DNA from: Deltaproteobacteria bacterium
GTDB taxonomy: Bacteria > Desulfobacterota > GWC2-55-46
Reading direction: 5' to 3'
Length of the DNA: 64,000 nucleotides
Assembly: GCA_016234935.1 (NCBI GenBank)
Contig: JACRNL010000011.1
Span: 129,472 to 193,471, forward strand
In this document: one piece after another, positions 1 to 64,000 of the stretch
How the letters are laid out: the number at the start of each line of letters is the position of its first letter
How positions within the stretch are numbered: the first letter of the stretch is position 1
Made by a program: the position numbers and the translations under genes
Notes under the pieces: model-generated
Seen by the model: the letters and a program-made list of their open reading frames with translations, nothing else
Database searches by the model: none
Told to the model about the DNA's origin: nothing

Positions 1-3000
1 ATGTCGCCATGGACCCTGCCGGCGCAAGCAGGTATGTCTCCATAGCCGGCGCCGTCTTCATAATCCCTTTCGTCCTGTTTTCGGGCTACGCAGGTTATCT
101 TGCCGACGTCATCAACAAGCGCTCCGTCCTTATCGCCGCCAAGAGCTTTGAGATAATCGCGGTGACGTGGGGGCTCTTTTCGTTCTTCACGGGCCGCATA
201 GAGCTCATGTTCATGGGCCTTTTCCTCATGGCCTCTCATTCGGCGTTTTTCTCCCCCGCGAAGTACGGCATACTGCCGGAGATCATGCCGCCGGAAGACC
301 TGTCGAGCGCCAACGGTCTTCTGGAAATGAGCACCTTCCTCGCGATAGTCCTGGGAACCGCGATAGGAAGCGTCATGTATTCCTTCTGGAAGGACGACCT
401 TGAAATTATCGGCGGCATCCTCGTCGTAATCGCGGTCGCGGGGACGATGCTGAGCTTTGGCATCCCGCGCGTGCCCGCATCGGGCTCCGTTAAGAAGTTC
501 ACGTTCAATCCGCTTTCGGAGATAATCGCGGGTGTAAAAATACTCTTTAAAAAACGCCAGCTCCTTCTGGCCGTCGGCAGCATAACCTTTTTCTGGTTCC
601 TTGGGACTCTCCTTCAGATGCTCCTCCTCCTGCTCGGCAAGGAAGTGATGCATTTGAGCGACATGATGATAGGCGTCATCGTGACCTTCCTCGCCATAGG
701 CATTGGTTCGGGGGCGGTGATCGCCGGCAGGCTTTCCGGAGACAAGATCGAGCTTGGTCTTTCTCCCCTTGGCGCCATAGGCATGGGGGTATGCGCCATG
801 CTCCTTGCCTACTCGACCTTTTCCTTTGTCCTCACCAGCATAGTCCTTACGCTGCTCGGCTTTTTTGGAGGGATATTCGTCGTGCCCCTTAATGCCATAC
901 TCCAGCATAAAAGCGGCAAGGAGGAAAAGGGCAGGGTAATCGCCACGAATAACTTTATAAACACCGGCGGCATCCTTGGGGCTTCGGCCGTTCTGTGGCT
1001 CACAAGGGACATAATGAACGTGCCCGTGGAAAAGATAATTTTCATCTTCGGCGGCTGCGCGATACTGCTGGCCGTCTTTTTGATAGCGGTCCTGCCGCAG
1101 TATCTTGTCCGCTTCACGTTCTGGTTTTTGGCGCATACGGTATATAAGATACGCATCGAGGGCAGGAATAACGTCCCTGTGTGCGGGCCGGCCCTGATAG
1201 TGTCCAACCACATCTCCTTTATTGACTGGCTCTTTATCAGCGCGTGCGTCCAGCGCTTCATCAGATTTATGATTCACAGCCGGTATTATGAGATGAAGTT
1301 CCTTAAATCGGGGCTGCGCCTCATGAAGGTCATCCCCGTGCCGGATGCGGGGAGGAAAGAGCTGTTCGAGTCCATAAAAATGGCGCGCGAGGAGTTGAAG
1401 GCAGGCCACGTCGTGTGCATCTTCGCCGAGGGTATGCTGTCGCGGACGGGTAATCTCCTGCCATTCAAGAAGGGCATCGAGAGGATAGCGGGCGGCCTTG
1501 ATGTGCCGATAGTGCCGGTGCATCTTGACAGGGTCTGGGGGTCGGTATTTTCTTTTAAAAAGGGCAGGTTTTTCTGGAAGATGCCGGAGCGCGCAAGGCG
1601 CTCGGTAACGGTAAGCTTCGGCGCGCCGCTGCCTTCCACCGCCGCGTCCGAGGATGTTAGGCACGCCATTATGGAGCTCGGCGCCGGAGCGATAGCCCAC
1701 CGCATAGATTCGGGCGAAACGCTCCACACAAGGTTCATAAAGACCGCAAGGAGGCGGTGGTTTTCCCCTTGCGTGGCGGATTCGGGCGGGGCGGAGCTTG
1801 CCTTTGGCGCGGCGCTTACCGCGGCGATGCTCCTTTCAGACTGGCTTGAAAAGGAGAAAGGCCCTGAAAAGTTCATCGGCATAATGCTCCCGGCCTCTGC
1901 GGGCGCGGTGGTCGCCAATGCCGGAGCAATGCTTGCCGGAAAGACGGTCGTGAATCTGAACTTCACGGCGGGGCATTCCTCCATTCAATCGGCCGTAAGG
2001 CTCTGCGGCATAAAGACCGTCATCACTTCGCGCCAATTCCTTTCAAAGGCCCGATTTTTTTCTAAAACTGAGCCGGGCGGGTTGGAAGGCATGGTTTTCC
2101 TTGAGGACATTGCCGAAGGCTTCGGCGCGCTTAAAAAGGCCGTTAAATATATTTCGGCCATAGCCATTCCTTCCTTCCTGCTTGCGCGGATGTACGGCCG
2201 CGGCACGGACGCGTCAAGCCTTGCGACGGTGATATTCACAAGCGGGTCGACCGGAGAGCCAAAAGGGGTGATGCTCTCGCACAGGAACATCCTTGCCAAC
2301 ACCGAGGGTTTCTCGCAGGTATTCCACAAATTGGGCAGGAAAGACGTCCTTATGGGCGTCCTGCCGTTTTTTCACGCGTTCGGGTTTGCGGGGACGCTGT
2401 GGTTCCCGCTCTTGAACGGTTTTAAGGCTGTCTACCATTCAAACCCGATGGACGCCAAGACCGTCGGGGAGATGGTCAAAAAGCACGGGGCTACGGCGCT
2501 TATCGCCACGCCGGCCTTCTATTCGGCATATGTCAGGAACTGCTCCAGAGAGGAGTTTTCCACCGTAAGGATAGCCATCTCAGGGGCGGAGAAGCTGAGG
2601 GACGGCGCGGCAAACGCATTTAAAGAGAAGTTCGGTCTTGAGCTTTTGGAGGGTTACGGATGCACCGAGCTTTCCCCCGTAGTGGCGGTCAACGTCCCGG
2701 ATGTCGTGCACGGGAAGATAACGCAAACGGGCCGGAGGCACGGCACCGTGGGCCAGCCGATACCGGGCGTGGCCGTGAAGATAGTCCACGCCCAGAGCAG
2801 GGAGAGGCTTTACGCCGGAGCGGAAGGCATCCTTTTTGTGAAAGGCCATTCGGTGACGAATGGCTACTTAAGCGACCATCTGGCGACAGGAGAGATGCTG
2901 GAGGGCGGCTGGTATAATACAGGGGACATCGCGTCAATGGACGAGGACGGCTTCCTCCGCATAGTTGACAGGGTATCGAGGTTTTCAAAGGTCGCAGGGG

Positions 3001-3311
3001 AAATGGTCCCGCATATAAGGATCGAGCAGGCCATACTCGACGCGGGCGGAGGGGGGGCGGCGGTCACCGCCGTTCCGGACGGCTCGCGGGGAGAGCGCAT
3101 CGTGGCCTTTTACACGGCTAATGACGTGACAGAGGGCGACCTCCGTGCGCGGCTTTTAAAGACGGATATGCCGAGGCTCTGGATACCGAAAAAAGAGAAC
3201 ATTCATTTTACCCGGGAGATACCGGTTGCCGCGTCGGGCAAGGCCGATATGAAGAGGATAAAGGCTATGGCGCTCGCGCTCCAAGATAAGAGCGAGCCTG
3301 AATACGGATAA
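1..3311 (+). CDS. aas: LplT-Aas-like triple fusion: MFS lysophospholipid transporter + PlsC-type acyltransferase + AMP-dependent acyl-ACP/CoA synthetase. 5' end truncated by the window (first in-frame Met at 9).
   Basis: ORF 9..3311, open to the window edge. Eleven TM helices N-terminally, and the MFS motif-A-like GYAGYLADxINKR follows the first in-window helix, so TM1 is missing. HxxxxD acyltransferase box NHISFIDW. AMP-binding motif TSGSTGEPKGV. C-terminal ligase region ends ...PVAASGKADMKRIKA. Confidence 0.8.
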   Translation, partial: VAMDPAGASRYVSIAGAVFIIPFVLFSGYAGYLADVINKRSVLIAAKSFEIIAVTWGLFSFFTGRIELMFMGLFLMASHSAFFSPAKYGILPEIMPPEDLSSANGLLEMSTFLAIVLGTAIGSVMYSFWKDDLEIIGGILVVIAVAGTMLSFGIPRVPASGSVKKFTFNPLSEIIAGVKILFKKRQLLLAVGSITFFWFLGTLLQMLLLLLGKEVMHLSDMMIGVIVTFLAIGIGSGAVIAGRLSGDKIELGLSPLGAIGMGVCAMLLAYSTFSFVLTSIVLTLLGFFGGIFVVPLNAILQHKSGKEEKGRVIATNNFINTGGILGASAVLWLTRDIMNVPVEKIIFIFGGCAILLAVFLIAVLPQYLVRFTFWFLAHTVYKIRIEGRNNVPVCGPALIVSNHISFIDWLFISACVQRFIRFMIHSRYYEMKFLKSGLRLMKVIPVPDAGRKELFESIKMAREELKAGHVVCIFAEGMLSRTGNLLPFKKGIERIAGGLDVPIVPVHLDRVWGSVFSFKKGRFFWKMPERARRSVTVSFGAPLPSTAASEDVRHAIMELGAGAIAHRIDSGETLHTRFIKTARRRWFSPCVADSGGAELAFGAALTAAMLLSDWLEKEKGPEKFIGIMLPASAGAVVANAGAMLAGKTVVNLNFTAGHSSIQSAVRLCGIKTVITSRQFLSKARFFSKTEPGGLEGMVFLEDIAEGFGALKKAVKYISAIAIPSFLLARMYGRGTDASSLATVIFTSGSTGEPKGVMLSHRNILANTEGFSQVFHKLGRKDVLMGVLPFFHAFGFAGTLWFPLLNGFKAVYHSNPMDAKTVGEMVKKHGATALIATPAFYSAYVRNCSREEFSTVRIAISGAEKLRDGAANAFKEKFGLELLEGYGCTELSPVVAVNVPDVVHGKITQTGRRHGTVGQPIPGVAVKIVHAQSRERLYAGAEGILFVKGHSVTNGYLSDHLATGEMLEGGWYNTGDIASMDEDGFLRIVDRVSRFSKVAGEMVPHIRIEQAILDAGGGGAAVTAVPDGSRGERIVAFYTANDVTEGDLRARLLKTDMPRLWIPKKENIHFTREIPVAASGKADMKRIKAMALALQDKSEPEYG

Positions 3312-3313
3312 AA

Positions 3314-4267
3314 ATGTCAATAATTCACGTCAACGGCCTTGTCAAGAAGTATAACGGCGCGCCGGCGGTTTCCGGCGTATCTTTTGATGTTGAAGAGGGC
3401 GAGATATTCGGCTTTCTCGGCCCCAACGGCGCGGGCAAGACCACCACGATAAGCATCCTGTGCACGCTGCTCGGCTTTGATTCCGGCGAGGCCGTTGTCA
3501 ACGGATTTGACTGCCGCAGGGATCCGCAGAAGGTGCGCTCTTCCATCGGACTCGTCTTTCAGGAGTATACCTTGGACAACGAACTCACCGCGTACGAGAA
3601 CCTCAAGTTCCACTGCTACCTTTATAATATGGAAAAAAGGCTCATGAACGAGCGCATAGACGAGATACTCGGCGTCGTGGGCCTTGCCGGCAGAAGAAAC
3701 GAACTTGTCAAGAGGTTCTCCGGCGGCATGAAAAGGAGGCTTGAGATAGCAAGGGGGCTGCTGCACAGGCCCAAGGTGCTATTTCTCGACGAGCCTACTC
3801 TGGGGCTCGACCCGCAGACGAGAAGCCACGCATGGGAGTTCATAAAAAAGCTGAAGAAGTCGGAAGGCAATACGGTCTTCATGACCACGCACTACATGGA
3901 CGAGGCCGAGATATGCTCAAGGATTGCGATAATAGACAACGGCAGGATAATCGCCTGCGCCACGCCGGAGGAGTTGAAGAGGTCGTTAAAGGGCGACACC
4001 ATCTACGTGAAGACGACGGATGACGAAAAGGCCCGTAAGGAGCTGGAATCAAAGCTCGGCCTGACGTGTAAAAAGATAGAGAGCGGCCTTGCCGTCAGCG
4101 TCGAGGCAGGGGAGAAGTTTATACCTAGGATATTCGAAGCCCTCAAGACGCCGATAGTTTCCGTCAACCTCAAGAGGCCGAGCCTTGAAGACGTATTCAT
4201 AAACCTCACCGGCAGGGAGATAAGGGACTACCCCGGCGCGCCGGGCCGCCGCGGCATACGGGGCTGA
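3314..4267 (+). CDS. ABC transporter ATP-binding protein (ABC-2 exporter type)
   Basis: Walker A GPNGAGKTT, ABC signature FSGGMKRRL, Walker B VLFLDEPT. Starts 3 nt after the aas stop. Confidence 0.85.
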   Translation: MSIIHVNGLVKKYNGAPAVSGVSFDVEEGEIFGFLGPNGAGKTTTISILCTLLGFDSGEAVVNGFDCRRDPQKVRSSIGLVFQEYTLDNELTAYENLKFHCYLYNMEKRLMNERIDEILGVVGLAGRRNELVKRFSGGMKRRLEIARGLLHRPKVLFLDEPTLGLDPQTRSHAWEFIKKLKKSEGNTVFMTTHYMDEAEICSRIAIIDNGRIIACATPEELKRSLKGDTIYVKTTDDEKARKELESKLGLTCKKIESGLAVSVEAGEKFIPRIFEALKTPIVSVNLKRPSLEDVFINLTGREIRDYPGAPGRRGIRG

Positions 4268-4324
4268 TTCAGGCAATCAGGTTTTTTGAAAAATTTTATA
4301 TGCCGTCATTAAAAGGATTTAAGG

Positions 4325-5089
4325 ATGTTTTCCTACAGGGCGATATACGTGATCGTTTTGCGCGAGTTCACGAGGTTTTTCCGGCAAAGGAGCCGCCTTG
4401 TCGTCACCATGGCAAGGCCGCTCATATGGCTGCTTATCGTCGGTTCCGGCTTTACCAAGCTCATTGACGACGGTTCCGGCGTTCACTACATCCAGTTCAT
4501 CCTGCCCGGCATTGTCGGCATGACGATACTTTTCAGCGCCATCTTCTCAACTATCTCCGTGGTGTGGGACAGGGAGTTCGGGTTTTTAAGGGAGATGCTG
4601 GTCGCTCCGGTGCCGAGGGTGACGATAGTCTTCGGGAAACTAATCTCCGGCACGGCCCTGTCGGTCTTTCAGGGCGCGGCGCTCCTCGTGGTAGCCCCGT
4701 TCATAGGGCTTAGCCTCGGGTTTTACGATTTTCTGGCCATGCTGCTGCTCATGGCGCTCGCGGCCTTTGCCATAACGTCCCTCGGGCTGCTGGTGGCGTC
4801 GTTTCTTACGTCCCTTGAGGGCTTTAACGTTATAATGAACTTCATTATCCTTCCGATGTTTTTTTTAAGCGGCGCGCTCTATCCGCTCAGCGTGCTGCCG
4901 TTTTACATAAGGGTCTTTAGCTACATAAACCCGCTCAGCTACGGCGTGGATTCCTTCAAGCACATACTTCTTCCGGGCACGGGCAGGCTTAGCGCGGAGT
5001 TTCCGCTGTATCTGGATATAATATTCGTATCTGTCTTTTCCGTGATTATGACATTTTCATCCGCGCTCGCATTCGAGCGCCGCAAATAG
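4325..5089 (+). CDS. ABC-2 family transporter permease
   Basis: 254 aa, six hydrophobic helices, ABC-2 topology. Immediately follows the ATPase gene. Confidence 0.75.
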   Translation: MFSYRAIYVIVLREFTRFFRQRSRLVVTMARPLIWLLIVGSGFTKLIDDGSGVHYIQFILPGIVGMTILFSAIFSTISVVWDREFGFLREMLVAPVPRVTIVFGKLISGTALSVFQGAALLVVAPFIGLSLGFYDFLAMLLLMALAAFAITSLGLLVASFLTSLEGFNVIMNFIILPMFFLSGALYPLSVLPFYIRVFSYINPLSYGVDSFKHILLPGTGRLSAEFPLYLDIIFVSVFSVIMTFSSALAFERRK

Positions 5090-5098
5090 GCTATTGAG

Positions 5099-5947
5099 AT
5101 GCAGGGAACGCTTTATATAGTCGCAACCCCGATTGGCAACATGGAAGACATGACGATTCGCGCCATAGGCGTCCTTAAAAAGGCCGGTATCGTCGCCGCC
5201 GAGGACACGAGGCATACGAGGAAGCTCCTGGCGCACTTCGGCATAAACACACCGCTTGAAAGCTACCACGAGCATAATGAAAAGGAAAAGTCCGCTTATC
5301 TTGTGGAAAGGCTTAAGGGCGGCGTTGACGTCGCCCTTGTTTCCGACGCGGGCACGCCGGGCATTTCAGACCCCGGTTACAGGCTCATAAGGCTTGCCGC
5401 GGAAAGCTCCGTCCCCGTGGTGTCGGTGCCCGGCCCGTCGGCCATTGTGGCGGCCATCAGCATTTCCGGCCTGCCGATTAGCGAGTTCACGTTCAAGGGG
5501 TTCCTGCCGCATGGCGCGGGCGCGAGGAAAAAGTTTATTCTGGAGCTTAAGGACAGCCCGGGCACTTACGTCATGTATGAATCTCCAAGGAGGCTCCGTG
5601 CCACGCTTGAGTCCGTCCTTGAAAATATCGGCGACGTCCCCGTTGTCGTAGCGCGCGAGATGACAAAGCTCCATGAGGAGGTCATGCGCGGGAGCGCGCG
5701 AGAGGTGCTGGAGCGCGTAAAAGACAGGGAGCTAAAGGGCGAGATAACGCTCATCGTGCGCGTCGAAAAAGATGGGAGAGAGGCGGGCCGGGCGGTGGAT
5801 CCAAGGGAAAGGATAAAGGAGCTTCTTCGGGGGGGCATGCGCCTTAAGGAGGCGGTCATGGCCGTTGCGCTTGAGACCGGGCGGCCCAGGGGCGAACTAT
5901 ACAAAGAGGCGTTGAGGGTAAAGGCGGAATCAGAGGGGTCAAACTGA
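5099..5947 (+). CDS. rsmI: 16S rRNA (cytidine1402-2'-O)-methyltransferase RsmI
   Basis: N-terminus MQGTLYIVATPIGNMEDMTIRAI...AEDTRHTRKLL is the tetrapyrrole-methylase-fold RsmI signature. 282 aa. Confidence 0.85.
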   Translation: MQGTLYIVATPIGNMEDMTIRAIGVLKKAGIVAAEDTRHTRKLLAHFGINTPLESYHEHNEKEKSAYLVERLKGGVDVALVSDAGTPGISDPGYRLIRLAAESSVPVVSVPGPSAIVAAISISGLPISEFTFKGFLPHGAGARKKFILELKDSPGTYVMYESPRRLRATLESVLENIGDVPVVVAREMTKLHEEVMRGSAREVLERVKDRELKGEITLIVRVEKDGREAGRAVDPRERIKELLRGGMRLKEAVMAVALETGRPRGELYKEALRVKAESEGSN

Positions 5948-5984
5948 CAGGCTGCCTGAGACGGGATACGCGAGTGTCTTTCAG

Positions 5985-6165
5985 CAAACTAAACCGGTGT
6001 GGTTGCACCTGTGCACGAACCTGCAGCGGCATTAAAGTTTTTTGGCCGCCTGCGGCGGAGCAAAGTTAAATGGTTGTATTTTGACTTTAGCCGTGCGCAG
6101 CACCTGCGGTGAGCAAAGTTTAAGGTGTATCATTTCAAACTTTAGCGTGCGCAGCACCTTTTTTG
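5985..6165. repeat. Composite intergenic repeat, copy A: three degenerate tandem units ending ctgcggNgagcaaagtt plus a terminal ttttttgaaaaaa palindrome
   Basis: Seen directly. Its reverse complement recurs at 44160-44300 (for example ggccgcctgcggcggagcaaag here versus ctttgccccgccgcaggcggcc there). Confidence 0.8.
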
Positions 6166-6189
6166 AAAAAAGATAAGCGGAGGGAGGAT

Positions 6190-6411
6190 ATGATCAAGAT
6201 ATTTTTGGGCATACTGCTCGGCATTATCGTTCTTACCGGATTTGTCTACTTCGGAGGGGCGAAGTATCTTAAGTCGCTGGGCACAAAGACCGAGGCGGCG
6301 GGGGAAAAGCTCGAAAAGGTGGAAAAGCAGCTGAAGGAGTCAACGAAGGACGTTAAAAAGTCGGTGGACATGACCGCTGAAAAGATGAAAAAGTACGTGC
6401 CGGGGAATTAG
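6190..6411 (+). CDS. Small membrane-anchored coiled-coil protein (YtxH/DUF948-like), 73 aa
   Basis: ATG at 6190 follows SD ggagggagg with a 5-nt spacer. The track ORF starts at an upstream TTG. One N-terminal TM helix, then a K/E-rich helix. Confidence 0.5.
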   Translation: MIKIFLGILLGIIVLTGFVYFGGAKYLKSLGTKTEAAGEKLEKVEKQLKESTKDVKKSVDMTAEKMKKYVPGN

Positions 6412-6420
6412 AAGGGCGCC

Positions 6421-7086
6421 TTACGGCAGCAGATCGTTTAGTTTTTGGAGCTGGAACGGGAAGGATAACGCATAAGGCTTCGTGTGGATATACAGGTCCG
6501 TTATCACAAGGTCGGCGGTTGTGAAATCTTTTGAGAGCGGGGGAAAGATAAGGAACTTCGAGGCAGTTTGCGAGGATTTTATTGTCTGCGTGTTGTCGTA
6601 GATGACCGATGAGAGCGCGCCAAGCTGCGCCTGCGCGCCGACGCTTTCCTTCACGAAGTCGTAGAAATCGGTGTAGTCAAGCGGCTTTTTGTAGTCGAGC
6701 GAATTCGTCGTAAGGGATGTGAGCGCGGGGTTAAAGGTTATATTTATTCTGTTTGAGAGGTTTTTTATGTCTAACTTCAAGAATATATAGCCCTTGGCAG
6801 CGAGTTCGTCTACTACGTCTATATATGTCGGCTCAATATTGTCCTGCGTGACGTGGCGTACCGTTATAACGACTTCCGCGTTTGTAAAGCTCCAGAAGCG
6901 GCCGTGGGGCTTGTAGCCCATCTTTTGCATCTCAGCGGTTTTTTCGCCCAGGATCGGGTAAAGCGCGGTAGACGCTTTTGGTGTCGCCGCGCATCCCGCG
7001 AGGATGATCATGAGGAGCGCCAGAAAAATCGGGCCCGCCGGGGAAGAGGGGAAGCCTTTAAGCCGATTTTTTAAAAAATATGCCAT
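6421..7086 (-). CDS. Putative lipoprotein
   Basis: Signal peptide with lipobox LMIILAGC when started at the internal Met (MAYFLKNRLKG...). No recognisable catalytic motif. Confidence 0.5.
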   Translation of the reverse strand: MAYFLKNRLKGFPSSPAGPIFLALLMIILAGCAATPKASTALYPILGEKTAEMQKMGYKPHGRFWSFTNAEVVITVRHVTQDNIEPTYIDVVDELAAKGYIFLKLDIKNLSNRINITFNPALTSLTTNSLDYKKPLDYTDFYDFVKESVGAQAQLGALSSVIYDNTQTIKSSQTASKFLIFPPLSKDFTTADLVITDLYIHTKPYALSFPFQLQKLNDLLP

Positions 7087-7169
7087 TTCAAGCCCGTACT
7101 CCACCGCCGGTGATTTAATCACTTTCGCTTCGCGAGGCCTTTATAATGTTCCTGATATGAGGACGCGGC

Positions 7170-7463
7170 TTAATAGCTATTGTAACGGGTCAGGGCCGTA
7201 AAGTCGTCGAACTCATTTCTGTATTCTTCCCATGTCACGGTTACCTTTTCCACCCGCGCAATTTCAGGGCCTATCCTGCACCATTGGATGAGCTTGTTTA
7301 CTTTTTCCTCGTCGCCCTCGATGACCGCCTCGACCGCTCCGTCGGGCCTGTTCTTGACAAAGCCGTAGACGCCGATTCTCCTGGCGGCCTCGACCGTATT
7401 CGCCCTGTAAAAAACACCCTGCACGAGACCTTCGATGATAAGGTGCGCCCGTACCGGTTTCAT
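7170..7463 (-). CDS. acyP: Acylphosphatase
   Basis: VRAHLIIEGLVQGVFYRANTVEAARRIGVYGFVKNRPDGAVEAVIEGDEEKVNKLIQWC matches the acylphosphatase fold signature (VQGVxFR...GxVxNxxDGsVe). Start placed at the internal Met (cat at 7461-7463). Confidence 0.8.
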   Translation of the reverse strand: MKPVRAHLIIEGLVQGVFYRANTVEAARRIGVYGFVKNRPDGAVEAVIEGDEEKVNKLIQWCRIGPEIARVEKVTVTWEEYRNEFDDFTALTRYNSY

Positions 7464-7555
7464 AGTGGAGAGACTAACATAAAATTCCATCGTTTGCAAT
7501 ATGCGCGGAGAGGTATTTATGTTATTATTGCCGGTGTAATAATGCGGGCATATCA

Positions 7556-8893
7556 ATGAACTCCTCGGGAAAGCGTCCTTCAAATTCAATCACAATAATC
7601 GGCGGCGGACTTGCCGGAAGCGAGGCGGCGTATCAGGCCGCGAGAAGCGGGCTTCGCGTGGCAATCCGCGAGATGAAGCCAATGCGTTTTTCACCAGCGC
7701 ATTCGATGGACGGCCTTGCCGAGCTTGTGTGCAGCAATTCGCTCAAGGCCGTTGACCTCGCGAGCGCATCCGGCATCCTTAAGGATGAGATGGCAAGGCT
7801 CGGCTCCATAATCATCACGGCCGCGTATGAGACGAGGGTTGCCGCCGGCGGCACCCTCGCCGTTGACCGGGGCGCTTTTTCAGAATTCGTCACGCAGGCC
7901 CTTTTAAAGGCCGGGGTCGAGATAACAAGGGAAGAGGCTGTGAATATCACGGATGAGCCTTCCTCCGGCCCTCTTGTAATCGCCACGGGGCCGCTTACCT
8001 CCGACGCCTTTGCCCCGGCAATAAGTTCCATTGTCGGCGCCCGGAGCTGTTATTTCTACGACGCGGTCGCCCCCATAGTCTACAGGGATTCGATAAACAT
8101 GGACAGGGCCTTTTACGCGTCGCGTTACGGCAAGGGCGGCAATGATTACATAAACTGTCCGCTTGACAAAGACGAGTATGAGCGGTTCGTTGCGGAGCTT
8201 TTAAGCGCCGACAGGCCGTCTGCCCGCGCCTTTGAAGACTTGCCGCTTTTTGCCGGCTGTATGCCGATTGAGGCGATGGCCCAAAGGGGGCCGATGACGT
8301 TGATGTTCGGCCCTATGAAGCCGGTGGGTCTTGTCGACCCGCGCACCGGCACGCGTCCCTGCGCCGCAGTTCAGCTGCGGAGCGAGAACAGAGACGGAAC
8401 GCTTTATAATATCGTGGGTTTTCAGACGCGCCTCGGCTTTAAGGATCAGCAAAGGGTATTCAGGCTCATTCCGGGACTTGAGAACGCGGAGTTCGCAAGG
8501 CTCGGCAAGATGCACAGGAACACCTACATTGATTCGCCGCGGCTGTTAATGAATACGCAGCAACTCAGGTCAAATCCCCGTATCTTTTTCGCCGGACAGA
8601 TAACCGGCGTGGAGGGCTACTGCGAATCGGCGGTATCGGGTATTATGGCCGGCATAAACGCGGCGCGTCTGGCAAAGGGGCTGCCTCTTGTCTGTCCGCC
8701 GTCCACGACGGTTACCGGCGCGCTGCTCCGGCATATAAGCTCGTGCGAAGGGCCTTTTCAGCCCATGAACGCGAATCTCGGCCTTCTGCCGCCGCTTGAA
8801 AGGGTGATAAGGCGCAAAGCTGACAGAAAAGCGGCCCTTGCCCAAAGGGCGCTTGAGGATTTTAATGTGTGGATGAAGACAAACGGCATATGA
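7556..8893 (+). CDS. trmFO: Methylenetetrahydrofolate--tRNA-(uracil54-C5)-methyltransferase TrmFO
   Basis: 445 aa. N-terminal FAD-binding IIGGGLAGSEAAYQAA. Overall length and architecture match TrmFO/Gid. Confidence 0.9.
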   Translation: MNSSGKRPSNSITIIGGGLAGSEAAYQAARSGLRVAIREMKPMRFSPAHSMDGLAELVCSNSLKAVDLASASGILKDEMARLGSIIITAAYETRVAAGGTLAVDRGAFSEFVTQALLKAGVEITREEAVNITDEPSSGPLVIATGPLTSDAFAPAISSIVGARSCYFYDAVAPIVYRDSINMDRAFYASRYGKGGNDYINCPLDKDEYERFVAELLSADRPSARAFEDLPLFAGCMPIEAMAQRGPMTLMFGPMKPVGLVDPRTGTRPCAAVQLRSENRDGTLYNIVGFQTRLGFKDQQRVFRLIPGLENAEFARLGKMHRNTYIDSPRLLMNTQQLRSNPRIFFAGQITGVEGYCESAVSGIMAGINAARLAKGLPLVCPPSTTVTGALLRHISSCEGPFQPMNANLGLLPPLERVIRRKADRKAALAQRALEDFNVWMKTNGI

Positions 8894-9102
8894 CCGCGCC
8901 CCTGCAAGATTTCTTTGTTTTTCTGCGCTTTTTTGTAGTAGAATATTCAGGTTTATCGCTGAGGAAGGCGCCTGCGGATGTAAAAAGCGGCATGTTGCCT
9001 TTTAGAAGGTGATTGTTTGTAATGTGTGCGTGGCATTTATACTTTCATATGCGTTGCAGGCCGCGATAGACCGGCGCATTATCTAAAAAATCAGGAGCGT
9101 TC

Positions 9103-10131
9103 ATGTTAAGCGGCAAGACCATACTCATAACCGGCGGCACAGGGTCATTCGGCAAGAAGATGGTAGAGGTTATTTTGGCGCGCTACCGGCCTGAAAAACT
9201 CATAATCTTCAGCAGGGATGAATTGAAGCAATATGATATGTCGCAGAAGTGGAGCGCTGAGAAGTATCCCTGCATGCGTTATTTTTTAGGCGACGTGCGC
9301 GACAAGGACAGGCTCGTGCGCGCCTTTCACGGCGTTGATTATATAATACACGCGGCGGCGTTGAAGCAGGTGCCGGCGGCTGAATATAACCCCGCGGAGT
9401 TCATCAAGACCAACGTCAACGGCGCGATGAACGTCATTGACGCGGCAATAGACAGGAACGTGAAGAAGGTCGTAGCCCTTTCAACGGACAAGGCCTGCAA
9501 CCCCGCGAACCTCTACGGCGCGACGAAGCTCTGCTCGGATAAGCTCTTCCTTGCGGCCAGCGTCTACGGCGGGCAGGACGGCACCGTTTTCTCGGTCGTG
9601 CGCTACGGGAACGTAGTCGGCAGCCGCGGCTCCGTCATCCCGTTTTTCACAAAGGAAGCGGCTAAAGGCGTGCTGCCGATAACCGACGTCAGGATGACAC
9701 GCTTCTGGATTACCCTCGATCAGGCCGCTGACTTCGTCCTTAAGGCCCTTGCGCTCTCAAAGGGGAGCGAGGTATTCGTGCCCAAGATACCTTCAATGAA
9801 GATAACCGACCTTGCAAAGGCCATCGCCCCTGAATGTGAACACAAGATCGTAGGCATACGCCCGGGCGAAAAGATACACGAGACCCTTGTCGCGGAAGAC
9901 GAGGGCAGGAATACGGTCGAGTACAGGGAATGCTTCGTTGTCAGGCACAATTTTCTGCCTGGCGACCAGAAAAACGGCAAAAGGTGCGTCGAGGGGTTCA
10001 AATACACATCAGACAACAACACGCTCCATATCGGCATCGAAGAGCTTCGCCTCGTGCTCGCGCGCATGTCCGCTGAAGAGGGCGTGGCGGCAGGTAATCA
10101 CTGGCGCATGGAAGATTTAGCCCGCGGGTAG
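9103..10131 (+). CDS. pseB: UDP-N-acetylglucosamine 4,6-dehydratase (inverting) PseB
   Basis: MLSGKTILITGGTGSFGKK...SRDELKQ...YGATKLCSDKLF...VVRYGNVVGSRGSVIPFF...ITDVRMTRFWITLD. From memory, close to Helicobacter pylori FlaA1/PseB along its full length. Confidence 0.9.
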   Translation: MLSGKTILITGGTGSFGKKMVEVILARYRPEKLIIFSRDELKQYDMSQKWSAEKYPCMRYFLGDVRDKDRLVRAFHGVDYIIHAAALKQVPAAEYNPAEFIKTNVNGAMNVIDAAIDRNVKKVVALSTDKACNPANLYGATKLCSDKLFLAASVYGGQDGTVFSVVRYGNVVGSRGSVIPFFTKEAAKGVLPITDVRMTRFWITLDQAADFVLKALALSKGSEVFVPKIPSMKITDLAKAIAPECEHKIVGIRPGEKIHETLVAEDEGRNTVEYRECFVVRHNFLPGDQKNGKRCVEGFKYTSDNNTLHIGIEELRLVLARMSAEEGVAAGNHWRMEDLARG

Positions 10132-10146
10132 GTTTTTTTAAATCAA

Positions 10147-11361
10147 ATGCCAAAAGAAAAAAATTCCGGGTTCATACCATACGGCAGGCAGTGGATAGAT
10201 GAAGACGATATCCGCGCCGTGGCCCGGGCGCTGAGCTGCGATTATCTCACGCAGGGTCCCGGGGTGGAGCGGTTTGAAGAGGCCCTGGCCGGATATCTTG
10301 GCGCGAGGTTTGCCGTGGCGGTTTCAAGCGGCACCGCGGCGCTTCATTTAGCGTGCCTTGCCGTTGGAGTGAAAGACCGCCTTGAGGCAATAACGACCCC
10401 GATAACCTTTGCCGCAAGCGCGAACTCGGCCGTTTACTGCGGCGGAAAGCCGGTGTTTGCGGATATTGAGCCCCATACCTTTAATATTAATCCCGATGAG
10501 ATACGAAAGAAGATAACGGCGCGCGCGAAGGCGGTTATCCCCGTGCATTTCGCCGGGCTTGCCTGCGATATGGACGCCATCAGGGCCATCGCCGATGAGC
10601 GCGGCCTGACGGTCATTGAAGACGCCTGCCACGCGCTCGGCGCGGAGTATAAGGATTTAAAAGGCAAGTGGCATAAGGCCGGCTCTTGCGCCCATTCGGA
10701 CCTGTCTATCATGAGCTTCCATCCGGTAAAGCACATAACCACCGGAGAGGGCGGCGCGATACTCACAAACAGCCCGGAGCTTTATGAAAGGCTTATGCTC
10801 CTGAGGACGCACGGCATAACAAAGAAGCCGGATGCGTTTAAAAACAAGGCAATGGCCTTTGATGAAAACGGCGCGCCCAACCCCTGGTACTATGAGATGC
10901 AGGAGGCGGGGTTCAATTACAGGCTGACTGACCTGCAGTGCGCCCTGGGCATAAGCCAGCTTAAAAAGCTCGACGCCTTTGTCGCAAGAAGGCGGCGCAT
11001 AGCGGATATTTATAGCGCGGCCTTTAAGGGGATTGATCTTATAACGCCGCAGGCCGTGTCCGCAGGCAGGGTGTCGTCCTACCACCTCTACGCCGTGCAG
11101 ATTGATTTTAAGAGGCTCGGCAAAAGCCGGGCAAGAATTATGACGGAGCTTAAGGAAAAGGGCATAGGCACTCAGGTGCACTATATCCCCGTGCATTTAC
11201 AGCCCTTTTACAGGGAAAGGTTCGGATGCAAAAAGGGAGACTTCCCCGTGGCCGAGGCGTATTACGAAAAGGCCCTGAGCCTGCCCATGTACCCGAAGAT
11301 GACGGACGATGATGTGAGGCGGGTGGTCCAGGCTGTAACGGGCCTGCTAAAGGTTGCGTGA
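10147..11361 (+). CDS. pseC: UDP-4-amino-4,6-dideoxy-N-acetyl-beta-L-altrosamine transaminase PseC (DegT/DnrJ/EryC1 family)
   Basis: 404 aa PLP aminotransferase fold. DegT-type motifs, SFHPVKHITTGEGG lysine region. Confidence 0.85.
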   Translation: MPKEKNSGFIPYGRQWIDEDDIRAVARALSCDYLTQGPGVERFEEALAGYLGARFAVAVSSGTAALHLACLAVGVKDRLEAITTPITFAASANSAVYCGGKPVFADIEPHTFNINPDEIRKKITARAKAVIPVHFAGLACDMDAIRAIADERGLTVIEDACHALGAEYKDLKGKWHKAGSCAHSDLSIMSFHPVKHITTGEGGAILTNSPELYERLMLLRTHGITKKPDAFKNKAMAFDENGAPNPWYYEMQEAGFNYRLTDLQCALGISQLKKLDAFVARRRRIADIYSAAFKGIDLITPQAVSAGRVSSYHLYAVQIDFKRLGKSRARIMTELKEKGIGTQVHYIPVHLQPFYRERFGCKKGDFPVAEAYYEKALSLPMYPKMTDDDVRRVVQAVTGLLKVA

Positions 11362-12891
11362 ATGTCAAGGAAAGTCCTGCTCATAAGGCCGCGTAACGTT
11401 TATAATTACAATAATTATCCCGCGCTTAATCTTATATGCGTCGGTTCCAAGCTTAAGTCCGCCGGATATGACGTCAAGATAATCAATTGCGCCTTTGAAA
11501 ACGACCCGTTAAAGGCCATAAGCGCTGAACTGAAGGATTCTCTGTTAGCGGGCATATCGTTTCTTACCTCCGAAGTGCCTGATGCCTATGCCGTAATGAA
11601 GCACATAAAAGACAGCTCCGATTTGCCGGTGGTCGCGGGGGGCTGGCACACGACCCTTTTCCCTGAACAGATGGAGGCGTGTCAATACGTTGATTACGTG
11701 GTGGCGGGAGAGGGCGAAGAGCATATACTGAAGATAGCCGACCTGCTGGCAAAAGGAGAGCGGCCCGGGCAGAAGATATTCCCCAAAAGGATGCTCGATA
11801 TGGATACCCTGCCCATGCCGGATTATGACATCGACGGCAATATCGGCAGGTTCATGGACAGCTATCTTACGGACAAGCTCTCTGAATATGTAAGGCAGCC
11901 CATGCGGTGGCTTCCTTACGAATCAAGCCGCGGTTGCCCGTCGCATTGCACCTTCTGCATAAACGTTGTGGCAGGCAATACGCGTTACAGAAAAAAGAGC
12001 GCGGCGAAGGTTATCTCGGAGATAGAGTATATAGTAAACAAACACAAGCTTACGCACCTGAAGATAATAGACGACAACTTCTTTGTTGACATAAAGTGGG
12101 TGCGTGAGATATGCGCCGGAATAATCGACAGAGGGTTCGACATAACATGGGACGGCGAGTGCCGCTGCGACTATTTTAACGATCGTCATCTTAACGACGA
12201 AACGCTGGATCTTTGCAGAAGGTCGGGTCTTGTTCAGCTTACGCTTGGGATAGAGTCCGGCTCCGAGCATACCCTGAAGCTAATGAAAAAGGGCATAACG
12301 CCGGAGCAGGCTGAAAACGCCGTAAGGAGCTGCAACGCGCATAAGATAATAGCCAGATCGTCTTTCATACTTGAGATACCCGGAGAGACGATAGACGATA
12401 TTAAATACACGATACGGCTCATAAACAGGCTGAGAAGATACCCGTATTTCACCTGCGGGGTTGGCACCTTCAGGCCGTATCCGAAGTGCGAGCTTACCGA
12501 GAACCTCCTGAAGGAAGGCTACCTCAAGGAGCCGCGGAGTTTTGAGGAGTGGAAAATGCAGAACGTTATAGACATGTACACCTCGGCGGAATATCAAAGG
12601 CCGTGGCAGGCGAACGCTGATTATTCCGAGAGCGCGGCCTATTATCTGAACATGGAATCAAGCGTGAGGCTCGGGAACCACCAAATAGACAGGGCGCGTG
12701 ACAGGGTTATTAATAATATGTTCATATCCGTCGCGAAGCTGAGAAATAAATTGGCGTACTATGGGCTCCCTTTTGAAAAAATACTCTATAAAAGATTTCT
12801 GAAGAATTTTTACAGCAGGAGGCAGGAGATGGAAAAGAGCGGCTCGTATCCGCTGTCACGCGGTCTTGAAAAGGACGGGAAAAGGGCATGA
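11362..12891 (+). CDS. Cobalamin (B12)-binding radical SAM protein, class B
   Basis: N-terminal B12-binding Rossmann-like domain. CxxxCxxC radical SAM motif CPSHCTFC. 509 aa. Confidence 0.8.
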   Translation: MSRKVLLIRPRNVYNYNNYPALNLICVGSKLKSAGYDVKIINCAFENDPLKAISAELKDSLLAGISFLTSEVPDAYAVMKHIKDSSDLPVVAGGWHTTLFPEQMEACQYVDYVVAGEGEEHILKIADLLAKGERPGQKIFPKRMLDMDTLPMPDYDIDGNIGRFMDSYLTDKLSEYVRQPMRWLPYESSRGCPSHCTFCINVVAGNTRYRKKSAAKVISEIEYIVNKHKLTHLKIIDDNFFVDIKWVREICAGIIDRGFDITWDGECRCDYFNDRHLNDETLDLCRRSGLVQLTLGIESGSEHTLKLMKKGITPEQAENAVRSCNAHKIIARSSFILEIPGETIDDIKYTIRLINRLRRYPYFTCGVGTFRPYPKCELTENLLKEGYLKEPRSFEEWKMQNVIDMYTSAEYQRPWQANADYSESAAYYLNMESSVRLGNHQIDRARDRVINNMFISVAKLRNKLAYYGLPFEKILYKRFLKNFYSRRQEMEKSGSYPLSRGLEKDGKRA

Positions 12892-13871
12892 GGGTTTTAG
12901 TCGCAGGCACAGGGTCAATCGGCACAAGGCACATAAAGAACCTCGTCGAGCTCGGTCATGAGGTGTATGCTACTGACATAAATCAGGAGTGCCTCAAGGC
13001 CGCCGCGCCGCTTGTGAAGGGGACATTCGTGTCGCTTGACGGCGCGCTTAAGGTCAGGCCTGAAGCGGCTTTTATCTGCACATTCAGCTCAGATCATATA
13101 GAACCCGCGCGCAAATGCGCGGAGGCTGGCTGCCATATTTTTATAGAAAAGCCGCTCTCGATGGATTTAAACGGCGTGGACGAGCTGATAGATACGGCTG
13201 ACAGTAAGGGCCTTGTCACGATGGCCGGCTGCAACATGAGATTCCACCCTGCGGTGGCGCATATTAAAGGCATCCTTGACAACGAAGCCGCTTTTGCTAA
13301 AAAGCTCTGGGCAAACCTTGAGTTCGGCTATTATCTGCCGTTTGCCAAGAAGGACTACGAGTCTTCTTATATGGCAAGAAGGAGTCTGGGCGGCAATATC
13401 ATCTTCGATGTGATACATGAGCTTGATTACGCCGTTTGGTTCTTTGGAAAGCCGGTTGAGGTCTTTTGCAGCAAGGGCATACTGTCGGGCTTGAAAATAG
13501 ACACTGAAGACTACGCGGATATGATGATAAGGTTTAAGTCAGGCGCGGTTTGCGTGATACACATGGATTATCTGCAGCACGGCTACTCAAGAAGGTGCAA
13601 GGTCGTCGCCGAAGGCGGGACGGTCGTCTGGGACTTCGCGCACGGCGATATCGGCGCCGTGACCGTAAATAGCAGGCAATGGGACTGGAAGGAAATGAAA
13701 CTTGAAGCTCTCTATAACCGCATGTACGTGGATGAGGCGCAATACTTCATGGACTGCGTTTCATCCGCCAAGGATACGTTCAATCCCTTAAAGGGTGCGC
13801 TTTCCGTTCTAAAGCTCGCGCTCGCGGCGAATATATCCTGCCATACAAACAAGTGGGAGATGGTGTCATGA
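12888..13871 (+). CDS. Gfo/Idh/MocA family NAD(P)-dependent oxidoreductase
   Basis: MRVLVAGTGSIGTRHIKNL Rossmann N-terminus. 327 aa. ATGA overlap with the upstream gene. Confidence 0.8.
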   Translation: MRVLVAGTGSIGTRHIKNLVELGHEVYATDINQECLKAAAPLVKGTFVSLDGALKVRPEAAFICTFSSDHIEPARKCAEAGCHIFIEKPLSMDLNGVDELIDTADSKGLVTMAGCNMRFHPAVAHIKGILDNEAAFAKKLWANLEFGYYLPFAKKDYESSYMARRSLGGNIIFDVIHELDYAVWFFGKPVEVFCSKGILSGLKIDTEDYADMMIRFKSGAVCVIHMDYLQHGYSRRCKVVAEGGTVVWDFAHGDIGAVTVNSRQWDWKEMKLEALYNRMYVDEAQYFMDCVSSAKDTFNPLKGALSVLKLALAANISCHTNKWEMVS

Positions 13872-14737
13872 GCAAGGTTATCGGGGTAATTACGGCGAGA
13901 ATGGCGTCAACGCGCCTTCCGGGCAAGGTCTTGCTGAAGATGGCTGGTAAATCCATATTCGCGCATCATGCCGAGAGGATGCAGAACGTTAAGGGCCTTG
14001 ACGGGGTTTTTCTGGCCACGTCGGAAGACCCTCTGAATAAGCCGCTTATCGCGGAGGCGGAGCAAATGGGCTGCGGGTGGTTTGCCGGGGCTGAGCAGGA
14101 TATAGTGGACAGGCACATAAAGCTGTGCGAAAGGGAAGGGGCCGACGCCTTTATACGTGTCACCTGCGATTCTCCCATATTCGACATCGGGAGCGCGTCA
14201 AGGTTCGTATCCGAGTTCAGGAAGGAGTACAGGGACCTGATCTATGTCTCCAACATGACGATGATTCAGGGATCTCTGTCCGAGCTGCTCTCTTATAAGG
14301 CCATGGTCCAGGTGCATAAGCAGTACAGGGGCGCGGGCATCTCAATGCCTATAAAGGAAAATATGGATAAGTATAAGACCCTCGGCATAGAGATAGACGC
14401 CGACCTGTGCAGGCCTGAGTACCGCATAACGATTGACGAAGCCGTTGACATTGAAATGATAGGCAAGATATACGAGGCGCTCTATAAGGGCAGGCCGCTT
14501 GACCTTCATGAAGTATATACCTGGCTGGATGACTACCCCATGGTAGCGAAGATGAACATGCATGTCGGCATAAAGGGGTGCGAGCAGCAGAGCGCCAATC
14601 TGACGGAGATGCCGGTCTATACCGTAGTGAAGTCCGGCAAAGGCTTCGTGATACTCGATGAGCAAAAGCGCATGGTCGCGCCGGAGGATTTTATGTCAAG
14701 GGTTAAGGATATTTTCCCGCAACTAAAACGGGGATGA
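13868..14737 (+). CDS. SpsF/FlmC-type cytidylyltransferase-like protein (glycan pathway)
   Basis: VIGVITARMASTRLPGKVLL is typical of the SpsF/NeuA-like cytidylyltransferase family. Start at ATG 13868 overlaps the upstream stop. Confidence 0.65.
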   Translation: MSKVIGVITARMASTRLPGKVLLKMAGKSIFAHHAERMQNVKGLDGVFLATSEDPLNKPLIAEAEQMGCGWFAGAEQDIVDRHIKLCEREGADAFIRVTCDSPIFDIGSASRFVSEFRKEYRDLIYVSNMTMIQGSLSELLSYKAMVQVHKQYRGAGISMPIKENMDKYKTLGIEIDADLCRPEYRITIDEAVDIEMIGKIYEALYKGRPLDLHEVYTWLDDYPMVAKMNMHVGIKGCEQQSANLTEMPVYTVVKSGKGFVILDEQKRMVAPEDFMSRVKDIFPQLKRG

Positions 14738-14738
14738 A

Positions 14739-16037
14739 TTGATGACCATGAAAGACCGTTATATCCGTTCAGAAGAGATGCATAAAAGGGCGTTAAAGGC
14801 AATCCCTCTGGGCACGCAGACCTTCAGCAAGAGCAGTACCCAGTATCCGTTCGGCGTCTCCCCTTATTTTATAAAAAAGGGCAGGGGCTCGCATGTGTGG
14901 GACGTTGACGGCAACGAGTATGTTGACTTTATCAATTCCCTTGCCGCCATAACGCTCGGCTACAACGACCCTGACGTCGACGCGGCCGTGAGGGCGCAGC
15001 TTGAAGAAGGCGTGATATTTTCCCTGCCGCACGAACTTGAGATAAAGGCCGCTGAAAAGGTCATAGAGATGGTTCCGTGCGCCGAGATGGTCAGGTTCGG
15101 CAAGAACGGCTCCGACGCAACGGCCGGGGCGATACGGGTCTCAAGGGCCTTTACGAAAAGGGACCATGTCGCCGTGTGCGGCTACCACGGCTGGCAGGAC
15201 TGGTACATCGGCTCAACCGCGCGAAATCTCGGCGTGCCAAAGGCCACGCGCGAGCTGACGCATACGTTTACTTACAATAATATTGATTCGCTCGATAAGA
15301 TATTCAAGGATTACCCTAACGATGTGGCCGCAGTAATCATGGAACCGATGAACGTTTTTGAGCCGGTTGACGGATTCCTTGAAAAGGCCGCGGAGCTTAC
15401 GCGAAGAAACAACGCGGTCTTCATATTCGACGAGACCATCACGGGCTTTCGCTACGCAAACGGCGGGGCCGGCGAATATTTTAACGTGAAGCCCGACCTT
15501 GCCACATTCGGCAAGGGGCTTGCCAACGGCTATCCCGTTTCCGCGGTGGCCGGAAGGGCCGATATAATGCGGTTCATGGAGGATGTATTTTTTTCATTCA
15601 CATTCGGCGGAGAGACATTGTCCCTTGCCGCCGCTCTTACGACCATGGAAAAGTTGCAGAGGGAGCCTGTCATAAAGACCATCTGGTCTCAGGGGGCGAA
15701 GATACTTGACGGCCTTACTCCCCTTATTAAAAAGCACGGGCTTGAAGATATTCTTTCGACAGCCGGCAAGCCCTGCTGGTCTTTTCTGGTATTCAAAGAC
15801 GCGAAAGACTATACCATGTGGGAATTAAAAACACTCTTTTTGCAGGAGATATTCGCGCGCGGCGTGCTTACGCTTACCACGCACAACATGAGCTACGCGC
15901 ATACCGATGAGGACATCGCAAAGCTCCTCAAGGCGTATGACGAGGTGTTCGGGATGATGAAAGAGGCCGTGGAGGAAAAGTCGCTCTTGAAACTACTGCG
16001 CACGGAGCCTCTGGCTGCGCTCTTTAAAGTGAGATGA
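14739..16037 (+). CDS. Class III (GSA-aminomutase-like) PLP-dependent aminotransferase
   Basis: 432 aa. FIFDETITGFR and AT-III fold. Common in flagellin and nonulosonate glycosylation islands. Confidence 0.8.
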   Translation: MMTMKDRYIRSEEMHKRALKAIPLGTQTFSKSSTQYPFGVSPYFIKKGRGSHVWDVDGNEYVDFINSLAAITLGYNDPDVDAAVRAQLEEGVIFSLPHELEIKAAEKVIEMVPCAEMVRFGKNGSDATAGAIRVSRAFTKRDHVAVCGYHGWQDWYIGSTARNLGVPKATRELTHTFTYNNIDSLDKIFKDYPNDVAAVIMEPMNVFEPVDGFLEKAAELTRRNNAVFIFDETITGFRYANGGAGEYFNVKPDLATFGKGLANGYPVSAVAGRADIMRFMEDVFFSFTFGGETLSLAAALTTMEKLQREPVIKTIWSQGAKILDGLTPLIKKHGLEDILSTAGKPCWSFLVFKDAKDYTMWELKTLFLQEIFARGVLTLTTHNMSYAHTDEDIAKLLKAYDEVFGMMKEAVEEKSLLKLLRTEPLAALFKVR

Positions 16038-17107
16038 AGGTAATCTTCAGGACGGACGCCTCCGTCGCAATCGGCTCCGGCCACGCAATGAGGTGTCTGA
16101 CCCTTGCGGCCGCGCTCCGTGAAAAAGGCGCGGAGGTGGTTTTTATATGCAGGGAGCTTAAGGGCAATCTCTGCGCCTTCATCGAGGAAAAGGGTTATCG
16201 CGTGAGAAGGCTTCCTGTGCATTCGGATTCGGCGTTGCAAAAGGGCCTGTATGCGCGCTGGCTCGGAGTGGATATTGAAACAGACGCGGCGGAGACAATG
16301 GCCGCGATAGAAAAGGAAGGACAGGTGCGCTGGCTGGTTATTGACAGCTATGCCATTGACAAAAGGTGGGAGGCCCGCATGAGGCCGTTTGTGTCCGGCA
16401 TCATGGTGATTGACGACCTTGCCGACCGCGAGCATGACTGCGACATACTGCTGAACCAGAACCTTTACGACGACATGGAGGAAAGATACGCGGGTAAGCT
16501 CCCTATTCACTGCAAAAGGCTTTTTGGCCCTGAATACGCGCTTATTCGGCCAGAGTTCAGGGACGCAAGATTAAAGCGCGGGCAAAGGCACGGCAGCATC
16601 AGGCGCATACTCGTATTTTACGGCGGAAGCGACCTCACAAACGAGACCTCGAAGGCGTTAAGGGCGATTCAATCATTGAATATGCCTCAAGTGGCCGTTG
16701 ACGTGGTCGTTGGCAAGGCAAACCCGAATAGGGAAGAGATTGAGAAGCACGCATTTGCCCTTCCCAATGCGGCATTTTACTGCCAGACTGACGATATGGC
16801 GGAGCTTATGTCAAGGGCAGACCTTGCCCTTGGGGCCGGTGGGTCTTCCTCGTGGGAGAGGTGCTGCATGGGCCTGCCGGCTATAGTGACTGTCGTAGCT
16901 GAAAATCAGGCCGCGATAGCGGAAAACCTCGCCAAAAGAGGGATAGTGATAAATCTCGGCTGGCACGCGGACGCGAAGGAAGCTGATATACAAAATGCCG
17001 TTAAAGCCCTTATGGATGACCGCCAAAAGGTTTTGGAGATGGGCAAAAGGGCGTTAGGGCTTGTTGACGGAGACGGGGCCCTTAGGGCTGTTAAGGAGAT
17101 GATTTAA
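16034..17107 (+). CDS. pseG: UDP-2,4-diacetamido-2,4,6-trideoxy-beta-L-altropyranose hydrolase PseG
   Basis: MKVIFRTDASVAIGSGHAMRCLTLA N-terminus and GT-B-like fold, 357 aa. Sits between the aminotransferase and pseH. Confidence 0.85.
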   Translation: MKVIFRTDASVAIGSGHAMRCLTLAAALREKGAEVVFICRELKGNLCAFIEEKGYRVRRLPVHSDSALQKGLYARWLGVDIETDAAETMAAIEKEGQVRWLVIDSYAIDKRWEARMRPFVSGIMVIDDLADREHDCDILLNQNLYDDMEERYAGKLPIHCKRLFGPEYALIRPEFRDARLKRGQRHGSIRRILVFYGGSDLTNETSKALRAIQSLNMPQVAVDVVVGKANPNREEIEKHAFALPNAAFYCQTDDMAELMSRADLALGAGGSSSWERCCMGLPAIVTVVAENQAAIAENLAKRGIVINLGWHADAKEADIQNAVKALMDDRQKVLEMGKRALGLVDGDGALRAVKEMI

Positions 17108-17122
17108 AGAGAGGTTTCTTGC

Positions 17123-17605
17123 GTGAAGACATCCTTTAATTCAAAAGATGCAGAGATAAATTTCAGATATATTGATGAGTCTGACGTAGAAGATCTGTTT
17201 GAATGGAGAAATCACCCTGAGGTAAGGAAAAACTCTTTTAATATGGCTCCGTTAATATTCAAGGAGCATGAAGAGTGGTTTAAGAGAAAAATTAAAAACT
17301 CTGACACAACCATATATATGGCGTGTTGTGGTAATGACAAAATAGGTTCAATCAGATTTGAAGACAATGGCGAAGTTGAAAAAGTAAGCGTGATGCTAAA
17401 CCCGAAATTTACCGGCAAAGGCCTTGGCTCCAAAATTATCAGGATTGGAACGTGGAAATTTATAAGCGAAAAGAAGCCGGGTAAACCTGTTGTCGCGGAA
17501 ATTAAAAGGGATAATATAGCTTCAATCAAGGCCTTTGAAAGAGCCGGCTTCAAGGAAAGCTTCATAACCTTTATTTTCGACGAAAAGCAGGGGAATTTTG
17601 AATAA
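17123..17605 (+). CDS. pseH: GNAT N-acetyltransferase PseH
   Basis: 160 aa GNAT between pseG and pseI. GTG start. Markedly AT-rich (about 36-40% GC by eye) relative to its neighbours. Confidence 0.75.
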   Translation: MKTSFNSKDAEINFRYIDESDVEDLFEWRNHPEVRKNSFNMAPLIFKEHEEWFKRKIKNSDTTIYMACCGNDKIGSIRFEDNGEVEKVSVMLNPKFTGKGLGSKIIRIGTWKFISEKKPGKPVVAEIKRDNIASIKAFERAGFKESFITFIFDEKQGNFE

Positions 17606-18671
17606 CTCGATAAAAATTGGAAATAGGTTGATAGGCAAGGCCCATCAGCCGTTTGTCATCGCCGAGATGTCGGGCAACCACAATCAGTCGCTTGACCGGG
17701 CGTTGGCCATTGTCGAGGCCGCGGCAAAGGCCGGGGCACACGCGGTTAAGCTTCAGACCTACACCGCCGACACCATGACGATAGAGGCCGATAAAGGGCG
17801 GGACGCCCTTCAAGGGCTATTCTATATTGACGACCCCAAAAGCCTCTGGAAGGGCAGGTCGCTTTACGAGCTTTACAAAGAGGCGTATACGCCGTGGGAA
17901 TGGCACGGGCCGATTTTCAAGCGCTGCCGTGAATTGGATATTATTGGCTTTAGCACGCCGTTTGACGAGACGGCGGTTGACTTTCTGGAAGGCTTGAGCG
18001 TTCCGGCATACAAGATAGCGTCGTTTGAAAATAATCATCTGCCGCTTATAAAAAAGGCCGCGGCAACGGGTAAGCCCCTTATTATTTCAACCGGCATGGC
18101 GACTGTGGCCGAGCTTGATGAGGCTGTTTTAACGGCGCGTAAGGCCGGATGCAAGGATATCATACTTTTAAAATGCACAAGCGCCTACCCCTCCGTGCCG
18201 GATGACACGAATCTCAAGACCATCAGACATCTCAAAAAACTCTTTGACGTGGAAGCCGGGCTTTCAGACCATACGCTCGGCGTCGGCGTGGCCGCCGCGG
18301 CAGTGGCCCTCGGCGCGACGGTCATTGAAAAGCATTTTACGCTTTCAAGGGCGGACCACGGCGTGGACTCTGTCTTTTCCATGGAGCCTGACGAGCTAAA
18401 GCTCCTTGTGGATGAGACTAAAAAGGCGTGGCTGGCCCTCGGCAAGGTCTCATACGGCCCGACGGAAAGGGAAAGGGCGTCGTTAAGATTCCGCCGTTCC
18501 GTCTACGTTGTGAAGGACGTGGCAATGGGCGGGAAGTTCACAACGGAAAATACAAGGATAATAAGGCCGGGTGACGGCCTTTCGCCAAAGTATTACGACG
18601 TGATAATCGGCAAGACGGCCTCGCGCCACATAAAAAAGGGCACGCCGATGAATTGGGAGATGGTTTTGTAG
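17598..18671 (+). CDS. pseI: Pseudaminic acid synthase PseI (NeuB family)
   Basis: QPFVIAEMSGNHNQSLDRAL... is a NeuB-type TIM barrel. C-terminal SAF/antifreeze-like domain. 357 aa. Confidence 0.9.
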   Translation: MNNSIKIGNRLIGKAHQPFVIAEMSGNHNQSLDRALAIVEAAAKAGAHAVKLQTYTADTMTIEADKGRDALQGLFYIDDPKSLWKGRSLYELYKEAYTPWEWHGPIFKRCRELDIIGFSTPFDETAVDFLEGLSVPAYKIASFENNHLPLIKKAAATGKPLIISTGMATVAELDEAVLTARKAGCKDIILLKCTSAYPSVPDDTNLKTIRHLKKLFDVEAGLSDHTLGVGVAAAAVALGATVIEKHFTLSRADHGVDSVFSMEPDELKLLVDETKKAWLALGKVSYGPTERERASLRFRRSVYVVKDVAMGGKFTTENTRIIRPGDGLSPKYYDVIIGKTASRHIKKGTPMNWEMVL

Positions 18672-18697
18672 CAGGTAAAATCTTCTATTGCGGGGGG

Positions 18698-19255
18698 ATG
18701 ATGAAAACAAGGCCGATATTCCTTGAAGGGAAAGATATCTTTCTCGGGCCGTTGTCGAAAGACGACAACCTCGATGATTACGCAAGCTGGCTTAATGACG
18801 CGGAAACAACACGCTACATGGGAAGCGGAAGGTTTCCGTTAGCCGCCGAAGGCCTCATGGACTATATTGGCCACTACAATAGCGGCAAGGACGGCATGCT
18901 CCTTGGGATATTTCTTAAAAAACCGGTCAGGCACATAGGCAACATAACGCTCCATCAGATAGACTGGAGAAACAGGCACGCGGAGATAGGTATTCTAATT
19001 GGCGACAAAAAGGCGCGCGGCAAAGGCTACGCGAAAGAGGCCGTGATTCTTGCGGCGCGCCATGCGTTTACGCGCTTAAATCTGAGGAAGCTTACGGCCG
19101 GCATGATAAAGGGCAATGAAGCGTCGAAAAGAGTCTTTGAGAAAGCTGGCTTCAAGGTCGAGGGCGTGCTTCGTGAGCACTTTTTTCTTGACGGTGAATA
19201 CCTCGATTGCTTAAGGCTCGGGCTTCTGAGAAGCGAATTTGTTGACATGGGCTGA
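18698..19255 (+). CDS. GNAT family N-acetyltransferase (RimL-like)
   Basis: GNAT core at HAEIGILIGDKKARGKGYAKEAV. Start at ATG 18698 after SD gcgggggg. Confidence 0.75.
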   Translation: MMKTRPIFLEGKDIFLGPLSKDDNLDDYASWLNDAETTRYMGSGRFPLAAEGLMDYIGHYNSGKDGMLLGIFLKKPVRHIGNITLHQIDWRNRHAEIGILIGDKKARGKGYAKEAVILAARHAFTRLNLRKLTAGMIKGNEASKRVFEKAGFKVEGVLREHFFLDGEYLDCLRLGLLRSEFVDMG

Positions 19256-19398
19256 CGCCAAAAACTTCCGCATGATAACCGGCGGTCTGAGTATTCAAAG
19301 GACACGATGGCACAAACAAGTTCGAGGCAGCTGGTCGGAGGCGCGTGCCATGGCCGCCGGTTTTGCAGATAAAAGGATTCAGGACTAAGGAATAGTCT

Positions 19399-20178
19399 AT
19401 GTCAATCAGCGGAACGATCAAAGGGGCGGCGCTCCCTTTTTATAAATGGATATACGACGCGGTAATGGGCAATAAAGAGTCGCGGTATCTCTATTACAGG
19501 CTCGCCGTATTCCTCTCCACGCGCGGCATTGCCCCGTTGCTGGCGCCTTCGGCCTCGTCCGTGAAAGAGAGATGGCGCAGGCAGGGGCAGGACAGCGCGG
19601 CTGACAATCCCGCCACTTACGCAGTGGAGGATGCGTCTGTTCGCGAGCTTTTCAGGGATGTTTTTCCTTGTCTGGGTAAAGACAGCCGCATACTTGAGAT
19701 AGGCTGCAATGCCGGGCGTTCTTTGAATTATCTTTACAAAAACGGCTTCAGGAATCTGACAGGCGTTGAGATAGGCCCTGAGGCCGTGGAACTCATGAAG
19801 ACAGCCTTCCCTGAAGCATACAGGGGCAGCACAATTATAGTTGGCGACGCTTCTGATGCAGTCAAGAGGTTTAAGGAGGGGGAGTTCGACCTCGTTTTCT
19901 GTCACTCGGTTCTTGTGAACATACATCCGAGATACAATCATATTTTCAGGGATATGGCGAGGATAAGCCGCAAATTCGTATTGATACTGGAAAACGAGGG
20001 CAGTTGCACGGCGTATCCGCGCGACTTCAAGAGGCTGTTTGAAAAAGAGGGGCTTAAGATGGTCGCGTTCAGGGTGCTTGCCGGCGCCGATGCCGCGATA
20101 CCCGCGCCATTCGAAGACAGGCATATATACGTGAATAACACCATAAGACTTTTCGTAAAGGATAAATCTTCTTTCTGA
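19399..20178 (+). CDS. Class I SAM-dependent methyltransferase
   Basis: Motif I ILEIGCNAGR, 259 aa. The opposite-strand 263-aa ORF that fully overlaps it is judged a shadow ORF. Confidence 0.75.
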   Translation: MSISGTIKGAALPFYKWIYDAVMGNKESRYLYYRLAVFLSTRGIAPLLAPSASSVKERWRRQGQDSAADNPATYAVEDASVRELFRDVFPCLGKDSRILEIGCNAGRSLNYLYKNGFRNLTGVEIGPEAVELMKTAFPEAYRGSTIIVGDASDAVKRFKEGEFDLVFCHSVLVNIHPRYNHIFRDMARISRKFVLILENEGSCTAYPRDFKRLFEKEGLKMVAFRVLAGADAAIPAPFEDRHIYVNNTIRLFVKDKSSF

Positions 20179-20198
20179 GGATTCAGCGCGCATCTTTT

Positions 20199-22310
20199 AT
20201 GCCGGGTTATGTCAAGGATGTTTTGTGCGGCAAGCGTATTTATATGAAAATCAGGTTTTACAGCTATTTCGGCGCCCTGCAGGTGATGTCGGTCTTTTTG
20301 TCAGGGGCGGGAAAGGAGATATACTATTTCGATATATCCGCGGCAGGCAAGGCCTTGCTTGGCCTCTTGAATATGAAAGGCCGCGTCAAGCCTTTTGAGT
20401 TCATCTTAGCCGAAGTAAAGGATTCAACCGGTCAGAGTTATTTCCCGAGGATATACGGAAGAGATATCGTGGCCGTATGCGACGTGATAGAGAATGACGT
20501 ATTCAGGAAAAACCCTCTAATAGACGCGCTTGGAAATATCTTTGACAGGGAAAAGATAATCCTGTATTTCAGAAAGATCGCAGGCAAGGAAATAGCCGAA
20601 AATATCGCATTCTTAAATGTTATTTCGTGGCACTGCCAAACGGTATCGGGCAATAAGCCTGATGCCGTTGAGTTTTTTATAGAGAGCACGGCGTACTACA
20701 GGGCGTTAAGAGATTTTGCGCTGAGAGAGCACCGGATATCGCTTGGCTGGCAGGTCTCCTCAAGAAAGATGTTCAGGTTTTTTTACCCGCTAATTGGGAA
20801 TGTGTTCCTTTCGGTTCTGCTGTGTTTTAGACCGCTTGCAAGCTTTTTTAGCACGACAAAAAAGCTGCCATCAGATAAATCCAGGCCGGTTCTTGCCAGT
20901 TTATATACTGTCAGGGGATTGACCTTTGACCGCACGAAGCGCTGCGATTTCCCCTGGCTGCTCATGTCTGAAATGTCACGCGAGCAGATATTGATCTATT
21001 TCGACAGAAAGGACCTGCCGGTCACGGACGATATGGCTGAGTTGCTGAGGCGGCAGGGTGTCAACTGCATGGCGATGTCTGCCGAGGCAACCAGCGTAAG
21101 CGGGATGCCTGTTTTCGTCCCTTCGTTCGTAACCGTGAAAAAGCTCCTCAGGCAGACCGGCCGTGTTTTATTTGCCGCTTTTAAAGAGGCATCCCGTCTC
21201 AGGTTGCGCTCATTAGTTTATTTGAGCGCTGGCATTCGTTTCGCGAGAGAATATTCCGTTGCATACGATTTTTACCTTTCCAATAATATTAAGATAAATA
21301 TGGATTTTATTGATTTTGACCCCAACCGGATACCGAGGAGCCTTGCGCTGAGAGACGCGGGCGGGGTAAGCATAAGCTATCAGGTGTCTAACTGGCCCAT
21401 ACCCAACGTGATACTTGGCACGGGCGCGGATATCTTTTTCATGTTCGGGCCGCACTATTTGAAAAATTTTCTTAAAGGCGGCGCCTGTAATGACGCCGTT
21501 GTTTATACCGGATATACGTCTGATTATTCATTTGCCGCAGTTAAGGAAAGGGCAAGGGATTTGCGGGAGAGGCTTGTGGGGAGCGGTGCGCAGTTTGTGG
21601 TCGCTTATTTCGATGAGAACTCCGCCGGGGGCAGGATGAGCATCATCCCGCATAAAACAGCCGCGGTAATCTATAAAAGACTTTTGGAGCTGGTCGTAGC
21701 GGATGGAACCATTGGTCTTATTTGCAGCCCTAAGCGCCCCAAGACCCTTCTTAAGCGAATGCCGGAGCTTTCATCTCTTTTGAAAAAGGCAAAGGATACG
21801 GGCAGGTGTCTGTTTATCGAGGGAGAATACGCCACTGACAAATATCCTGCCGAATCAGCGCAGGCCTCAGACCTTGTGATAACTTTATTGATAGGCGGCA
21901 CTACGGCGCTGGAGAGCCACCTTTGCGGCCAAAGGGCGGTCTTCCTTGATCTGGAAGGGTTTTATTCCTACACGGAATATGAATGGGGCAGGAACACCAT
22001 CGTCTTTGACGATATGGACGCTCTAATATCGGCTATCGAAAGATTCCGGCAGGATGGGCAGGCAAACGACGCGCTGGGCAATCCCGCGCTGATACGAACG
22101 CTTAATGAAAAAGATCCGTTCCGCGACGGGAAGGCCGCCGAAAGGATGGGGCAGTATCTGAACTGGCTGCTTGAGGCCTTTAACCAGGGCGGGACAAGGC
22201 AGGACGCGATCGCGTCCGCCAACAGCAAATATGCGGAGCAATGGGGCAAGGAAAATATCGTAAGGCTTGAATATCCGGCAGGGAGCCGTTTGTCGCCGGA
22301 TAAGGATTGA
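20199..22310 (+). CDS. Large hypothetical protein with GT-B-like C-terminal signature (putative glycosyltransferase), 703 aa
   Basis: C-terminal ...DLVITLLIGGTTALESHLCGQRAVFLD resembles the GT-B donor-binding motif. Lower GC than its flanks. No other motif recognised. Confidence 0.45.
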   Translation: MPGYVKDVLCGKRIYMKIRFYSYFGALQVMSVFLSGAGKEIYYFDISAAGKALLGLLNMKGRVKPFEFILAEVKDSTGQSYFPRIYGRDIVAVCDVIENDVFRKNPLIDALGNIFDREKIILYFRKIAGKEIAENIAFLNVISWHCQTVSGNKPDAVEFFIESTAYYRALRDFALREHRISLGWQVSSRKMFRFFYPLIGNVFLSVLLCFRPLASFFSTTKKLPSDKSRPVLASLYTVRGLTFDRTKRCDFPWLLMSEMSREQILIYFDRKDLPVTDDMAELLRRQGVNCMAMSAEATSVSGMPVFVPSFVTVKKLLRQTGRVLFAAFKEASRLRLRSLVYLSAGIRFAREYSVAYDFYLSNNIKINMDFIDFDPNRIPRSLALRDAGGVSISYQVSNWPIPNVILGTGADIFFMFGPHYLKNFLKGGACNDAVVYTGYTSDYSFAAVKERARDLRERLVGSGAQFVVAYFDENSAGGRMSIIPHKTAAVIYKRLLELVVADGTIGLICSPKRPKTLLKRMPELSSLLKKAKDTGRCLFIEGEYATDKYPAESAQASDLVITLLIGGTTALESHLCGQRAVFLDLEGFYSYTEYEWGRNTIVFDDMDALISAIERFRQDGQANDALGNPALIRTLNEKDPFRDGKAAERMGQYLNWLLEAFNQGGTRQDAIASANSKYAEQWGKENIVRLEYPAGSRLSPDKD

Positions 22311-22314
22311 TGCA

Positions 22315-23787
22315 ATGTCCCTCGGCGAAAAGAACATAAGAAACTTCTTCATCTACATCTTTCCGAAGTTCGTCGGCTACGGGGTGCAGTTCGTTACGCT
22401 TCCGATCCTGACGCGCATACTTTCCCCTGCGGACTTCGGCGTCGTGACGATGACCATGCTCTTTGCAACGCTCGGGGCAAGCGTCCTTACGCTCGGGATA
22501 ACCTCCGCCGCTCAAAGATACTATTTTGAGTATAAGCCCGGCGGAGACGGCCTGAACGCGCTGGTGTTTTCCTCCCAGCTCTTTTTGTATCTCATGCTGG
22601 CGGTTTCTTCGGCAGCCGCCTTTTTCTTCAAGGACCGTGTCGCGCTCCTGATTACCGGAGACGCAAAGTATGGCACAGCCGTCTTCCTTATGTTCATCGC
22701 CGGGTACCTCGGACAGGTCATTAATTTTTATCTTTATATGTACCAGAACATGGAAAAGGCGTCGTGGCACTCGGCCTTCAACATTTCAAGGAGCGTCCTG
22801 ACGGGCGCTTTGAGCCTGCTGCTCGTCTGGCATTTCAGGATGTCCTACATGGGGATGATCTGGGCGTCCCTTGCGGCCACGGCCGCAGTGTGCCTTGCCA
22901 TGTTCGTGCTGTTTAACAGGGGTTTTACTTTCCGCTTGAGCTTTAGGGTGCTGATTGACAATATAAAGTTCGGGCTTCAGATAGTGCCAAAGTCGCTTAC
23001 GGGCTTCATAAACCTGTATTTTGACAAGTATATGATAAACAACATGCTCTCGCTCTCCGCGGTGGGCGTCTACAACATAGGGCAAAGCGTAGGCAATCTC
23101 GCCTTTTTCTTGATGAGTGCCATCTGGTCTTCTTTTCAGCCGGTCTATTACAGGGACGTCTTTGACCGGGGGGCCGAGGCATCGGGGAACGTGGGCAGGA
23201 TATTCACCATATTCGCCTACATATCGCTGGCGCCGCTCCTTGTCCTGATACTCTTTGCGGGAGAGGCGCTGTCCGTAATAGCCCCGCCCGCGTATTACGG
23301 CGCGCTCGACGTGATAATAATCATTTCCGCCGGCGTGGCCACGCAGACCTTCGGCATGTATGTCGGCGTGCAGTATGCCTACACCAAAAAGGCTTATTGG
23401 CTCTTTCCGATAACCGTTGCAGGGACCATAGTGAACGTGATTGCGAACGTCATCCTTATCCCGCGTCTGGGGCTTACGGGCGGCGCCGTCTCCTCGGCGC
23501 TTTCCACGGCGGCCTTTAACGTCATAGCGATAGCAATAGGCCAGAGGATTTACAGGATCGGGTATGAATGGAAGCCGATAGCGGTCTTATACGCGCTGAT
23601 AGCGCTGGCAATACCTTCGGCGCTCTACGTAAGGACGGATGCCTTCCCGTTCGCCGTTGTCTACGGCATTAAGCTCTCGCTCATAGCGTTCTATCTTTTT
23701 GCCGGGATAAAGACGCGTATAATAACAGAGACTTCGATTAAAAAGGTCGCCGGTTCACTGTTTAACTACCGGAGGAAGGAGGCCTGA
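22315..23787 (+). CDS. wzx: Wzx-like oligosaccharide flippase (MOP/polysaccharide biosynthesis protein family)
   Basis: About 490 aa with 12-14 TM helices throughout. Start at ATG 22315, just after the upstream stop. Confidence 0.75.
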   Translation: MSLGEKNIRNFFIYIFPKFVGYGVQFVTLPILTRILSPADFGVVTMTMLFATLGASVLTLGITSAAQRYYFEYKPGGDGLNALVFSSQLFLYLMLAVSSAAAFFFKDRVALLITGDAKYGTAVFLMFIAGYLGQVINFYLYMYQNMEKASWHSAFNISRSVLTGALSLLLVWHFRMSYMGMIWASLAATAAVCLAMFVLFNRGFTFRLSFRVLIDNIKFGLQIVPKSLTGFINLYFDKYMINNMLSLSAVGVYNIGQSVGNLAFFLMSAIWSSFQPVYYRDVFDRGAEASGNVGRIFTIFAYISLAPLLVLILFAGEALSVIAPPAYYGALDVIIIISAGVATQTFGMYVGVQYAYTKKAYWLFPITVAGTIVNVIANVILIPRLGLTGGAVSSALSTAAFNVIAIAIGQRIYRIGYEWKPIAVLYALIALAIPSALYVRTDAFPFAVVYGIKLSLIAFYLFAGIKTRIITETSIKKVAGSLFNYRRKEA

Positions 23788-23790
23788 GCC

Positions 23791-24687
23791 ATGAAGGACG
23801 CGTGCAACCTGTGTTTGTCGGATGGTTTTGAGCTTGTAAAATCTGCGCTGCGCGACCAGGGCGCGGAGCAAAAGGTTTATAGATGCCTTGCTTGCGGACA
23901 TGTTCAGCTCCTGCCGAGGCCGACGGCCGAGGAGGATAGCGCCTTTTACGACGCTAACCGTCAGGACAGAAACAGGGGTAAGGAGATAGATTACGAAAGG
24001 CTCCGGCTGAACAACCTCTTTGATACGGAAAGACATGTTAGTCTTATAAAAGGGCTTTGCGCGGACAAGGGTTCGCGGATACTTGATATCGGGGCGGGCT
24101 ATGGGTTTTTCGTCAACAGGCTCTACGGTGCCGGATACACAAAAGCAATGGGTATAGAGGTGAGTGAAGAAAGGCGGGCTATGGCCGTAAACCGCGGGCG
24201 CGCGGAGATTATCGACTTCGATGTTTTAAGCCCAGGGTGTGACATCGGCAGGTTCGCCATTGTAACGCTTTTTCACGTGCTGGAGCACATGGCCGACCCT
24301 GTTGCATTTTTAAGGGGTATTAAGGGCCTGCTAAGCGACGGCGCTGTCTTTGTATGTGAGGTGCCTAACGTAAACGAACTTCTTCTTGAGAGATCTAAGA
24401 CGTACAACGATTTTTATTGGATACGGGCTCACCTTAATTACTTTAGCGCCAAGACACTTGTTGATTGTTTTACAAAGGCAGGTTACGCGGGCGTACAGAT
24501 GCGCTTTGAACAGAGGTATGGGCTTTTGAATATGTGTAACTGGCTTTCAAAAGGCACGCCGCAGATAGACCATCCGGTATTCGAAATAGACGGCGCGTAT
24601 AAGCCGGTTGAGGATTTTTACAGGGAGCATCTTGCGTCAATGAGAAAGACGGACACGATAGTCGCGGTTGCAGGGCTGAAAAAATGA
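23791..24687 (+). CDS. Class I SAM methyltransferase with N-terminal CxxC...CxxC zinc ribbon
   Basis: CNLC...CLACGH zinc ribbon, then motif I ILDIGAGYG. 298 aa. Confidence 0.75.
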   Translation: MKDACNLCLSDGFELVKSALRDQGAEQKVYRCLACGHVQLLPRPTAEEDSAFYDANRQDRNRGKEIDYERLRLNNLFDTERHVSLIKGLCADKGSRILDIGAGYGFFVNRLYGAGYTKAMGIEVSEERRAMAVNRGRAEIIDFDVLSPGCDIGRFAIVTLFHVLEHMADPVAFLRGIKGLLSDGAVFVCEVPNVNELLLERSKTYNDFYWIRAHLNYFSAKTLVDCFTKAGYAGVQMRFEQRYGLLNMCNWLSKGTPQIDHPVFEIDGAYKPVEDFYREHLASMRKTDTIVAVAGLKK

Positions 24688-26624
24688 AGTATGTAGTAAT
24701 TGAGTTCATTGACGAATATAAGGCTTTTATAGAGTTTCTCGGTAAAGGTAAAGGCCGGCTTGAGGATTACGTCATAGTAGCCATTGAGCCAAAGCTCGAG
24801 GCCTATCTTGAGGCCAATGGCGTGAGATATCGCAATACCCTTAATTATTTCGACACCGGATCCCAAAAAAGGATATTGAGAGCGACCGAGAAGGTAATGG
24901 AGTATATAGAGAGAAACTTCACTTTTACGGATTCCGGCGGGCTCAGGAGCTGTTACGAAAAGGAGTTCGCGCATTATGTAAGGTTGTATATGAATCATAT
25001 GTTCAAGATGTTGGAGATATTCGGTGGTATTCGCGCGGAGGACAGCGGTTGTGAGTTATACGCGTGCGGAGGCGGTTCAATGACCGCGACTGCCATTATG
25101 TCGGACGATGAGAGATATCTCGCAAGGCTGGCGGCAGGCTTCGCTGATGCGCATAATCTTAGTTTTACGGATTTCAATGGAGATGCATCGGTATCCGCCG
25201 CGCCGGTTAGAGGCGGCTATGTAAATTCGGCAAATTTCGTTGTAAAACTCCTCAGCAGGGCAACGTTGTCGCTTTTTACCGGTAAAAAGACGATTTTTGT
25301 GCCGCGAATGGGGCATGTTTTCAAAGACATGGCAAAGCGGTTGTCGGCAAAGGACAGGCGAGTGGTCTTTGTGGCAATAGACTATACGGAAGGTTTTCTA
25401 TATGCGGCGGTCTTTAACGCGCTTTCTTTCTTCAAGTCGCTAACGGGGAGACAGCCATATAGAAATTATATCGTCAACGTGAATTTTTTCCGCAGCGCCG
25501 TATCTCATGACGAGTGTGAAAGATTGACGCAATGTGTTGATTCCATCGTCGAGCGCGGCGGACTGTTTGAATATAATGGCGTAGATTGCCGGGCGTTGAT
25601 TAAAATGAAGGTGGACGCAGGGCTTAAAGCCCACCTTTTGCGCATGCTCCACAGCTCGCATAATCTCAGTTATATGTTCGGCAGGATGAAAAGGTGGATG
25701 GTGATGTCGTTTTCCGGGCTCGACGCGATGGCCGTGGCCGGGGAGCTTACAAGAAGGCTCGGCGAAAGGTCTTTGTTTGTTTCCCACGGCGCGCATCCGG
25801 CGCCGTCGGATGAGTATCATGAAATAGAGCTTTTACGGCTGTGCAGGAGTTTCATGCTCAGCGACTACACGCACGTTGCTCTGAGCAGTCCCGTGCAGGA
25901 GGAGCATCTTCGTTACTTTAAGCGCAAATACGATTGGGTCGGTAATATTGAATTGAAGACAGGTCCGCTGGTTTTTGCCGACGTGATGGATATGGATAAA
26001 TCCGAAAGCAAAATAAGACTGGGCATACCTCCGGGCAACATTGTGCTGACTCATGCCACGACCACCAAGGCAAGGCACGGCGAAAGGTATTATTTTCTCG
26101 AAACATTGGATGAGTTTTTTGCGAGCCTTTCTGATATTGTCCGGTGCGTGGATGAGCGCCGCGGCGTGAGCCTGATAATAAGGGTCCATCCGGGGTTCCG
26201 TTTGAATGATGAAGAGATAAAAGCGCTTTTGCCGGCGTCTGCGAAATTCATTATACACAGGGATGGCCCCTTTAGCGAGGCGCTCTCGGCCACGGACGTC
26301 CTTATAAGTTATTCTTCGACCGCTATAGACGAGGCGCTCATGAATAAAATCCCGGTCTTGCTTTACGACAGGTGGAGCAGGTATAATCATTTCAAGACAG
26401 GTGTTTTTGAGGGGTCTTCGTCGCCGGATATTTTTCCTGTATGTTATGTGAACGCAAGAGAAAAACTGGCCGGAGCGGTTGAATATATGCTGGGAAAGAC
26501 CATGGCTGTTGATAAAAAAGATTTTGACAATGGCAGGTTCCGCTACTCGGAAGATTATTCCGAAAACCTCTTTAAGTTCGTTGAGGGCTCCTTGAATGCG
26601 CGTCAGCCCGGAGGGTTGCCATGA
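24684..26624 (+). CDS. Large hypothetical protein with GT-B-like C-terminal signature (putative glycosyltransferase), 646 aa
   Basis: C-terminal ...VLISYSSTAIDEALMNKIPVLLYD is a TagF/GT-B-like donor-domain motif. AT-shifted composition. Confidence 0.5.
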   Translation: MKYVVIEFIDEYKAFIEFLGKGKGRLEDYVIVAIEPKLEAYLEANGVRYRNTLNYFDTGSQKRILRATEKVMEYIERNFTFTDSGGLRSCYEKEFAHYVRLYMNHMFKMLEIFGGIRAEDSGCELYACGGGSMTATAIMSDDERYLARLAAGFADAHNLSFTDFNGDASVSAAPVRGGYVNSANFVVKLLSRATLSLFTGKKTIFVPRMGHVFKDMAKRLSAKDRRVVFVAIDYTEGFLYAAVFNALSFFKSLTGRQPYRNYIVNVNFFRSAVSHDECERLTQCVDSIVERGGLFEYNGVDCRALIKMKVDAGLKAHLLRMLHSSHNLSYMFGRMKRWMVMSFSGLDAMAVAGELTRRLGERSLFVSHGAHPAPSDEYHEIELLRLCRSFMLSDYTHVALSSPVQEEHLRYFKRKYDWVGNIELKTGPLVFADVMDMDKSESKIRLGIPPGNIVLTHATTTKARHGERYYFLETLDEFFASLSDIVRCVDERRGVSLIIRVHPGFRLNDEEIKALLPASAKFIIHRDGPFSEALSATDVLISYSSTAIDEALMNKIPVLLYDRWSRYNHFKTGVFEGSSSPDIFPVCYVNAREKLAGAVEYMLGKTMAVDKKDFDNGRFRYSEDYSENLFKFVEGSLNARQPGGLP

Positions 26625-27286
26625 GGACAGTCGGATTTATCCCATCGAAATTGAATAGTGAACGGGTGCCTTTAAAGAACATAAAAGATCTGGGCGGCAT
26701 TCCTCTTATTAACTACACCGTGTGCACGCTGAACAAGGTCGCGGCTGTGGACGAGATAGTCATTTTCGCCTCAGAGCCGTCCATCTGCGATTACGTGCAG
26801 CATGGCCTTAAATACAAGTTTATCCAAAGGCCGGCCTGCCTCGATACGCAGGAGGCGACGATACAGGATATCATCCGTGAGTTTTTGAAAAGGGACAGCG
26901 CTGACACGGTGGTGCTCATGCACTGCACCTCGCCTTTCCTAAAATCAGCGACAATCGCGGACTGCGTTGAAAAGGTCAACTCCGGCCGATACGAATCCGC
27001 ATTTACGGCCAATGAGATAAAAAAGTTCTGCTGGTTCAAGGGCAACCCGCTGAACTATTCCCTCTCGAAGCCGACCCCGCGCACGCAGGACATTGCCCCT
27101 GTAATAGTCGAGCAGTCGAGCCTTTATGTTTTTAAACGCGAGGTCTTTGAAAAGACCGGCCAGCGCATTTCCGACAGGCCCTATGTCAAGGCGATAGACC
27201 ATTTCGAGGGGCATGACATTGACACGCCGGAGGACTTCCGCGTGGCGGAATTGATAGTCAACACGGGTATGTTCGAGCTTTCATGA
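26621..27286 (+). CDS. pseF: CMP-pseudaminic acid synthetase PseF (acylneuraminate cytidylyltransferase family)
   Basis: MRTVGFIPSKLNSERVPLKNIKDLGGIPLINYTV NeuA-type N-terminus. 221 aa. Confidence 0.85.
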   Translation: MRTVGFIPSKLNSERVPLKNIKDLGGIPLINYTVCTLNKVAAVDEIVIFASEPSICDYVQHGLKYKFIQRPACLDTQEATIQDIIREFLKRDSADTVVLMHCTSPFLKSATIADCVEKVNSGRYESAFTANEIKKFCWFKGNPLNYSLSKPTPRTQDIAPVIVEQSSLYVFKREVFEKTGQRISDRPYVKAIDHFEGHDIDTPEDFRVAELIVNTGMFELS

Positions 27287-28434
27287 CAATAACGAACTGC
27301 TCCATATTTAAAAGATATCCTGTTTCTTTCGGTTCATCCGGCGTCAGCGCGGGCTATGAGATACTCGTCGGCAGGGGTATAACCCCGGCCATTGCAGATT
27401 TCCTCGCGCAAAAGACGAAGGACGACAGAGTCATTGTCGTCTGCGACGACTATTTCAAGGGGCGCATCGCTTCTTTGACAGATGCGCTCGCAAAGGCCGG
27501 CTTTAGCGTAAACGTTTACAGCTTCGAGGGCGGCAAGCACCACAAGAACATCAACGAGGCAATGCGCATATACGAGGCGCTGGAAAAGAGTGACTTCGCG
27601 CGCGATTCGACCATGATAGCCGTCGGAGGCGGCGTCATAGGAGACCTCGCGGGCTTCGTGGCAAGCACCTACTTGAGGGGGATGAACCTCATACACGTCC
27701 CGTCGTCGCTGACCGCGATGATAGACTCTTCCATAGGCGGCAAGGTCGCCATAAACTTCAGAAAGACGGTCAACGCCATCGGCAACTACTACCATCCGAT
27801 ATTAAATGTCATTGACCTTGACTTTATGGACACGCTGCCGCCGAGGGATTATCTTGCCGGGCTTGCGGAGATAATCAAATGCGCGGTGATAGCCGACAAA
27901 GAGCTTTTCGATTACCTCGACGTCAACTCCGAAGCGGTGCTCCGGCGTGAGGAAGTTGCGCTTTTGAAGATAATCTACCGCGCCATAGAGATAAAGCTCG
28001 ACCATGTGAGGGATGACGTAAGGGAGCAGAGTATAAGGCTGAAGCTGAACTACGGGCATACGATGGGCCATGCCGTGGAGATTTCTACCGGCATGTTTGA
28101 AGAGGTCTACAGGCACGGCGAGGGCGTTGCCATCGGCATGGTCGGGGCGGCGCATATCGCGAGGGCGTTTTTAAAGCAGGGCGATGAAATATTAAAGAGG
28201 CATGAGGCGGTGCTTGAAAAATACGGCCTGCCGGTTAAGTGCGCATCCGGCGCTATCGGGTTTGATGCTGATTTGCTAAAAAAGGAATGCCTTAGAAATA
28301 TCTTCAAGGATAAAAAGAAAAAGGACGCGATGCTTCGCTTTGTCCTGCCGGTTGCGATAGGCAGGTGCGAGGTATACGCGGGGATACCGGACGAGATGCT
28401 TCAGAAGGCGTTTGACTACATAATAGGCCAATGA
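27283..28434 (+). CDS. 3-dehydroquinate synthase-like sugar-phosphate cyclase family protein
   Basis: GGGVIGDLAGFVASTYLRGMNLIHVPSSLTAMIDSSIGGKVAINF is the DHQS-family NAD and metal site. 383 aa. Sits inside the glycan operon, not an aro context. Confidence 0.75.
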   Translation: MTITNCSIFKRYPVSFGSSGVSAGYEILVGRGITPAIADFLAQKTKDDRVIVVCDDYFKGRIASLTDALAKAGFSVNVYSFEGGKHHKNINEAMRIYEALEKSDFARDSTMIAVGGGVIGDLAGFVASTYLRGMNLIHVPSSLTAMIDSSIGGKVAINFRKTVNAIGNYYHPILNVIDLDFMDTLPPRDYLAGLAEIIKCAVIADKELFDYLDVNSEAVLRREEVALLKIIYRAIEIKLDHVRDDVREQSIRLKLNYGHTMGHAVEISTGMFEEVYRHGEGVAIGMVGAAHIARAFLKQGDEILKRHEAVLEKYGLPVKCASGAIGFDADLLKKECLRNIFKDKKKKDAMLRFVLPVAIGRCEVYAGIPDEMLQKAFDYIIGQ

Positions 28435-28462
28435 TGACGGTGAAAGACATTATTTCAAAATT

Positions 28463-28511
28463 CCCCTTAACCCCTTGAAGGGGCTGAGCCCCCTCAGGGG
28501 GTTAAGCCCCC
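28463..28511. repeat. Dispersed palindromic repeat family R1 (ccccttgaagggg / cccccTCAggggg units)
   Basis: Seen directly. Related copies at 33708-33734, 37877-37913 (inverted) and 58748-58788. Here followed by ggggggaag + T7, which is terminator-like. Confidence 0.85.
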
Positions 28512-28539
28512 TTTTACAAAGGGGGGAAGTTTTTTTATT

Positions 28540-28616
28540 CCTCCCCAGCACCACTTTCCGTTACTGGCATATGTATCTAATAGAAATGTTGGCGCCGGAA
28601 AGTGGTGCTGGGGAGG
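28540..28616. promoter_or_regulatory. Perfect 21-bp-stem inverted repeat (cctccccagcaccactttccg ... cggaaagtggtgctggggagg) with a 35-nt AT-rich loop, 16 nt upstream of the SDR gene start
   Basis: Seen directly. A degenerate short-loop version recurs at 63253-63305. Confidence 0.7.
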
Positions 28617-28632
28617 GTAGGGAGGATTTACG

Positions 28633-29421
28633 ATGTCGCAGTGTGGCAGGGGGGAGATGACGGACAAAAGATTTTCCATAAAAGACAGGGTCTGCGTTGT
28701 AACAGGCGCGGGCAAGGGCATCGGCAGGGAGACTGCAAGGCTCTTTTATGAAGAAGGGGCTTTCCTCGCGCTCATCACGAGGGACGGCAAAGACCTGCAA
28801 TCGCTTAAGACGGAGCTTGACCTTGATGACAGGCGCGTCCTCTTGTTTGAGGGCGACGTGTCCGATGAAAAGACCGTCAAAAGATTCATTGCCGAGGCCG
28901 CTGAAAAATTCGGCAGGATAGACGTCCTTGTAAACAACGCGGGCATGAGGTTTAGAAAAAAGCTCCTTGAGACAACGCCTGACGAATGGGCGCGGGTGAT
29001 GAACACGAACCTTACGAGCGTCTACCTCATGTGCCGCGAGGCAGGCCCGCACATGATAAGGCAGAAATGGGGCAGGGTCATAAACATCGCGTCCGTCATC
29101 GGAACGCTCGGCCTTGCCGAGCTTACGGCGTACGGCGCGTCAAAGGGCGGGATGCTAACGTTCACGAAGTGCCTCGCGCTCGAATGGGCGGGGCATAACA
29201 TAAACGTCAACGCCGTTGCCCCGGGCTTTTGCGAGACATCCTACGCTGAAAGTTTTAAAAAGAAAGAGGAGCTTTATAAATTCACCATCGAGAGAACGCC
29301 GCAGAAAAGGTGGGGCTCGTCAGCCGACGTGGCGGCGGCATGCCTTTTCCTGGCCTCCGGGGAGGCATCCTTCATAACCGGAGAGGTGCTGAGCGTGGAC
29401 GGCGGGTGGAGCGCATGGTAG
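28633..29421 (+). CDS. SDR family oxidoreductase (FabG-like)
   Basis: TGAGKGIGRE Rossmann motif and catalytic Y/K region (AYGASK). SD gggagg 7 nt upstream. Confidence 0.8.
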   Translation: MSQCGRGEMTDKRFSIKDRVCVVTGAGKGIGRETARLFYEEGAFLALITRDGKDLQSLKTELDLDDRRVLLFEGDVSDEKTVKRFIAEAAEKFGRIDVLVNNAGMRFRKKLLETTPDEWARVMNTNLTSVYLMCREAGPHMIRQKWGRVINIASVIGTLGLAELTAYGASKGGMLTFTKCLALEWAGHNINVNAVAPGFCETSYAESFKKKEELYKFTIERTPQKRWGSSADVAAACLFLASGEASFITGEVLSVDGGWSAW

Positions 29422-29465
29422 GCGATGAGCGTGGAACGACCGTTCAACCTGGAAGGGGTTTCTAA

Positions 29466-30896
29466 TTGAAGATACTGTTTATTCTGCCGGACGTTGATTC
29501 GTTCCACAGGCTTAATATACACTTCGGGATAGCCACCCTTGCCGGGTTTCTAAAGGCCAACGGCTATAACGACATTAGATTTCTTGCGGTTACGAGCGTA
29601 GAGGACTATGCGCGCATAATACGCGAGGTGGAGGCGTATAAGCCCGATATCGTAGGGTTTACATCCGTTGAGACGCAGTTCAAGCATGTTATCGCCCTTT
29701 CAGAGAAGATAAAAGAGGCGCATAAATGCATCGTCGTGCTCGGCGGGGTCTTCATCACGCTATTTCCTGAGAGCGTCAAGGACGCAAAGGCCCTTGACGG
29801 GGCCTTTAAGGGCGAGAGCGAACAGGCGCTGCTTAATTTCGTCCGGGCCGTTGAAAATGGGGCGGATTACAGGCAGGTTAATAACTTCTGTTATTACGAT
29901 GAAAAGGAAGGCAGGGTCATCCAGAACAGGCTGTCGCCAATGGAGGACAACCTCGACCTTTTTGGAATACCCGACCGCGGGATATTCGATTTCCAGAGCG
30001 TCATCGACTCCTACGGCGGGGCCGCGCCATTCATGTTCAACCGCGGCTGTCCGTATAACTGCTCGTTTTGCTCCAACCACGCGCTGGCATCCGTCTACGG
30101 CAGGCTGAGCAACAAGACCAGGAGAAGGAGCGTTGACCTGTGCATAAAAGAGATAAAGGGCGTCACTTCGAGCTATAAGCTCGAAGTCATACATGTCTGG
30201 GACGATCTTTTCACATCGCACAGGAAGTGGATGCAGGAGTTCCTTGATAAATACAAAAAAGAGGTCGGGCTGCCTTTCATGTGCACGACGCGGTCAAACC
30301 TCTGCGATGAAGAGCTCTTTAAGGCCCTTAAAGACGGCGGCTGCTACAGGGTGCACATGAGTCTTGAGTCAGGCAACGACTTTGTAAGAAATAAGGTCAT
30401 GAGGAGAAATATCTCAAAGGCGCAGATAGAAAAGTCGTTCGGCCTTGCCCGTAAATACGGAATCGAGGTCAGCGCGTCTTCCATCATCGGTCTGCCGTTT
30501 GAGACCCCGGAAATGATAGATGAGACTATCGGCCTCCTGGGCTCGCTCAAGGTGGAAAGCTGCGGGGTGAATATCTTTCATCCGTATAAGGGTACGCACC
30601 TTTACAAGGTCTGCGAGGAATACGGGATGCTTGTTAAGGAGGATGAGATGCATGGCATCATGGAAAGAAGGGAGAGCATATTGAATCTCCCGCATGTAAG
30701 CAGGGAGAAGCTCAAGCATTACTTTGACAATTTCGAGATGTTGGTGAGGCAGAAGGAAGGCGCCCTGCCTTACCTTAAATGCAGGCTGAAGGCGACCGCG
30801 AAGAAGCTTCTCCCTGAGACCATACAGGGCGTGATAAGGAAGGCACGTAAAAAGAAAGGCAGAGTGCAGGACTTTCCGGACGGTCTTGAGGAATGA
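29466..30896 (+). CDS. Cobalamin (B12)-binding radical SAM protein, class B
   Basis: N-terminal B12-binding domain. CxxxCxxC motif CPYNCSFC. 476 aa. TTG start. Confidence 0.8.
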   Translation: MKILFILPDVDSFHRLNIHFGIATLAGFLKANGYNDIRFLAVTSVEDYARIIREVEAYKPDIVGFTSVETQFKHVIALSEKIKEAHKCIVVLGGVFITLFPESVKDAKALDGAFKGESEQALLNFVRAVENGADYRQVNNFCYYDEKEGRVIQNRLSPMEDNLDLFGIPDRGIFDFQSVIDSYGGAAPFMFNRGCPYNCSFCSNHALASVYGRLSNKTRRRSVDLCIKEIKGVTSSYKLEVIHVWDDLFTSHRKWMQEFLDKYKKEVGLPFMCTTRSNLCDEELFKALKDGGCYRVHMSLESGNDFVRNKVMRRNISKAQIEKSFGLARKYGIEVSASSIIGLPFETPEMIDETIGLLGSLKVESCGVNIFHPYKGTHLYKVCEEYGMLVKEDEMHGIMERRESILNLPHVSREKLKHYFDNFEMLVRQKEGALPYLKCRLKATAKKLLPETIQGVIRKARKKKGRVQDFPDGLEE

Positions 30897-30909
30897 TAGA
30901 AGGTATGGC

Positions 30910-31680
30910 ATGAGCCGCATCATGAACGGCATTAAGAGAAGGCTCAGGAATATCTCCAAGCTCAAGGGCGCGTGGAGGCCCGGGTTTTTGTGGCTTTATA
31001 AAAACCGTTATCTCCGTATGGACGCCAACGTCGACATAAACGACTTAAGGCGGCGGCGCTTCCATCTGGACCGCTACGAGTTCGCCGCGCGCTCGATACA
31101 GGAGATTAAAAAGGCGGGCGCGTCCATACTCGACGCCGCATGCGGCACCGGCTACGGGACGAATATCCTTGAAAAGAGCGGGGCAGGGCGCGTGATAGGC
31201 GTTGACATAAGCCCTGAGGCAATAGAATACGCGCAGAAGAAATACGGTAGCGGAGTCGCGTCTTTTAAGGCGTCGGACGTGAGTAAGCTCGATAAGGCCG
31301 CGCTTTGCGCGGACGGCTTTGACGCTGTCGTGTCGTTCGAGACCATAGAGCATATCGATGATCCGCTGGCATTTTTAAAGTGCGTAGCCGGCCTGCTTAA
31401 AAAAGACGGCATCTTCATAGTCTCCACCCCGAATAAATGGGGCGTAACAAAAGACCACAAGATAGACTACGATTACGGGTTGTTCAGGGATCATCTGGAA
31501 AAGTTTTTTGAAATAGAATCCATATGGGCGCAAAACAGCGGCTGCATGGAGGAGTGGATAAACAGGGGACAGGAAAGAAGGCTCATAAGGGCGGCTCCGC
31601 AGAATATCGAAGAGGCCGAATGTTTTCTCGCCATATGCAGGCAAAAGTCAACAAAGCCCGCGGACGCTGAAAAAAGATGA
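30910..31680 (+). CDS. Class I SAM-dependent methyltransferase
   Basis: Motif I ILDAACGTGYG. Start chosen at ATG 30910 (SD gaagg). The ORF is also open from 30886. Confidence 0.7.
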   Translation: MSRIMNGIKRRLRNISKLKGAWRPGFLWLYKNRYLRMDANVDINDLRRRRFHLDRYEFAARSIQEIKKAGASILDAACGTGYGTNILEKSGAGRVIGVDISPEAIEYAQKKYGSGVASFKASDVSKLDKAALCADGFDAVVSFETIEHIDDPLAFLKCVAGLLKKDGIFIVSTPNKWGVTKDHKIDYDYGLFRDHLEKFFEIESIWAQNSGCMEEWINRGQERRLIRAAPQNIEEAECFLAICRQKSTKPADAEKR

Positions 31681-32708
31681 CCGTAATGGCAGACATAGAC
31701 GCAGGGCCGCCTATTTTCCGGCACACAGGCAGGGCGCACATCAGGCTCGGCAAGGGGCAAAAGGCCGTCCGCGACGCGCTCATTGGAAAACTTGATCAAG
31801 GTATATACCGGCTTGAAGAGGTCAAGTGCCTGTGCGGCATGACGGAGGATGTTGTTATTTCCGAGACCGACAGATACGGTCTGCCGCTTAAGACCGTCAT
31901 ATGCACTTACTGCGGCCTTCTGAGGACAAACCCGAGGCTTGACGCAGGTTCGCTTGACGGTTTCTACGCGAACGAATACCGGGACCTGTACATGGGGGCC
32001 GACTACGGCGACATGGACAGCTACTTTCTCGACATGGCCGCAAGGGGACGGGAAGCGCTTGACCTCATTAGAAAGACCGCGCCCTGGGTTGACCTGAAAA
32101 AGGCCGATGTGCTTGAGGTCGGCTGCTCCGCCGGCGGCGTGCTCTTTCCTTTTCTCGAGGCGGGCGCAAGGGTCAAGGGGTTTGACCATGACAGGCGCTA
32201 TCTGGATTACGGCAATAAGCGGGAACCGGCATTGAATCTTCTGCCGGGCGGCGTGGAAACGCTTGAAAAGGAAGATTGCAAATACGATATCATCTTGATA
32301 AACCACGTCATGGAGCACCTTGCCGATCCCGCGGGCGCGGCCTCGGCGGCAAGAAAGAGGCTCAAGCCGGGCGGGCTTTGCTATGTCTCCGTGCCCGGCC
32401 TGAAGAACCCCGCTTACTACAACAGCCCCGTAAAAAGTTTTTTAGGCTCGCTTCACATAGGGCATCTATGGCATTTTTCAAGGCTGACGCTTCGGCGCCT
32501 GTTAAAGGACTTTGACATGCTTTATATAGACGACGAAGTGCGGGCCGTATGCGCCTTGTCGCGGGCGGGAAGAGTTGAAAAGGATTTTCCGTCAGAGTAT
32601 GCATCGAACATGGAATTTATCCGGGACTATGAAAATGCCTTTGCGTGGAAGTTAAGGCGCGCAAGGAACGTCATTAGAAATATCCGCCATTTGATCAAGC
32701 TCGTGTAG
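31677..32708 (+). CDS. Class I SAM methyltransferase with N-terminal zinc ribbon
   Basis: CLCG...CTYCG zinc ribbon, then motif I VLEVGCSAGG. 343 aa. Same architecture as 23791-24687. Confidence 0.7.
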   Translation: MTVMADIDAGPPIFRHTGRAHIRLGKGQKAVRDALIGKLDQGIYRLEEVKCLCGMTEDVVISETDRYGLPLKTVICTYCGLLRTNPRLDAGSLDGFYANEYRDLYMGADYGDMDSYFLDMAARGREALDLIRKTAPWVDLKKADVLEVGCSAGGVLFPFLEAGARVKGFDHDRRYLDYGNKREPALNLLPGGVETLEKEDCKYDIILINHVMEHLADPAGAASAARKRLKPGGLCYVSVPGLKNPAYYNSPVKSFLGSLHIGHLWHFSRLTLRRLLKDFDMLYIDDEVRAVCALSRAGRVEKDFPSEYASNMEFIRDYENAFAWKLRRARNVIRNIRHLIKLV

Positions 32709-32743
32709 TTTCAGGCCAGACCTTTGCCAGACATCCGAGGGAT

Positions 32744-33673
32744 ATGTCAAAAATACCGGAACCGGTAAAATACATAGGCAAAAAATATATCCTCAACCTC
32801 ATCAAGAGGAAGAGGCTCGCGGCTCCGCCTTTTCCGCCCGAGTTGTGGATAGAGAACACCAACCACTGCAACGCGCGGTGCGTTATGTGTCCGCGCGATC
32901 TGCACACGCGCCCTCTGGGCATCATGAAGCTTTCTTTGTTTACGCGGCTCATGAGCGAGGCGTCCGCGCACGCCGCGAAAATAAAGAGGGTGCACCTGCA
33001 TAATTACGGAGAGCCGCTCTTGGACAAAGACCTGCCTGAGAGGATAAGGCTGGCTAAAAGGGCCGGCATAAAAGAGGTCTATTTTGTCACCAACGCGTCG
33101 CTCCTTACTCCCGAAAAATCGAAAGAGATAATCGAAGCGGGCCTTGATGAGTTCAAGATAAGTTTTTACGGCACGGACAGGGAAACTTACAACGCGACGA
33201 TGAGGGAGCTTGATTTTGACAGGTCTATCCAGAACGTCAGAGATTTCTTCAGCGTGCGCCGGAAGCTCAAGGCCCGGCGTCCCGGCGTCATCATCCAGTA
33301 TCTCGTCCAGCCGTTGAATATGGCCAAGACAGGGGAGTTTCTTGCAATATTCAAGCCGCTTGTAAATAAAGAGCTTGGCGACAGCCTCAGCATATGCCAT
33401 CTGCATAACTTCGGCGGCGGGCGTGATTACAGGAAGACGGCGAGGATTTCCGGCATCTGCAACTATCCGTGGCGGACGATAGTCATCCTGCACGACGGAA
33501 GGGTCGTGACATGCTGTCTGGATTATAACGGCCTGCAGGTAATGGGCGACGTCAACAAACAAACGATAGAGGAGATATGGAACGGGGACGCCTACCAAAA
33601 GGCAAGGGAGAGTTTCAAGAGGCTTGACTACGGCGGCTATCCTGTGTGCTTAAAGTGCGACATAATAAGATAA
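32744..33673 (+). CDS. Radical SAM protein with C-terminal SPASM/twitch-like Cys cluster
   Basis: CxxxCxxC motif CNARCVMC. C-terminal Cys-rich segment ...VTCCLDY...YPVCLKCD. 309 aa. Confidence 0.75.
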   Translation: MSKIPEPVKYIGKKYILNLIKRKRLAAPPFPPELWIENTNHCNARCVMCPRDLHTRPLGIMKLSLFTRLMSEASAHAAKIKRVHLHNYGEPLLDKDLPERIRLAKRAGIKEVYFVTNASLLTPEKSKEIIEAGLDEFKISFYGTDRETYNATMRELDFDRSIQNVRDFFSVRRKLKARRPGVIIQYLVQPLNMAKTGEFLAIFKPLVNKELGDSLSICHLHNFGGGRDYRKTARISGICNYPWRTIVILHDGRVVTCCLDYNGLQVMGDVNKQTIEEIWNGDAYQKARESFKRLDYGGYPVCLKCDIIR

Positions 33674-33707
33674 CCCCTGTCAGCGGTGAAAAGCGTCATT
33701 ACAAAAT

Positions 33708-33734
33708 CCCCTTGAAGGGGCTGAGCCCCCTTAG
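33708..33734. repeat. Repeat family R1 copy (partial)
   Basis: ccccttgaaggggctgagcccccttag; compare 28463-28511. Confidence 0.8.
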
Positions 33735-33769
33735 CCCTCTTTTCCAAAGGTGGGAAATAAAAATATGAG

Positions 33770-35590
33770 ATGATGAAAATAATCCGTTTGTCAGATATTG
33801 GAAGGCTTCCGGTCTTGGACGCGGCTAAGGCGCGTCAATGCTGTTTTGTTGACCTTATAGGCGGCCTCGTGCGTCGCGGCGGCGCGCCTGTGCGCGGCGG
33901 CATCAGGGAGATAAGGCTTGAAGGGCTTACGCCGGCGGAGAAGAAAATCTGCCGGCTGGATTATATCGACGCGATAGCCGGGCTTGGCGCGGACTTTTCC
34001 TCGCCTGAGTGGTGGGCAAACGCAGCCTCTGAAAAAAACGAGCACACGTCAGAGCACTTTAAAAACCTGTGTCTGTTTTACTTACTTGTAAAGGCCCTGA
34101 AGGCTGTTGATGACGTAATCGTCTACGTCGTATGTAACGACGCGGTGGCCCTGCAGCTTTGGGCGTGGTGCGGCCGCGCAGGCATAAAGATAACCGGCGT
34201 GGGAAAGCGGCCCTTTGTTACGGGGCGGTTTGATGAAGGGGTAAGGACGTTTAAGGCAGTGAAGGCGGCCTTTGGTGTTGCTATAAGGGCGGTAGTCCGT
34301 AAACTCTACCTGTTCGTTGTCGCGGGGGCGCATATAAGAAAAAACCTTGACCGGACAAAGGACTATTATGTAATAAGGTCATGGATAAACAAGGACGCGC
34401 TCAGACAGTGCGTTTATGCGAAAGACCCGTATTTCGGCAGGCTCCCGGAGACGGCCGTTGAAAGGGGTTTTAATACGCTGATAGTCGCGGGCATACTAAA
34501 CAACTTCACTGAAACCGTCCGGGGATTGAAGAGAGTTGATGCACTTATCGTCCCTGAGGAATATTTTTTGAGCCTTTCTGATATCGTCCGTGCCTTGTTT
34601 CGTCTTAGCCTTAGAAGGACGCGCCTTAAAAGGCCAGTGATGTTCAGCGGAGTTGACGTATCGGCGATATACGAGGCCGAGATAGAAAAGGGGTATCTGG
34701 ACGCCTCTTACACAAAGAACATCCTCAGGTATTTCATTGCCGCAAGGCTTGCGTGTTCCATAAGGTTCGGCCTGTACACACAGACATATGAAAACTACGC
34801 GTGGGAAAAAATGATGATACTCGGCATACGTAAAAACAGGCCGCAGGCGAGGATACTCGGCTTCCAGCACGCGTTCGTGTCGGAGGATTCGTTCAAGTAT
34901 TTTACAGGCGCAAAGGAAAGGGATATCGCACCGCTGCCCGACGGTATCATCACAATGGGCAGGGCGACGAAAAATATTCTTCAAAGTTACGGCAATTACC
35001 CTGCGGGCATTTTGACCGAGGGATGCGCCCTCAGGCAGGAGTATCTTGCCGGGGTAAAGATTTTTAACAGGCGGCGCTTTGGCAGGGTGGTCGTGCCGCT
35101 GACCATGATCGCGAAGGAGAGCGCATTGACGCTTGATTTCCTTTGCTCGTCGGGCCTTGCGTCCTCGGGCATAAAGGTTATTGTAAGGTGCCACCCGGCT
35201 GCCCCGTTTGAGACCTTTCAAAGACTCCTTGCCGAGGAGTTGCCGGACAGCTTCGTCTTTGACAGCGCGCGGAGCGTTGAGGAGGAGTTGAGGCAATCAG
35301 ACATGGTGCTTTACACATGGACGACCGTGGCGGCGGAGGCGCTTAGGATGGGCCTGCCGGTCATTTACCTCGACGTGCTTTCTCCCCTGCGCGTTGATCC
35401 GCTCTTTGAATGCGATGCGCTTAAAAAAAGCGTCAGCGTGCCTGAAGGGCTTATTCCTGCGATGGATGGTTTTTATAACATGACGGACGAAGCGTTCAGC
35501 GCCGAGCAGGCCGGCGCGCAGAGTTATCTAAAGGATTATTTTTATCCGGTGACGCCGAAAAATCTTGCTCCATTTTTTCCAGGACAATGA
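33770..35590 (+). CDS. Large hypothetical protein with GT-B-like C-terminal signature (putative glycosyltransferase), 606 aa
   Basis: C-terminal ...SDMVLYTWTTVAAEALRMGLPVIYLD. Third member of the large-protein set, alongside the 20199 and 24684 genes. Confidence 0.45.
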   Translation: MMKIIRLSDIGRLPVLDAAKARQCCFVDLIGGLVRRGGAPVRGGIREIRLEGLTPAEKKICRLDYIDAIAGLGADFSSPEWWANAASEKNEHTSEHFKNLCLFYLLVKALKAVDDVIVYVVCNDAVALQLWAWCGRAGIKITGVGKRPFVTGRFDEGVRTFKAVKAAFGVAIRAVVRKLYLFVVAGAHIRKNLDRTKDYYVIRSWINKDALRQCVYAKDPYFGRLPETAVERGFNTLIVAGILNNFTETVRGLKRVDALIVPEEYFLSLSDIVRALFRLSLRRTRLKRPVMFSGVDVSAIYEAEIEKGYLDASYTKNILRYFIAARLACSIRFGLYTQTYENYAWEKMMILGIRKNRPQARILGFQHAFVSEDSFKYFTGAKERDIAPLPDGIITMGRATKNILQSYGNYPAGILTEGCALRQEYLAGVKIFNRRRFGRVVVPLTMIAKESALTLDFLCSSGLASSGIKVIVRCHPAAPFETFQRLLAEELPDSFVFDSARSVEEELRQSDMVLYTWTTVAAEALRMGLPVIYLDVLSPLRVDPLFECDALKKSVSVPEGLIPAMDGFYNMTDEAFSAEQAGAQSYLKDYFYPVTPKNLAPFFPGQ

Positions 35591-36465
35591 CGGCAGGTAG
35601 CATGAAGTCAAAATACAGTTCCACGAAAATGTTTATGCAGAGGCTCTCGGACAGGATGAAGGCGGTCAGCAACGTCTTCAGGAAGATGGCGCTTTCTACT
35701 CCTGTCGGCGCGAACCTTTCTCTCGGCCGCATGGAGAGGAAAAATCCTCTGTTCGAGGCCGTTGAGATAGAGACAACTACCATATGCAACAGGAAGTGCT
35801 CCTACTGTCCGAACGCGAATTTGGCAAGGCCGGCAAAAAACATGGACGAGGCGCTGTTTCGTTCCATCATAGACAGCCTCGGCGAGATAGGCTTTTCCGG
35901 CAGGGTCTCTCCGCACTTTTACGGCGAGCCTCTTGTTGACAAGCGTATACTGAAGTTTCTTGCGTACACGAGGGAAAGGCTCCCGAAGGCGCTTATAAAG
36001 CTCTTTACAAACGGCGACCTCTTGACCTATGAACTTTTTTTAAAGCTCCTTGACGCCGGGGTTGACGTGGTCAGGATAGCGCAGCATGATCCCCGGCCGC
36101 CGAAGACAGTTGTTGAAACTCTCAGGAGGATAAAAGAAAACGGCCTCATGCGGCATGTCGAGTACGTGAAGTATTATAATAATGAAAAGGATTTGACGAA
36201 CAGGGGCGGCCTCGTTGACGTGAAGCCGTCTAAAAGAAAGATATTCTGCGACTATGTCTCGTGCGCCACGGTGGACTACGAGGGGAACGTCCTTCTTTGC
36301 TGTCAGGACTATCTGTCCAAGCACAGGTTCGGGAATCTCAAAAAGGAAAGGCTCGTTGACGTATGGAACAACGCGCGCTACAAGGCGCTGCGTGACAAGA
36401 TAAAATGCGGCATGTGGCCGCTTGAGATATGCAGGGTTTGCGCCGGAGTGCGGAAGGCGTCCTGA
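35587..36465 (+). CDS. Radical SAM protein with C-terminal SPASM/twitch-like Cys cluster
   Basis: CxxxCxxC motif CNRKCSYC. C-terminal ...VLLCCQDY...CGMWPLEICRVCAG. 292 aa. Paralogous in architecture to the 32744 gene. Confidence 0.75.
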   Translation: MTAGSMKSKYSSTKMFMQRLSDRMKAVSNVFRKMALSTPVGANLSLGRMERKNPLFEAVEIETTTICNRKCSYCPNANLARPAKNMDEALFRSIIDSLGEIGFSGRVSPHFYGEPLVDKRILKFLAYTRERLPKALIKLFTNGDLLTYELFLKLLDAGVDVVRIAQHDPRPPKTVVETLRRIKENGLMRHVEYVKYYNNEKDLTNRGGLVDVKPSKRKIFCDYVSCATVDYEGNVLLCCQDYLSKHRFGNLKKERLVDVWNNARYKALRDKIKCGMWPLEICRVCAGVRKAS

Positions 36466-36508
36466 GTCGTCTGTTAGTCTATGCCCGCCGCAGGCGGGAA
36501 TTAAATAT

Positions 36509-36538
36509 TTGCTAATTATGGCTGTAATAAGTATAATA
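36509..36538 (+). promoter_or_regulatory. Putative sigma70-type promoter (TTGCTA - 18 nt - TATAAT), preceded by GC hairpin cccgccgcaggcggg at 36484-36498
   Basis: Seen directly in the 187-bp spacer before the GT4 gene. Weak call. Confidence 0.35.
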
Positions 36539-36652
36539 TTTTGGCTTGAAAGGCTGCAAGCAGCGCGGTTTTTGAAGGAGTTTTCGCTGTTTTTTCCGCT
36601 TTGAGCCTGTTCTGATACGGCGGCACGCCGGATATCCGTCACCGGAATTGTT

Positions 36653-37825
36653 ATGCCTAAAATACTCTACATTACGGCGCGTTCCGATTACGGCGGCGGG
36701 CCTGAGCAGATGCACCTCTTGATCAAGAGGCTCTCCGCCGCATTCAAGGTCTACGTGGCCTGTCCAAACGACGTCCCTTACTTCGCAATCTTCGGAAAGT
36801 ATGCCGAGGTGCTGGAGATACCCTGCAGGAAGTTTTCGGTCGCAAGCCTTATCGCCCTTTACAAAGCGGTCAGGGAAAAGGATATAGACATAATTCATTC
36901 GCACGGCAGGGGGGCGGGCGTGTATGCCAGGCTCCTTGGGGCCATGACCCGCAAACCCGTTGTCCATACCTTTCAGGGGGTGCATCTGTGGCACCTCAGC
37001 CCGCTAAGGAAATTTCTTTATCTCTTTGTTGAAAAGGCCTTTGCCAGGGTCACGGACGTATTCATCAACGTCTCGGAGTCCGAGAGAAAGACCTGCGAAA
37101 ACGCCAATTTTTATTCCAGGAAGTTCAGGGTCGTGCCAATCGGCGTCGAGGTGCCGCCCATGCGCCGCCCCCCGCTTGATACACGCGAGGGCAGGGTAAG
37201 GCCTGACAGGCGCAGGTTTACGCTGATAAATATTTCGAGGCTCTCTTTCGAGAAGGGCGTTGACGTGCTTTTAAAAGTGGTAAAGGCGCTGGCGGACTCA
37301 GGGGCTGACTTCAAGCTCCTCCTCGCGGGCGACGGCCCTGAGCGCAAAAAGCTCGAAAAGGACGCAAAGGCCCTTGGCATCGAAAAATACGTGGTGTTCT
37401 ACGGGGCCGTCAGCGACGCGGACAAGCTGAGGCTCCTTGAGTCAGCCCACGTCTTCATGAACACGTCAAGGTGCGAGGGCATGCCGATCGCCGTTCTTGA
37501 GGCGATGGCAAGGTCTTTGCCCGTCGTTGCCACGGACGTGGCCGGCAACAAAGACGTGGTCATAAGCGGGGAAAACGGCTTTCTGTTCGACATAACGAGG
37601 CCTGAGGAAGGGGCGCGGCGGATAGTCGAGCTTATGAGAACCCCGGCGCTCTACGAACAGATGTCAACGGGCGCCTACCGGACCATGACTGAAAAATTCT
37701 CCGTTGAAACGATGTGCGAAAGCACGAAGGAAATATATATGTCCCTGCTTGGCGCCGTCAAAAAAAAAGGCGCGCTGCCGGGCAAGGCATACAGGGATAA
37801 GGCCGCAGCGGTCAATGCAAAATAA
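36653..37825 (+). CDS. Family 4 glycosyltransferase (GT4, GT-B)
   Basis: 390 aa. E-x7-E-type C-terminal region ...GMPIAVLEAMARSLPVVATDVAGNKDVV. Overall length fits RfaG/WcaL-like GT4. Confidence 0.8.
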   Translation: MPKILYITARSDYGGGPEQMHLLIKRLSAAFKVYVACPNDVPYFAIFGKYAEVLEIPCRKFSVASLIALYKAVREKDIDIIHSHGRGAGVYARLLGAMTRKPVVHTFQGVHLWHLSPLRKFLYLFVEKAFARVTDVFINVSESERKTCENANFYSRKFRVVPIGVEVPPMRRPPLDTREGRVRPDRRRFTLINISRLSFEKGVDVLLKVVKALADSGADFKLLLAGDGPERKKLEKDAKALGIEKYVVFYGAVSDADKLRLLESAHVFMNTSRCEGMPIAVLEAMARSLPVVATDVAGNKDVVISGENGFLFDITRPEEGARRIVELMRTPALYEQMSTGAYRTMTEKFSVETMCESTKEIYMSLLGAVKKKGALPGKAYRDKAAAVNAK

Positions 37826-37876
37826 GCGGCCCCCGCTTAGGGCACGCGAGGGCAGGAACGGTTTGATAGGACGAGG

Positions 37877-37913
37877 GTTGAACCCCCTGAGGGGGTTCGA
37901 CCCCTTCAAGGGG
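37877..37913. repeat. Repeat family R1 copy, inverted orientation
   Basis: aaccccctgagggggttcgaccccttcaagggg is the reverse complement of the 28463 element. Confidence 0.8.
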
Positions 37914-37918
37914 CATGA

Positions 37919-38929
37919 ATGTTTATGAAGAATAAAAAGATACTCGTCACAGGCGCGGACGGTTTTATCGGGTCGCATCTCACGGAGGAGCTTGTGCGCC
38001 GCGGTTTTACGGTCAAGGCCTTTGTCATGTATAATTCCTTTAATTCATGGGGATGGCTCGACAGGTCCGAGCCGGAGATTTTAAAATCAATCGAGGTCTT
38101 CGCGGGCGACATCAGGGACCCCCACGGCGTGAGGAACGCCATGAAGGGCTGCGACGTGGTGATGCACCTTGCCGCGCTCATAGCCATACCGTACTCCTAC
38201 CACTCCCCTGACACATACGTTGACACGAACGTCAAGGGCACGCTGAACGTGGTGCAGGCCGCGAGGGAGCTGGGGACAAGCAGGGTCGTGCATACCTCGA
38301 CGAGCGAAGTCTACGGCACGGCGAGGTTCGTGCCCATTACCGAGGAGCATCCTTTACAGGGGCAGTCGCCGTATTCGGCCTCCAAGATAGGCGCCGACCA
38401 TATAGCCATGTCCTTTCACAGCTCCTTTGAAACGCCGGTTGTTGTTTTGAGGCCGTTCAACACATACGGGCCGCGCCAGTCGGCAAGGGCCGTCATACCG
38501 GCGATAATAACCCAGATAGCAAGCGGCGCAAGGAGCCTGAAGCTCGGGGCAATCCACCCCACCAGGGACTTTAACTACATCTCGGACATCGTCCGCGGTT
38601 TTATTGCCGCGGCGGAATCCGACGGGGCGGTCGGCGAGGTCATTAACTGCGGAAGCGGCTTCGAGATTTCCATCGGTGATACCGTCCGCATGATAGCGGA
38701 TATAATGGGCGCTGAATGCGAGATACAGACCGACAATGAGCGTCTGCGCCCGGCAGGGAGCGAGGTCGAGCGCCTGCTGGCCGACAATTCCAAGGCAAAG
38801 CGCATCATGGGATGGACGCCCGCATACGCCGGCATGGAAGGCCTGAGGCGCGGCCTTGGCGAGACGATAGAATGGTTTCGCAATCCTGAGAATCTCAAGT
38901 CCTACAAGGCCGGCCTGTATAATATCTGA
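37919..38929 (+). CDS. NAD-dependent epimerase/dehydratase (SDR, CDP-sugar pathway; possibly CDP-paratose-2-epimerase/tyvelose-epimerase-like)
   Basis: ILVTGADGFIGSHL Rossmann motif, YxxxK (YSASK). Internal YNSFNSWGWLD segment resembles CDP-paratose 2-epimerase-type enzymes, from memory only. Confidence 0.7.
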   Translation: MFMKNKKILVTGADGFIGSHLTEELVRRGFTVKAFVMYNSFNSWGWLDRSEPEILKSIEVFAGDIRDPHGVRNAMKGCDVVMHLAALIAIPYSYHSPDTYVDTNVKGTLNVVQAARELGTSRVVHTSTSEVYGTARFVPITEEHPLQGQSPYSASKIGADHIAMSFHSSFETPVVVLRPFNTYGPRQSARAVIPAIITQIASGARSLKLGAIHPTRDFNYISDIVRGFIAAAESDGAVGEVINCGSGFEISIGDTVRMIADIMGAECEIQTDNERLRPAGSEVERLLADNSKAKRIMGWTPAYAGMEGLRRGLGETIEWFRNPENLKSYKAGLYNI

Positions 38930-38999
38930 GCCGCGTTTCGCGGCATGATGATTTTTGTTTGCGAGGGCGTATGCTGATTTTAAGATGGAGGGCAGGGCT

Positions 39000-39713
39000 A
39001 TGCATGCCGTTATTTTAGCGGGGGGAAAGGGCACAAGGCTCAGGCCCTATACCATTAATTTTCCTAAGCCCCTTGTTCCCGTCGGAGACTATCCGATACT
39101 TGAGGTTATAATCCGCCAGCTCGCTTCATCCGGTTTTAAACGGGTGACCATTTCCACCGGACACCTGTCTGAACTGATAGAGGCATACTTCGGCAACGGC
39201 AGGCGCTGGGGCGTGGATATCGAATATGTGCGGGAGTATACGCCGCTTAATACGGCCGGTGCGTTAAAGCTGGTGGAGCGCTGCGAAGACGACTTTCTGG
39301 TCATGAACGGCGACGTCCTTACAACGCTTGATTACGGCAAACTCTTGGCCTTGCACGTGGAAAAAGGTGTAAAGGCCACGATAGCATCAAAGTCCCGCGA
39401 ATCCAAAATCGACTTCGGCGTTCTTAAGATAGACGAGAACGGATTTCTCGATGAATATATCGAGAAGCCTGTGTACAACTTTTCGGTCAGCATGGGGGTC
39501 TACGTCCTTTCAAAGGAGGCTACAGGCCTGATAGGCGATGGGGAGGCCATTGGAATGCCTGATTTGCTCCTTCGAATTAAGAAGGCCGGTGAAAAGGTCT
39601 ACTGCCACAGGAGCGACTGCTACTGGCTGGACATCGGCAGGATGGATGATTATGAAAAGGCGCAGGAAGAGTTTGAAGCCAACAAACATATTTTTTTGAA
39701 GGACAATGGATAA
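39000..39713 (+). CDS. Sugar-1-phosphate nucleotidyltransferase
   Basis: MHAVILAGGKGTRLRPYT NTP-transferase N-terminus. Start at ATG 39000 with SD ggaggg 8 nt upstream. The track ORF begins at an upstream TTG. Confidence 0.75.
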   Translation: MHAVILAGGKGTRLRPYTINFPKPLVPVGDYPILEVIIRQLASSGFKRVTISTGHLSELIEAYFGNGRRWGVDIEYVREYTPLNTAGALKLVERCEDDFLVMNGDVLTTLDYGKLLALHVEKGVKATIASKSRESKIDFGVLKIDENGFLDEYIEKPVYNFSVSMGVYVLSKEATGLIGDGEAIGMPDLLLRIKKAGEKVYCHRSDCYWLDIGRMDDYEKAQEEFEANKHIFLKDNG

Positions 39714-40620
39714 CAAAACCGTTCTGATTACCGGTATGCATGGTTTTATCGGGAGACATCTGGCCGCGGCATTGAGGGAGGCTTTTCACGGGGTAAGGGT
39801 CGAAGGCGTGGACAGGGCCGGCAGGCATGAAAGCCCGGACTGCCGCGGCCTCGACCTGCTGGAGCCTGAATGCGCCGTTAGAGTGATAGGCGGGGTCAGG
39901 CCCGATTATATCTTTCATCTGGCGGGCGTTGTTTATTCAAAGGATCTGCGCGAGCTTTACAGGGGCAACGTGGAAACGACCGTAAATATCCTTGACGCGG
40001 TTAAGAAGGCAGGGCTTCCCGCAAGGGTTGTCGTCGCCGGCTCCGCCGCGGAGTACGGAGATGTTTCATCTGAAGATTTGCCCATTTCGGAAAAATTAGT
40101 CCCCAATCCGGCGAGCCCTTACGGCGTGTCAAAGGTCTGGCAGACTACCGTGGCAAGGTATTACGCGCAGACAGGCGTTGACACGGTAGTCGGCAGGCTG
40201 TTTAACGTTATCGGCCAGGGAGCTCCGGAAGGGCTTTCCATAGGGGCCTTTGCCGGCCAGTTGAAAAAAATCAGGCGCGGCGATCTGCCGCCGGAGCTGT
40301 CGGTCGGCAATCTCAAGCCAAGGCGCGACTTCATAGACGTCGTTGATGCCTGCCGCGGCCTTGCCGCCATTGCGGAAAAAGGAAGGTCAGGGGAGATATA
40401 CAATATCTGCTCCGGCTCGTCGGTATCGATGGAGAGCGTCCTCGGCATGATGATAGAGGCATCCGGGCTGGAGGTAAGGGTCGCCATTGACCCCGCGAGA
40501 TTCAAGGGCGCGGACGCCGGGGACGTGCGGGGTTCAAGCGCCAAGATATCGTCCGAGACAGGCTGGCAGCCGTCAGTGCCGCTGCTTAGCAGCATCGCGG
40601 CAATGGTAGGCGGATTTTAG
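39706..40620 (+). CDS. NAD(P)-dependent 4-ketoreductase/epimerase (SDR; Rmd/GDP-fucose-synthase-like)
   Basis: VLITGMHGFIGRHL motif and catalytic YGVSK. 304 aa. Confidence 0.75.
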   Translation: MDNKTVLITGMHGFIGRHLAAALREAFHGVRVEGVDRAGRHESPDCRGLDLLEPECAVRVIGGVRPDYIFHLAGVVYSKDLRELYRGNVETTVNILDAVKKAGLPARVVVAGSAAEYGDVSSEDLPISEKLVPNPASPYGVSKVWQTTVARYYAQTGVDTVVGRLFNVIGQGAPEGLSIGAFAGQLKKIRRGDLPPELSVGNLKPRRDFIDVVDACRGLAAIAEKGRSGEIYNICSGSSVSMESVLGMMIEASGLEVRVAIDPARFKGADAGDVRGSSAKISSETGWQPSVPLLSSIAAMVGGF

Positions 40621-40654
40621 ACCCCGGTGGACAGTAATCAGGAGGAGAGAGCGC

Positions 40655-41458
40655 ATGAAGGCGGTGATTCTATGCGGGGGGCAGGGGACGCGCATAAGGG
40701 ACGTTTCAGATAATATCCCCAAGCCCATGATCCCTCTGGGGGGTTATCCCATACTCTGGCACATCATGAAGTATTATTCGCACTGGGGGCACAGCTCGTT
40801 TGTCCTGTGCCTCGGGGTCAAGGGACAGGTCATCAAGGATTTTTTTCTGAACTACGAGGCGCACACGAGAGACTTCACCGTGTCGCTCGGCCAGTCGAGG
40901 TCCATCGAATATCACAGCGTGCATGACGAGGCGGACTGGCGCGTGACGCTCGCTGATACGGGCCTTGAGGCCATGACAGGGGCGCGCGTAAAGAGGGTGA
41001 AACATTACCTCGCCGGAGAAGAAAATTTTCTGCTGACATACGGCGACGGCGTCGGCGACGTTGACATCGACAGGCTGGTCAAGTTCCACCTGTCTCACGG
41101 CAAGGTAATGACGGTCACAGGCGTGAGGCCTCCGGGAAGGTTCGGCGAGATAATGAGCGGGCCCGGCGGCCTCGTAACGGAGTTCAATGAAAAGCCGCAG
41201 GCTGCCGGCGGCAGGATATCAGGCGGGTTTTTCGTCTGCCGTAAGGAACTGTTTGACTACCTGGATGACAGGGAAGGCCTCGTCTTTGAGCAGGAGCCAA
41301 TACGCGCTCTCGTGCGCGCATCTCAGATGATGGTCTATGAGCACGACGGCTTCTGGCAGCCGATGGACACGTCGCGCGATTACCTGTATCTCAACGGCCT
41401 TTGCGCGGCAGGAAAGGCGCCGTGGACGGTCTGGCGCAACCCGGAGGGTAAGGGATGA
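40655..41458 (+). CDS. rfbF: Glucose-1-phosphate cytidylyltransferase RfbF
   Basis: MKAVILCGGQGTRIRDVSDNIPKPMIPLGGYPILWHIMKYYSHWG is the characteristic RfbF N-terminus. 267 aa. Confidence 0.85.
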   Translation: MKAVILCGGQGTRIRDVSDNIPKPMIPLGGYPILWHIMKYYSHWGHSSFVLCLGVKGQVIKDFFLNYEAHTRDFTVSLGQSRSIEYHSVHDEADWRVTLADTGLEAMTGARVKRVKHYLAGEENFLLTYGDGVGDVDIDRLVKFHLSHGKVMTVTGVRPPGRFGEIMSGPGGLVTEFNEKPQAAGGRISGGFFVCRKELFDYLDDREGLVFEQEPIRALVRASQMMVYEHDGFWQPMDTSRDYLYLNGLCAAGKAPWTVWRNPEGKG

Positions 41459-41904
41459 TAGACGGCGTTAAGATAACTCCATTAAAGCAGATACCGGATG
41501 AGCGCGGGCGGATAATGCACATGCTCCGCGCCGACGCGCCGCACTTCGTCCGGTTCGGCGAGATATATTTTTCATCCGTGTATCCAGGGGCTATAAAGGG
41601 ATGGCATCTGCATAAACTCATGACGATAAATTACGCGGTTCCCCACGGCAATATTAAATTCGTTCTTTATGACGGCCGCAAGGACAGTCCCACCAAAGGC
41701 CGGCTGCAGGAGATATTCCTCGGGCCGGACAATTACAACCTCGTCACAGTGCCTCCGCTTATCTGGAACGGGTACAAGGGGATAGGCCTTCAACCGGCCA
41801 TCGTCGCGAACTGCGCGAGCCTCGCGCACGACCCTGAGGAGATGGACAGGCTCGACCCGTTTGACCCGCTTATTCCTTACGACTGGGAGATAAAGCACAG
41901 ATGA
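41455..41904 (+). CDS. RmlC-like cupin, sugar-nucleotide 3,5-epimerase family
   Basis: 149 aa cupin ...GEIYFSSVYPGAIKGWHLHK.... ATGA overlap with rfbF. Confidence 0.75.
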   Translation: MIDGVKITPLKQIPDERGRIMHMLRADAPHFVRFGEIYFSSVYPGAIKGWHLHKLMTINYAVPHGNIKFVLYDGRKDSPTKGRLQEIFLGPDNYNLVTVPPLIWNGYKGIGLQPAIVANCASLAHDPEEMDRLDPFDPLIPYDWEIKHR

Positions 41905-42869
41905 CGCGCGAGGTCCTCATCACCGGGGGCCTCGGCTATGCGGGCGGCCGCATCGCCCGCTTCCTTGCCGGGCGGCCCGATATGACGCTTCGCCTCGGCA
42001 CGCGCCTTCGGCATGAGGCCGCGCCGGAGTGGCTTAAAAACGGCCGCGTCGTCCGGATGGACTTTGAATCGCCGGACTCGCTGGCAGGCGCCTTGGCCGG
42101 GGTGAATTGCGTGATTCATCTTGCGGCCATGAACGAGTTGGACAGCGCCGCAAACCCCGAAGGCGCGCTGATTGTAAACGGCCTGTATTCCCTAAAACTC
42201 CTGAACGCGGCAATGCGCGCGGGCGCTGAGAGGTTTATTTATTTTTCAACGGGGCATGTCTACGGCAGCCCGCTTGAAGGCAGGATAACCGAAGACAGCG
42301 TTACGCGGCCCGTTCACCCCTACGCCATAACGCACAGGGTAAGCGAGGATTTTGTCCTTGCGGCCCATGACCGGAAAAAGCTCGTCGGCGTGGTTTTAAG
42401 GCTCACAAACGGCTTCGGCGCGCCGGAAAGGGCCGACGTCAACCGATGGACGCTGCTGGTCAATGACCTGTGCAGGCAGGCCGTGACAACCGGCGCTCTT
42501 GTTCTTCGCTCCTCCGGCATCCAATACCGGGACTTCATCACGCTTGAAGACGTCGCAAGGGCCGCCGGTCATTTCGCGGCCCTTCCAGCCGAGGCCTGCG
42601 GCAAAGGCCTTTTCAACCTCGGCGGCCAGCGCTCCATGACCATCCTTGAGATGACTGAGCGCATTAGCGCAAGGTGCCAGGCTGTCCTCGGTTTTAGGCC
42701 GCGCATCGTCCGGCCCGAAGCCGCCGCCCTTGAGGACGGCGCGGCAAGGCCGCTTGATTTTTGCATAGACAGGCTGAAGGCGACCGGCTTTACCCTTACC
42801 GGCGATATAGACGCGGAGATAGACGCGACCCTTTGCCTTTGCAAAAAAGCATTCGGGCAGGGCGCGTGA
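41901..42869 (+). CDS. NAD-dependent epimerase/dehydratase family protein (atypical catalytic region)
   Basis: VLITGGLGYAGGRIA Rossmann motif, 322 aa. The YxxxK appears replaced by YAITHR. Confidence 0.65.
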   Translation: MTREVLITGGLGYAGGRIARFLAGRPDMTLRLGTRLRHEAAPEWLKNGRVVRMDFESPDSLAGALAGVNCVIHLAAMNELDSAANPEGALIVNGLYSLKLLNAAMRAGAERFIYFSTGHVYGSPLEGRITEDSVTRPVHPYAITHRVSEDFVLAAHDRKKLVGVVLRLTNGFGAPERADVNRWTLLVNDLCRQAVTTGALVLRSSGIQYRDFITLEDVARAAGHFAALPAEACGKGLFNLGGQRSMTILEMTERISARCQAVLGFRPRIVRPEAAALEDGAARPLDFCIDRLKATGFTLTGDIDAEIDATLCLCKKAFGQGA

Positions 42870-43819
42870 TGAAGGCCGTGAACTCAGGCGGCCCGCCGCC
42901 GTTCGTTACGGTAATCGTCACGACCTACAACCGCGCGAAACTCCTTTCAGAGACCATCTCTTCAATACTCAATCAGAGTTTTGCGGATTTTGAGCTTATA
43001 ATTGTTGACAATATGTCCGAAGACGCCACCCAAGGGTATGTCACGGGCCTTAACGACCGGCGTATAAGGTTTTTTAAGAACCCGAATAACGGGATCATCG
43101 CGGTCAACCGGAACTTCGGCATAAAAAGGGCGAGGGGCAAATACATCGCCTTTTGCGACGACGACGACCTGTGGTTCCCGGATAAGCTCAAGACACAGGT
43201 TGAGTTCATGGAGTCGAATCCGGACGTGGGGCTGACCTTCAGCAACGCCGAGACATTTGGAGACGGCGCCACAGGCAGGGCCATTTACGCCAAAGGCGAG
43301 AGCGAATCGGTGAAGGATTTTAATTCGCTTTTGAGGGGAAATAAAATTGCCGCCTTCACCGTTATGGCCGCAAAGAACTGTCTTGACGATGTTGGTCTTT
43401 TTGACGAGAGCCCGGAGCTTAAATCCATCGAGGATTACGACCTGTGGCTGAGGGTTGCCCGTAAATACGCCCTTGCCTGCATGCCGCAAATGCTCGGCAG
43501 ATACCGCGTGCATTCTGCAAGGACGAGCGGAGACGATGTCTTTGAGAAAAAGAAGCTTCTGCGGCTGGTGGAAAAATTCAAAAAGAGCGGTCTTGCCGGC
43601 AGGTGCGAGGCTCGCATGATGGAGTCGCACGTTCATTGGATGATAGGCAATTCAGTTCTGTTGAGTGGGGCAAACGGGGACGCAGCCTTCCGGGCACACT
43701 ACCGCCGCGCATTGTCGCTTTCGCTTAACGTAAGGACATTGCTAAGTTTTATGCTTACACTCGCGCCTACCGGAGTTGCGGCCGGCATATTCAGGTTTAT
43801 TGGAAGAGCCAGGGTCTAA
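42869..43819 (+). CDS. Family 2 glycosyltransferase (GT-A)
   Basis: VTVIVTTYNRAKLL...DDDD (D-x-D). Start at ATG 42869, overlapping the upstream stop (TGATG). The Arg-rich upstream extension is rejected. Confidence 0.8.
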   Translation: MKAVNSGGPPPFVTVIVTTYNRAKLLSETISSILNQSFADFELIIVDNMSEDATQGYVTGLNDRRIRFFKNPNNGIIAVNRNFGIKRARGKYIAFCDDDDLWFPDKLKTQVEFMESNPDVGLTFSNAETFGDGATGRAIYAKGESESVKDFNSLLRGNKIAAFTVMAAKNCLDDVGLFDESPELKSIEDYDLWLRVARKYALACMPQMLGRYRVHSARTSGDDVFEKKKLLRLVEKFKKSGLAGRCEARMMESHVHWMIGNSVLLSGANGDAAFRAHYRRALSLSLNVRTLLSFMLTLAPTGVAAGIFRFIGRARV

Positions 43820-43868
43820 CGCGGGCAACGCAATGGTTAAGGCTCGAAGGGCGTCATGCCCTCGAAGG

Positions 43869-44093
43869 CTAAAACCGTGAAGCTGTTTTTTTCAGAGCCG
43901 GCCTTGCCGCCGCTGTTGGCTTATCCATCTTCGCCGCCGCTTTCGGCTTATCTATCTTACCGGACGTTTGTCCGTATCTTGCCGCCACGATCTTTTCGGC
44001 GTTAAGCCAGTTCTCAAGTTCGTTGCCTGGCACACAGCCGTTTTGTTCGTAAAGCTCATACGCGACCTTCGCTATTTCATCCTGCACGTCCAT
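43869..44093 (-). CDS. Small DUF2934-like protein, 74 aa
   Basis: EIAKVAYELYEQNG...ENWLNAEKIV pattern. Convergent with the glycan operon. Confidence 0.5.
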   Translation of the reverse strand: MDVQDEIAKVAYELYEQNGCVPGNELENWLNAEKIVAARYGQTSGKIDKPKAAAKMDKPTAAARPALKKTASRF

Positions 44094-44159
44094 AATTGCC
44101 TCCCGTAAAAATTTGATACGATAAAGTATAGCAGAGATTTCGGATTTGTTTAGGGGCCC

Positions 44160-44300
44160 GCTTACCTTTTTTGAAAAAAAAGGCGCTGTGCACGGCTAAA
44201 GGTGCTGGCGCACGGCTAAAGCGTGAATGTAATCCTTTAGCTTTGCTCACCGCAGGTGCTTTGCCCCGCCGCAGGCGGCCAAAAAACTTTAATTATAGCG
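44160..44300. repeat. Composite intergenic repeat, copy B (inverted relative to 5985-6165)
   Basis: ggtgctggcgcacggctaaa..ctttgctcaccgcaggtgc..ctttgccccgccgcaggcggcc is the reverse complement of the copy-A units. Shares the ttttttgaaaaaa end. Confidence 0.8.
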
Positions 44301-44333
44301 CGTTTGCGGGAGTTTCCTCCTGACGGCGACGGC

Positions 44334-45572
44334 CTATTCGTATCTGAGGGCATCGATGGGGTCAAGGAGCGACGCCTTATAGGCCGGATAAAAGCCGAAG
44401 AATATGCCGACTATGCCGGAGAAGCAAAAGGCAAGGATGAGCGAAAGCGCGGAGACAAGCGTGGGCCAGCCGGCGATGGCGGACAGCGCCGTTGATCCTC
44501 CGACGCCGATGAGTATGCCGAGGATGCCGCCTATGAGCGAGAGCGTCAGCGCTTCTATCAGGAACTGCGTACGGATGTCCCATGACCTGGCGCCCACGGC
44601 CATGCGTATGCCTATTTCTCTGGTCCTCTCGGTGACGGACACGAGCATGATGTTCATTATGCCTATGCCGCCCACAAGCAGGGAGACCGACGCGATGGCC
44701 CCGAGCAGAAGAGTCATGACATTGGCGGCCTGTTCCGCCGTCTGCATCATCTGAGTCAGGTTTCTGACGGTGAAGTCGTTGTCCTGTTTCGGGCCTATGT
44801 GGTGGCGCTGCCGGAGTATATCGTTGGTCTGCTTCTCGGCAGCGGGGAGGTCGTCGCCGCTTTTGGCCTTGACCATTATTATCCTGACCATGCCGGGGAA
44901 GGTCGTGCCGAAAAGCTTTTTCTGCGCGGTAGTCACCGGTACCAGGATGGTGTCGTCCTGGTCCTGCCCTATGGCGCTCTGCCCCTTTGGCGCAAGCGTT
45001 CCGATGATGGTGAAGGGGACGTTCTTTATCCTTATTATCTGGCCGACCGGGTCGGCGCCTTCAAAGAGGTTGTCAACTATGGTCTTTCCGACAAGGCAGA
45101 CCTTCGTTGAGGTCTTTACATCCTGATCGGTAAAGGGCCTGCCGGATTCAAGGGGCCAGTCGCGCACCACGAGGATGCCGGGCGTAGTGCCAAGCACGTT
45201 CGTCGACCAGTTCCGGTGTCCCCAGACGACCTGCGCGATGCCTGAAAGTATAGGCGCGACCTCCTCGACCGCGCCGGCTTCCTTGAGTATCGCGTCGGCG
45301 TCGCTCATGGAAAGCGTGGGCAGAGTGCCCGCGCCCATCCTTGCCCCGCCTGAGGTAGCCCCGCCGGGCAAAACGATAATGAGGTTGGAGCCCATGCCGG
45401 CTATCTGCTCGGAAATCTGCCTGCGCGCCCCGGCGCCGACCGACAGCATGGCGATGACCGCGGCAACGCCTATGATGATGCCGAGCATCGTAAGGGCCGA
45501 GCGCATCTTGTTGACGCTGAGCGCCCTTGCGGATACCTTTATGGCGGATGGAAGGTTTATCATCGTGAGCAA
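44334..45572 (-). CDS. macB: MacB/FtsX-family ABC transporter permease
   Basis: 412 aa. N-terminal TM, large periplasmic domain, three C-terminal TMs (FtsX). Confidence 0.8.
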   Translation of the reverse strand: MLTMINLPSAIKVSARALSVNKMRSALTMLGIIIGVAAVIAMLSVGAGARRQISEQIAGMGSNLIIVLPGGATSGGARMGAGTLPTLSMSDADAILKEAGAVEEVAPILSGIAQVVWGHRNWSTNVLGTTPGILVVRDWPLESGRPFTDQDVKTSTKVCLVGKTIVDNLFEGADPVGQIIRIKNVPFTIIGTLAPKGQSAIGQDQDDTILVPVTTAQKKLFGTTFPGMVRIIMVKAKSGDDLPAAEKQTNDILRQRHHIGPKQDNDFTVRNLTQMMQTAEQAANVMTLLLGAIASVSLLVGGIGIMNIMLVSVTERTREIGIRMAVGARSWDIRTQFLIEALTLSLIGGILGILIGVGGSTALSAIAGWPTLVSALSLILAFCFSGIVGIFFGFYPAYKASLLDPIDALRYE

Positions 45573-45590
45573 TATAACTGAGGCCGTTTT

Positions 45591-46286
45591 TTACGCATTG
45601 TTCCCGCCCGGCCCGTCGTTAACTATCTGCCCGTCCAGGAACCGTATCACCCTTTTGCTGTATGCCGCGATGTCTGACTCGTGCGTGACAAGGATGATGG
45701 TTATCTCCCTTTGCGTATTGAGCCTGACGAACAGGTCCATTATCTCCCTGCTCGTCTTCGAGTCAAGGTTCCCAGTTGGTTCGTCCGCGAGGATTATAGG
45801 CGCATCGTTTATGAGCGCCCGCGCTATGGCCACCCGTTGCTGCTGTCCGCCGGAGAGCTGGTTCGGGTGGTGGTGCAGCCTGTTTTCAAGGCCGACCGTT
45901 TTTAGCGACTGCCTTGCCCGTTCGTGCCTTTGGCCGGCGGGAACGCCGGAGTATACGAGTGGAAGCTCGACGTTTTCAAGCGCGCTCGTCCTTGAAAGAA
46001 GGTTGAAGCCTTGGAAGACAAAGCCTAATTTCTGATTCCTTATGAGCGCGAGCTCGTCCCTGTCAAGGCCGCTGACGTCAACACCCTCAAGGATGTATTT
46101 GCCGGATGTAGGCCGGTCAAGGCAGCCCAGCATGTTCATGAATGTGGATTTGCCGGAGCCGGACGGCCCCATGATGGCGACGAACTCGCCGCGGCCTATC
46201 TCAAGGGATATCTTATCAAGGGCATTGAGCGGGGCCCCGCCGAGGGAGTAAACCTTCGACACTTCCTTTATTTCTATGAGCGGCAT
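45591..46286 (-). CDS. ABC transporter ATP-binding protein (MacB/LolD type)
   Basis: Walker [10 protein letters not shown], signature [15 protein letters not shown], Walker [12 protein letters not shown]. Confidence 0.85.
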
Positions 46287-46298
46287 CTCAGAACATCC

Positions 46299-47453
46299 TC
46301 AGAACATCCTCGGCGCGCGCGCCGAGGCAGGCTTAGACTGCTTCATAAGGGACTCGGCTATCAGCTCCTGCCCTTCATTGACGCCGGAGATTATTTCCGT
46401 GTATATGCCGTTGCTGACGCCCGTTGTCACGGCCACCCGTTTTGGCCTCTTGTTTTCAAGTATCCAGACTGCCGGGCCGCCGCGTTCCGCTTTGGCCTCT
46501 TTTTCCGCGGGTTTGAACCTGAAGACGGCATTGGGAGCCATAATCACGCCGCGCTTGCGCGCGGTTATTATCGAGACATTAGCGGTCATGCCCGGCTTGA
46601 GCTTCATCTCAGGGTTGGCGACGTTCACGACCACGTCATAGGTGACGACGTTCTGTATGACGATGGGGGCGTTCCTTACCTGCACGACGGCGCCCTTGAA
46701 GGAAGCCTCCGGGTAAGCGTCAACCGTGAACTCCGCCTCCTGCCGTTGCCGTATCCTGCCGATGTCGGCTTCGTTCACGTTCGTGTCTATCTGCATCCGG
46801 GTGAGGTCCTCGGCGATGGTAAAGAGCGTGGGCGTCTGGAAGGATGCGGCTACAGTCTGTCCCACGTCCACGTTCCTTGAGATGACGACGCCGTTAACCG
46901 GAGAGAGTATCCGCGTGTATGTGAGGTTCGTTTCGGCGAGCCTCGCCGCGGCGCCTGCCTGGGCAACGGCCGCTTTTGCGGCGTTAAGGGAGGCCGCCCC
47001 GGTGTCATGGCTGGTTTGGGCCGCGTCTAATTCGCTTCTGGCTATGAGTTTTTTTGAAAACAGCTCCAGGCTCCGGTCCAGCGTCCTTTTCGCGTCCGTC
47101 AGGGACGCTTGGGCCTTTTCAACGTTTGCCGCCGCGGACATGGCGTTGGCCCTTGCCTGCTCGGCCTGCGCCTCGAACGCGGCCGGATCTATACGGGCTA
47201 TGAGCTGGCCTTTTTTTACCTTTGAATTGAAGTCCGCGTATATGTCCCTTATCGTCCCGGACACCTGCGTGCCCACCAGGATGGTGACCGTAGGGTTCAG
47301 CGTGCCGGTGGCCGTAACCGCTTCGTCGAGGTTGCCCTTTACCGCCTTCTCGGTGCGGTATCCGGGGCTATCGCCGCCGTTTCTGAAATAGAAAAGATAT
47401 GCGCCGGTTACGGCGATTATGACGGCCGCCGCTATGATGACCTTTTTCTTCAT
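46299..47453 (-). CDS. macA: Efflux periplasmic adaptor (membrane fusion protein, HlyD/MacA family)
   Basis: N-terminal TM anchor, long coiled-coil, beta-barrel domains. 384 aa. Confidence 0.8.
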   Translation of the reverse strand: MKKKVIIAAAVIIAVTGAYLFYFRNGGDSPGYRTEKAVKGNLDEAVTATGTLNPTVTILVGTQVSGTIRDIYADFNSKVKKGQLIARIDPAAFEAQAEQARANAMSAAANVEKAQASLTDAKRTLDRSLELFSKKLIARSELDAAQTSHDTGAASLNAAKAAVAQAGAAARLAETNLTYTRILSPVNGVVISRNVDVGQTVAASFQTPTLFTIAEDLTRMQIDTNVNEADIGRIRQRQEAEFTVDAYPEASFKGAVVQVRNAPIVIQNVVTYDVVVNVANPEMKLKPGMTANVSIITARKRGVIMAPNAVFRFKPAEKEAKAERGGPAVWILENKRPKRVAVTTGVSNGIYTEIISGVNEGQELIAESLMKQSKPASARAPRMF

Positions 47454-48754
47454 TTCGCTCCCATTGCCTTTTCAACGCCGGCCTCGGCTATCTTATAGTC
47501 GTAAAGCGCCTGGTTGCAGGCGTTTTTCGCGTTGACAGCCAATATCTCGGCGTCTGTTATCTCCAGAGGGCTGCCGATGCCGTTTGCGTACCTCTGGTTT
47601 GCAAGCTCAAGGTTTTCATCGGCCTGCCTGACGACAAGCTCTGCCGCCGGTATCCGCTCCGCGGCCTCGGTCAGGTTCAGGTATGCCTGCTGGACGTCAA
47701 GGAATATGGATTGTTTGATGGAATCCTCGTTAGCCCTGGCGGCATTAAGGCTCGCCCTGGACTCCTCTACCTGGTACTTCGTGAGAAAACCGCTGAAAAT
47801 AGGTATCGTCACGGTTGCCCCGACGTTCCAGCTCTTGTCAAGCGGGAAGGCCCGGCCGTTCCAGTTATAGGCCGCGTCTCCGGATAATTGAGGATAGTAT
47901 CCTTTTTTGGCGAGGTCAATGCCCCTTTCGGCGGAGCGCATCTTCGCGGAAACGGACTTCAGGTCAGGCCTGTTTTTGTATGCCCTCTCAAGCGCATCCG
48001 CGAAGGCGATATCATACTTCACGAATGAAAGGTTGTCTTCAATGGCGTATTCAGGGGCATGGATCAGCCCCATAGCGCCGCTTAGCTGCGCGAAGGCTAT
48101 CTTGAGCGCGTTTGCCGCCTTTATCCTGCCGAGCTCCGCGTTGCTCTTGTCCACAGCCGCCTTTGTCACGTCTATCCTTGACCTGGTGCCTGCCTCGTAA
48201 AAACCCTTTGCCTGTACCAGGTGGTCTTCAAGCTGCTTAACCGTGGATACGGCAAGGTCAAGGCTCCGCTTTGCCTGCAGAGTCTTGTAGTAGGCCTGTT
48301 TTACGTTAAAGACCGTCTGCGATTCGGTGTTTTCGAGGTCCTTTTTGGATGATTCGAGATTAAGCCGCTGGATGTCCACTTGCGCGGAGGTCTTTCCGAA
48401 GTCGAAGATGTTCTGCTTAAGGCTGGCGCTCGCGCTGTATGCGTCAATGGAACCGGGGGAATCGGGGGAGGCGCCACTGGCGCTGCCTGTGGTGATTGGA
48501 GCTGATTTTCTGGCGTAGCCGGAGGAAAGGCTTACTTGAGGAAAGTAGTTGGACTTGGCCTCGTCCACCTTGCTGCCGGACACCCCCACTGCGGCGCGCG
48601 AGGCGCCCAGGCCGGGGTTTTGCTTCAAGGCTATTTCAAGGCATCTTTGCAGACTCAGCGTCTTGTCTTTTTTTATGAAATCCGCGCAAAAGGCGGCTCC
48701 GGCGCCGAGGCAGATGAACGTTATGACAGCGGTTGCAATGAGGCCGCGCTTCAA
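47450..48754 (-). CDS. TolC-family outer membrane efflux protein
   Basis: Signal peptide, two internally repeated alpha-helical/beta halves. 434 aa. Overlaps the adaptor gene start. Confidence 0.8.
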   Translation of the reverse strand: MKRGLIATAVITFICLGAGAAFCADFIKKDKTLSLQRCLEIALKQNPGLGASRAAVGVSGSKVDEAKSNYFPQVSLSSGYARKSAPITTGSASGASPDSPGSIDAYSASASLKQNIFDFGKTSAQVDIQRLNLESSKKDLENTESQTVFNVKQAYYKTLQAKRSLDLAVSTVKQLEDHLVQAKGFYEAGTRSRIDVTKAAVDKSNAELGRIKAANALKIAFAQLSGAMGLIHAPEYAIEDNLSFVKYDIAFADALERAYKNRPDLKSVSAKMRSAERGIDLAKKGYYPQLSGDAAYNWNGRAFPLDKSWNVGATVTIPIFSGFLTKYQVEESRASLNAARANEDSIKQSIFLDVQQAYLNLTEAAERIPAAELVVRQADENLELANQRYANGIGSPLEITDAEILAVNAKNACNQALYDYKIAEAGVEKAMGAK

Positions 48755-48986
48755 TTAAATCCCTCCCGCAGGCGTCCCGTAAAAGTAAGTGTTTACTTAC
48801 TTATTATAGCCGGATTTGCCTTTCTGTCAATACAATTATGCCGCTTGCCCGCCGGTTACCGCCCTCAAGCCCGAATGTTTCTATCGGGGATGAAAGGAGA
48901 AAGCTGCCGTGCAGGCCGGAAAAGCAGCTGTTTTATCAGCATGTTGCATAATACCAACATATTTTTTTCAAAGACCGCTAAAGTTC

Positions 48987-49015
48987 TTGACATTTTATGC
49001 CGATATGTATATCAT
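48987..49015 (+). promoter_or_regulatory. Sigma70-type promoter for the pilin gene (TTGACA - 17 nt - TATCAT)
   Basis: Seen directly in the AT-rich spacer. SD caggagg sits 8 nt before ATG 49121. Confidence 0.55.
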
Positions 49016-49120
49016 ATGCTATAAGGCTTTGTTATTAACTGCATTGCTGGTTTGTCAAGAAAAGGGATGTGCGCATAAGGCGGATAAAAACTTAGACACA
49101 CAAACAGGAGGAATAAGAAT

Positions 49121-49594
49121 ATGAAGAGAAGGATTTTAGCGGCGGTTATCGGGTTGGGTCTGCTTTCCATTGCCGGTTCGGCAATGGCGCAGGGTCTTGC
49201 GACTATTGCAGTCTCGGCGCAAATCCCGGCCAAGTGCGCGGTTGATTCGGTTGTAGGGCAGACGGCGGACTTCGGAGACGTTATTACGACCCCCGCCACG
49301 CCTAAGACAGTAACAACGCTCTTCAGGTGCACAAAAGGCACGGCTATCACGATAACTGATGATGGCGGATTGCATGGGGGCACGCCCGGCATCTCCGGTA
49401 ATGTGAATGCCGGCGGCGTTGACAATATTAACTATACGTATGCTTATACCGTACCCAACGGAGGCGTGGGCGCGGGCTGGGGCGGTGCCCAGCAGTTATC
49501 CATGGCTATAGTACTGACCCTTAATCAAACCCAAGCGGATGCCGCAACTGTAGGCAATTATACGGACACCCTTGGGTTCACCATAACGCCCTGA
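49121..49594 (+). CDS. Csu-type (sigma clade) chaperone-usher major pilin, spore coat U domain
   Basis: Signal peptide, paired Cys, C-terminal ...NYTDTLGFTITP strand characteristic of SCPU/CsuA/B pilins. Confidence 0.75.
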   Translation: MKRRILAAVIGLGLLSIAGSAMAQGLATIAVSAQIPAKCAVDSVVGQTADFGDVITTPATPKTVTTLFRCTKGTAITITDDGGLHGGTPGISGNVNAGGVDNINYTYAYTVPNGGVGAGWGGAQQLSMAIVLTLNQTQADAATVGNYTDTLGFTITP

Positions 49595-49647
49595 CGGTCT
49601 ATTTGTATTGAGCGTATTGAGAGAGCAGAGGAAAACATGACAGTGAA

Positions 49648-49680
49648 AAGGGCGGCCTCCATTAGCCGCCCTTTTTTTTC
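49648..49680 (+). terminator. Rho-independent terminator after the major pilin gene
   Basis: aagggcggc-ctccatta-gccgccc + T8, seen directly. Confidence 0.7.
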
Positions 49681-49821
49681 AGAACAGGGGCAGGTCGATG
49701 ACGACTTCCTTATCTCCTCCCCCCTTGCGGGGCAGGGTGGGGGAGGCAGGATGGTGGATTTAGGGGTATACTTATAGGTAAGAGTAAGAGGACGCATGAA
49801 TCGGCCTTATGAGATAAAAAC

Positions 49822-50925
49822 ATGGAATTCAAAGAAAAGGAAATAGACGCCTCCGCATTGAAGCTTGCAAAGAGGCCTTTAGGCCGGATACTTCTGGACG
49901 GCGGCTTCATAAGCAGGGCGGATCTTGACAGGGCGGCCGAGGAGCAAAAAAGGGTAAAGCAGCCCATCGGCGAGATACTCGTGCGCATGGGCGCGCTCGA
50001 TGCCGACGCCCTTCGTGTGGTTCTGGCTGTTCAGCACAGGTTTTCCTCGCTTGAAGACGCCCTGAGCGCCGCCGCCGGCCAGCGCATGATGCTCGGTGAA
50101 CTCCTCCTTCAGGCCGGACGCCTCAGCCCCGAAAAGCTGTCCTCGGCCCTTGACGAACAAAGCCGGACCAATGAGAAGATAGGCGGGATACTCGTCCGCC
50201 GCCGCGTTATAACCGAAAGGGAGCTTGACGCGCTTCTTCAGTTTCAGAAAAATCTTGACGATAGTGAATCCGGGAGCGCGGATCTGCGGCTCGGCGAGAT
50301 ACTCGTCGCGGCAAAGAAGCTTTCCTACCGGCAGCTCCATGATACGCTTGCCAGACAGCAGGTCACGAAAAAGAAGCTCGGCGAGGCATTAATCGAGGCA
50401 GGCCATTGCGAGCGCCATCATGTTGAATGGGGCCTTGGCGTCCATAAAAAACTTATTGCCGCGGCTGTCATAACCGTCCTGTCGCTCGCGCACGTTCCGG
50501 CCGCCGGCGTCGCGCATGGGGCGGCAAATCCGGCGGCGGCGTCGCTCAGCGTGCAGATATCGGCGAGGGTATCGCCTCGCGTGGCCGTCAGAACCATCTA
50601 TCAGGCCCCGGAATTCGTCATCACAAACGCCGACGTAGACCGCGGTTATGTCGACGTCGCGGCGGCGTCGCTTTTTCAGGTCAGGAACAATTCACCCGCG
50701 GGTTATATCCTCGCCTTTGAGGCCGGGACGGCAAAATTCAAAGAAGTGCGCATTACGGGGCTTGCCTCCGAGGTCGTCATTACATCAGGGAGTGCCGTCT
50801 CCATGCAGCCATACGCCGGCCCCTATCCGGTGACGATGCAGCTAAGCTACAGGTTTGTCCTCGACAAGGACGCATATCCCGGCACTTATGCGTGGCCGGT
50901 AATGATGTCGGTCTCGTCATTATAA
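49822..50925 (+). CDS. Triple MshEN (T2SS-E N-terminal, c-di-GMP-binding type) domain protein fused via a TM segment to a C-terminal pilin-like beta domain
   Basis: Six 24-residue motifs match the MshEN consensus RLGxx(L/V/I)(L/V/I)xxG(I/F)(L/V/I)xxxx(L/V/I)xxxLxxQ: PLGRILLDGGFISRADLDRAAEEQ, PIGEILVRMGALDADALRVVLAVQ, MLGELLLQAGRLSPEKLSSALDEQ, KIGGILVRRRVITERELDALLQFQ, RLGEILVAAKKLSYRQLHDTLARQ, KLGEALIEAGHCE.... Hydrophobic segment LIAAAVITVLSLAHVPAAGVA follows. About 130 aa of beta-rich tail with weak SCPU-like character. Confidence 0.7.
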   Translation: MEFKEKEIDASALKLAKRPLGRILLDGGFISRADLDRAAEEQKRVKQPIGEILVRMGALDADALRVVLAVQHRFSSLEDALSAAAGQRMMLGELLLQAGRLSPEKLSSALDEQSRTNEKIGGILVRRRVITERELDALLQFQKNLDDSESGSADLRLGEILVAAKKLSYRQLHDTLARQQVTKKKLGEALIEAGHCERHHVEWGLGVHKKLIAAAVITVLSLAHVPAAGVAHGAANPAAASLSVQISARVSPRVAVRTIYQAPEFVITNADVDRGYVDVAAASLFQVRNNSPAGYILAFEAGTAKFKEVRITGLASEVVITSGSAVSMQPYAGPYPVTMQLSYRFVLDKDAYPGTYAWPVMMSVSSL

Positions 50926-51209
50926 GAATCGGGGATACAGACATTCGGAGCCTGCCCCTGCGTGTATGCCCTCGCGTGCCCCTGCTCCCCGGTAGATACA
51001 TTCGAGGACATGTTAAAACGTGCGGGGGCAGGCTGAAGCGGGGGATGGCTTTTCCATATTGTCATTCCCGATGTTTTTATCGGGAATCTAATTCCGTGAT
51101 TTGAGAAGATAAAATTAAAACCAGATCCCCGATAAAGACATTCGGGGATGACAGCAGGGCAGCGTTCGGGGATGACGGAAAAAAGAAGACATAATAAGGA
51201 GCAGGTCGA

Positions 51210-51995
51210 ATGATAACATTGCCGCCGCTTCGATCCCGGATTTTCAGATTCAAGCGCCTCCATGCCGTAATCCTTTTAAGCCTGTTTTTTTTGCGCCCTG
51301 CATCCGTCCTTGCAGGCTTCAGCGTGTCGCCTTTGACAATTGAATTCGACAAGAAGGTAAAAAGCGCTCTGATTTCGATAGAGGCCCAGGGGCCGGAAAA
51401 CGTCAATCTGCAGATGAGGGCCGTCCTGTGGACCCAGGACGCCGACGGCAAGGACGTCTACACGGACACATCCGACCTTATCTACCTCCCGAAATTAATG
51501 ACGGTCAAGGGCAATAAATCGAGGGCGCTGAGGGTTGGCACCACGCAGTCCACTATCGTGGATAAGGAAAAGTGTTACAGGCTGTTCATCGAAGAGATAC
51601 CCGCCCCCAGGAAGGATGCCGAGGGCCCGAACGTCAACATATCATTCAGGTTTGCTCTGCCGGTCTATATAAAACCGGTCAAGGAGATTTACGATTTAAA
51701 GATAGAAAAGGCGGAAATGTCGGGTAAGGGCGTGATTGTTCTTGTCAGGAATTCCGGCAACGCGCATCAGAGGGTATTTACCGTTGACATCAGGGGCAAG
51801 GATTCCGGCGGCAACGCTCTCATGTCCGCCCGGCTCAACGGATGGTATGTCCTTGGCGGCAGTTCAAGTAAATATTTTGCGGAGATACCGAAAGACAGGT
51901 GCAATGAATTGAAGACGATTGAAGTCGAAGTCAATACCGACAGAGGGCCGATTAAACAGGATATCGCGATAGACGCCGCCAAGTGCCAGCCTTAA
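51210..51995 (+). CDS. PapD-like periplasmic pilus chaperone
   Basis: Signal peptide, then FSVSPLTIEFDKKVKSALISIEAQGPENVNLQMRAV... (chaperone N-domain pattern). SD aggagcagg. Confidence 0.75.
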   Translation: MITLPPLRSRIFRFKRLHAVILLSLFFLRPASVLAGFSVSPLTIEFDKKVKSALISIEAQGPENVNLQMRAVLWTQDADGKDVYTDTSDLIYLPKLMTVKGNKSRALRVGTTQSTIVDKEKCYRLFIEEIPAPRKDAEGPNVNISFRFALPVYIKPVKEIYDLKIEKAEMSGKGVIVLVRNSGNAHQRVFTVDIRGKDSGGNALMSARLNGWYVLGGSSSKYFAEIPKDRCNELKTIEVEVNTDRGPIKQDIAIDAAKCQP

Positions 51996-52010
51996 ACTGC
52001 GGGGGGTTTT

Positions 52011-54398
52011 TTGACAGGCCGGCTAATGGACAAAATTGCCGCATTAAAATACGGCCTGCTGATACTGGCTTCTTTAGTTTTTTTTTGCGTTCCTGCTTTT
52101 TCAGAGGAATCGGTGGTCGTTGTCCTTAATGTAAGGCTCAACATGGTGGACAAGGGTGATTTTTACATGATGGCCGCCCCTGACGGGGACTATCTTGTGA
52201 AGACCGAAGAGCTTAAAAAGATGGGTTTCAAGGCCCCGCGGGGCGCGGCTTCCATTATAGAAGGCGCCGAACATATCTCCCTGAAGTCCATGCAGGGCGT
52301 CAGGTTCGTCTACAACGAGGACGCCGTCGCCCTCGAAATCACCGCCGAGCCGTCGCTTCTTGGCAAGGTTATCATTGATTACGCCGGGACCATCTACAAG
52401 GAAAATGTCGAATACACCGGCAGCGGCTTCAGCGCGTTTTTCAACTACAAGCTCAACTATAACGCAGGCATGGATTTTAAATACGAAAGCTCCGTCATGA
52501 CAAATGAAGCGGGGGTGCGCGGCGCCGGATTTCTGCTAAAGACGGATACCGTGTATACGGACACAAACAGCGGCGAAACATTCCGAAGACTCCAGAGCAA
52601 CGTCACCTACGACAGAAGGAATGAACTGCAGCGCATAACGGGCGGCGACTTCTTCGCCTCTTCCGGCGACTTCGGCACCACCTTGAACATGGGCGGCCTC
52701 AGCATAGCCAAGATATACAGGATGGACCCCTATTTTATAAAGCAGCCGCTTTTTAACGTTACCGGCCAGATGGCGACTCCATCGGAGGTCGAGGTCTATC
52801 TTGACGGCGCGCTTATAAGGAAGGAAAAGCTGGCGCCGGGAGAGTTTGAGCTAAGGAATATATCGGCATACAGCGGGGCGGGCAATTATGAGATACTTAT
52901 CAGGGACTCATATGGAAGAGAGCAGAGGATGAGGTATCCGTTCTATTATGCCGATCAGCTCTTAAAGAGCGGTCTGCATGAATACAGCTATAACGCCGGC
53001 CTCATCAGGAAGGATTACGGGGTAAAGAGCGCGGAGTACGGCTCGCCGGCATTTTCCGCGCTGCACAGGTACGGTTTCAGCGACATCCTTACGGTCGGCG
53101 CCGGCGCCGAAGCCTCCGGCGGGACCTATGTGCTTACCCCCCAGATTTCTTACGGCATGGCTGATATAGGCGTATTGGACGTGGATCTGTCCGGCAGCGA
53201 GGACGAGACAATGGGAGAGGGCTGGGCCGGCCTGGCGAGTTACAGGTATGACGGAAGACCCATAAGCTCGAGGGTTATCTTCAGGCAATTCAACAAGGAG
53301 TATATGCGGCTGAGTTCAGCTCTTACCGGCGTGAGGACAAAGTTCGAGATAGGAGCCGGCATAAGCTACTCGCCGGGAAATCTCGGCGCCGCAAGCCTTG
53401 ATTATACCGCCACCAAGATCTACCATGGAGCGGAGAGGAGGACGACCTCCACGACCTATTCCATAAGCCCGTTCAGAGAGGCCATGCTCTCTTTTACATT
53501 AAGGAACAGGAGGACGAAGGCGCCTGAGGGCGATGAATCGGCCAATGAGTTGTTTGTCAATTTCAGCTATTATCCGTGGAAGGATATAAGCGCGTCCGTA
53601 AGCTGGCAAAGGTTAAAGGACGTTGACACGGAGACGGCCCAGATACAGAAGCCTGCGCCGACGGGAGAGGGCTACGGCTACAGGATGGCCGCCGCGAGGG
53701 TGGACGGCCCGGCGGAGCGCAGCACCACGGTTTCCCCGTACGTTCAGTATAACGGCCGCTACGCCAGGATTGTCGGTGAATTTAACGGGATCTACGGCGC
53801 CGCCGGCCAACGCTCGGAAAGGTCTGATCTGTCGGTTGCAGGAGGCATCGGATACGTCGGCGGCAGGCTGGGCCTCAGCCGCCCGATATTAGACAGCTTT
53901 GCCGTCGTGAAGGCGGACGGGCTGAAGGACGTGTCAGTAATGCGCAGCGGCCAGGAGATAGGCAAGACAGACTCTGCCGGCTACGCCTTCGTGCCTGAGC
54001 TTGTTTCATATGTTAATAATACGATAAATCTCGATATAACGGCCATCCCCATGGATTATGCCGTTCATGACGCCGGAAGGACCATAAATCCGGCTTTGAG
54101 GAGCGGCACGTATCTGGACTTTAATATAAGGAAGATACAGGCCGTCACCGGAAGATTAAGGATTAAATCAAAAGACGGCTCGATAAAAGACGCCGAGTTC
54201 TACGAGGTCAGCATGACGGTCAAGGGAGAGGAGCTGCTTTTACCTACCGGCAAGGCAGGAGAGTTTTATATTGAAAACATCCCTGCCGGGCAATACACGG
54301 CGGCTGCTCGCTACCCTGGCACGGCTTGCGCGTTTGAGATTGTAGTCCCGGAGAGCATGGAGACTATTGTGGATTTGGGAGAGGTATTCTGTGAATAG
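52011..54398 (+). CDS. Outer-membrane fimbrial usher
   Basis: 795 aa, signal peptide, beta-rich throughout. Positioned chaperone-usher-pilin. TTG start per the track; alternative ATG at 52026. Confidence 0.7.
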   Translation: MTGRLMDKIAALKYGLLILASLVFFCVPAFSEESVVVVLNVRLNMVDKGDFYMMAAPDGDYLVKTEELKKMGFKAPRGAASIIEGAEHISLKSMQGVRFVYNEDAVALEITAEPSLLGKVIIDYAGTIYKENVEYTGSGFSAFFNYKLNYNAGMDFKYESSVMTNEAGVRGAGFLLKTDTVYTDTNSGETFRRLQSNVTYDRRNELQRITGGDFFASSGDFGTTLNMGGLSIAKIYRMDPYFIKQPLFNVTGQMATPSEVEVYLDGALIRKEKLAPGEFELRNISAYSGAGNYEILIRDSYGREQRMRYPFYYADQLLKSGLHEYSYNAGLIRKDYGVKSAEYGSPAFSALHRYGFSDILTVGAGAEASGGTYVLTPQISYGMADIGVLDVDLSGSEDETMGEGWAGLASYRYDGRPISSRVIFRQFNKEYMRLSSALTGVRTKFEIGAGISYSPGNLGAASLDYTATKIYHGAERRTTSTTYSISPFREAMLSFTLRNRRTKAPEGDESANELFVNFSYYPWKDISASVSWQRLKDVDTETAQIQKPAPTGEGYGYRMAAARVDGPAERSTTVSPYVQYNGRYARIVGEFNGIYGAAGQRSERSDLSVAGGIGYVGGRLGLSRPILDSFAVVKADGLKDVSVMRSGQEIGKTDSAGYAFVPELVSYVNNTINLDITAIPMDYAVHDAGRTINPALRSGTYLDFNIRKIQAVTGRLRIKSKDGSIKDAEFYEVSMTVKGEELLLPTGKAGEFYIENIPAGQYTAAARYPGTACAFEIVVPESMETIVDLGEVFCE

Positions 54399-54411
54399 CG
54401 CATTTAAAATT

Positions 54412-54882
54412 ATGTTCATAAATTGGATGCAGTTTTTATTGTTTGCCCTTGCGCCCTTTGCGGGTGATAGGGCGTATGCCGCCGCCCCAACCTGTACGTT
54501 GACCGCGACGCCAATAAACTTCCCCCTGTATGACTCTTCCGTTGCCGTCACCGCCACCGGTACCGTCACGGTGTCATGCTCAAGCGGCAACCCCGCGTAT
54601 ACGGTATCCCTCGGGCCAAGTTCTGGGAGCAACTCCGTAAACCCAAGGGCGTTAAAGCACCAGACAGTCCCGGATACGCTGACTTATACCATCAGGACTC
54701 CGGCGACGACACAGGGCACCCCTGCCGGAGCGCTCTGGGGCGACGGCACACTCGGCACAATCGTCGTGACTGAAAGGTTCAGGTTGTCGGCTGTGCTTAC
54801 CATGACCGGCGATATCCCGGCCGGACAGGATATGACGTACGGTCTTTACGCTGACAGCATCACGGCTACCGTGACGCCTTAA
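54412..54882 (+). CDS. Spore coat U domain pilin / tip subunit (CsuE-position)
   Basis: Signal peptide, Cys pair (PTCTL...VSCSSG), C-terminal YADSITATVTP. Start at ATG 54412 after the usher stop. Confidence 0.7.
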   Translation: MFINWMQFLLFALAPFAGDRAYAAAPTCTLTATPINFPLYDSSVAVTATGTVTVSCSSGNPAYTVSLGPSSGSNSVNPRALKHQTVPDTLTYTIRTPATTQGTPAGALWGDGTLGTIVVTERFRLSAVLTMTGDIPAGQDMTYGLYADSITATVTP

Positions 54883-54975
54883 CGCATTGTTTTTAAAATT
54901 GAAATCACGTTGTGTCAATAGCGCCTCCCGTCCCGCTGCGCACGCCCTCTTCTTTTTTTCTGTCAATCCGGTAAG

Positions 54976-55005
54976 TTGTCTTATTCCCTGAAATAATGGT
55001 AAAAT
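54976..55005 (+). promoter_or_regulatory. Sigma70-type promoter (TTGTCT - 17 nt - TAAAAT) for the small ORF
   Basis: Seen directly. Confidence 0.45.
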
Positions 55006-55041
55006 ATATGTATAAGATGTTATATCAAGGAGGTGAGATGT

Positions 55042-55152
55042 ATGTATCTCGATTGGCATGATAAAGACATCAGGCACATGGTGGAGGCGTACTATATTAC
55101 GGCTCTGGCGCTTACTCTCTTGATGCTTATCGGCGGATGGTATCTGTTATAA
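55042..55152 (+). CDS. 36-aa single-TM hydrophobic peptide MYLDWHDKDIRHMVEAYYITALALTLLMLIGGWYLL. Below the ORF-track size cutoff.
   Basis: Consensus SD aaggagg 7 nt upstream of ATG 55042. Own promoter and a downstream hairpin + T6 at 55183-55210. Confidence 0.5.
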   Translation: MYLDWHDKDIRHMVEAYYITALALTLLMLIGGWYLL

Positions 55153-55182
55153 AGCGCTTGATTCCATGTGATCTGTGCTTGG

Positions 55183-55210
55183 AAAAAGGGGGAGATTCCC
55201 CTTTTTTCTT
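55183..55210 (+). terminator. Putative intrinsic terminator after the small ORF (aaaaa gggg-gagatt-cccc tttttt)
   Basis: Seen directly. Short 4-5 bp GC stem. Confidence 0.4.
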
Positions 55211-55343
55211 ATCTTTTTCAAAGCCCGTCCTCCATTCCAGCGTAACATCCCGATTTTACGGACAAATATCCCATAGCCGCGGTTTAGCCCGTCTTGACGA
55301 ACCCGAAAATCAAGCTATCCTTTTTTAAAAGGAAGCGCGGGCA

Positions 55344-56945
55344 ATGGATAATGCGGGTGAGGCCGTCTATTACAGAAATAAAGTTCGCGGCAGAGCCGGC
55401 GTCAGGCAATGGATATTTTCAACCGACCATAAGCGCATAGGCGTTTTATACCTCGTCTCGGTTCTGGCCATGTTTTCGAGCGGCGTAGTCCTCGGCGTTC
55501 TTATGAGGCTGGAACTTCTAACGCCCGGGCCGACCCTGATGGGGCCGCAGACCTATAATTCCATGTTCACGCTTCACGGCGTGATAATGCTCTTTCTCTT
55601 TATCATCCCTGCCGCCCCCGGTGTGTTCGGAAACTTCTTCCTGCCCATACTCATCGGCGCAAACGACGTGGCCTTTCCGCGCCTGAACCTCCTTTCATGG
55701 TGGTTTTACATGGCAGGCGCGGCCATTGCCGTGGCTTCTATTTTAATCGGCGCGGGGCCGCCGGACACGGGCTGGACGTTTTACGCTCCGTACAGCCTCT
55801 TCACCGGGCAGGACGTTTCATTGGCCCTTTTTGCCGTCTTCGTGCTCGGCCTTTCGTCGGTGCTGACGGGCATAAATTTTATCGTCACAGTGCACAACAT
55901 GCGCGCGCCCGGCATGGGCTGGTTCAGGATGCCTCTGTTCGTGTGGTCTATCTACGCCACGGCGTGGATACAGGCCCTTGCCACGCCAGTTGTCGGCACG
56001 ACCTTTTTACTGGTGATAGCCGAAAGGTTTTTCGGCATAGGCGTATTCGATCCTGCAAAGGGAGGAGACCCGATACTGTATCAGCACCTTTTCTGGATAT
56101 ACTCCCATCCGGCGGTCTATATAATGATACTGCCGGCAATGGGGATTATCACCGAGATAATCCCCGTATTTGCCCGAAAGACGGTCTTCGGCTACCGGGC
56201 GATAGCGTATTCAAGCCTTGCGATAGCAGGGGTGGGCTCCCTCGTGTGGGGCCATCACATGTTCGTAAGCGGCTACTCCTACACGGCAGGGGTGCTCTTT
56301 TCGTTCTTTACCTTCCTCGTGGCCATACCGAGCGCGGTAAAGGTTTTTAATTGGATCGCCACCCTTCATAAAGGCTCGATAGTCTTTTCCACCCCCATGC
56401 TCTACGCCTTTTGCTTCATCTTCCTTTTTTCCATCGGAGGGCTGACCGGGCTTATGCTCGGCGCGCTTTCTATGAACGTCGTTTTGCACGGCACGTATTT
56501 TGTGGTGGGCCACTTCCACTACGTCAAGTTCGGCGGCGCGGGGTTTGCCTTTTTCGCGGGGCTTCATTATTGGTTCCCTAAGATGTCCGGCAGGCTCTAT
56601 AGCCGGATGAGGGCCAATATCGCGCTGTTTCTGTTGTTTGCCGGCTTTAACATGTTGTACTTTCCGATGTTCATCCTCGGCATCGAGGGCATGCCGAGGA
56701 GATACTTTGACGCTTTGCCGCAGTATCATTTCTGGCAGGCAGTGTCCATCGCGGGCTCGTGGGTGCTGGCGGCAGGCATTATACTGATGCTGGCCAATCT
56801 CGTCCACGCGCTTTTCAGGGGAGAAAAGGCCCCTGAAAACCCGTGGGCAGGGGCGACGCTTGAGTGGACTATCCCGTCACCGCCTGCCCATGAGAACTTC
56901 GTGAAAATCCCTGAGATAAGGCGCGGGCCGTATGATTACCGGTAG
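55344..56945 (+). CDS. ctaD: Cytochrome c oxidase subunit I (heme-copper oxidase, A-type)
   Basis: 533 aa, 12 TM. Conserved His ligands and WFFGHPEVY-equivalent region (FWIYSHPAVYIMILP), GHHMF. Confidence 0.9.
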   Translation: MDNAGEAVYYRNKVRGRAGVRQWIFSTDHKRIGVLYLVSVLAMFSSGVVLGVLMRLELLTPGPTLMGPQTYNSMFTLHGVIMLFLFIIPAAPGVFGNFFLPILIGANDVAFPRLNLLSWWFYMAGAAIAVASILIGAGPPDTGWTFYAPYSLFTGQDVSLALFAVFVLGLSSVLTGINFIVTVHNMRAPGMGWFRMPLFVWSIYATAWIQALATPVVGTTFLLVIAERFFGIGVFDPAKGGDPILYQHLFWIYSHPAVYIMILPAMGIITEIIPVFARKTVFGYRAIAYSSLAIAGVGSLVWGHHMFVSGYSYTAGVLFSFFTFLVAIPSAVKVFNWIATLHKGSIVFSTPMLYAFCFIFLFSIGGLTGLMLGALSMNVVLHGTYFVVGHFHYVKFGGAGFAFFAGLHYWFPKMSGRLYSRMRANIALFLLFAGFNMLYFPMFILGIEGMPRRYFDALPQYHFWQAVSIAGSWVLAAGIILMLANLVHALFRGEKAPENPWAGATLEWTIPSPPAHENFVKIPEIRRGPYDYR

Positions 56946-56961
56946 ACGCGGCGAGGAAGAT

Positions 56962-57573
56962 ATGGGCAAAACAGGCGTTAGAGACGATGCGCGCGGCGCG
57001 GCGGCTCGCCTGGGCATGTGGCTTTTTATAGCCACGGAGGCCTTTTTCTTCCTGGCTCCGCTTCTCCTTTATGCCGCGTATCGATACAGGTATGCATATG
57101 ATTTTCGCGCCGCGGGAGGAGAGCTTAACCTTTTTACCGGCGCGGCCAACACCGCCGTGCTTCTTACGAGTTCCCTTACCATGGCCCTCGCGGTCAATGC
57201 GGGGCAAAGGGGGGATAAGAGGCTTACGGCTGTCCTGCTCGCGGCGACGATTATCCTTGGGTCTGTCTTTCTCGTGATTAAGTATTTCGAATGGACAGCC
57301 AAGATATCCCACGGCATCTATCCAAATTCCGAAACGTTTTCAGGCCGCGCGCGCGGCGAGGTGATATTCTGGGGGCTTTATTTTTTTATTACCGGCCTTC
57401 ACGGCCTCCACGTGTTCATCGGCGTATGCCTTTTAACGGTCATGCTTTTTATGAGGCTTGCCAACGCGTCCGGAGGGAGATACCCGGCGAGGCTTGAGAA
57501 CTGCGGCCTCTACTGGCATGCCGTAGACGTCATCTGGATATATATTTTCCCGTTTTTCTATCTTATGGGATAG
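56962..57573 (+). CDS. ctaE: Cytochrome c oxidase subunit III
   Basis: GLYWHAVDVIWIYIFPFFYL signature. About 5 TM. Start at ATG 56962. Confidence 0.85.
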   Translation: MGKTGVRDDARGAAARLGMWLFIATEAFFFLAPLLLYAAYRYRYAYDFRAAGGELNLFTGAANTAVLLTSSLTMALAVNAGQRGDKRLTAVLLAATIILGSVFLVIKYFEWTAKISHGIYPNSETFSGRARGEVIFWGLYFFITGLHGLHVFIGVCLLTVMLFMRLANASGGRYPARLENCGLYWHAVDVIWIYIFPFFYLMG

Positions 57574-57579
57574 GAGATT

Positions 57580-57861
57580 GTGATGGAGAGAAAGGCTGAT
57601 TATAAGAGCCTTATTATTGTTTGGGCGGGACTAATATTGCTCACGTGGCTTTCTGCCGGCGTCTCCGGCGCCGGCCTTGCGGCGGAGGCGCGTGTGGCTG
57701 TGCCGCTGCTTATCGCAATGCTCAAGGCGTCTTTGGTCTTTTACTTCTTCATGCGCTTCAGGGTGGGCGGGGAGATATTCTGGGTGGTGCTTCCGGCAGG
57801 GCTGATAACGGTAATAATCATTACGCTTCTTGTATTTTCCGACGTGGGTTACAGGTATTGA
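57580..57861 (+). CDS. Prokaryotic cytochrome c oxidase subunit IV (CoxD-like), 93 aa, 3 TM
   Basis: Size, position after subunit III and three hydrophobic helices. Confidence 0.65.
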   Translation: MMERKADYKSLIIVWAGLILLTWLSAGVSGAGLAAEARVAVPLLIAMLKASLVFYFFMRFRVGGEIFWVVLPAGLITVIIITLLVFSDVGYRY

Positions 57862-57906
57862 AGACGCATTGACATTTACGCCGCTAAAAGGCCGGCGGTA
57901 AAAGAG

Positions 57907-58524
57907 GTGCTTTTAAGAATGCTGTTAAGCCAGGCAAGCAATATAGGAAAACTCACTGACGGCGCGTTCATGGCAATTACTGCCATTTGCGTGGCGCTTT
58001 TCCTGACAATAAATATCATTATGCTGTATTTCGCCGTTAAATACAGGAGATCCAGGCATCCGCAAAGCGCGGATATTGATGGAAGCGTTCTGCTGGAGCT
58101 TGCATGGACGGTCATCCCGGCGGCCCTTGTCGTGTTCATGTTTTACCTTGGGCTTAAGGGCTACGCCATCCGGAAGGACGCGCCCGGAGACGCGCTCGCG
58201 GTGAATGTGCGCGGGCAGATGTGGTCATGGATATTTCAGTATGCCAACGGCAAGGAAAGCAGCGCTCTGGCATTGCCCCTTAACAGGGCCGTGAAGTTCA
58301 ATCTGACCTCCGGCGACGTCATCCACAGCTTTTTCATCCCTGCGTTCGGGATAAAGGGGGACGTGGTCCCGGGCAGGCAAAACACCCTCTGGGCCGTCCC
58401 GATTGAAAAGGGTTCTTTTGACGTCTTTTGCACGGAATACTGCGGCGCCGGACATTCGATTATGCTGTCAAAGGCTGTTGTGATGGACGAAAAGGATTTC
58501 GAGGAGTGGTATGGGGCGCGGTGA
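57907..58524 (+). CDS. ctaC: Cytochrome c oxidase subunit II (CuA cupredoxin)
   Basis: Two TM helices, then a cupredoxin domain with CuA motif H...CTEYCGAGHSIM. No fused cytochrome c domain. Confidence 0.85.
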   Translation: MLLRMLLSQASNIGKLTDGAFMAITAICVALFLTINIIMLYFAVKYRRSRHPQSADIDGSVLLELAWTVIPAALVVFMFYLGLKGYAIRKDAPGDALAVNVRGQMWSWIFQYANGKESSALALPLNRAVKFNLTSGDVIHSFFIPAFGIKGDVVPGRQNTLWAVPIEKGSFDVFCTEYCGAGHSIMLSKAVVMDEKDFEEWYGAR

Positions 58525-58550
58525 GATATTTTCCGGCAAGGTTGAAAAAA

Positions 58551-58625
58551 TGGAGGCGGCGAGCGGACTCGAACCGCTGAATCGCAGTTTTGCAGACTGC
58601 TCCCTTGCCACTTGGGTACGCCGCC
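58551..58625 (-). tRNA. tRNA-Cys (anticodon GCA)
   Basis: Reverse complement folds as: acceptor GGCGGCG/CGCCGCC; anticodon stem GCAGT/ACTGC with loop CUGCAAA; T-arm AGCGG-TTCGAGT-CCGCT; discriminator U73; encoded CCA. Confidence 0.85.
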
Positions 58626-58747
58626 GTTTGTTTATCCTGTAATCACTATAAACAGCGGCAATGAACTTTGTCAAGACTTAAAGTTTTTTGCGAGTCTCGC
58701 GCTGCACATTTTTGTTTTTTAAGATATACTCGTATTGAACAAGGTCG

Positions 58748-58788
58748 CCCCTTGAAGGGGTTCAACCCCCTGAGGGCGGTTCAACGCC
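58748..58788. repeat. Repeat family R1 copy
   Basis: ccccttgaaggggttcaaccccctgagggcggttcaacgccg. Confidence 0.8.
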
Positions 58789-59017
58789 GCAACCATACAC
58801 CATCCAGTTCATCTGCGTCAAAACACACCTTAGATCATCTCCGATAGGCATTTCACATGGGCACTGCTGCGTTCCCGGCGCCTTGCAAGCGGTTTTGCCG
58901 CGGCCGAATGAACCGGCCTGTGCAAACGCCCCCACCCTGCCCTCCCCCATCAAGGGGGAGGAGATAAGGAAGTGGTCATCTGAACGCGGGGTTTTAATCC
59001 ACCACAGTCCCCCTTAG

Positions 59018-59036
59018 AAAAAAAAAGGGGGGGGGG
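59018..59036. repeat. Homopolymeric tract A9G10, 45 nt upstream of the HAMP gene start
   Basis: gaaaaaaaaagggggggggg, seen directly. Confidence 0.9.
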
Positions 59037-59047
59037 AAGCCTAAATT

Positions 59048-59068
59048 CCCCTCTTTTCTAAAGAGGGG
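59048..59068 (+). promoter_or_regulatory. Perfect 9-bp-stem, 3-nt-loop hairpin (cccctcttt-tct-aaagagggg) in the 5' leader, 12 nt before ATG 59081
   Basis: Seen directly. Confidence 0.6.
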
Positions 59069-59080
59069 TTAGGGGAGATT

Positions 59081-59689
59081 ATGGGAAAAAAGAAAAAAGA
59101 AGCTTCCGTAATAGACCGTGCCTTCAAGATACGCTTCGGCGTGAAGCTGTGCCTGTTTGCCACGTCGGCGCTTCTGGCGGCGACGGCCTTTGTGTATTCC
59201 GTCACCTCTCAAAAGCTCGGCGGCGGCTATGCCGAGGCTGTCTACACGATAGCAAATCTCAAGGTGAAAATCTTTCCGCTTATCTTCGCTTCGCTCTACA
59301 CGGCAGGGATACTTGCTTTTGCAACTATCTCCATCGCGGTTATCTCCGTATTTTTTTCACACAGGATAGCCGGACCCATCTACCGCATGGAAAGGAGCCT
59401 GGAGGCCATTGAGTCAGGAGACCTCACGACCACGACGAAGCTCCGCTCCGGGGATCAGCTTATGCCTGTTGCCGAGGATATGAACGGGATGGTCAGGGCG
59501 CTTAACCACAGGGTGAAAAGCATGCAAGAAGCCCTCGACGAGATTAAGGGCGACGCCCAAAGGCTTTCGGCCCTTTTGCAGGAAGAAGGACTCGCGGCCG
59601 GAGGCGCAATGGAAAAGGCAGAGGCGCTTAAAGGCGGCGTTGAGAAGCTTAAAAAATCCTCTGTGGTCGTGAAACCGAAGGAATATTAA
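59081..59689 (+). CDS. Membrane protein with 2 TM + HAMP domain + C-terminal coiled coil, no output domain
   Basis: Two TM helices, HAMP-like HRIAGPIYRMERSLEAIESGDLTTTTKL...NGMVRALNHRV, then a helical E/K-rich tail. Confidence 0.65.
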   Translation: MGKKKKEASVIDRAFKIRFGVKLCLFATSALLAATAFVYSVTSQKLGGGYAEAVYTIANLKVKIFPLIFASLYTAGILAFATISIAVISVFFSHRIAGPIYRMERSLEAIESGDLTTTTKLRSGDQLMPVAEDMNGMVRALNHRVKSMQEALDEIKGDAQRLSALLQEEGLAAGGAMEKAEALKGGVEKLKKSSVVVKPKEY

Positions 59690-59690
59690 G

Positions 59691-60494
59691 GTGAAGAAGT
59701 TTTGGCTCATTACGCTCCTGCTGGCGGTTATAGCGCTGTTCGGGGTTTCCGACAGGTTTGTTTCCTCCATATGGCTGAGCTACCACAGTTTCGAGGGCAG
59801 ATGTAATGACTGCCATCTTGTCGTGCCAAAGCCCGGCGAAGGGCCGGGCACGCTTATGAAGAACGTAACCGTCCTTTGCACCTCCTGCCACGCGGAGATC
59901 AAGAATTTTTCGCATCCGGTTGACATGGCGCCGTCCATGCCGGTGCCGGTAAACTTTCCGCTGGACTGGAAAGGGACGGTAACGTGCGTGACGTGCCATC
60001 CCGTCCATGACTACGGACACGGCGAGGCCCATTTAAGGAGCGCTGCGTCGGGCGAGGGGTTTTGCGCGAACTGCCACGGCGATATTGATTCAAAGATGCA
60101 CGCTGCGTCCATCGGCACCGCACACCTATCGGCTTTTCAGGCGGACAGATTCGTAAGGACGCAGGCATCTGTCGATGAGCTTTCCCTTAAGTGCCTCTCC
60201 TGCCACGACTCCCTTGTGGGAAGAGGCGTAGAGGTCGAAAGCAAGGCCGCGACCGAGGGTTACCATGAGGCAAACCAGATAGGGCTTTCTCATCCCATCG
60301 GAGTGTCTTACCTTGAGGCAAAGCGGCTTTATTTTGGCGCGTACAGGGACATTGACAAATTGCCGCCGGAGATACATCTTTTCGGGGGCGTTATAGGCTG
60401 CGGCACGTGCCACGACCCGTATTCAAAGCGGCATTATGAGCTTGTCATGTCGAACGAGATAAGCGCCCTGTGCCTTGCGTGCCATGTAAAGTAG
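59691..60494 (+). CDS. Multiheme c-type cytochrome (7 CxxCH motifs)
   Basis: CNDCH, CTSCH, CVTCH, CANCH, CLSCH, CGTCH, CLACH. Signal peptide. GTG start. Confidence 0.85.
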   Translation: MKKFWLITLLLAVIALFGVSDRFVSSIWLSYHSFEGRCNDCHLVVPKPGEGPGTLMKNVTVLCTSCHAEIKNFSHPVDMAPSMPVPVNFPLDWKGTVTCVTCHPVHDYGHGEAHLRSAASGEGFCANCHGDIDSKMHAASIGTAHLSAFQADRFVRTQASVDELSLKCLSCHDSLVGRGVEVESKAATEGYHEANQIGLSHPIGVSYLEAKRLYFGAYRDIDKLPPEIHLFGGVIGCGTCHDPYSKRHYELVMSNEISALCLACHVK

Positions 60495-60612
60495 GGTGCC
60501 GGGCAATTTTATTAATAGCGCTTTAATACTGCTTTAATGACTCTGTATTAATATGTGTTGACGTCTTAATGGGTTGATTTTTTCCATTAACTATGTTAAT
60601 TTTTAAGGGCGT

Positions 60613-61230
60613 ATGAAAAAAGGCCAATATCCGAAATACAGGAGACGTAATTTTTTCATCAAGAGGCATTTGCAGGGAAAGTTTGTGGCAGGGTTTACAA
60701 TCTTCGTGCTCGCGGGGATAATACTGAACCTGCTGCTTGCGTATTACCTGATAGACTCGCGCCTCACTGAGGAGATATACAGGATACATCTAACGGTAAG
60801 GTCGACCTCGGAGCTGGCGTGGCCGGTGCTTTGGAAGCTTTCGCTCGTGACGGTATGCGTGGGTTTTTTCGCGGCCGTCGGCATAGGATACCACCTGACG
60901 CGCCGGGTCGAGGTGCCTGTTCTGGATTTTATTGGAAGCGTCAGAAGCGCCGCCGGCGCGGACTTCTCGAACAGGTTCGCCAAGACGGGATTTAACGGCC
61001 TGGAAGACCTGCGCGTCTTCTATAACAGGATGGCGCATTCTATCGAAAAAAGGCTCTGTGCCGTCCATGATTCGGCGGTGGAAATGGGAAAGAGCTGTGA
61101 GAAAGTCAGCCGCCTGGCCGCCAAAAAGGCCTTGATGCGGGCTGATATTGAAGAGTTGAGAAAAGAGCTCATGGGCATCGAAGGCGCCGAGTTGAAGGCG
61201 CGCAGGGAATTGGCGCGATTCAAGGTTTAA
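60613..61230 (+). CDS. Membrane 2 TM + HAMP + coiled-coil protein (paralog of 59081-59689)
   Basis: Same architecture. HAMP-like YHLTRRVEVPVLDFIGSVRSAAGADFSNRF...LRVFYNRMAHSI. Confidence 0.6.
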   Translation: MKKGQYPKYRRRNFFIKRHLQGKFVAGFTIFVLAGIILNLLLAYYLIDSRLTEEIYRIHLTVRSTSELAWPVLWKLSLVTVCVGFFAAVGIGYHLTRRVEVPVLDFIGSVRSAAGADFSNRFAKTGFNGLEDLRVFYNRMAHSIEKRLCAVHDSAVEMGKSCEKVSRLAAKKALMRADIEELRKELMGIEGAELKARRELARFKV

Positions 61231-61275
61231 AGCCGGCACGCGCCGGTACGAGAAAAAACGTATTGAGGGCTTAGC

Positions 61276-62403
61276 ATGAGAAAGGCCGTGTATGTATTCA
61301 TGTTGTTGCTTCTTATGGCGCCGGCTTTCGCCGGGACGCTTCATGCGGGCGACTGGCCGATGTTCCTGAAAGACGGGGAGCATTCATCCTATGCCGATGA
61401 CGCGCCCCTTCCGCCGTATGACGTAAAGTGGCGCTTCAGCGCGAAAGGGCCGTTCTATTCCTCTCCCATCGTCTACAAGAAAAAGGTTTTTGCCGGTTCC
61501 TACGACAAAAATATGTATGCCCTTGACGCCGGCACCGGCAAGGTTGTCTGGAGCTTTGTCTCGGAGGACGCTATACTCGGCACTCCTGCCGCGTTCAAGG
61601 ACGCCGTCTACTTCGCCACGAAGGCCGGTAAGGTCTACGCCCTTGCCGTTGACACCGGAAAGCTCATCTGGACCTTCGATGCCGAAGCGGGCGTGATGAC
61701 CTCTCTGCTCGTTGTGGACGATATCGTCTATTTCGGCGCGCAGGACCTTTATTTATATGCCGTTGACGCTAAGAGCGGCAAGCGCCTCTGGCGCCTGCGC
61801 GTGCCTGACACAAGCATATACAGCGGGATATATTCCTCTCCGGTGTATTATGGCGGGTCGGTGTTGGTTTCCGGGAAGAACGGGATCATATACTCGGTCG
61901 AGGCCAAGAGCATGGCGAGGAATTGGTCTAAGAGGGTTATGGCCGCAATGTACTCTTCCCCTGTCGTAAAAGACGGCGTAGTATATGTTTCCACCTACGG
62001 GAAAAAGATGTTCGCGCTGGACGTCAAGACAGGCAAGAACGTCTGGCAAAGGGAGCTTGAGGGCGAGTTTACGTATGCCTCGCCGGTAGTTATAAACGGC
62101 CGCGTATATCAAGGGCTTAAAAACGGCCATATAATGGTGCTTGATACGGCCAAGGGTCTTGTTAAGGGCAATATAAATCTGGGCGCCGCGGTTGATGCCA
62201 CTCCTGTCGGCACATCTTCCGGCATGCTTTTAGCCGGGTGTGCCGACGGGATGTTTTATGCGCTTGACGCGGCAAGCGGCGCCGTCAAGTGGAAGTTCGA
62301 AACCGATGGGGCCATTCATGCGTCTCCCGCGGTCGCAGGGGACGCCATATACGTCTCCACGGTGGAAGGCAGCCTCTACGCTTTTACGCCGCAAAAAAAA
62401 TAA
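61276..62403 (+). CDS. PQQ-like (BamB-type) beta-propeller repeat protein, secreted
   Basis: Signal peptide. Repeated ...G.VY.G..DG.LYALDA.TGK..W... blades (about 8). Confidence 0.8.
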   Translation: MRKAVYVFMLLLLMAPAFAGTLHAGDWPMFLKDGEHSSYADDAPLPPYDVKWRFSAKGPFYSSPIVYKKKVFAGSYDKNMYALDAGTGKVVWSFVSEDAILGTPAAFKDAVYFATKAGKVYALAVDTGKLIWTFDAEAGVMTSLLVVDDIVYFGAQDLYLYAVDAKSGKRLWRLRVPDTSIYSGIYSSPVYYGGSVLVSGKNGIIYSVEAKSMARNWSKRVMAAMYSSPVVKDGVVYVSTYGKKMFALDVKTGKNVWQRELEGEFTYASPVVINGRVYQGLKNGHIMVLDTAKGLVKGNINLGAAVDATPVGTSSGMLLAGCADGMFYALDAASGAVKWKFETDGAIHASPAVAGDAIYVSTVEGSLYAFTPQKK

Positions 62404-62426
62404 CGGTATTTGAGAGAGTGTTAGGC

Positions 62427-63041
62427 ATGACCGCATCTAAAAAAATATCGGTGTTTATCCTGCCTTTTGTCCTTGCCGCATGCGCGGCGGCGTTTGCCGC
62501 CGGCGTCTCATCGGCGGCGGATGCCCCGGCTGTTCCTGCTGCCGCGCCTAAGCCTCCGTATACCGCCATTGAAGCGGTAACAACGATCATAGACCCGCAC
62601 ACGCAGATAAGCGACGAGGGACATATCCTCTGGGAAAAATGCATAATCTGCCACAGGAATGTGCCGGACTTGAAGAAAGAGAAGTCCATAAGCGACGTAA
62701 CGCTCCGTTATGCAAATGAAATGAAGGATCTGTGTCTTGGATGTCATATTGACAGGAAGCACCCCGGGACAGAAGGCGCAAGCGTCATGATGAGCGCCGC
62801 GGAGGCGCCGGATCATCTTGTCGTGCCTTCCCAGACAGTCAAGCAGAATTTGCGTCTCATGCTCAAAAGCACTCCTACGATATTCCCGTTTGATCCCAAG
62901 ACAGGAAAGGTCACATGCGTTACCTGCCACAATCCTCACGAAAAGGGTCTGCAGTCGGGCAAAGCCGGCTGGGGGGCCGGCTCTTTCAAGAGGCTTCGCG
63001 CCGAAGGTGATGATATCTGCCAATACTGCCACAGGAAATAA
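62427..63041 (+). CDS. Multiheme c-type cytochrome (4 CxxCH motifs)
   Basis: CIICH, CLGCH, CVTCH, CQYCH. Signal peptide MTASKKISVFILPFVLAACAAAFA. Confidence 0.8.
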   Translation: MTASKKISVFILPFVLAACAAAFAAGVSSAADAPAVPAAAPKPPYTAIEAVTTIIDPHTQISDEGHILWEKCIICHRNVPDLKKEKSISDVTLRYANEMKDLCLGCHIDRKHPGTEGASVMMSAAEAPDHLVVPSQTVKQNLRLMLKSTPTIFPFDPKTGKVTCVTCHNPHEKGLQSGKAGWGAGSFKRLRAEGDDICQYCHRK

Positions 63042-63290
63042 TGCGTGACGGCAATCCCGAATGCTTATGAGGCGGCGTTTTTGGCGGCCATGGCGCATTA
63101 TGGTTTCTATATTAAACTGATGCGTTTCACCGGCGCCAGTGCTTAAGAGGCCTAATAAATGCGCATGGGCGGAAAAAAAATCTCATACCCCCGCTTAAGA
63201 CCCACGCTTAAGCTTGCCCTCGAATGTTTCTATCGGGGGACACGCGAGGGCAGCCCAGCATCGCTTTCCGTTACCGGCAGGCGCAGGAAA

Positions 63291-64000
63291 GTGGCGCTGG
63301 GGAGGGCAGGCTTCCTGTGTCTTTTCTTCCTCGTCCTTGTCTTTTCCGGCTGTTCCTCCACCAGAGTGTCCGAGCCGCAGGATCAGAGGATAGTCCAGGG
63401 CAGGCGTCTTATCTGGCCGCCCGCTCCGGCCACGGCGCGCGTCGCATTTGTCCAGAGCATCTCTGCCCCTGAGGATATAGGCGCGAACAAGGGTTTTTTT
63501 AAAAAAATATTTGAATTTATCCTCGGCCCTGAAGGCAATGCGGTGCTAAAACCCTACGGCGTCGCAATAGACTCTTCCGGCAGGCTCATCGTGGCCGATA
63601 CCGCTTATAAGAGGATACACATATACGACCTCAAGGCGCCCGGCTACGACTATATTGACAGTGCTGGGGATGCAAAGCTTGAATCTCCCATCGGGGTAGC
63701 TGCCGATGCCGATGGCAATATCTATGTAACCGACCCGGGGGCAAGAAAAGTATTCGCTTACGGGAAAAAAGGGCAATTTCTCTTTGAGTTCGACGCGGGA
63801 GTGAAACCCACCGGCATCGCCGTGAACAGGGTTGACAAGGAAATCTACGTCGTTGATACCGGCGCGCACAGTGTGGGCGTCTACGACCTTAACGGCAACC
63901 GTAAAAGGAGCTTTGGAGTCTGGGGCGCAAAGGGCGGGGGCGAATTCAACTTCCCGGTGGACATATTCATTGACGGATCCGGCGATGTTTATATCACTGA
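63291..64000 (+). CDS. NHL-repeat beta-propeller lipoprotein, 3' end beyond the window
   Basis: Frame-0 ORF open to the window end, so absent from the track. Lipobox LVLVFSGC. NHL blades ...PYGVAIDSSGRLIVADTAYKRIHIYD..., ...PIGVAADADGNIYVTDPGARKVFAY..., ...PTGIAVNRVDKEIYVVDTGAHSVGVYD.... Start uncertain (GTG 63291, or ATG 63165 running through the repeat). Confidence 0.6.
   Translation, partial: MALGRAGFLCLFFLVLVFSGCSSTRVSEPQDQRIVQGRRLIWPPAPATARVAFVQSISAPEDIGANKGFFKKIFEFILGPEGNAVLKPYGVAIDSSGRLIVADTAYKRIHIYDLKAPGYDYIDSAGDAKLESPIGVAADADGNIYVTDPGARKVFAYGKKGQFLFEFDAGVKPTGIAVNRVDKEIYVVDTGAHSVGVYDLNGNRKRSFGVWGAKGGGEFNFPVDIFIDGSGDVYIT

Follow-up and report, generated by a model that had tools for sequence, protein, structure and literature searches.

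A stand-alone gene for a predicted 36-residue, single-helix membrane protein beside a cytochrome oxidase operon

Background

Small membrane proteins are systematically missed by annotation, and several of them have proved to be subunits, whether essential or modulatory, of respiratory enzymes or transporters. The locus analysed here raises the question of whether a reading frame of 36 codons, located directly before a cytochrome oxidase operon in a 64-kb stretch of deltaproteobacterial DNA (hereafter the window), is a gene of this kind and, if so, what its product does. An earlier note on the same DNA had recognized a self-contained small gene and had offered two readings of the product: a small oxidase subunit or a type I toxin. 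The best explanation of the evidence presented below is an independent gene for a 36-residue bitopic membrane protein that serves as a stand-alone small accessory protein, a reading that is probable, if well short of certain. The proposed function is read from the anatomy of the protein and the gene neighbourhood.

Transcription unit

Judged from its sequence signals, the region at positions 54976-55219 of the window (forward strand) is a complete, stand-alone transcription unit. A consensus scan identifies a -35-like hexamer, TTGTCT, at 54976-54981 (+) and an extended -10 element, TGgTAAAAT (TGGTATAAT in relatives), at 54997-55005 (+), separated by an 18-nt spacer, such that transcription would start near 55012. 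The hexamer is weak: it reads TTGCCT in the clade A relatives examined (L082, L091 and L092; lineages are described below) and is not kept in lineages B and C, where the extended -10 alone is common. Within a 900-nt region, six promoter-like sites were detected by consensus scan (1.1 expected from shuffled sequences).

The Shine-Dalgarno (SD) sequence is AAGGAGGTGA (55027-55036, +), a 10-nt perfect match. The earlier note had called it near-perfect, which is borne out, and had given a spacing of 7 nt; the distance to the ATG is 5 nt from the last SD base and 8 nt from GGAGG, depending on the base from which it is counted. The coding region (55042-55152 including the stop codon, +) begins with ATG at 55042, ends with TAA at 55150-55152 and encodes the 36-aa protein MYLDWHDKDIRHMVEAYYITALALTLLMLIGGWYLL. 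The open reading frame listing gives a 39-aa version starting from an in-frame GTG at 55033, inside the SD sequence. The ATG is preferred as the start because of the independent gene calls made for relatives and the conserved SD spacing.

The coding region is followed by a predicted intrinsic terminator at 55181-55219 (+), found by hairpin scan and made up of the hairpin GGAAAAAGGGGGAGATTCCCCTTTTTTCT (A-tract/G-run) and a T-rich tail. The hairpin itself spans 55181-55209 and has up to 13 pairs. From the stop codon to the start of coxI (55344) there are 191 nt, in agreement with the approximately 190 bp previously noted. Promoter, SD sequence, reading frame and terminator were all found at the coordinates that the earlier note had assigned to them. 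Taken as sequence signals, they suggest that the gene is probably expressed strongly and constitutively.

Two minor features of the transcript can be added. The terminator looks bidirectional. The whole mRNA folds more stably than shuffled sequences (z = -4.1), which is partly owing to the terminator; the remaining pairing is long-range and involves codons whose conservation is accounted for by the protein, with a mismatch and no compensatory change in L082.

Predicted protein

Hydropathy analysis of the 36-aa protein identifies a sole hydrophobic segment, residues 18-36, that reaches the C-terminus (the best 19-residue Kyte-Doolittle window, at residues 18-36, averages 1.9-3.0 across orthologues). 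The N-terminal 17 residues are polar and acidic, with a net charge of -2 to -4. AlphaFold2, run on a four-sequence alignment, predicts one continuous helix from residue 2 to residue 35 with a mean pLDDT of 83. Hydropathy and structure prediction thus agree on the polar N-terminus and single transmembrane (TM) helix that had been read from the letters alone, and the product is predicted to be a bitopic single-helix membrane protein. No charged residue occurs after residue 15, and the C-terminal ends read ...GGWYLL, ...GGFFIAL and ...GAIFLL. Because the N-terminal tail is acidic and no basic residue flanks the TM segment, the positive-inside rule gives no topology.

Invariant residues are found in both parts of the protein: M1, W5, D7, R11, H12, M13 and E15 in the polar part and L24, L26, M28, G31 and L36 in the membrane part. 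The strongest conservation of the peptide is in the polar N-terminal motif DW.D...RHM.E. Within the predicted helix, D7, R11 and E15 have i/i+4 spacing, and M1, W5 and H12 share one helical face.

Relatives and distribution

When 1.84e9 proteins (cluster representatives) were searched exhaustively with phmmer, three matches in all were obtained, one of them the query itself. The other two are full-length (37 and 36 aa; 54-56% identity; E-values: 2.6e-5 and 5.3e-5), and a cluster look-up added four further members of the family. Besides the window, nine distinct metagenome contigs carry an intact orthologue, in four clusters at 90% identity. Six of them form clade A (L082, L091, L092, L093, L094 and L095), in which the DNA is 88-92% identical to that of the window; L094 and L095 derive from Hainich groundwater assemblies. 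Lineage B consists of L088, and lineage C of L089 and L090. L082 matches the window over 7.4 kb (89% DNA identity, 91% CoxI identity) with the same gene order. Its orthologue is a called 37-aa gene at the equivalent place, MYIEWWHDKDLRHMVEAYYVAVLILTLLMVIGGWYLL, which differs from the window peptide by conservative substitutions and one in-frame codon insertion (a 3-nt indel).

Other searches bound the family closely. A window-identical (100%) Logan contig was the sole word-index match. A word-indexed search with the peptide extended by upstream in-frame codons gave only the self-match, this type of search being insensitive to short queries (it missed the L082 orthologue), and neither the 39-aa GTG version nor the window CoxI had an exact match on look-up. 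Neither tblastn nor the family HMM detected a homologue in 80 genome loci fetched via CoxI, which at 66% CoxI identity or less are too distant for a conservation test. The family has no match in Pfam or NCBIfam at E-values up to 10. A profile search of all PDB chains produced only chance matches to the NuoA TM helix (E-value: about 4), which were rejected as compositional. No homologue was found in plasmids and phages by tblastn, nor in viral contigs and JGI metagenome contigs by a degenerate DNA motif scan; a profile-derived scan of the JGI contigs gave 282 pattern matches, none of which was confirmed. Peptide motif strings led to no relevant paper in the searchable literature, the two matches being chance letter runs in unrelated papers.

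Rfam models scanned over the unit gave nothing above noise. The best match, to sraA (E-value: 0.22; 25.5 bits, compared with a gathering score of 56), was rejected as chance: it is sub-threshold and lies on the minus strand over the terminator. There is no second copy of the gene in the 64-kb window or in the related contigs, which have one each. A 32-aa reading frame upstream of the gene in L089 and L090 was considered as a paralogue and not accepted, its E-value against the family HMM being only about 0.8. By the results of these sequence searches, the protein founds an undescribed family that is very narrowly distributed, in a few uncultured lineages.

Selection on the reading frame

The start codon, stop codon and frame are kept in the orthologues, with 36-37 codons in all nine copies. 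Pairwise dN/dS values from a codon alignment range from 0.12 to 0.27, leaving out two near-identical and therefore uninformative pairs (L089/L090, with four changes and a value of 0.78, and L091/L092, with no nonsynonymous change). Between lineages pS is 0.6-0.85, which is near saturation, and nonsynonymous differences are near 0.26. In clade A the variable sites are distributed 6/3/12 over the three codon positions, and several of the invariant residues use different synonymous codons among relatives. Between lineages, blastn aligns only the SD sequence and the coding region; the promoter, untranslated regions (UTRs) and terminator have diverged past recognition. The near saturation of synonymous sites together with a conserved protein indicates that selection acts on the protein and not on the RNA. 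Judged by this comparative evidence, the 36-codon reading frame is a real gene under purifying selection. Conservation across relatives was among the checks that the earlier note had named, and the frame is intact in nine contigs, with dN/dS values in the range given above.

Expression signals across lineages

At each of the six scanned loci, which cover all lineages, the region from -150 to +200 has its best -10 match in a sense-strand element of the TGnTATAAT type, located 42-74 nt ahead of the ATG (in the window it is TGgTAAAAT, with 5 of 6 matches). The arrangement GGAGGTGA-5 nt-ATG is invariant in all nine copies. An A-tract/G-run hairpin and T-run occur 28-45 nt past the stop codon in every lineage, with a stem sequence that differs in each.

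No conserved fold was found in the 5'UTR, most z-scores being close to zero. In L088 the SD sequence can be hidden in a CCUCC/GGAGG hairpin, and L089 and L090 may behave similarly; the window clade has a short, open leader with an unobstructed SD sequence. An SD-sequestering 5'UTR was therefore rejected as a trait of the family, since it is absent from the window clade and the z-scores are mostly near zero.

The cox operon has a promoter-like site of its own in the window, TTGACG-16-TATCCT at 55294-55321 (+), outside the unit of the 36-aa gene. This site sits in the motif TTGAC[GT]AA[CT]CC[GT]AAAA, which is also present upstream of the L090 cox genes. Its occurrence before coxI in both places suggests that the cox operon has its own conserved promoter or operator. 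With its own signals in all lineages and a separate promoter-like motif for cox, the 36-aa gene is, as far as sequence signals tell, independent of the cox operon.

Proposed role as a small accessory protein

The 36-aa protein can be placed, from its sequence and predicted structure, among the bacterial small membrane proteins (50 aa or fewer, single TM): its reading frame has the appropriate length, is under selection and encodes one predicted helix. Small proteins of the KdpF, MgtS, AcrZ and sarcolipin/phospholamban type (50 aa or fewer) are bitopic and non-catalytic and bind a transporter or enzyme helix-to-helix. The protein resembles them in its size, its bitopic form, its lack of catalytic capacity and its own expression signals, and it resembles sarcolipin in having a short polar N-terminus followed by a TM segment that nearly reaches the C-terminus. 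It differs from them in that there is no sequence relationship and in that its family is confined to a few uncultured lineages.

The proposed mode of action is as follows. The protein would be too small for catalysis and most likely docks onto a larger membrane protein. Docking would be mediated by the invariant LxLxMxxG face of the TM helix, leaving the conserved polar helix exposed on the surface of the membrane, where it may stabilise or modulate the partner. Whatever the partner, the gene is a case from uncultured bacteria that is validated by comparative genomics and has a conserved motif (DW.D...RHM.E) and expression signals. If the partner is something other than the oxidase discussed below, it is still a well-defined candidate for studies of small-protein function.

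Possible association with the cytochrome oxidase

The operon downstream of the 36-aa gene (55344-58524, +) encodes an A-type heme-copper oxidase. It consists of coxI (55344-56945, +), coxIII (56932-57573, +), coxIV (57580-57861, +), which encodes a COX4_pro-like subunit IV, and coxII (57907-58524, +). The 205-aa CoxII has an intact CuA motif, CTEYCGAGHSIM, and a COX2_TM domain; a cytochrome c domain was not found in it. A tRNA-Cys gene (58551-58625, -) directly follows coxII. The region upstream of the 36-aa gene is occupied by a chaperone-usher-SCPU pilus cluster.

The neighbouring CuA-containing A-type cytochrome c oxidase is tentatively the single most likely partner of the protein. It is favoured because in two diverged lineages the gene has kept its place directly before cox despite changed neighbours on its upstream side. 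In clade A (the window, L082 and L091-L095) the order is SCPU, peptide gene, coxI. In L090 it is 32-aa reading frame, peptide gene, terminator, 280 nt and coxI-III-IV-II, with a short CuA-type CoxII, so that the adjacency of peptide gene and cox has outlived a change of upstream neighbour. The proteins of the L090 operon are 78.5% (CoxI), 59% (CoxII) and 45% (CoxIV) identical to those of the window, and among the matches listed the L090 CoxI is closer to the window's than is any database CoxI outside clade A. The CoxI identity (78.5%) indicates that the two operons are orthologous and that the adjacency is probably ancestral.

The adjacency is not universal. L089 and L090 are 91% identical in DNA from the 32-aa reading frame through the peptide terminator; past the terminator L089 diverges abruptly into a convergent metallophosphoesterase gene, not cox. 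In L088 the 3' part of a minus-strand tRNA gene, identical to the window tRNA-Cys at 33 of 36 nt, begins approximately 65 nt after the terminator, with no cox operon between. A DedA gene neighbours the peptide gene in L088. All relatives are short metagenome contigs, and a chimeric join, or cox located elsewhere in the L088 and L089 genomes, is possible. Linkage to cox, which was to be checked according to the earlier note, is therefore found in part: the gene lies directly upstream of cox in clade A and L090 and is intact without adjacent cox in L088 and L089. As CcoM-type subunits (see below) are encoded far from their operon, non-adjacency in L088 and L089 does not refute a link with the oxidase. 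Association with cox is not obligatory in gene order, and another membrane complex could equally be the partner.

A more specific proposal is that the protein is a dedicated small subunit, or an assembly or metallation factor, of the adjacent A-type oxidase. This is possible but on balance doubtful, and the same holds for its detailed form, in which the peptide would associate with CoxI or CoxII within the membrane and serve stability or the insertion of copper or heme. The proposal draws on the same-strand position of the gene directly before orthologous coxI-III-IV-II operons in clade A and L090, with differing upstream neighbours; the two lineages are related, however, and the shared synteny may be simply inherited. 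All 95 loci were translated in six frames and scanned with the family HMM, which detected no copy at the 85 other cox loci (CoxI 59-77% identical). The promoter and strong terminator of the peptide gene insulate it transcriptionally from cox, and its presence without adjacent cox in L088 and L089 also argues against a dedicated subunit. Invariant W5, H12 and M13, together with acidic residues, are in our judgement typical Cu(I)/Cu(II) ligand types and would suit such a role.

Known oxidases provide precedents for single-TM subunits of 34-37 aa, including CydX (PMC4325964) and CcoM (PMC4742706). CcoM is the 36-aa fourth subunit of the Pseudomonas stutzeri cbb3 oxidase and is encoded by a stand-alone gene with its own predicted promoter, away from the operon of its oxidase (PMC4742706). 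The two proteins are alike in their equal length, single helix, hypothetical or unannotated status, stand-alone gene outside the oxidase operon and narrow taxonomic range (PMC4742706). They have no sequence similarity. The oxidase families also differ, the cbb3 enzyme of CcoM being of the C family and the CuA oxidase encoded next to the 36-aa gene of the A family. CcoM has its TM segment near the N-terminus (Val7-Trp29) and a basic C-terminal tail, in contrast to the C-terminal TM segment and acidic N-terminal tail of the 36-aa protein. CcoM was seen in a crystal structure, whereas the 36-aa protein is predicted from its gene.

CydX, CydY and CydZ are, like the 36-aa protein, single-TM proteins (approximately 37 aa) that are tied to an oxidase and easily missed by annotation, and Y-x-x-W occurs near the N-terminus in both cases (PMC4325964). 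The full CydX motif, YxxWxxGx15[E/D] (PMC4325964), is not found: Y2xxW5 is present (F2 in L089), but K or A takes the place of G at position +3, and the chain is too short to reach the E/D, with no acidic residue after the TM segment. CydX is encoded and co-transcribed in cydABX, and 99% of cydX genes are in cydAB operons (PMC4325964). The 36-aa gene, in contrast, has a promoter and terminator that set it apart as a unit, and the oxidase encoded next to it is of the heme-copper type and not of the bd type. In none of the contexts examined does it adjoin cydAB genes (its neighbours in the window are SCPU pilus genes and coxI-III-IV-II).

Two further small helical accessory subunits of heme-copper oxidases can be compared with it, subunit IIa of the ba3 oxidase and the prokaryotic subunit IV (COX4_pro). 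Subunit IIa of the Thermus thermophilus ba3 oxidase has 34 aa and supplies the first TM helix that its subunit II, with a single helix, lacks. The window CoxII, in contrast, has the usual COX2_TM domain, and no oxidase subunit was returned by the PDB profile search, nor by Pfam or NCBIfam. As for subunit IV, the window operon already encodes a COX4_pro-like one. The small-oxidase-subunit reading of the earlier note thus has evidence on both sides: the position upstream of cox in two lineages speaks for it, and the points against it include the lack of similarity to CydX, ba3 subunit IIa, CcoM or any PDB chain.

The role of oxygen reductases in anaerobes is still debated. If the oxidase is the partner, the protein would be a new accessory component for the A-type oxidases of anaerobes. 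An improbable extension of this idea is that the peptide is a lineage-specific extra component of the A-type oxidase in uncultured groundwater anaerobes, with a periplasmic acidic helix that binds copper. W5, H12, M13 and the carboxylates would hand copper to the CuA/CuB sites or shield the enzyme, and the patchy occurrence of cox beside the retained peptide gene would reflect recent loss or relocation of cox. The protein would then be a membrane-anchored mini copper chaperone or subunit; to our knowledge, none has been described for heme-copper oxidases.

An unlikely reading: type I toxin

The second reading offered previously, a type I toxin, would make the product a small hydrophobic peptide that damages the membrane and whose synthesis is restrained by a small RNA, antisense or encoded nearby. 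The known toxins Hok, Ldr, Fst, TisB, Ibs and ZorO (PMC2887945, PMC8309996) share with the 36-aa protein a length of less than 70 aa, a single hydrophobic helix, an intergenic location and a compact, structured mRNA. At this locus the tight terminator, the stability of the whole mRNA relative to shuffles (z = -4.1) and a CCUC(C) stretch just 5' of the SD sequence in L088 and L089/L090, which can pair with it, would fit a toxin. The reading is nevertheless very unlikely.

A toxin of this type should have an antisense or nearby small RNA. No strong opposite-strand -10 element overlaps or follows the gene between -150 and +200 in any lineage, in a scan that covered strong -10 elements and has other promoter types and trans-encoded small RNAs outside its reach; the lone minus-strand -10 match, in L082, lies 130 nt before the ATG. 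By consensus scan, L088 and L090 have no minus-strand promoter-like sites, and those in the window and L082 are weak, not conserved, located at the SD sequence or 5'UTR and pointing away from the reading frame.

The protein and its gene also differ from known toxins. Fozo et al. (PMC2887945) list features of such toxins, and the 36-aa protein shares just two of them, small size and a TM segment: there is no polar or aromatic-charged C-terminal cluster, the TM segment running to the last residue. The gene is single-copy and not in tandem, has no copies on plasmids, phages or viral contigs and has no match to known toxin families. Its synteny is stable, and it looks vertically inherited. The 5'UTR structures that might restrain translation are not conserved, and the open SD sequence of the window clade is unusual for a toxin; an open, perfect SD sequence combined with an extended -10 promoter is hard to square with a lethal product. 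Conservation is centred on a specific polar motif and not on mere hydrophobicity, which suggests a specific partner. With no antisense promoter, polar C-terminal tail, additional copy or mobile-element association found, the toxin claim is given up: judged by these sequence features, the product is probably not a type I toxin. A false lead is thereby removed, and the locus should not be catalogued as one.

Other alternatives

It is scarcely credible that the reading frame is incidental and that the locus is a non-coding RNA, a cox leader or attenuator, or the gene for a RiPP or signalling precursor. The short, structured transcript speaks for it, but no Rfam family matches, the protein is conserved despite near-saturated synonymous sites, and the UTRs are unalignable between lineages. 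Two observations exclude a cox leader or attenuator: some units are not followed by cox, and a full terminator and a separate cox promoter lie between the gene and coxI. The conserved N-terminal and more variable C-terminal parts superficially resemble the leader and core of a RiPP precursor; this reading is improbable, since none of the four gene neighbourhoods has modification enzymes or exporters next to the gene and the C-terminal part is a plain TM helix without a Cys/Ser/Thr-rich core. A fragment of a larger protein is likewise excluded, as the exhaustive search returned only proteins of 36-37 aa, one of them mis-started at 46 aa.

The cytochrome oxidase operon as a variable unit

Comparison of the region 3' of the peptide gene (window 55153-58625) with its counterparts in lineage B (L088:2159-2320) and in a metagenome contig of lineage C (L089:1394-1600) shows that coxI-III-IV-II behaves as one unit that is either present or absent as a whole. 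In the window, the complete operon lies between the terminator of the small gene and the tRNA-Cys gene. L088 keeps both the terminator and tRNA landmarks, but coxI-III-IV-II is missing between them. The operon is also missing after the small-gene terminator in L089, while L090, a contig of the same lineage with 91% identity to L089, has it at this position. The operon may be an accessory oxidase cassette located beside a tRNA gene.

A motif upstream of coxI, TTGAC[GT]AA[CT]CC[GT]AAAA(A)TCA, is common to the window clade (window 55294-55321) and L090 (about 650-680); the remaining intergenic DNA cannot be aligned. This motif is a candidate promoter or regulator site of the oxidase operon.

The nearest named CoxI matches, among those listed, are from Thermodesulfobacteriota or Deltaproteobacteria MAGs (72-75%). 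In five further cox loci, which have no peptide gene (L083-L087), CoxI is 74-77% identical to that of the window. A conserved gene encoding a 271-aa protein with no Pfam match adjoins coxI on its upstream side in these loci. CoxII is longer in L083 and L084, where it is fused to a cytochrome c domain (coxII is off the contig in L085-L087). The accessory arrangement around cox in L083-L087 is different from that of the window.

Additional small reading frames

A second ATG, out of frame and 4 nt 5' of the peptide start, opens a 7-codon ORF (MYVSRLA*; window 55038-55061). Because this ATG is just 4 nt from the GGAGG and the ORF is not kept in L082 (a contig of the window clade), it is probably not used.

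In L089 and L090 the peptide gene is preceded, at a distance of approximately 290 nt, by a 32-aa ORF, MEKELKKLNIIYDAVTICLTVVMLAGVRFLFS (L089:892-990 and L090:2-82). Like the 36-aa family, its product is polar at the N-terminus and carries its TM segment at the C-terminal end, and its LTVVMLAG sequence is similar to the LTLLMLIGG of that family. The two contigs differ at 1 of 82 nt in this ORF, compared to approximately 9% in the flanking DNA. As the family HMM scores the 32-aa ORF with an E-value of only ~0.8, any paralogy to the 36-aa peptides is unproven.

Flanking genes

Downstream of the oxidase locus, the window encodes a c7/c3-like multihaem cytochrome c with paired CXXCH motifs (59691-60494) and a PQQ/BamB-like beta-propeller protein (61276-62403), genes that are consistent with a Desulfobacterota-like anaerobe. 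A gene for a HAMP-domain protein has its ATG at 59081; ~45 nt 5' of this codon is an A9 then G10 homopolymer tract (window 59018-59036), followed by the inverted repeat CCCCTCTTTTCTAAAGAGGGG. The tract may be slippage-prone and regulatory.

Directly upstream of the small gene is a pilus cluster encoding a PapD-like chaperone, an usher and an SCPU (spore coat protein U / Csu-type) subunit (window 51210-54882). The SCPU subunit gene shows the greatest divergence within the syntenic block shared with L082 (81.5% DNA identity, 27 gapped positions).

Follow-up and report, generated by a model that had tools for sequence, protein, structure and literature searches.

Immediately ahead of an operon that encodes a HAMP membrane protein and multihaem cytochromes, the 64-kb stretch of DNA analysed here (the window) carries an A9G10 homopolymeric tract and a perfect hairpin. 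A preliminary description had read the tract as a possible source of phase-variable expression, and the neighbouring tRNA gene as a possible integration site, which raises the question of how these structures came to lie before the start codon and what they might do there. From the anatomy of the spacer, the related alleles and the other repeats of the window, we consider it probable that tract and hairpin together represent a strain-specific array of lineage-specific palindromic repeats, situated in the leader of the operon.

ARAGORN and Rfam agreed on a minus-strand tRNA-Cys gene (Table 1), and the spacer separating it from the ATG at 59081 extends over 455 bp (58626-59080), exactly as previously described. 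Since the tRNA gene lies on the minus strand, this spacer is 5' of both the tRNA and the operon, and thus constitutes a divergent promoter region, in which the tRNA has a strong, near-consensus promoter of its own. On the other side of the tRNA, a complete aa3-type haem-copper oxidase operon (subunits I, III, IV and II; 55344-58524) ends 26 bp from the tRNA 3' end, in convergent orientation.

Table 1. Features of the spacer between tRNA-Cys and the HAMP/cytochrome operon, in window coordinates.
Feature	Position	Strand	Description
tRNA-Cys (anticodon GCA)	58551..58625	-	ARAGORN; Rfam RF00005, 61.1 bits; directed leftward, toward the end of the cox operon
tRNA promoter, sigma-70-like	58645..58674 (58674..58645)	-	TTGACA-N18-TATAGT, 11/12 matches, ~20 nt 5' of the tRNA; kept in four related alleles
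Candidate HAMP/cytochrome operon promoter	58703..58730	+	TGCACA-N16-TATACT; promoter scan
Insertion 1	58748..58784		37 nt; palindromic modules CCCCTTgAAGGGG and CCCCCTgAGGG; missing from L002, L003 and L005
Conserved leader core	58785..58892 (with 58700-58747)	+	Allele alignment, promoter scan
Promoter-like site in leader core	58821..58792	-	TTGACG-N18-TATGGT
Insertion 2	58927..58980		54 nt; 'R' palindromic element, CCCCCACCCTGCCCTCCCCC-loop-GGGGGAGGAGATAAGGAAGTGGTCATC; -24.5 kcal/mol, z = -2.2
Insertion 3	58992..59075	+	84 nt, GGGG ambiguity at both edges; carries the A9G10 tract and the hairpin
Hairpin module A	59009..59039	+	CCCCCTT-ag-A9-G10-AAG; folds at -12.2 kcal/mol
A9 and G10, candidate hypermutable simple repeat	59018..59036	+	A9 59018-59026, G10 59027-59036
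Hairpin module B	59040..59073	+	Core CCCCTCTTT-tct-AAAGAGGGG at 59048-59068, extended by CCUAA/UUAGG
SD GGGGAG and start codon	59072..59083	+	SD 59072-59077; ATG 59081; start and N-terminus kept in relatives
First two operon genes	59081..60494	+	202-aa membrane HAMP protein; 267-aa multihaem cytochrome

The candidate operon promoter lies within TTTTTGTTTTTTAAGATATACT, a block that is invariant in the relatives according to the allele alignment, and the relatives' version of the site reads TTAACA or TTAACT-N16-TATACT. If this site is used, the operon would have a 5' UTR of about 344 nt, the transcription start being placed from the promoter-like sequence, and the A9G10 tract would sit within this long 5' UTR, about 290 nt downstream of the presumed start. 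Identity of the leader core to its relatives is 82-91%, approximately that of the coding sequence, which gives little reason to suspect an RNA gene hidden in it. Together, its two parts (58700-58747 and 58785-58892) form a non-coding block of about 155 nt that carries promoter-like sites on both strands and matches no Rfam family; it may correspond to the promoter and leader of the operon, or to a second tRNA promoter.

A number of other features were sought in the spacer. A scan of 58400-59300 gave no terminator-like site on either strand (that is, no GC-rich stem directly before a U-run), and Rfam searches, both at the gathering threshold and with E relaxed to 10, returned nothing beyond the tRNA but noise: the best non-tRNA match reached 18.9 bits, the gathering score being 80, and no riboswitch, leader or sRNA family passed. 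By eye, the spacing in CATGGGCACTGCTGCGTT is wrong for a sigma-54 -24/-12 motif, and ends like those of integron attC sites (RYYYAAC/GTTRRRY) do not fit. Two small ORFs of the spacer, a plus-strand one (58668-58847) and a minus-strand one (58762-58953), were set aside as non-coding, since divergent alleles, or insertions of a length not divisible by three, disrupt them.

The A9G10 tract itself is present as reported, at 45-63 nt upstream of the ATG (against the approximately 45-60 bp given earlier), and is an outlier for the window. Among G or C runs in the 64 kb, G10 is the longest and the only one of at least 8; the next two are G7, and C runs reach 6 at most. Under independent base draws, 0.19 G runs of at least 10 are expected per window, and 6e-7 occurrences of A9G10; base composition and chance therefore do not account for the tract. 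It lies outside any reading frame, and its A9 and G10 runs are both above a published length cut-off for slippage-prone homopolymers; G10 is intrinsically slippage-prone and its length may drift. Other homopolymers of the window include an A9 at 37760-37768 and a T9 at 52078-52086.

To place the spacer among its relatives, we assembled a set of alleles (L002-L006) by a protein search with the HAMP protein of the window, followed by contig look-ups. L002 has 93% protein identity to the window HAMP protein, and L005 and L006 belong to the same 90%-identity cluster as L002, while L003 and L004 have 75% and 56% identity, respectively. A scan of species-representative genomes with the same protein found nothing close, the sole match being 28% identical and belonging to Pirellulaceae. 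All contigs that reach far enough upstream (all but L006) start in the 5' half of a minus-strand tRNA-Cys and continue into the same operon. This adjacency persists in relatives down to 56% protein identity, and must be old, because every contig reaching upstream has it. The contigs of L002, L003, L004 and L005, which are short-read assemblies from different samples, all end near the same point in tRNA-Cys, close to the anticodon; these shared breaks likely reflect tRNA k-mers common to co-occurring populations, and variable sequence 3' of the tRNA is also possible.

In the five-allele alignment, the tRNA, its promoter, the plus-strand promoter block, the leader core and the start codon are kept, and the remaining differences are discrete palindromic insertions. 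Around a kept promoter and leader core of about 190 nt, the four closely related alleles, which come from other metagenomes, thus vary in small palindromic elements located just 5' of the ATG. The simplest alleles are L002 and L006, from which all three insertions of the window are missing; at the site of insertion 3 they simply read gaacgcgggg-aatca-ATG. L005 and L003 have other palindromic elements at this place, of the family represented in the window at 28540-28616, and L003 additionally carries two copies of the R element found in insertion 2, one of them bearing a nested CCCCTTCAAGGGG module. Comparison of the corresponding segments (58893-59075 in the window, L002:300-340, L003:290-560 and L005:245-353) shows that each of four close alleles has its own set of elements: one has none, another a single family, a third this family together with several R copies, and the fourth R and the 84-nt array. 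This distribution suggests either an insertion hotspot before the start codon or selection on expression of the operon; as judged from the alignment, the stretch just 5' of the start codon is a hotspot for the gain and loss of small palindromic repeats.

No second copy of the complete insertion 3 was found in the window or in JGI metagenomes. Its membership in a repeat family consequently rests on the likeness of its short modules to others. Metagenome scans with the tract at any length between fixed flanks gave 0 matches, as did scans with the conserved leader, and none of the other assemblies searched carries A9G10.

Modules resembling those that compose the insertions are found at several other places in the window. 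The preliminary description had noted copies of two repeats (R1 and R5) in the spacer, and two dispersed families are indeed represented there: one at 58747-58776, with further copies at 28471, 28489, 33708 and 37883, and one at 58935-58980, within insertion 2, with an inverted copy at 49697-49742. Repeat families D1, I1, I3 and I7 were recovered in the window. Perfect hairpins with arms of C4 or more and G4 or more number 11, against 1.2 in shuffled sequences. Apart from one at 51127, they lie in five non-coding clusters (28463-28525, 33708, 37883-37913, 58748 and 59009-59068), and these clusters sit just 5' of plus-strand gene starts.

The tract region contains the pattern CCCCCTT-N(2-10)-AAAGGGGGG-N(0-4)-AAG, which occurs twice in the window (28507 and 59009) and not at all in shuffles. 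The copy at 28507-28529 reads CCCCCTTTTACAAAGGGGGGAAG and that at 59009 reads CCCCCTTAG-A9-G10-AAG, each followed by an AT-rich stretch. A relative of module B is present as well: CCCCCTTAG-CCCTCTTTTCCAAAG is contiguous at 33726-33749, a few bases 5' of a gene start. Here CCCCCTTAG and CCCTCTTTTCYAAAG are adjacent, whereas at 59009 they are separated by 31 nt containing the tract. In the simplest reading, A9G10 corresponds to the loop and 3' arm of a hairpin of the form CCCCCTT/AAGGGGG, in which slippage would have lengthened both the A run and the G run.

Other parts of the window show comparable structures. The 198-nt gap between co-directional genes at 28434-28633 consists almost entirely of a chain of palindromes. 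It contains a T7 run, four C/G hairpins and an inverted repeat whose 21-bp arms (28540-28560 and 28596-28616) match perfectly; elements related to this inverted repeat lie in the L003 and L005 leaders. Elsewhere, 6031-6125 and 44181-44293, 38 kb apart, carry long inverted repeats that pair over 35 nt with 97% complementarity and over 36-41 nt with 78-83%. They are unrelated to the A9G10 insertion and may be copies of another dispersed element.

The hairpin that follows the tract had been described as perfect, and its core at 59048-59068 is indeed an exact 9-bp stem with a 3-nt loop, unique in the window. It is prolonged by the CCUAA/UUAGG pairing of 59040-59044 with 59069-59073, giving a whole of -17.6 kcal/mol (z = -2.0). 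The earlier claim that the hairpin abuts the SD holds, and the extended stem covers the first two G of the SD. The further suggestion was that the hairpin could occlude the SD. Folding predictions discriminate little among alleles and are weak evidence: predicted SD accessibility is 0.14 in the window, 0.22 in the insertion-free L002, 0.22 in L003 and 0.50 in L005. In silico folding of the putative full leader gave a mean unpaired probability of 0.12-0.16 for SD and AUG over tract lengths of G5-G14 and A5-A13, and the whole leader is no more stable than shuffles (z = -0.9).

Taken together, these data are best accommodated by the following scenario. The HAMP/multihaem-cytochrome operon would most likely be transcribed rightwards from near 58703-58730 through a long leader. 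This leader would have gained three small insertions drawn from short, lineage-specific palindromes in which a C-run faces a G-run on the opposite side, the third being a two-hairpin array of modules A and B. The A9G10 tract would be the loop and 3' arm of hairpin A, lengthened by replication slippage from an ancestral state of about A3G6, as at 28507, and the perfect hairpin would be module B, also met at 33726. On the mRNA, the modules would form stable stem-loops just 5' of the SD. We infer that their effect is probably a modest constitutive change, through mRNA stability or translation initiation, like that of REP-like hairpins elsewhere. A tract of this length could nevertheless be more than a passive by-product.

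The possibility raised by the preliminary description, that slippage in G10 or A9 switches or tunes the operon through promoter spacing or leader structure, has several points in its favour. G10 exceeds the homopolymer cut-off of 6 repeats applied in a survey of Neisseria, where about half of the variable repeats were intergenic (PMC5084427). No G/C run of the window is longer, its distance to the ATG is short, strains differ more in the region just before the ATG than anywhere else in the locus, and weak hexamers (TAGAAA/TTAGAA and TAAATT) flank the tract. However, these hexamers match at only 7-8 of 12 positions and stand 21-23 nt apart, so that 4-5 bases must go for a working spacing, and a standard promoter scan found nothing across the tract, that is, no sigma-70-like promoter spanning A9G10. 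The conserved promoter-like site far upstream would instead put the tract in the 5' UTR, where the predicted accessibility of the SD is flat over the range of tract lengths given above. A set of several G/C tracts, of the kind that contingency loci form, was not found within the 64 kb, no length variant occurred in the assemblies and metagenomes searched, and the closest alleles are without the whole segment. We therefore regard switching or tuning by slippage as unlikely, and it is very unlikely that the hotspot element with A9G10 is a true contingency switch for the multihaem-cytochrome operon, conferring phase-variable respiration. Were the tract such a switch, repeat-mediated phase variation would reach beyond host-associated pathogens into environmental respiration, with a phase-variable operon, possibly for extracellular electron transfer, in an uncultured deltaproteobacterium of groundwater type. 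The tract is a reasonable candidate hypermutable site with no positive sign of a regulatory switch among the features analysed; programmed on/off switching is not needed to explain it, and we judge the locus to be an ordinary leader colonised by repeats, in which this one site is a candidate for hypermutability.

An artefact of sequencing or assembly, such that the length of the tract or the 84-nt segment itself does not represent a single genotype, is quite unlikely. The tract length comes from metagenome assembly, because the window is MAG sequence (its HAMP protein is 100% identical to MBI5888800.1, encoded on a 266-kb contig of the MAG Deltaproteobacteria bacterium); homopolymers of about 10 are error-prone in both sequencing and consensus calling, and no independent assembly carries the segment. 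On the other hand, both edges of the segment are collinear with the relatives, it contains unique non-repetitive sequence, its modules resemble repeat modules elsewhere in the window, and the tract is internal to a long contig rather than at a contig end. Still less can be said for a structured leader in which an RNA G-quadruplex, or hairpins responsive to a protein or ligand, would gate the SD. Four G4 blocks are available (two from G10, with 59065-59068 and 59072-59075), and the extended stem of hairpin B reaches into the SD. Yet such a quadruplex needs a 28-nt loop and competes with the -17.6 kcal/mol hairpin, Rfam recovered no family even at permissive E values, and the 84-nt segment is missing from 93%-identical relatives with the same operon, so it is no conserved regulator; this makes a gating structure highly improbable. 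As for the tRNA, such genes are common integration sites, and the repeats and the operon might have arrived as the scar of a mobile element targeting tRNA-Cys; the breaks of related short-read contigs inside the tRNA could be taken in this sense, but we infer that k-mers shared by co-occurring populations explain them more simply. Integrases use the tRNA 3' end, whereas the spacer lies on the 5' side of this minus-strand gene. No repeat of the tRNA 3' end exists in the window, the neighbours are the cox and HAMP operons with no integrase, the tRNA-operon adjacency is kept down to 56% identity, and the operon itself is conserved in GWC2_55_46 beside haem-synthesis genes. A tRNA-linked genomic island, with an insert at the 3' end, a direct repeat and an integrase, was likewise sought and not found. 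Because of the strand, the missing 3'-end repeat, the neighbours and the synteny of relatives, the tRNA is not an integration landmark here, and we assign hardly any probability to an integration scar.

The repeat-colonised leader that we favour can be compared with known systems. The REP/BIME elements of Proteobacteria are similarly short GC-rich palindromes with stems of 6-9 bp, present in many copies in non-coding gaps, often in arrays mixed with other motifs, probably forming RNA hairpins and varying in presence among strains. Their definition was taken from PMC3733652, where a GTAG or CGTC tag defines the main REP superfamilies. By inspection, no consistent GTAG/CGTC tag flanks 28463-28530, 33708-33755, 37875-37915, 58748-58784 or 59009-59075. 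Moreover, unlike REP/BIME elements, the copies in the window lie just 5' of gene starts rather than mainly in 3' UTRs, and their stems are nearly pure C-runs and G-runs. Another comparison is offered by Correia elements and kindred small inverted-repeat insertions in the 5' UTRs of Neisseria: these too are small structured elements, present or absent between close strains right upstream of a gene, whose leader, and possibly expression, they alter. In contrast to them and to MITEs, insertion 3 has neither terminal inverted repeats nor a TA target duplication. Its ends (TTTTAATCC... and ...GGTTAGGGG) are not inverted repeats, and the sole edge feature is the 4-nt GGGG ambiguity; given the missing terminal inverted repeats, insertion 3 is not a strict MITE. 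Finally, homopolymer-mediated phase variation in promoters or leaders, as with the variable intergenic repeats of Neisseria meningitidis (PMC5084427; PMC5320596), resembles the present case, in which a G10 of slippage-prone length lies at most 65 nt 5' of a start codon. The present case differs in that the tract does not lie between recognisable -35 and -10 elements at a workable spacing, in the lack of observed length variants, in the lack of multiple loci in the window, and in the host, which is an uncultured environmental deltaproteobacterium.

If the favoured reading is correct, small palindromic repeats specific to one lineage would give a conserved sensor/cytochrome operon a differently built leader in each of the close strains. 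For the annotation of MAGs, such repeats are then to be expected directly 5' of start codons, and homopolymer lengths within them need caution.

The operon downstream is itself well conserved. Its HAMP match scores 24.3 bits, just below the Pfam cut-off of 25 bits, and the gene order is HAMP protein, seven-CXXCH cytochrome, a second small membrane protein, a PQQ-like beta-propeller protein and another multihaem cytochrome. The same operon is found in L002-L008, and is intact in the GWC2_55_46 genome (44% identity), where it lies beside the haem-synthesis genes mentioned above, without a tRNA. In the relatives L004, L007 and L008, the cluster corresponding to 59081-63041 additionally includes an NHL-repeat protein and a 728-aa cytochrome; conserved down to 44% identity, this cluster may represent a periplasmic or extracellular electron-transfer module.

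Follow-up and report, generated by a model that had tools for sequence, protein, structure and literature searches.

At the 3' end of the window, by which we mean the whole stretch of 64,000 nucleotides that was analysed, six genes (g1 to g6) are encoded on the forward strand, the last of them being truncated by the window end. The predicted products are, in operon order, a membrane protein with two transmembrane (TM) helices and a HAMP domain (2TM-HAMP; g1), a heptahaem cytochrome (g2), a 2TM-HAMP-like protein (g3), a PQQ-like propeller (g4), a tetrahaem cytochrome (g5) and an NHL lipoprotein (g6). This content and order had been described in an earlier note on this DNA, and all open reading frames were found where it had placed them. 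The six genes make up the first two thirds of a conserved operon of nine genes, which continues with genes for an 11-haem cytochrome (g7), a small tetrahaem cytochrome (g8) and a hexahaem cytochrome consisting of two c7-type units (g9). By synteny, g7 to g9 are expected beyond the window end in this genome as well. A tRNA-Cys gene on the reverse strand (58551-58625) forms the 5' border of the intergenic leader, which was read from the sequence as positions 58626-59080 of the forward strand. The leader contains an A9G10 homopolymer tract (about 59020-59039) and a 9-bp hairpin, CCCCTCTTT-TCT-AAAGAGGGG (59049-59069), located immediately 5' of the ribosome-binding site GGGGAG. A promoter scan of the leader revealed a single weak sigma-70-like site (58703-58730), and no Rfam match was obtained for it.

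The first gene, g1 (59081-59689, forward strand; MBI5888800.1), encodes a HAMP-only membrane protein of 202 aa. Proteins MBI5888800-802 at NCBI belong to the source contig. The protein consists of a basic N-terminus, TM1 (residues 20-38), a periplasmic loop of ~20 aa, TM2 (residues 74-92), the HAMP domain and variable C-terminal helices, and its best-conserved parts are the periplasmic loop, TM2 and HAMP. The HAMP sequence follows the canonical pattern SHRIAGP...GDL...DQL. Residues 91-142 match positions 1-52 of the 53 positions of PF00672 (E 4e-5), with a score of 24.3 bits against the curated Pfam HAMP cutoff of 25. The HAMP assignment made in the earlier note therefore falls 0.7 bit short for this single protein but holds for its family, in which a PF00672 match with E<0.01 was obtained for all 33 members (lowest E 6.7e-9). 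Throughout the family, HAMP follows directly after TM2 and shows the AS1 proline and the connector G-D-L. H94, I96, A97, G98, P99, G113, L115, R122, D125 and N135 are invariant and D114 is nearly so. As noted before, neither g1 nor g3 contains a kinase (HisKA and HATPase_c), MCP-signal or GGDEF output domain detectable with Pfam or NCBIfam, and both proteins end about 60 residues after HAMP. The NCBIfam kinase models match the TM2-HAMP stretch only, with 16-25 bits against cutoffs of 450-725. The name "methyl-accepting chemotaxis protein", which both proteins carry at NCBI, is wrong, since no match to MCPsignal (PF00015) was found at E up to 1. The g1 family comprises ~1300 clusters (50% identity, E<=1e-10) of ~200-aa output-less 2TM-HAMP proteins; neither Pfam nor NCBIfam lists it under a separate name. 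About 45 of 80 relatives sampled from genomes have no cytochrome neighbour, so the basic function of the family is not cytochrome-specific. Cytochrome-free relatives adjoin envelope-biogenesis proteins with SurA_N-like, PDZ/TPR and SLT domains.

The third gene, g3 (60613-61230, forward strand), encodes a protein of 205 aa with the same two-TM layout, a degenerate HAMP and the C-terminus ...FKV. The protein has no match in Pfam, and its NCBIfam matches are weak and restricted to the TM2-HAMP stretch of BaeS (E 0.0025). Within the g3 family, PF00672 matches 2 of 20 members, and so does HAMP_2. TM1 and the periplasmic loop are best conserved; the C-terminal helices are variable and end in a conserved motif, [FL]K[VIL], to which the C-terminal IKV of g1 is similar. 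The periplasmic H59 is near-invariant (His in 88 of 96 g3-position proteins), and in the same column His is not among the top three residues in 50 cytochrome-free relatives and 100 g1-position proteins. The two small membrane proteins had been called paralogous in the earlier note. This relationship is invisible to BLASTP (no significant similarity, E 0.4) but was recovered between the family profiles by hhalign, with a probability of 98.6-98.9% and E 6e-16 to 1.5e-17 over about 180 columns, i.e., the whole length, at 15% identity. By this profile-level homology, g1 and g3 are distant paralogues within a large unnamed family of ~200-aa 2TM-HAMP proteins.

Located between them is g2 (59691-60494, forward strand), which encodes a heptahaem c-type cytochrome of 267 aa with one N-terminal hydrophobic helix, seven invariant CxxCH motifs and six additional invariant His. 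Its start lies 1 nt past the g1 stop, and in two orthologous loci (L001 and L002) both genes overlap. The first haem motif (H32, C38xxCH42) lies within about 10 residues of the helix. There is no sequence conservation in the helix, which in some orthologues (AAA-L motifs in L001/L002) could act as a signal peptide and be cleaved off. None of the homologues checked has fewer than 14 His in total, and 38 of 46 carry Met253. The family profile matches OmcE (7TFS) with E 5.7e-11. A match to NrfH (TIGR03153; E 7e-5) reaches 22.9 bits against a cutoff of 134.2 and leaves the N-terminal region uncovered; as g2 passed none of the curated NrfH, NapC or CymA models, it was not assigned to the NapC/NirT/NrfH quinol dehydrogenase family. 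Together with g1 and g3, the g2 helix makes up all membrane-integral parts of the operon.

The fourth gene, g4 (61276-62403, forward strand), encodes a secreted PQQ-repeat/BamB-like beta-propeller of 375 aa. It matches PQQ_2 (E 3.6e-45) and Beta-prop_ACSF4 (E 1e-59), and only generic propeller models are passed. A PQQ-dependent dehydrogenase (TIGR03075, 100.9 against a cutoff of 480) and BamB (TIGR03300, 160 against 285) were both rejected. The product of g5 (62427-63041, forward strand) is a secreted tetrahaem cytochrome of 204 aa with four CxxCH motifs; its relatives within the operon are g8 and the N-terminal half of g2. The NHL-repeat beta-propeller lipoprotein g6 (63159 to the window end at 64000, forward strand) carries the lipobox VFSGC and matches NHL (PF01436) with 65.3 bits against a cutoff of 20, with three repeats in the visible 280 aa. 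Its orthologues have 344-360 aa, and its true start may lie downstream of 63159.

Conservation of the operon was analysed next to that of its first three genes. Complete loci from other species (23) contain g1 to g9 in identical order, the remaining 8 orthologous loci stop at contig ends, and the cytochromes are retained in every orthologous locus whose flank is long enough. Because the same order recurs in 23 complete loci, the gene arrangement is not due to chance. The linkage between HAMP proteins and cytochromes, pointed out before for this stretch, was clearly recovered when loci were searched from g2. A g1-type gene is present upstream in 53 of 56 loci and a g3-type gene downstream in 56 of 62, with three of the six misses being contig ends; three g2 loci (L149, L153 and L161) are without both HAMP partners. 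Searched from g1, the g1-g2-g3 core is conserved in MAGs from Nitrospirota and elsewhere (L036, L043, L050 and L051), and the trio was also found in a Hydrogenedentes MAG. The trio is a conserved core with the same order in several phyla. In the literature searched, no description of a HAMP/heptahaem-cytochrome/HAMP-like trio was found. Among the 16 loci with at least 4.5 kb on both sides, 14 contain an NHL gene and 11 an OmcE-domain cytochrome.

The surroundings of the core differ between loci. The main-clade flanks contain hemE, hemH and hemY, divergently adjacent, and a DHH-polyA polymerase gene. A Cache-HAMP-GAF-GGDEF gene is located near the operon in the main clade and in a distant locus, L166; the window has no such gene. 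In L043, type II secretion/type IV pilus genes (encoding a GspE-like ATPase, a GspF-like protein and pseudopilins) lie directly downstream of the trio, and in L084 cytochrome c maturation genes (ResB/CcsA) are adjacent. L166 contains the same unit of NHL, OmcE-like (4 haems) and 7-haem parts but no HAMP pair; in place of the pair, a heptahaem cytochrome next to b-type cytochromes (PF01292) adjoins this unit.

In the orthologous loci, g7 has 727-728 aa with 11 CxxCH motifs and is built from an N-terminal OmcE-like tetrahaem domain and a 7-haem extension of roughly 490 aa. Full-length alignments of the N-terminal domain of g7 from L001 were obtained with OmcE of both D. soudanensis (E 2e-24) and G. 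sulfurreducens (E 1.6e-23), with all four CxxCH and the TKH, TPH and DHP motifs in register. Relatives of OmcE size occur in some distant loci only (L084, L141, L149 and L166). For the OmcE-like domain, >4000 homologues are known from many phyla, a large number of which form part of longer cytochromes, and the domain is no proof of a filament or of an extracellular location. It is possible that g7 could polymerise via this domain into a filament with seven-haem side arms. In a preprint (bioRxiv 10.1101/2025.10.22.684050), minimal omcE clusters are described as consisting of two multihaem cytochromes, two beta-propeller lipoproteins, OmcE and a beta-barrel; the word HAMP does not occur in this paper. 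The earlier reading of the arrangement as an electron-transfer module gains support from this published composition and from g7, as the latter carries a complete OmcE-like domain.

Judging from sequence and gene order, we lean towards the view that the nine-gene operon encodes an OmcE-related multihaem electron-transfer chain, in which the trio would be the inner-membrane docking and relay module. In this model, g1 and g3 would form a heterodimer with a four-helix transmembrane bundle, continued by the HAMP four-helix bundle. Their conserved short periplasmic loops would serve as docking site of g2, the heptahaem wire, at the inner membrane, so that the trio would represent the inner-membrane end of the conduit. 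Both heterodimerisation and docking are deduced from co-occurrence and conservation. Retention of the cytoplasmic HAMP suggests signal passing beyond anchoring; the pair may also pass a conformational signal across the membrane, by which it would either gate g2 or report on its redox or occupancy state. Electrons would move between g2 and the periplasmic carriers g5, g8 and g9 and then on to g7, with the two propellers (g4 and g6) acting as scaffolds.

The trio itself might instead be a quinol:cytochrome oxidoreductase of the CymA/NrfH kind, with five TM helices (one of g2 and four of g1 and g3), a quinol site beside the first g2 haem and HAMP as a dimerisation scaffold only. This would fit the trio as sole membrane-integral part of the operon, the short distance between the first g2 haem motif and the helix, and the conserved polar or aromatic residues at the periplasmic membrane face (Y50 and K61 in g1; Y44, D48, Y56 and H59 in g3). 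The heptahaem cytochrome with cytochrome b at the equivalent position of L166 and the weak NrfH match of g2 point in the same direction. However, this match is far below its cutoff and leaves the N-terminal region uncovered, no conserved His is found within the TM helices of g1 and g3 to hold haem b, and the g2 helix, which lacks sequence conservation, may be cleaved off in part of the orthologues. Moreover, the cytoplasmic HAMP, needless for a pure quinol site, is well conserved, and we consider such an oxidoreductase unlikely. HAMP is a signal-conversion module, and this established role would suit a split transmembrane redox sensor, which we regard as still less likely. Here, g2 would report the redox state of the periplasmic cytochrome pool, His59 of g3 would ligate, or sense ligation of, a g2 haem, and the HAMP pair would relay to a cytoplasmic partner, e.g., a diguanylate cyclase, at the C-terminal helices or the ...FKV tail. 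The periplasmic His is specific for g3, seven g2 haems face six invariant non-motif His, the C-terminal motif of g3 is conserved and resembled by IKV of g1, and main-clade loci and L166 have the Cache-HAMP-GAF-GGDEF gene nearby. But the number of His in all g2 homologues checked and the frequent Met253 mean that an external haem ligand is not required, seven haems are large for a sensor, and the C-terminal helices are poorly conserved. The GGDEF neighbour is missing from the window and, since it also occurs in L166 where the HAMP pair is lacking, is not tied to g1 and g3. In addition, translational coupling and the position of the trio genes within a structural operon suggest a structural complex of fixed stoichiometry.

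As another option, g1 and g3 could help to assemble or export the OmcE-like cytochrome, as a platform in the inner membrane on which haem is loaded or the protein is secreted or polymerised, and would then lie outside the working electron path. The secretion and pilus genes directly behind the trio in L043, the ResB/CcsA genes in L084, the divergent hemE, hemH and hemY genes of the main clade and the envelope-biogenesis neighbours of the cytochrome-free relatives are in line with this. However, a single locus shows the linkage to secretion genes, it is g2 and not the OmcE-domain protein that stays constant as partner, and the operon encodes neither an ATPase nor a channel, which makes such a role very improbable.

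We put forward as a speculation, with the balance against it, that the HAMP pair and the heptahaem cytochrome could be an unrecognised inner-membrane electron-transfer complex which takes the place of cytochrome b in related conduits. In such a complex, a g2 haem would be contacted or ligated by the near-invariant periplasmic His of g3, and electron flow along the wire would be coupled to the cytoplasm by the HAMP four-helix bundle, serving as gate or reporter. How cytochrome wires are connected and controlled at the inner membrane is poorly understood beyond a few Geobacter and Shewanella models. The operon offers a compact and widely distributed candidate for this connection from uncultivated groundwater lineages, with a pair of HAMP proteins as membrane part instead of a cytochrome b or an NrfD-type protein. 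In addition, it brings to light a large HAMP-only family which is mislabelled as chemoreceptors in genome annotation. If the HAMP pair indeed gates or reports electron flow, this would be a new job for a very common bacterial signalling module, a HAMP domain inside a respiratory complex and not in a receptor.

Compared to the omcE clusters of Desulfuromonadia (PDB 7TFS, 9YUQ), the operon likewise combines a cytochrome with an OmcE-type tetrahaem domain, two propellers (g4 and g6, one of them a lipoprotein) and two multihaem cytochromes (g2 and g5), the latter two pairs being alike by protein type, and cytochrome-maturation or haem-synthesis genes are found nearby in both. In contrast, no gene for a large outer-membrane beta-barrel is present among the nine operon genes, each of which encodes a HAMP protein, a cytochrome or a propeller, and the OmcE-like unit is fused within the 728-aa, 11-haem g7, whereas the OmcE subunit has 220-250 aa and four haems. 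The operon also adds three genes (g1, g3 and g8/g9-type carriers).

Inner-membrane heptahaem modules are represented by CbcBA and ImcH of Geobacter, and NapC/NirT-type quinol dehydrogenases by CymA and NrfH. The trio would resemble them as an inner-membrane cytochrome of about seven haems with small integral partners at the start of an extracellular electron-transfer chain, but its membrane partners are HAMP proteins without haem-b ligands. Chemoreceptors with c-type haem are GSU0582 and GSU0935 of Geobacter (periplasmic haem-c PAS) and DcrA of Desulfovibrio. In these receptors a single haem resides in their own sensor domain and the output is of the MCP type, whereas the trio has a separate seven-haem protein and no output; common to both would be a periplasmic c-type haem functionally joined to a cytoplasmic HAMP. 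With HAMP receptors such as MCPs and the histidine kinases BaeS, CpxA and WalK, g1 and g3 share the 2TM layout with HAMP directly after TM2. They differ by the missing output domain, by a periplasmic part of only about 20-27 residues and by the occurrence of two diverged paralogues encoded together, which suggests a heterodimer.

The conserved core of the cytochrome operon is a trio of genes, in which two small HAMP-only membrane proteins (g1 and g3) flank a heptahaem cytochrome (g2). It belongs to six genes located on the + strand with short gaps between them at 59081-64000. The g1 protein (59081-59689, 202 aa) has a basic N-terminus and hydrophobic segments at residues 20-38 and 74-92. Its Pfam HAMP match (residues 91-142, E 4e-5) reaches 24.3 bits and narrowly misses the cutoff of 25. 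The g2 gene (59691-60494, 267 aa, one N-terminal hydrophobic helix, 7 CxxCH motifs) starts 1 base past the g1 stop. The g3 protein (60613-61230, 205 aa) shows the same two-TM layout as g1; it had no match in the Pfam search, and BaeS-type kinases matched weakly and over the TM2-HAMP stretch only. Further downstream are genes for a secreted PQQ-repeat propeller (g4, 61276-62403), a secreted tetrahaem cytochrome (g5, 62427-63041) and an NHL-repeat lipoprotein (g6, from 63159, truncated by the window end). The g4 propeller was considered as a PQQ dehydrogenase or BamB and scores below the curated model cutoffs for both. The earlier note had described this gene content, with seven and four CxxCH motifs in the cytochromes, correctly, and had seen no kinase, MCP or GGDEF output in the HAMP pair; domain searches of g1 and g3 likewise found no output domain. 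A role as chemoreceptor was therefore rejected despite the NCBI name “methyl-accepting chemotaxis protein” (MBI5888800.1, MBI5888802.1). A phage or mobile element was also rejected, as composition is even throughout the window.

For close relatives of g1, a search of a 5.8-billion-protein index revealed 35 proteins, all of about 200 aa and from uncultivated “Deltaproteobacteria”. Two long contigs (loci L001 and L002) carry g1 to g6 followed by three further cytochrome genes, g7 (727-728 aa, 11 CxxCH), g8 (139-153 aa, 4 CxxCH) and g9 (270-294 aa, 6 CxxCH, c7-type). A genome scan with one genome per species added orthologues in 29 species (L003-L031). All nine genes occur in identical order in 23 of the loci L001-L031, and the remaining eight stop at a contig edge. 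Judging from synteny, the window would hold part of this larger operon, with g7 to g9 following in its own genome. In the L001-L031 clade the operon is flanked by divergent hemE-hemH-hemY genes on one side and a DHH/polyA-polymerase gene on the other. Past hemE-hemH-hemY lies a gene for a Cache-HAMP-GAF-GGDEF diguanylate cyclase (L001 3634-5811, L002 3890-6067); such a gene is also present in L166 (18836-20738), a locus with no HAMP pair. Since it recurs near NHL/OmcE-like cytochrome clusters with and without the HAMP pair, c-di-GMP control of this system is hinted at. One sub-clade (L022, L023, L025, L103-L111) carries an extra 1.7-2.7 kb between g2 and g3.

The trio is also kept outside this clade. 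Starting from g1, the genes for g1, a 7-haem cytochrome and g3 were found in distant Nitrospirota and other MAGs (L036, L043, L050, L051), sometimes followed by a 4-haem cytochrome, and in two loci (L060, Geobacterales, and L066) g1 and g3 lie beside a divergent 6-7-haem cytochrome. A Hydrogenedentes MAG has the trio adjoining ResB/CcsA cytochrome-maturation genes. In a Nitrospiraceae MAG (L043 2389-6778) it is directly followed by T2SS/T4P genes for a GspE-like ATPase, a GspF-like protein and three pseudopilins. From the side of g2, which has 325 homologues, 80 metagenome loci and two long contigs were scored with HMMs of g1 to g9. The linkage of HAMP proteins to cytochromes, which the earlier note had proposed to check, is present, as a g1-type gene lies just upstream of g2 in 53 of 56 loci and a g3-type gene downstream in 56 of 62. 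Among the six downstream misses, the contigs of L105 and L107 stop about 1.3-1.7 kb from g2, short of the insert and g3 seen in relatives, and L128 has an overlapping g3-type ORF outside the position window used. Both HAMP partners are truly absent around g2 in L149, L153 and L161. Where at least 4.5 kb is available on each side of g2, an NHL gene was found in 14 of 16 loci and an OmcE-domain cytochrome (570-735 aa, 10-11 haems) in 11 of 16.

The two HAMP proteins were called paralogous in the earlier note. BLASTP of g1 against g3 gave no significant similarity (E 0.4), and at this level the claim fails. It holds at the level of profiles: hhalign of 33 g1 orthologues against 20 g3 orthologues from related loci gave 98.6% probability (E 6e-16, 15% identity; 98.9% with a larger set). 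As about 180 columns are aligned, beginning at the N-terminus and reaching as far as the last helix, g1 and g3 are old paralogues of the same architecture. The HAMP assignment is likewise divided. The model PF00672 is matched by all 33 g1 members (best 6.7e-9), although the g1 of the window stays under the cutoff, but by only 2 of the 20 g3 members, and the HAMP domain of g3 is probably degenerate. An AlphaFold2 model of g1 (33-sequence alignment, pLDDT 71.6) has helices at 8-42, 53-111, 128-167 and 173-194, which fits TM1, loop, TM2-AS1, connector, and AS2 with a helical hairpin. Foldseek of this model against the PDB found nothing under E 0.29, a result that carries little information for an all-helical monomer.

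Conservation is strongest in the periplasmic loop, TM2 and HAMP of g1 and in TM1 and the periplasmic loop of g3; in both proteins the helices at the C-terminus vary. The SHRIAGP start of the HAMP domain, canonical for the family, is kept by g1 but lost by g3. H94 is found in 94 of 100 g1-type and 48 of 50 solo proteins, the latter being relatives of g1 with no cytochrome nearby. A periplasmic signature of Y44, D48, Y56, H59 and T65 has been gained by g3. At the H59 column, 88 of 96 g3-position proteins have His; the commonest states are R, gap or S in the 50 solo proteins and gap, Y or F in the 100 g1-position proteins, with His outside the top three in both sets. The g3 protein ends exactly in [FL]-K-[VIL]-COOH (e.g., SKFKV; 61222-61230 in the window) in about 25 of 27 orthologues, and g1 proteins have a similar I-K-V near the C-terminus (59672-59689). 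Because this conserved tail comes after a variable helix, the sequences suggest a docking motif for a partner.

The wider family is large. An exhaustive profile search over 1.84 billion cluster representatives gave 17 matches at E ≤ 1e-30, 1296 at E ≤ 1e-10 (clusters at 50% identity) and 12,156 at E ≤ 0.001. The best 150 are nearly all 180-210 aa long and matched end to end. About 45 of 80 relatives in the genome scan are solo proteins, from Spirochaetota, Omnitrophota, Planctomycetota and Bdellovibrionota, and next to them there are often genes for secreted envelope proteins that carry SurA_N-like, PDZ/TPR or SLT domains. They have about 200 aa and an N-terminal RRxYFIxKxFQxRF motif (L032, L034, L038, L039, L053, L062, L072, L079 and others). 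Pfam and NCBIfam hold no dedicated family for them.

At 59020-59069, immediately 5' of the g1 ribosome-binding site, lie a homopolymer tract (A9G10) and a perfect hairpin of 9 bp, CCCCTCTTT-TCT-AAAGAGGGG. They could form a leader that is prone to slippage or has a regulatory role. Rfam, promoter and terminator scans of 58400-64000 returned a tRNA and chance-level sites only, with no Rfam match for the leader. The tRNA-Cys gene (58551-58625, - strand) separates the cytochrome operon from an aa3-type haem-copper oxidase operon directly 5' of it (55344-58524; COX1, COX3, COX4, COX2), whose COX2 carries a CuA motif and lacks a fused cytochrome c domain. In relatives, hemE-hemH-hemY occupy the position of this oxidase operon, so the upstream neighbourhood of the window genome differs. 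At 51210-54882 lies a chaperone-usher pilus cluster, which encodes a PapD-like chaperone, an usher and a subunit of the spore-coat-protein-U (SCPU) type.

The order of the genes is conserved, g1 and g2 are translationally coupled, and the paralogy and conservation pattern of the HAMP proteins are seen in the alignments; the mechanism of the trio we infer as follows. HAMP domains dimerise in parallel to give a four-helix bundle, and g1 and g3 are always paired, so a g1-g3 heterodimer would be the simplest arrangement. Their strongly conserved periplasmic loops of 20-27 residues would contact the co-translated heptahaem g2. The trio would form the inner-membrane end of the chain, because no other part of the operon is membrane-integral. 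The g9 protein, with two c7-type units and PpcA-like, would act together with g8 and g5 as periplasmic carrier and g7 as the distal OmcE-related element, with g4 and g6 as scaffolds, as proposed for nanowire-cluster propellers. For the HAMP pair we favour docking plus relay over a plain anchor, as g1 has kept a well-conserved cytoplasmic HAMP domain. One locus (L166) has the same unit of NHL, OmcE-like (4 haem) and 7-haem proteins but lacks the HAMP pair, and a heptahaem cytochrome beside b-type cytochromes is present there instead. By analogy with this single case, the trio may occupy the position that a quinol-oxidising module has elsewhere.

A CymA/NrfH-like quinol oxidase made of five TM helices seems unlikely: the position of the first haem, together with polar residues conserved at the membrane face, would suit it, but curated models are not matched and the conserved HAMP domain is left unaccounted for. 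Somewhat less probable still is a split redox sensor with H59 of g3 at a g2 haem. The His is specific to g3, and g2 has seven haems against six invariant spare His, but every homologue checked contains at least 14 His in total, which weakens the argument for a missing ligand. Moreover, Met253 is common in g2 homologues, and a seven-haem sensor inside a structural operon would be odd. An assembly or secretion platform would agree with the adjacent T2SS/T4P genes in one locus and with haem and maturation genes nearby; as the constant partner is g2 and not g7, we regard it as the most doubtful of the three. Docking plus relay remains our preferred reading.

The relation to cytochrome nanowires can be seen in g7. 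Its residues 1-237 align end to end with OmcE of D. soudanensis (9YUQ, E 2e-24) and G. sulfurreducens (7TFS, E 1.6e-23), with all four CxxCH motifs and the TKH, CHTPH, DHP and C-terminal CH-K motifs matched. The OmcE chain stops after this shared domain, whereas g7 goes on for about 490 residues, which bind a further seven haems. In L166 (10001-11993) its counterpart consists of two overlapping genes, one for an OmcE-like tetrahaem protein of 245 aa and one for a heptahaem protein of 427 aa, either by a true split or by a frameshift. In both cases, this two-gene form points to an origin of g7 from an OmcE-type subunit that became fused to a heptahaem partner. Other cytochromes of the operon are relatives of the OmcE fold. 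OmcE is matched by the profile of the g2 family as well (E 5.7e-11), and within g2 the C-terminal half is similar to the OmcE-like domain of g7, the N-terminal half to g5 and g8. An AlphaFold2 model of g2 (46 sequences, no haems) reached pLDDT 69.6, and Foldseek with this haem-free model gave no match. The OmcE-like domain has 4069 homologues in many phyla, many within longer proteins, and indicates relatedness rather than filament formation.

Gene clusters that combine multihaem cytochromes with NHL or propeller proteins and with cytochromes of the OmcE type are already known. The HAMP-only pair flanking a heptahaem cytochrome, conserved in several phyla, appears to be new: literature searches (HAMP with cytochrome nanowires, NHL and multihaem cytochromes; osc cluster; GWC2-55-46) found the trio undescribed in searchable papers. 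Deferrimicrobium was considered as a member of this clade and rejected; the paper in question concerns phylum MBNT15 and makes no mention of the genes described here. According to a 2025 preprint (bioRxiv 10.1101/2025.10.22.684050), minimal omcE clusters encode OmcE and a large beta-barrel along with two multihaem cytochromes and two lipoproteins of the beta-propeller type. The operon described here shares with them two multihaem cytochromes, two propellers and an OmcE-type unit, but it has no beta-barrel, and its OmcE unit continues into a fused heptahaem extension.
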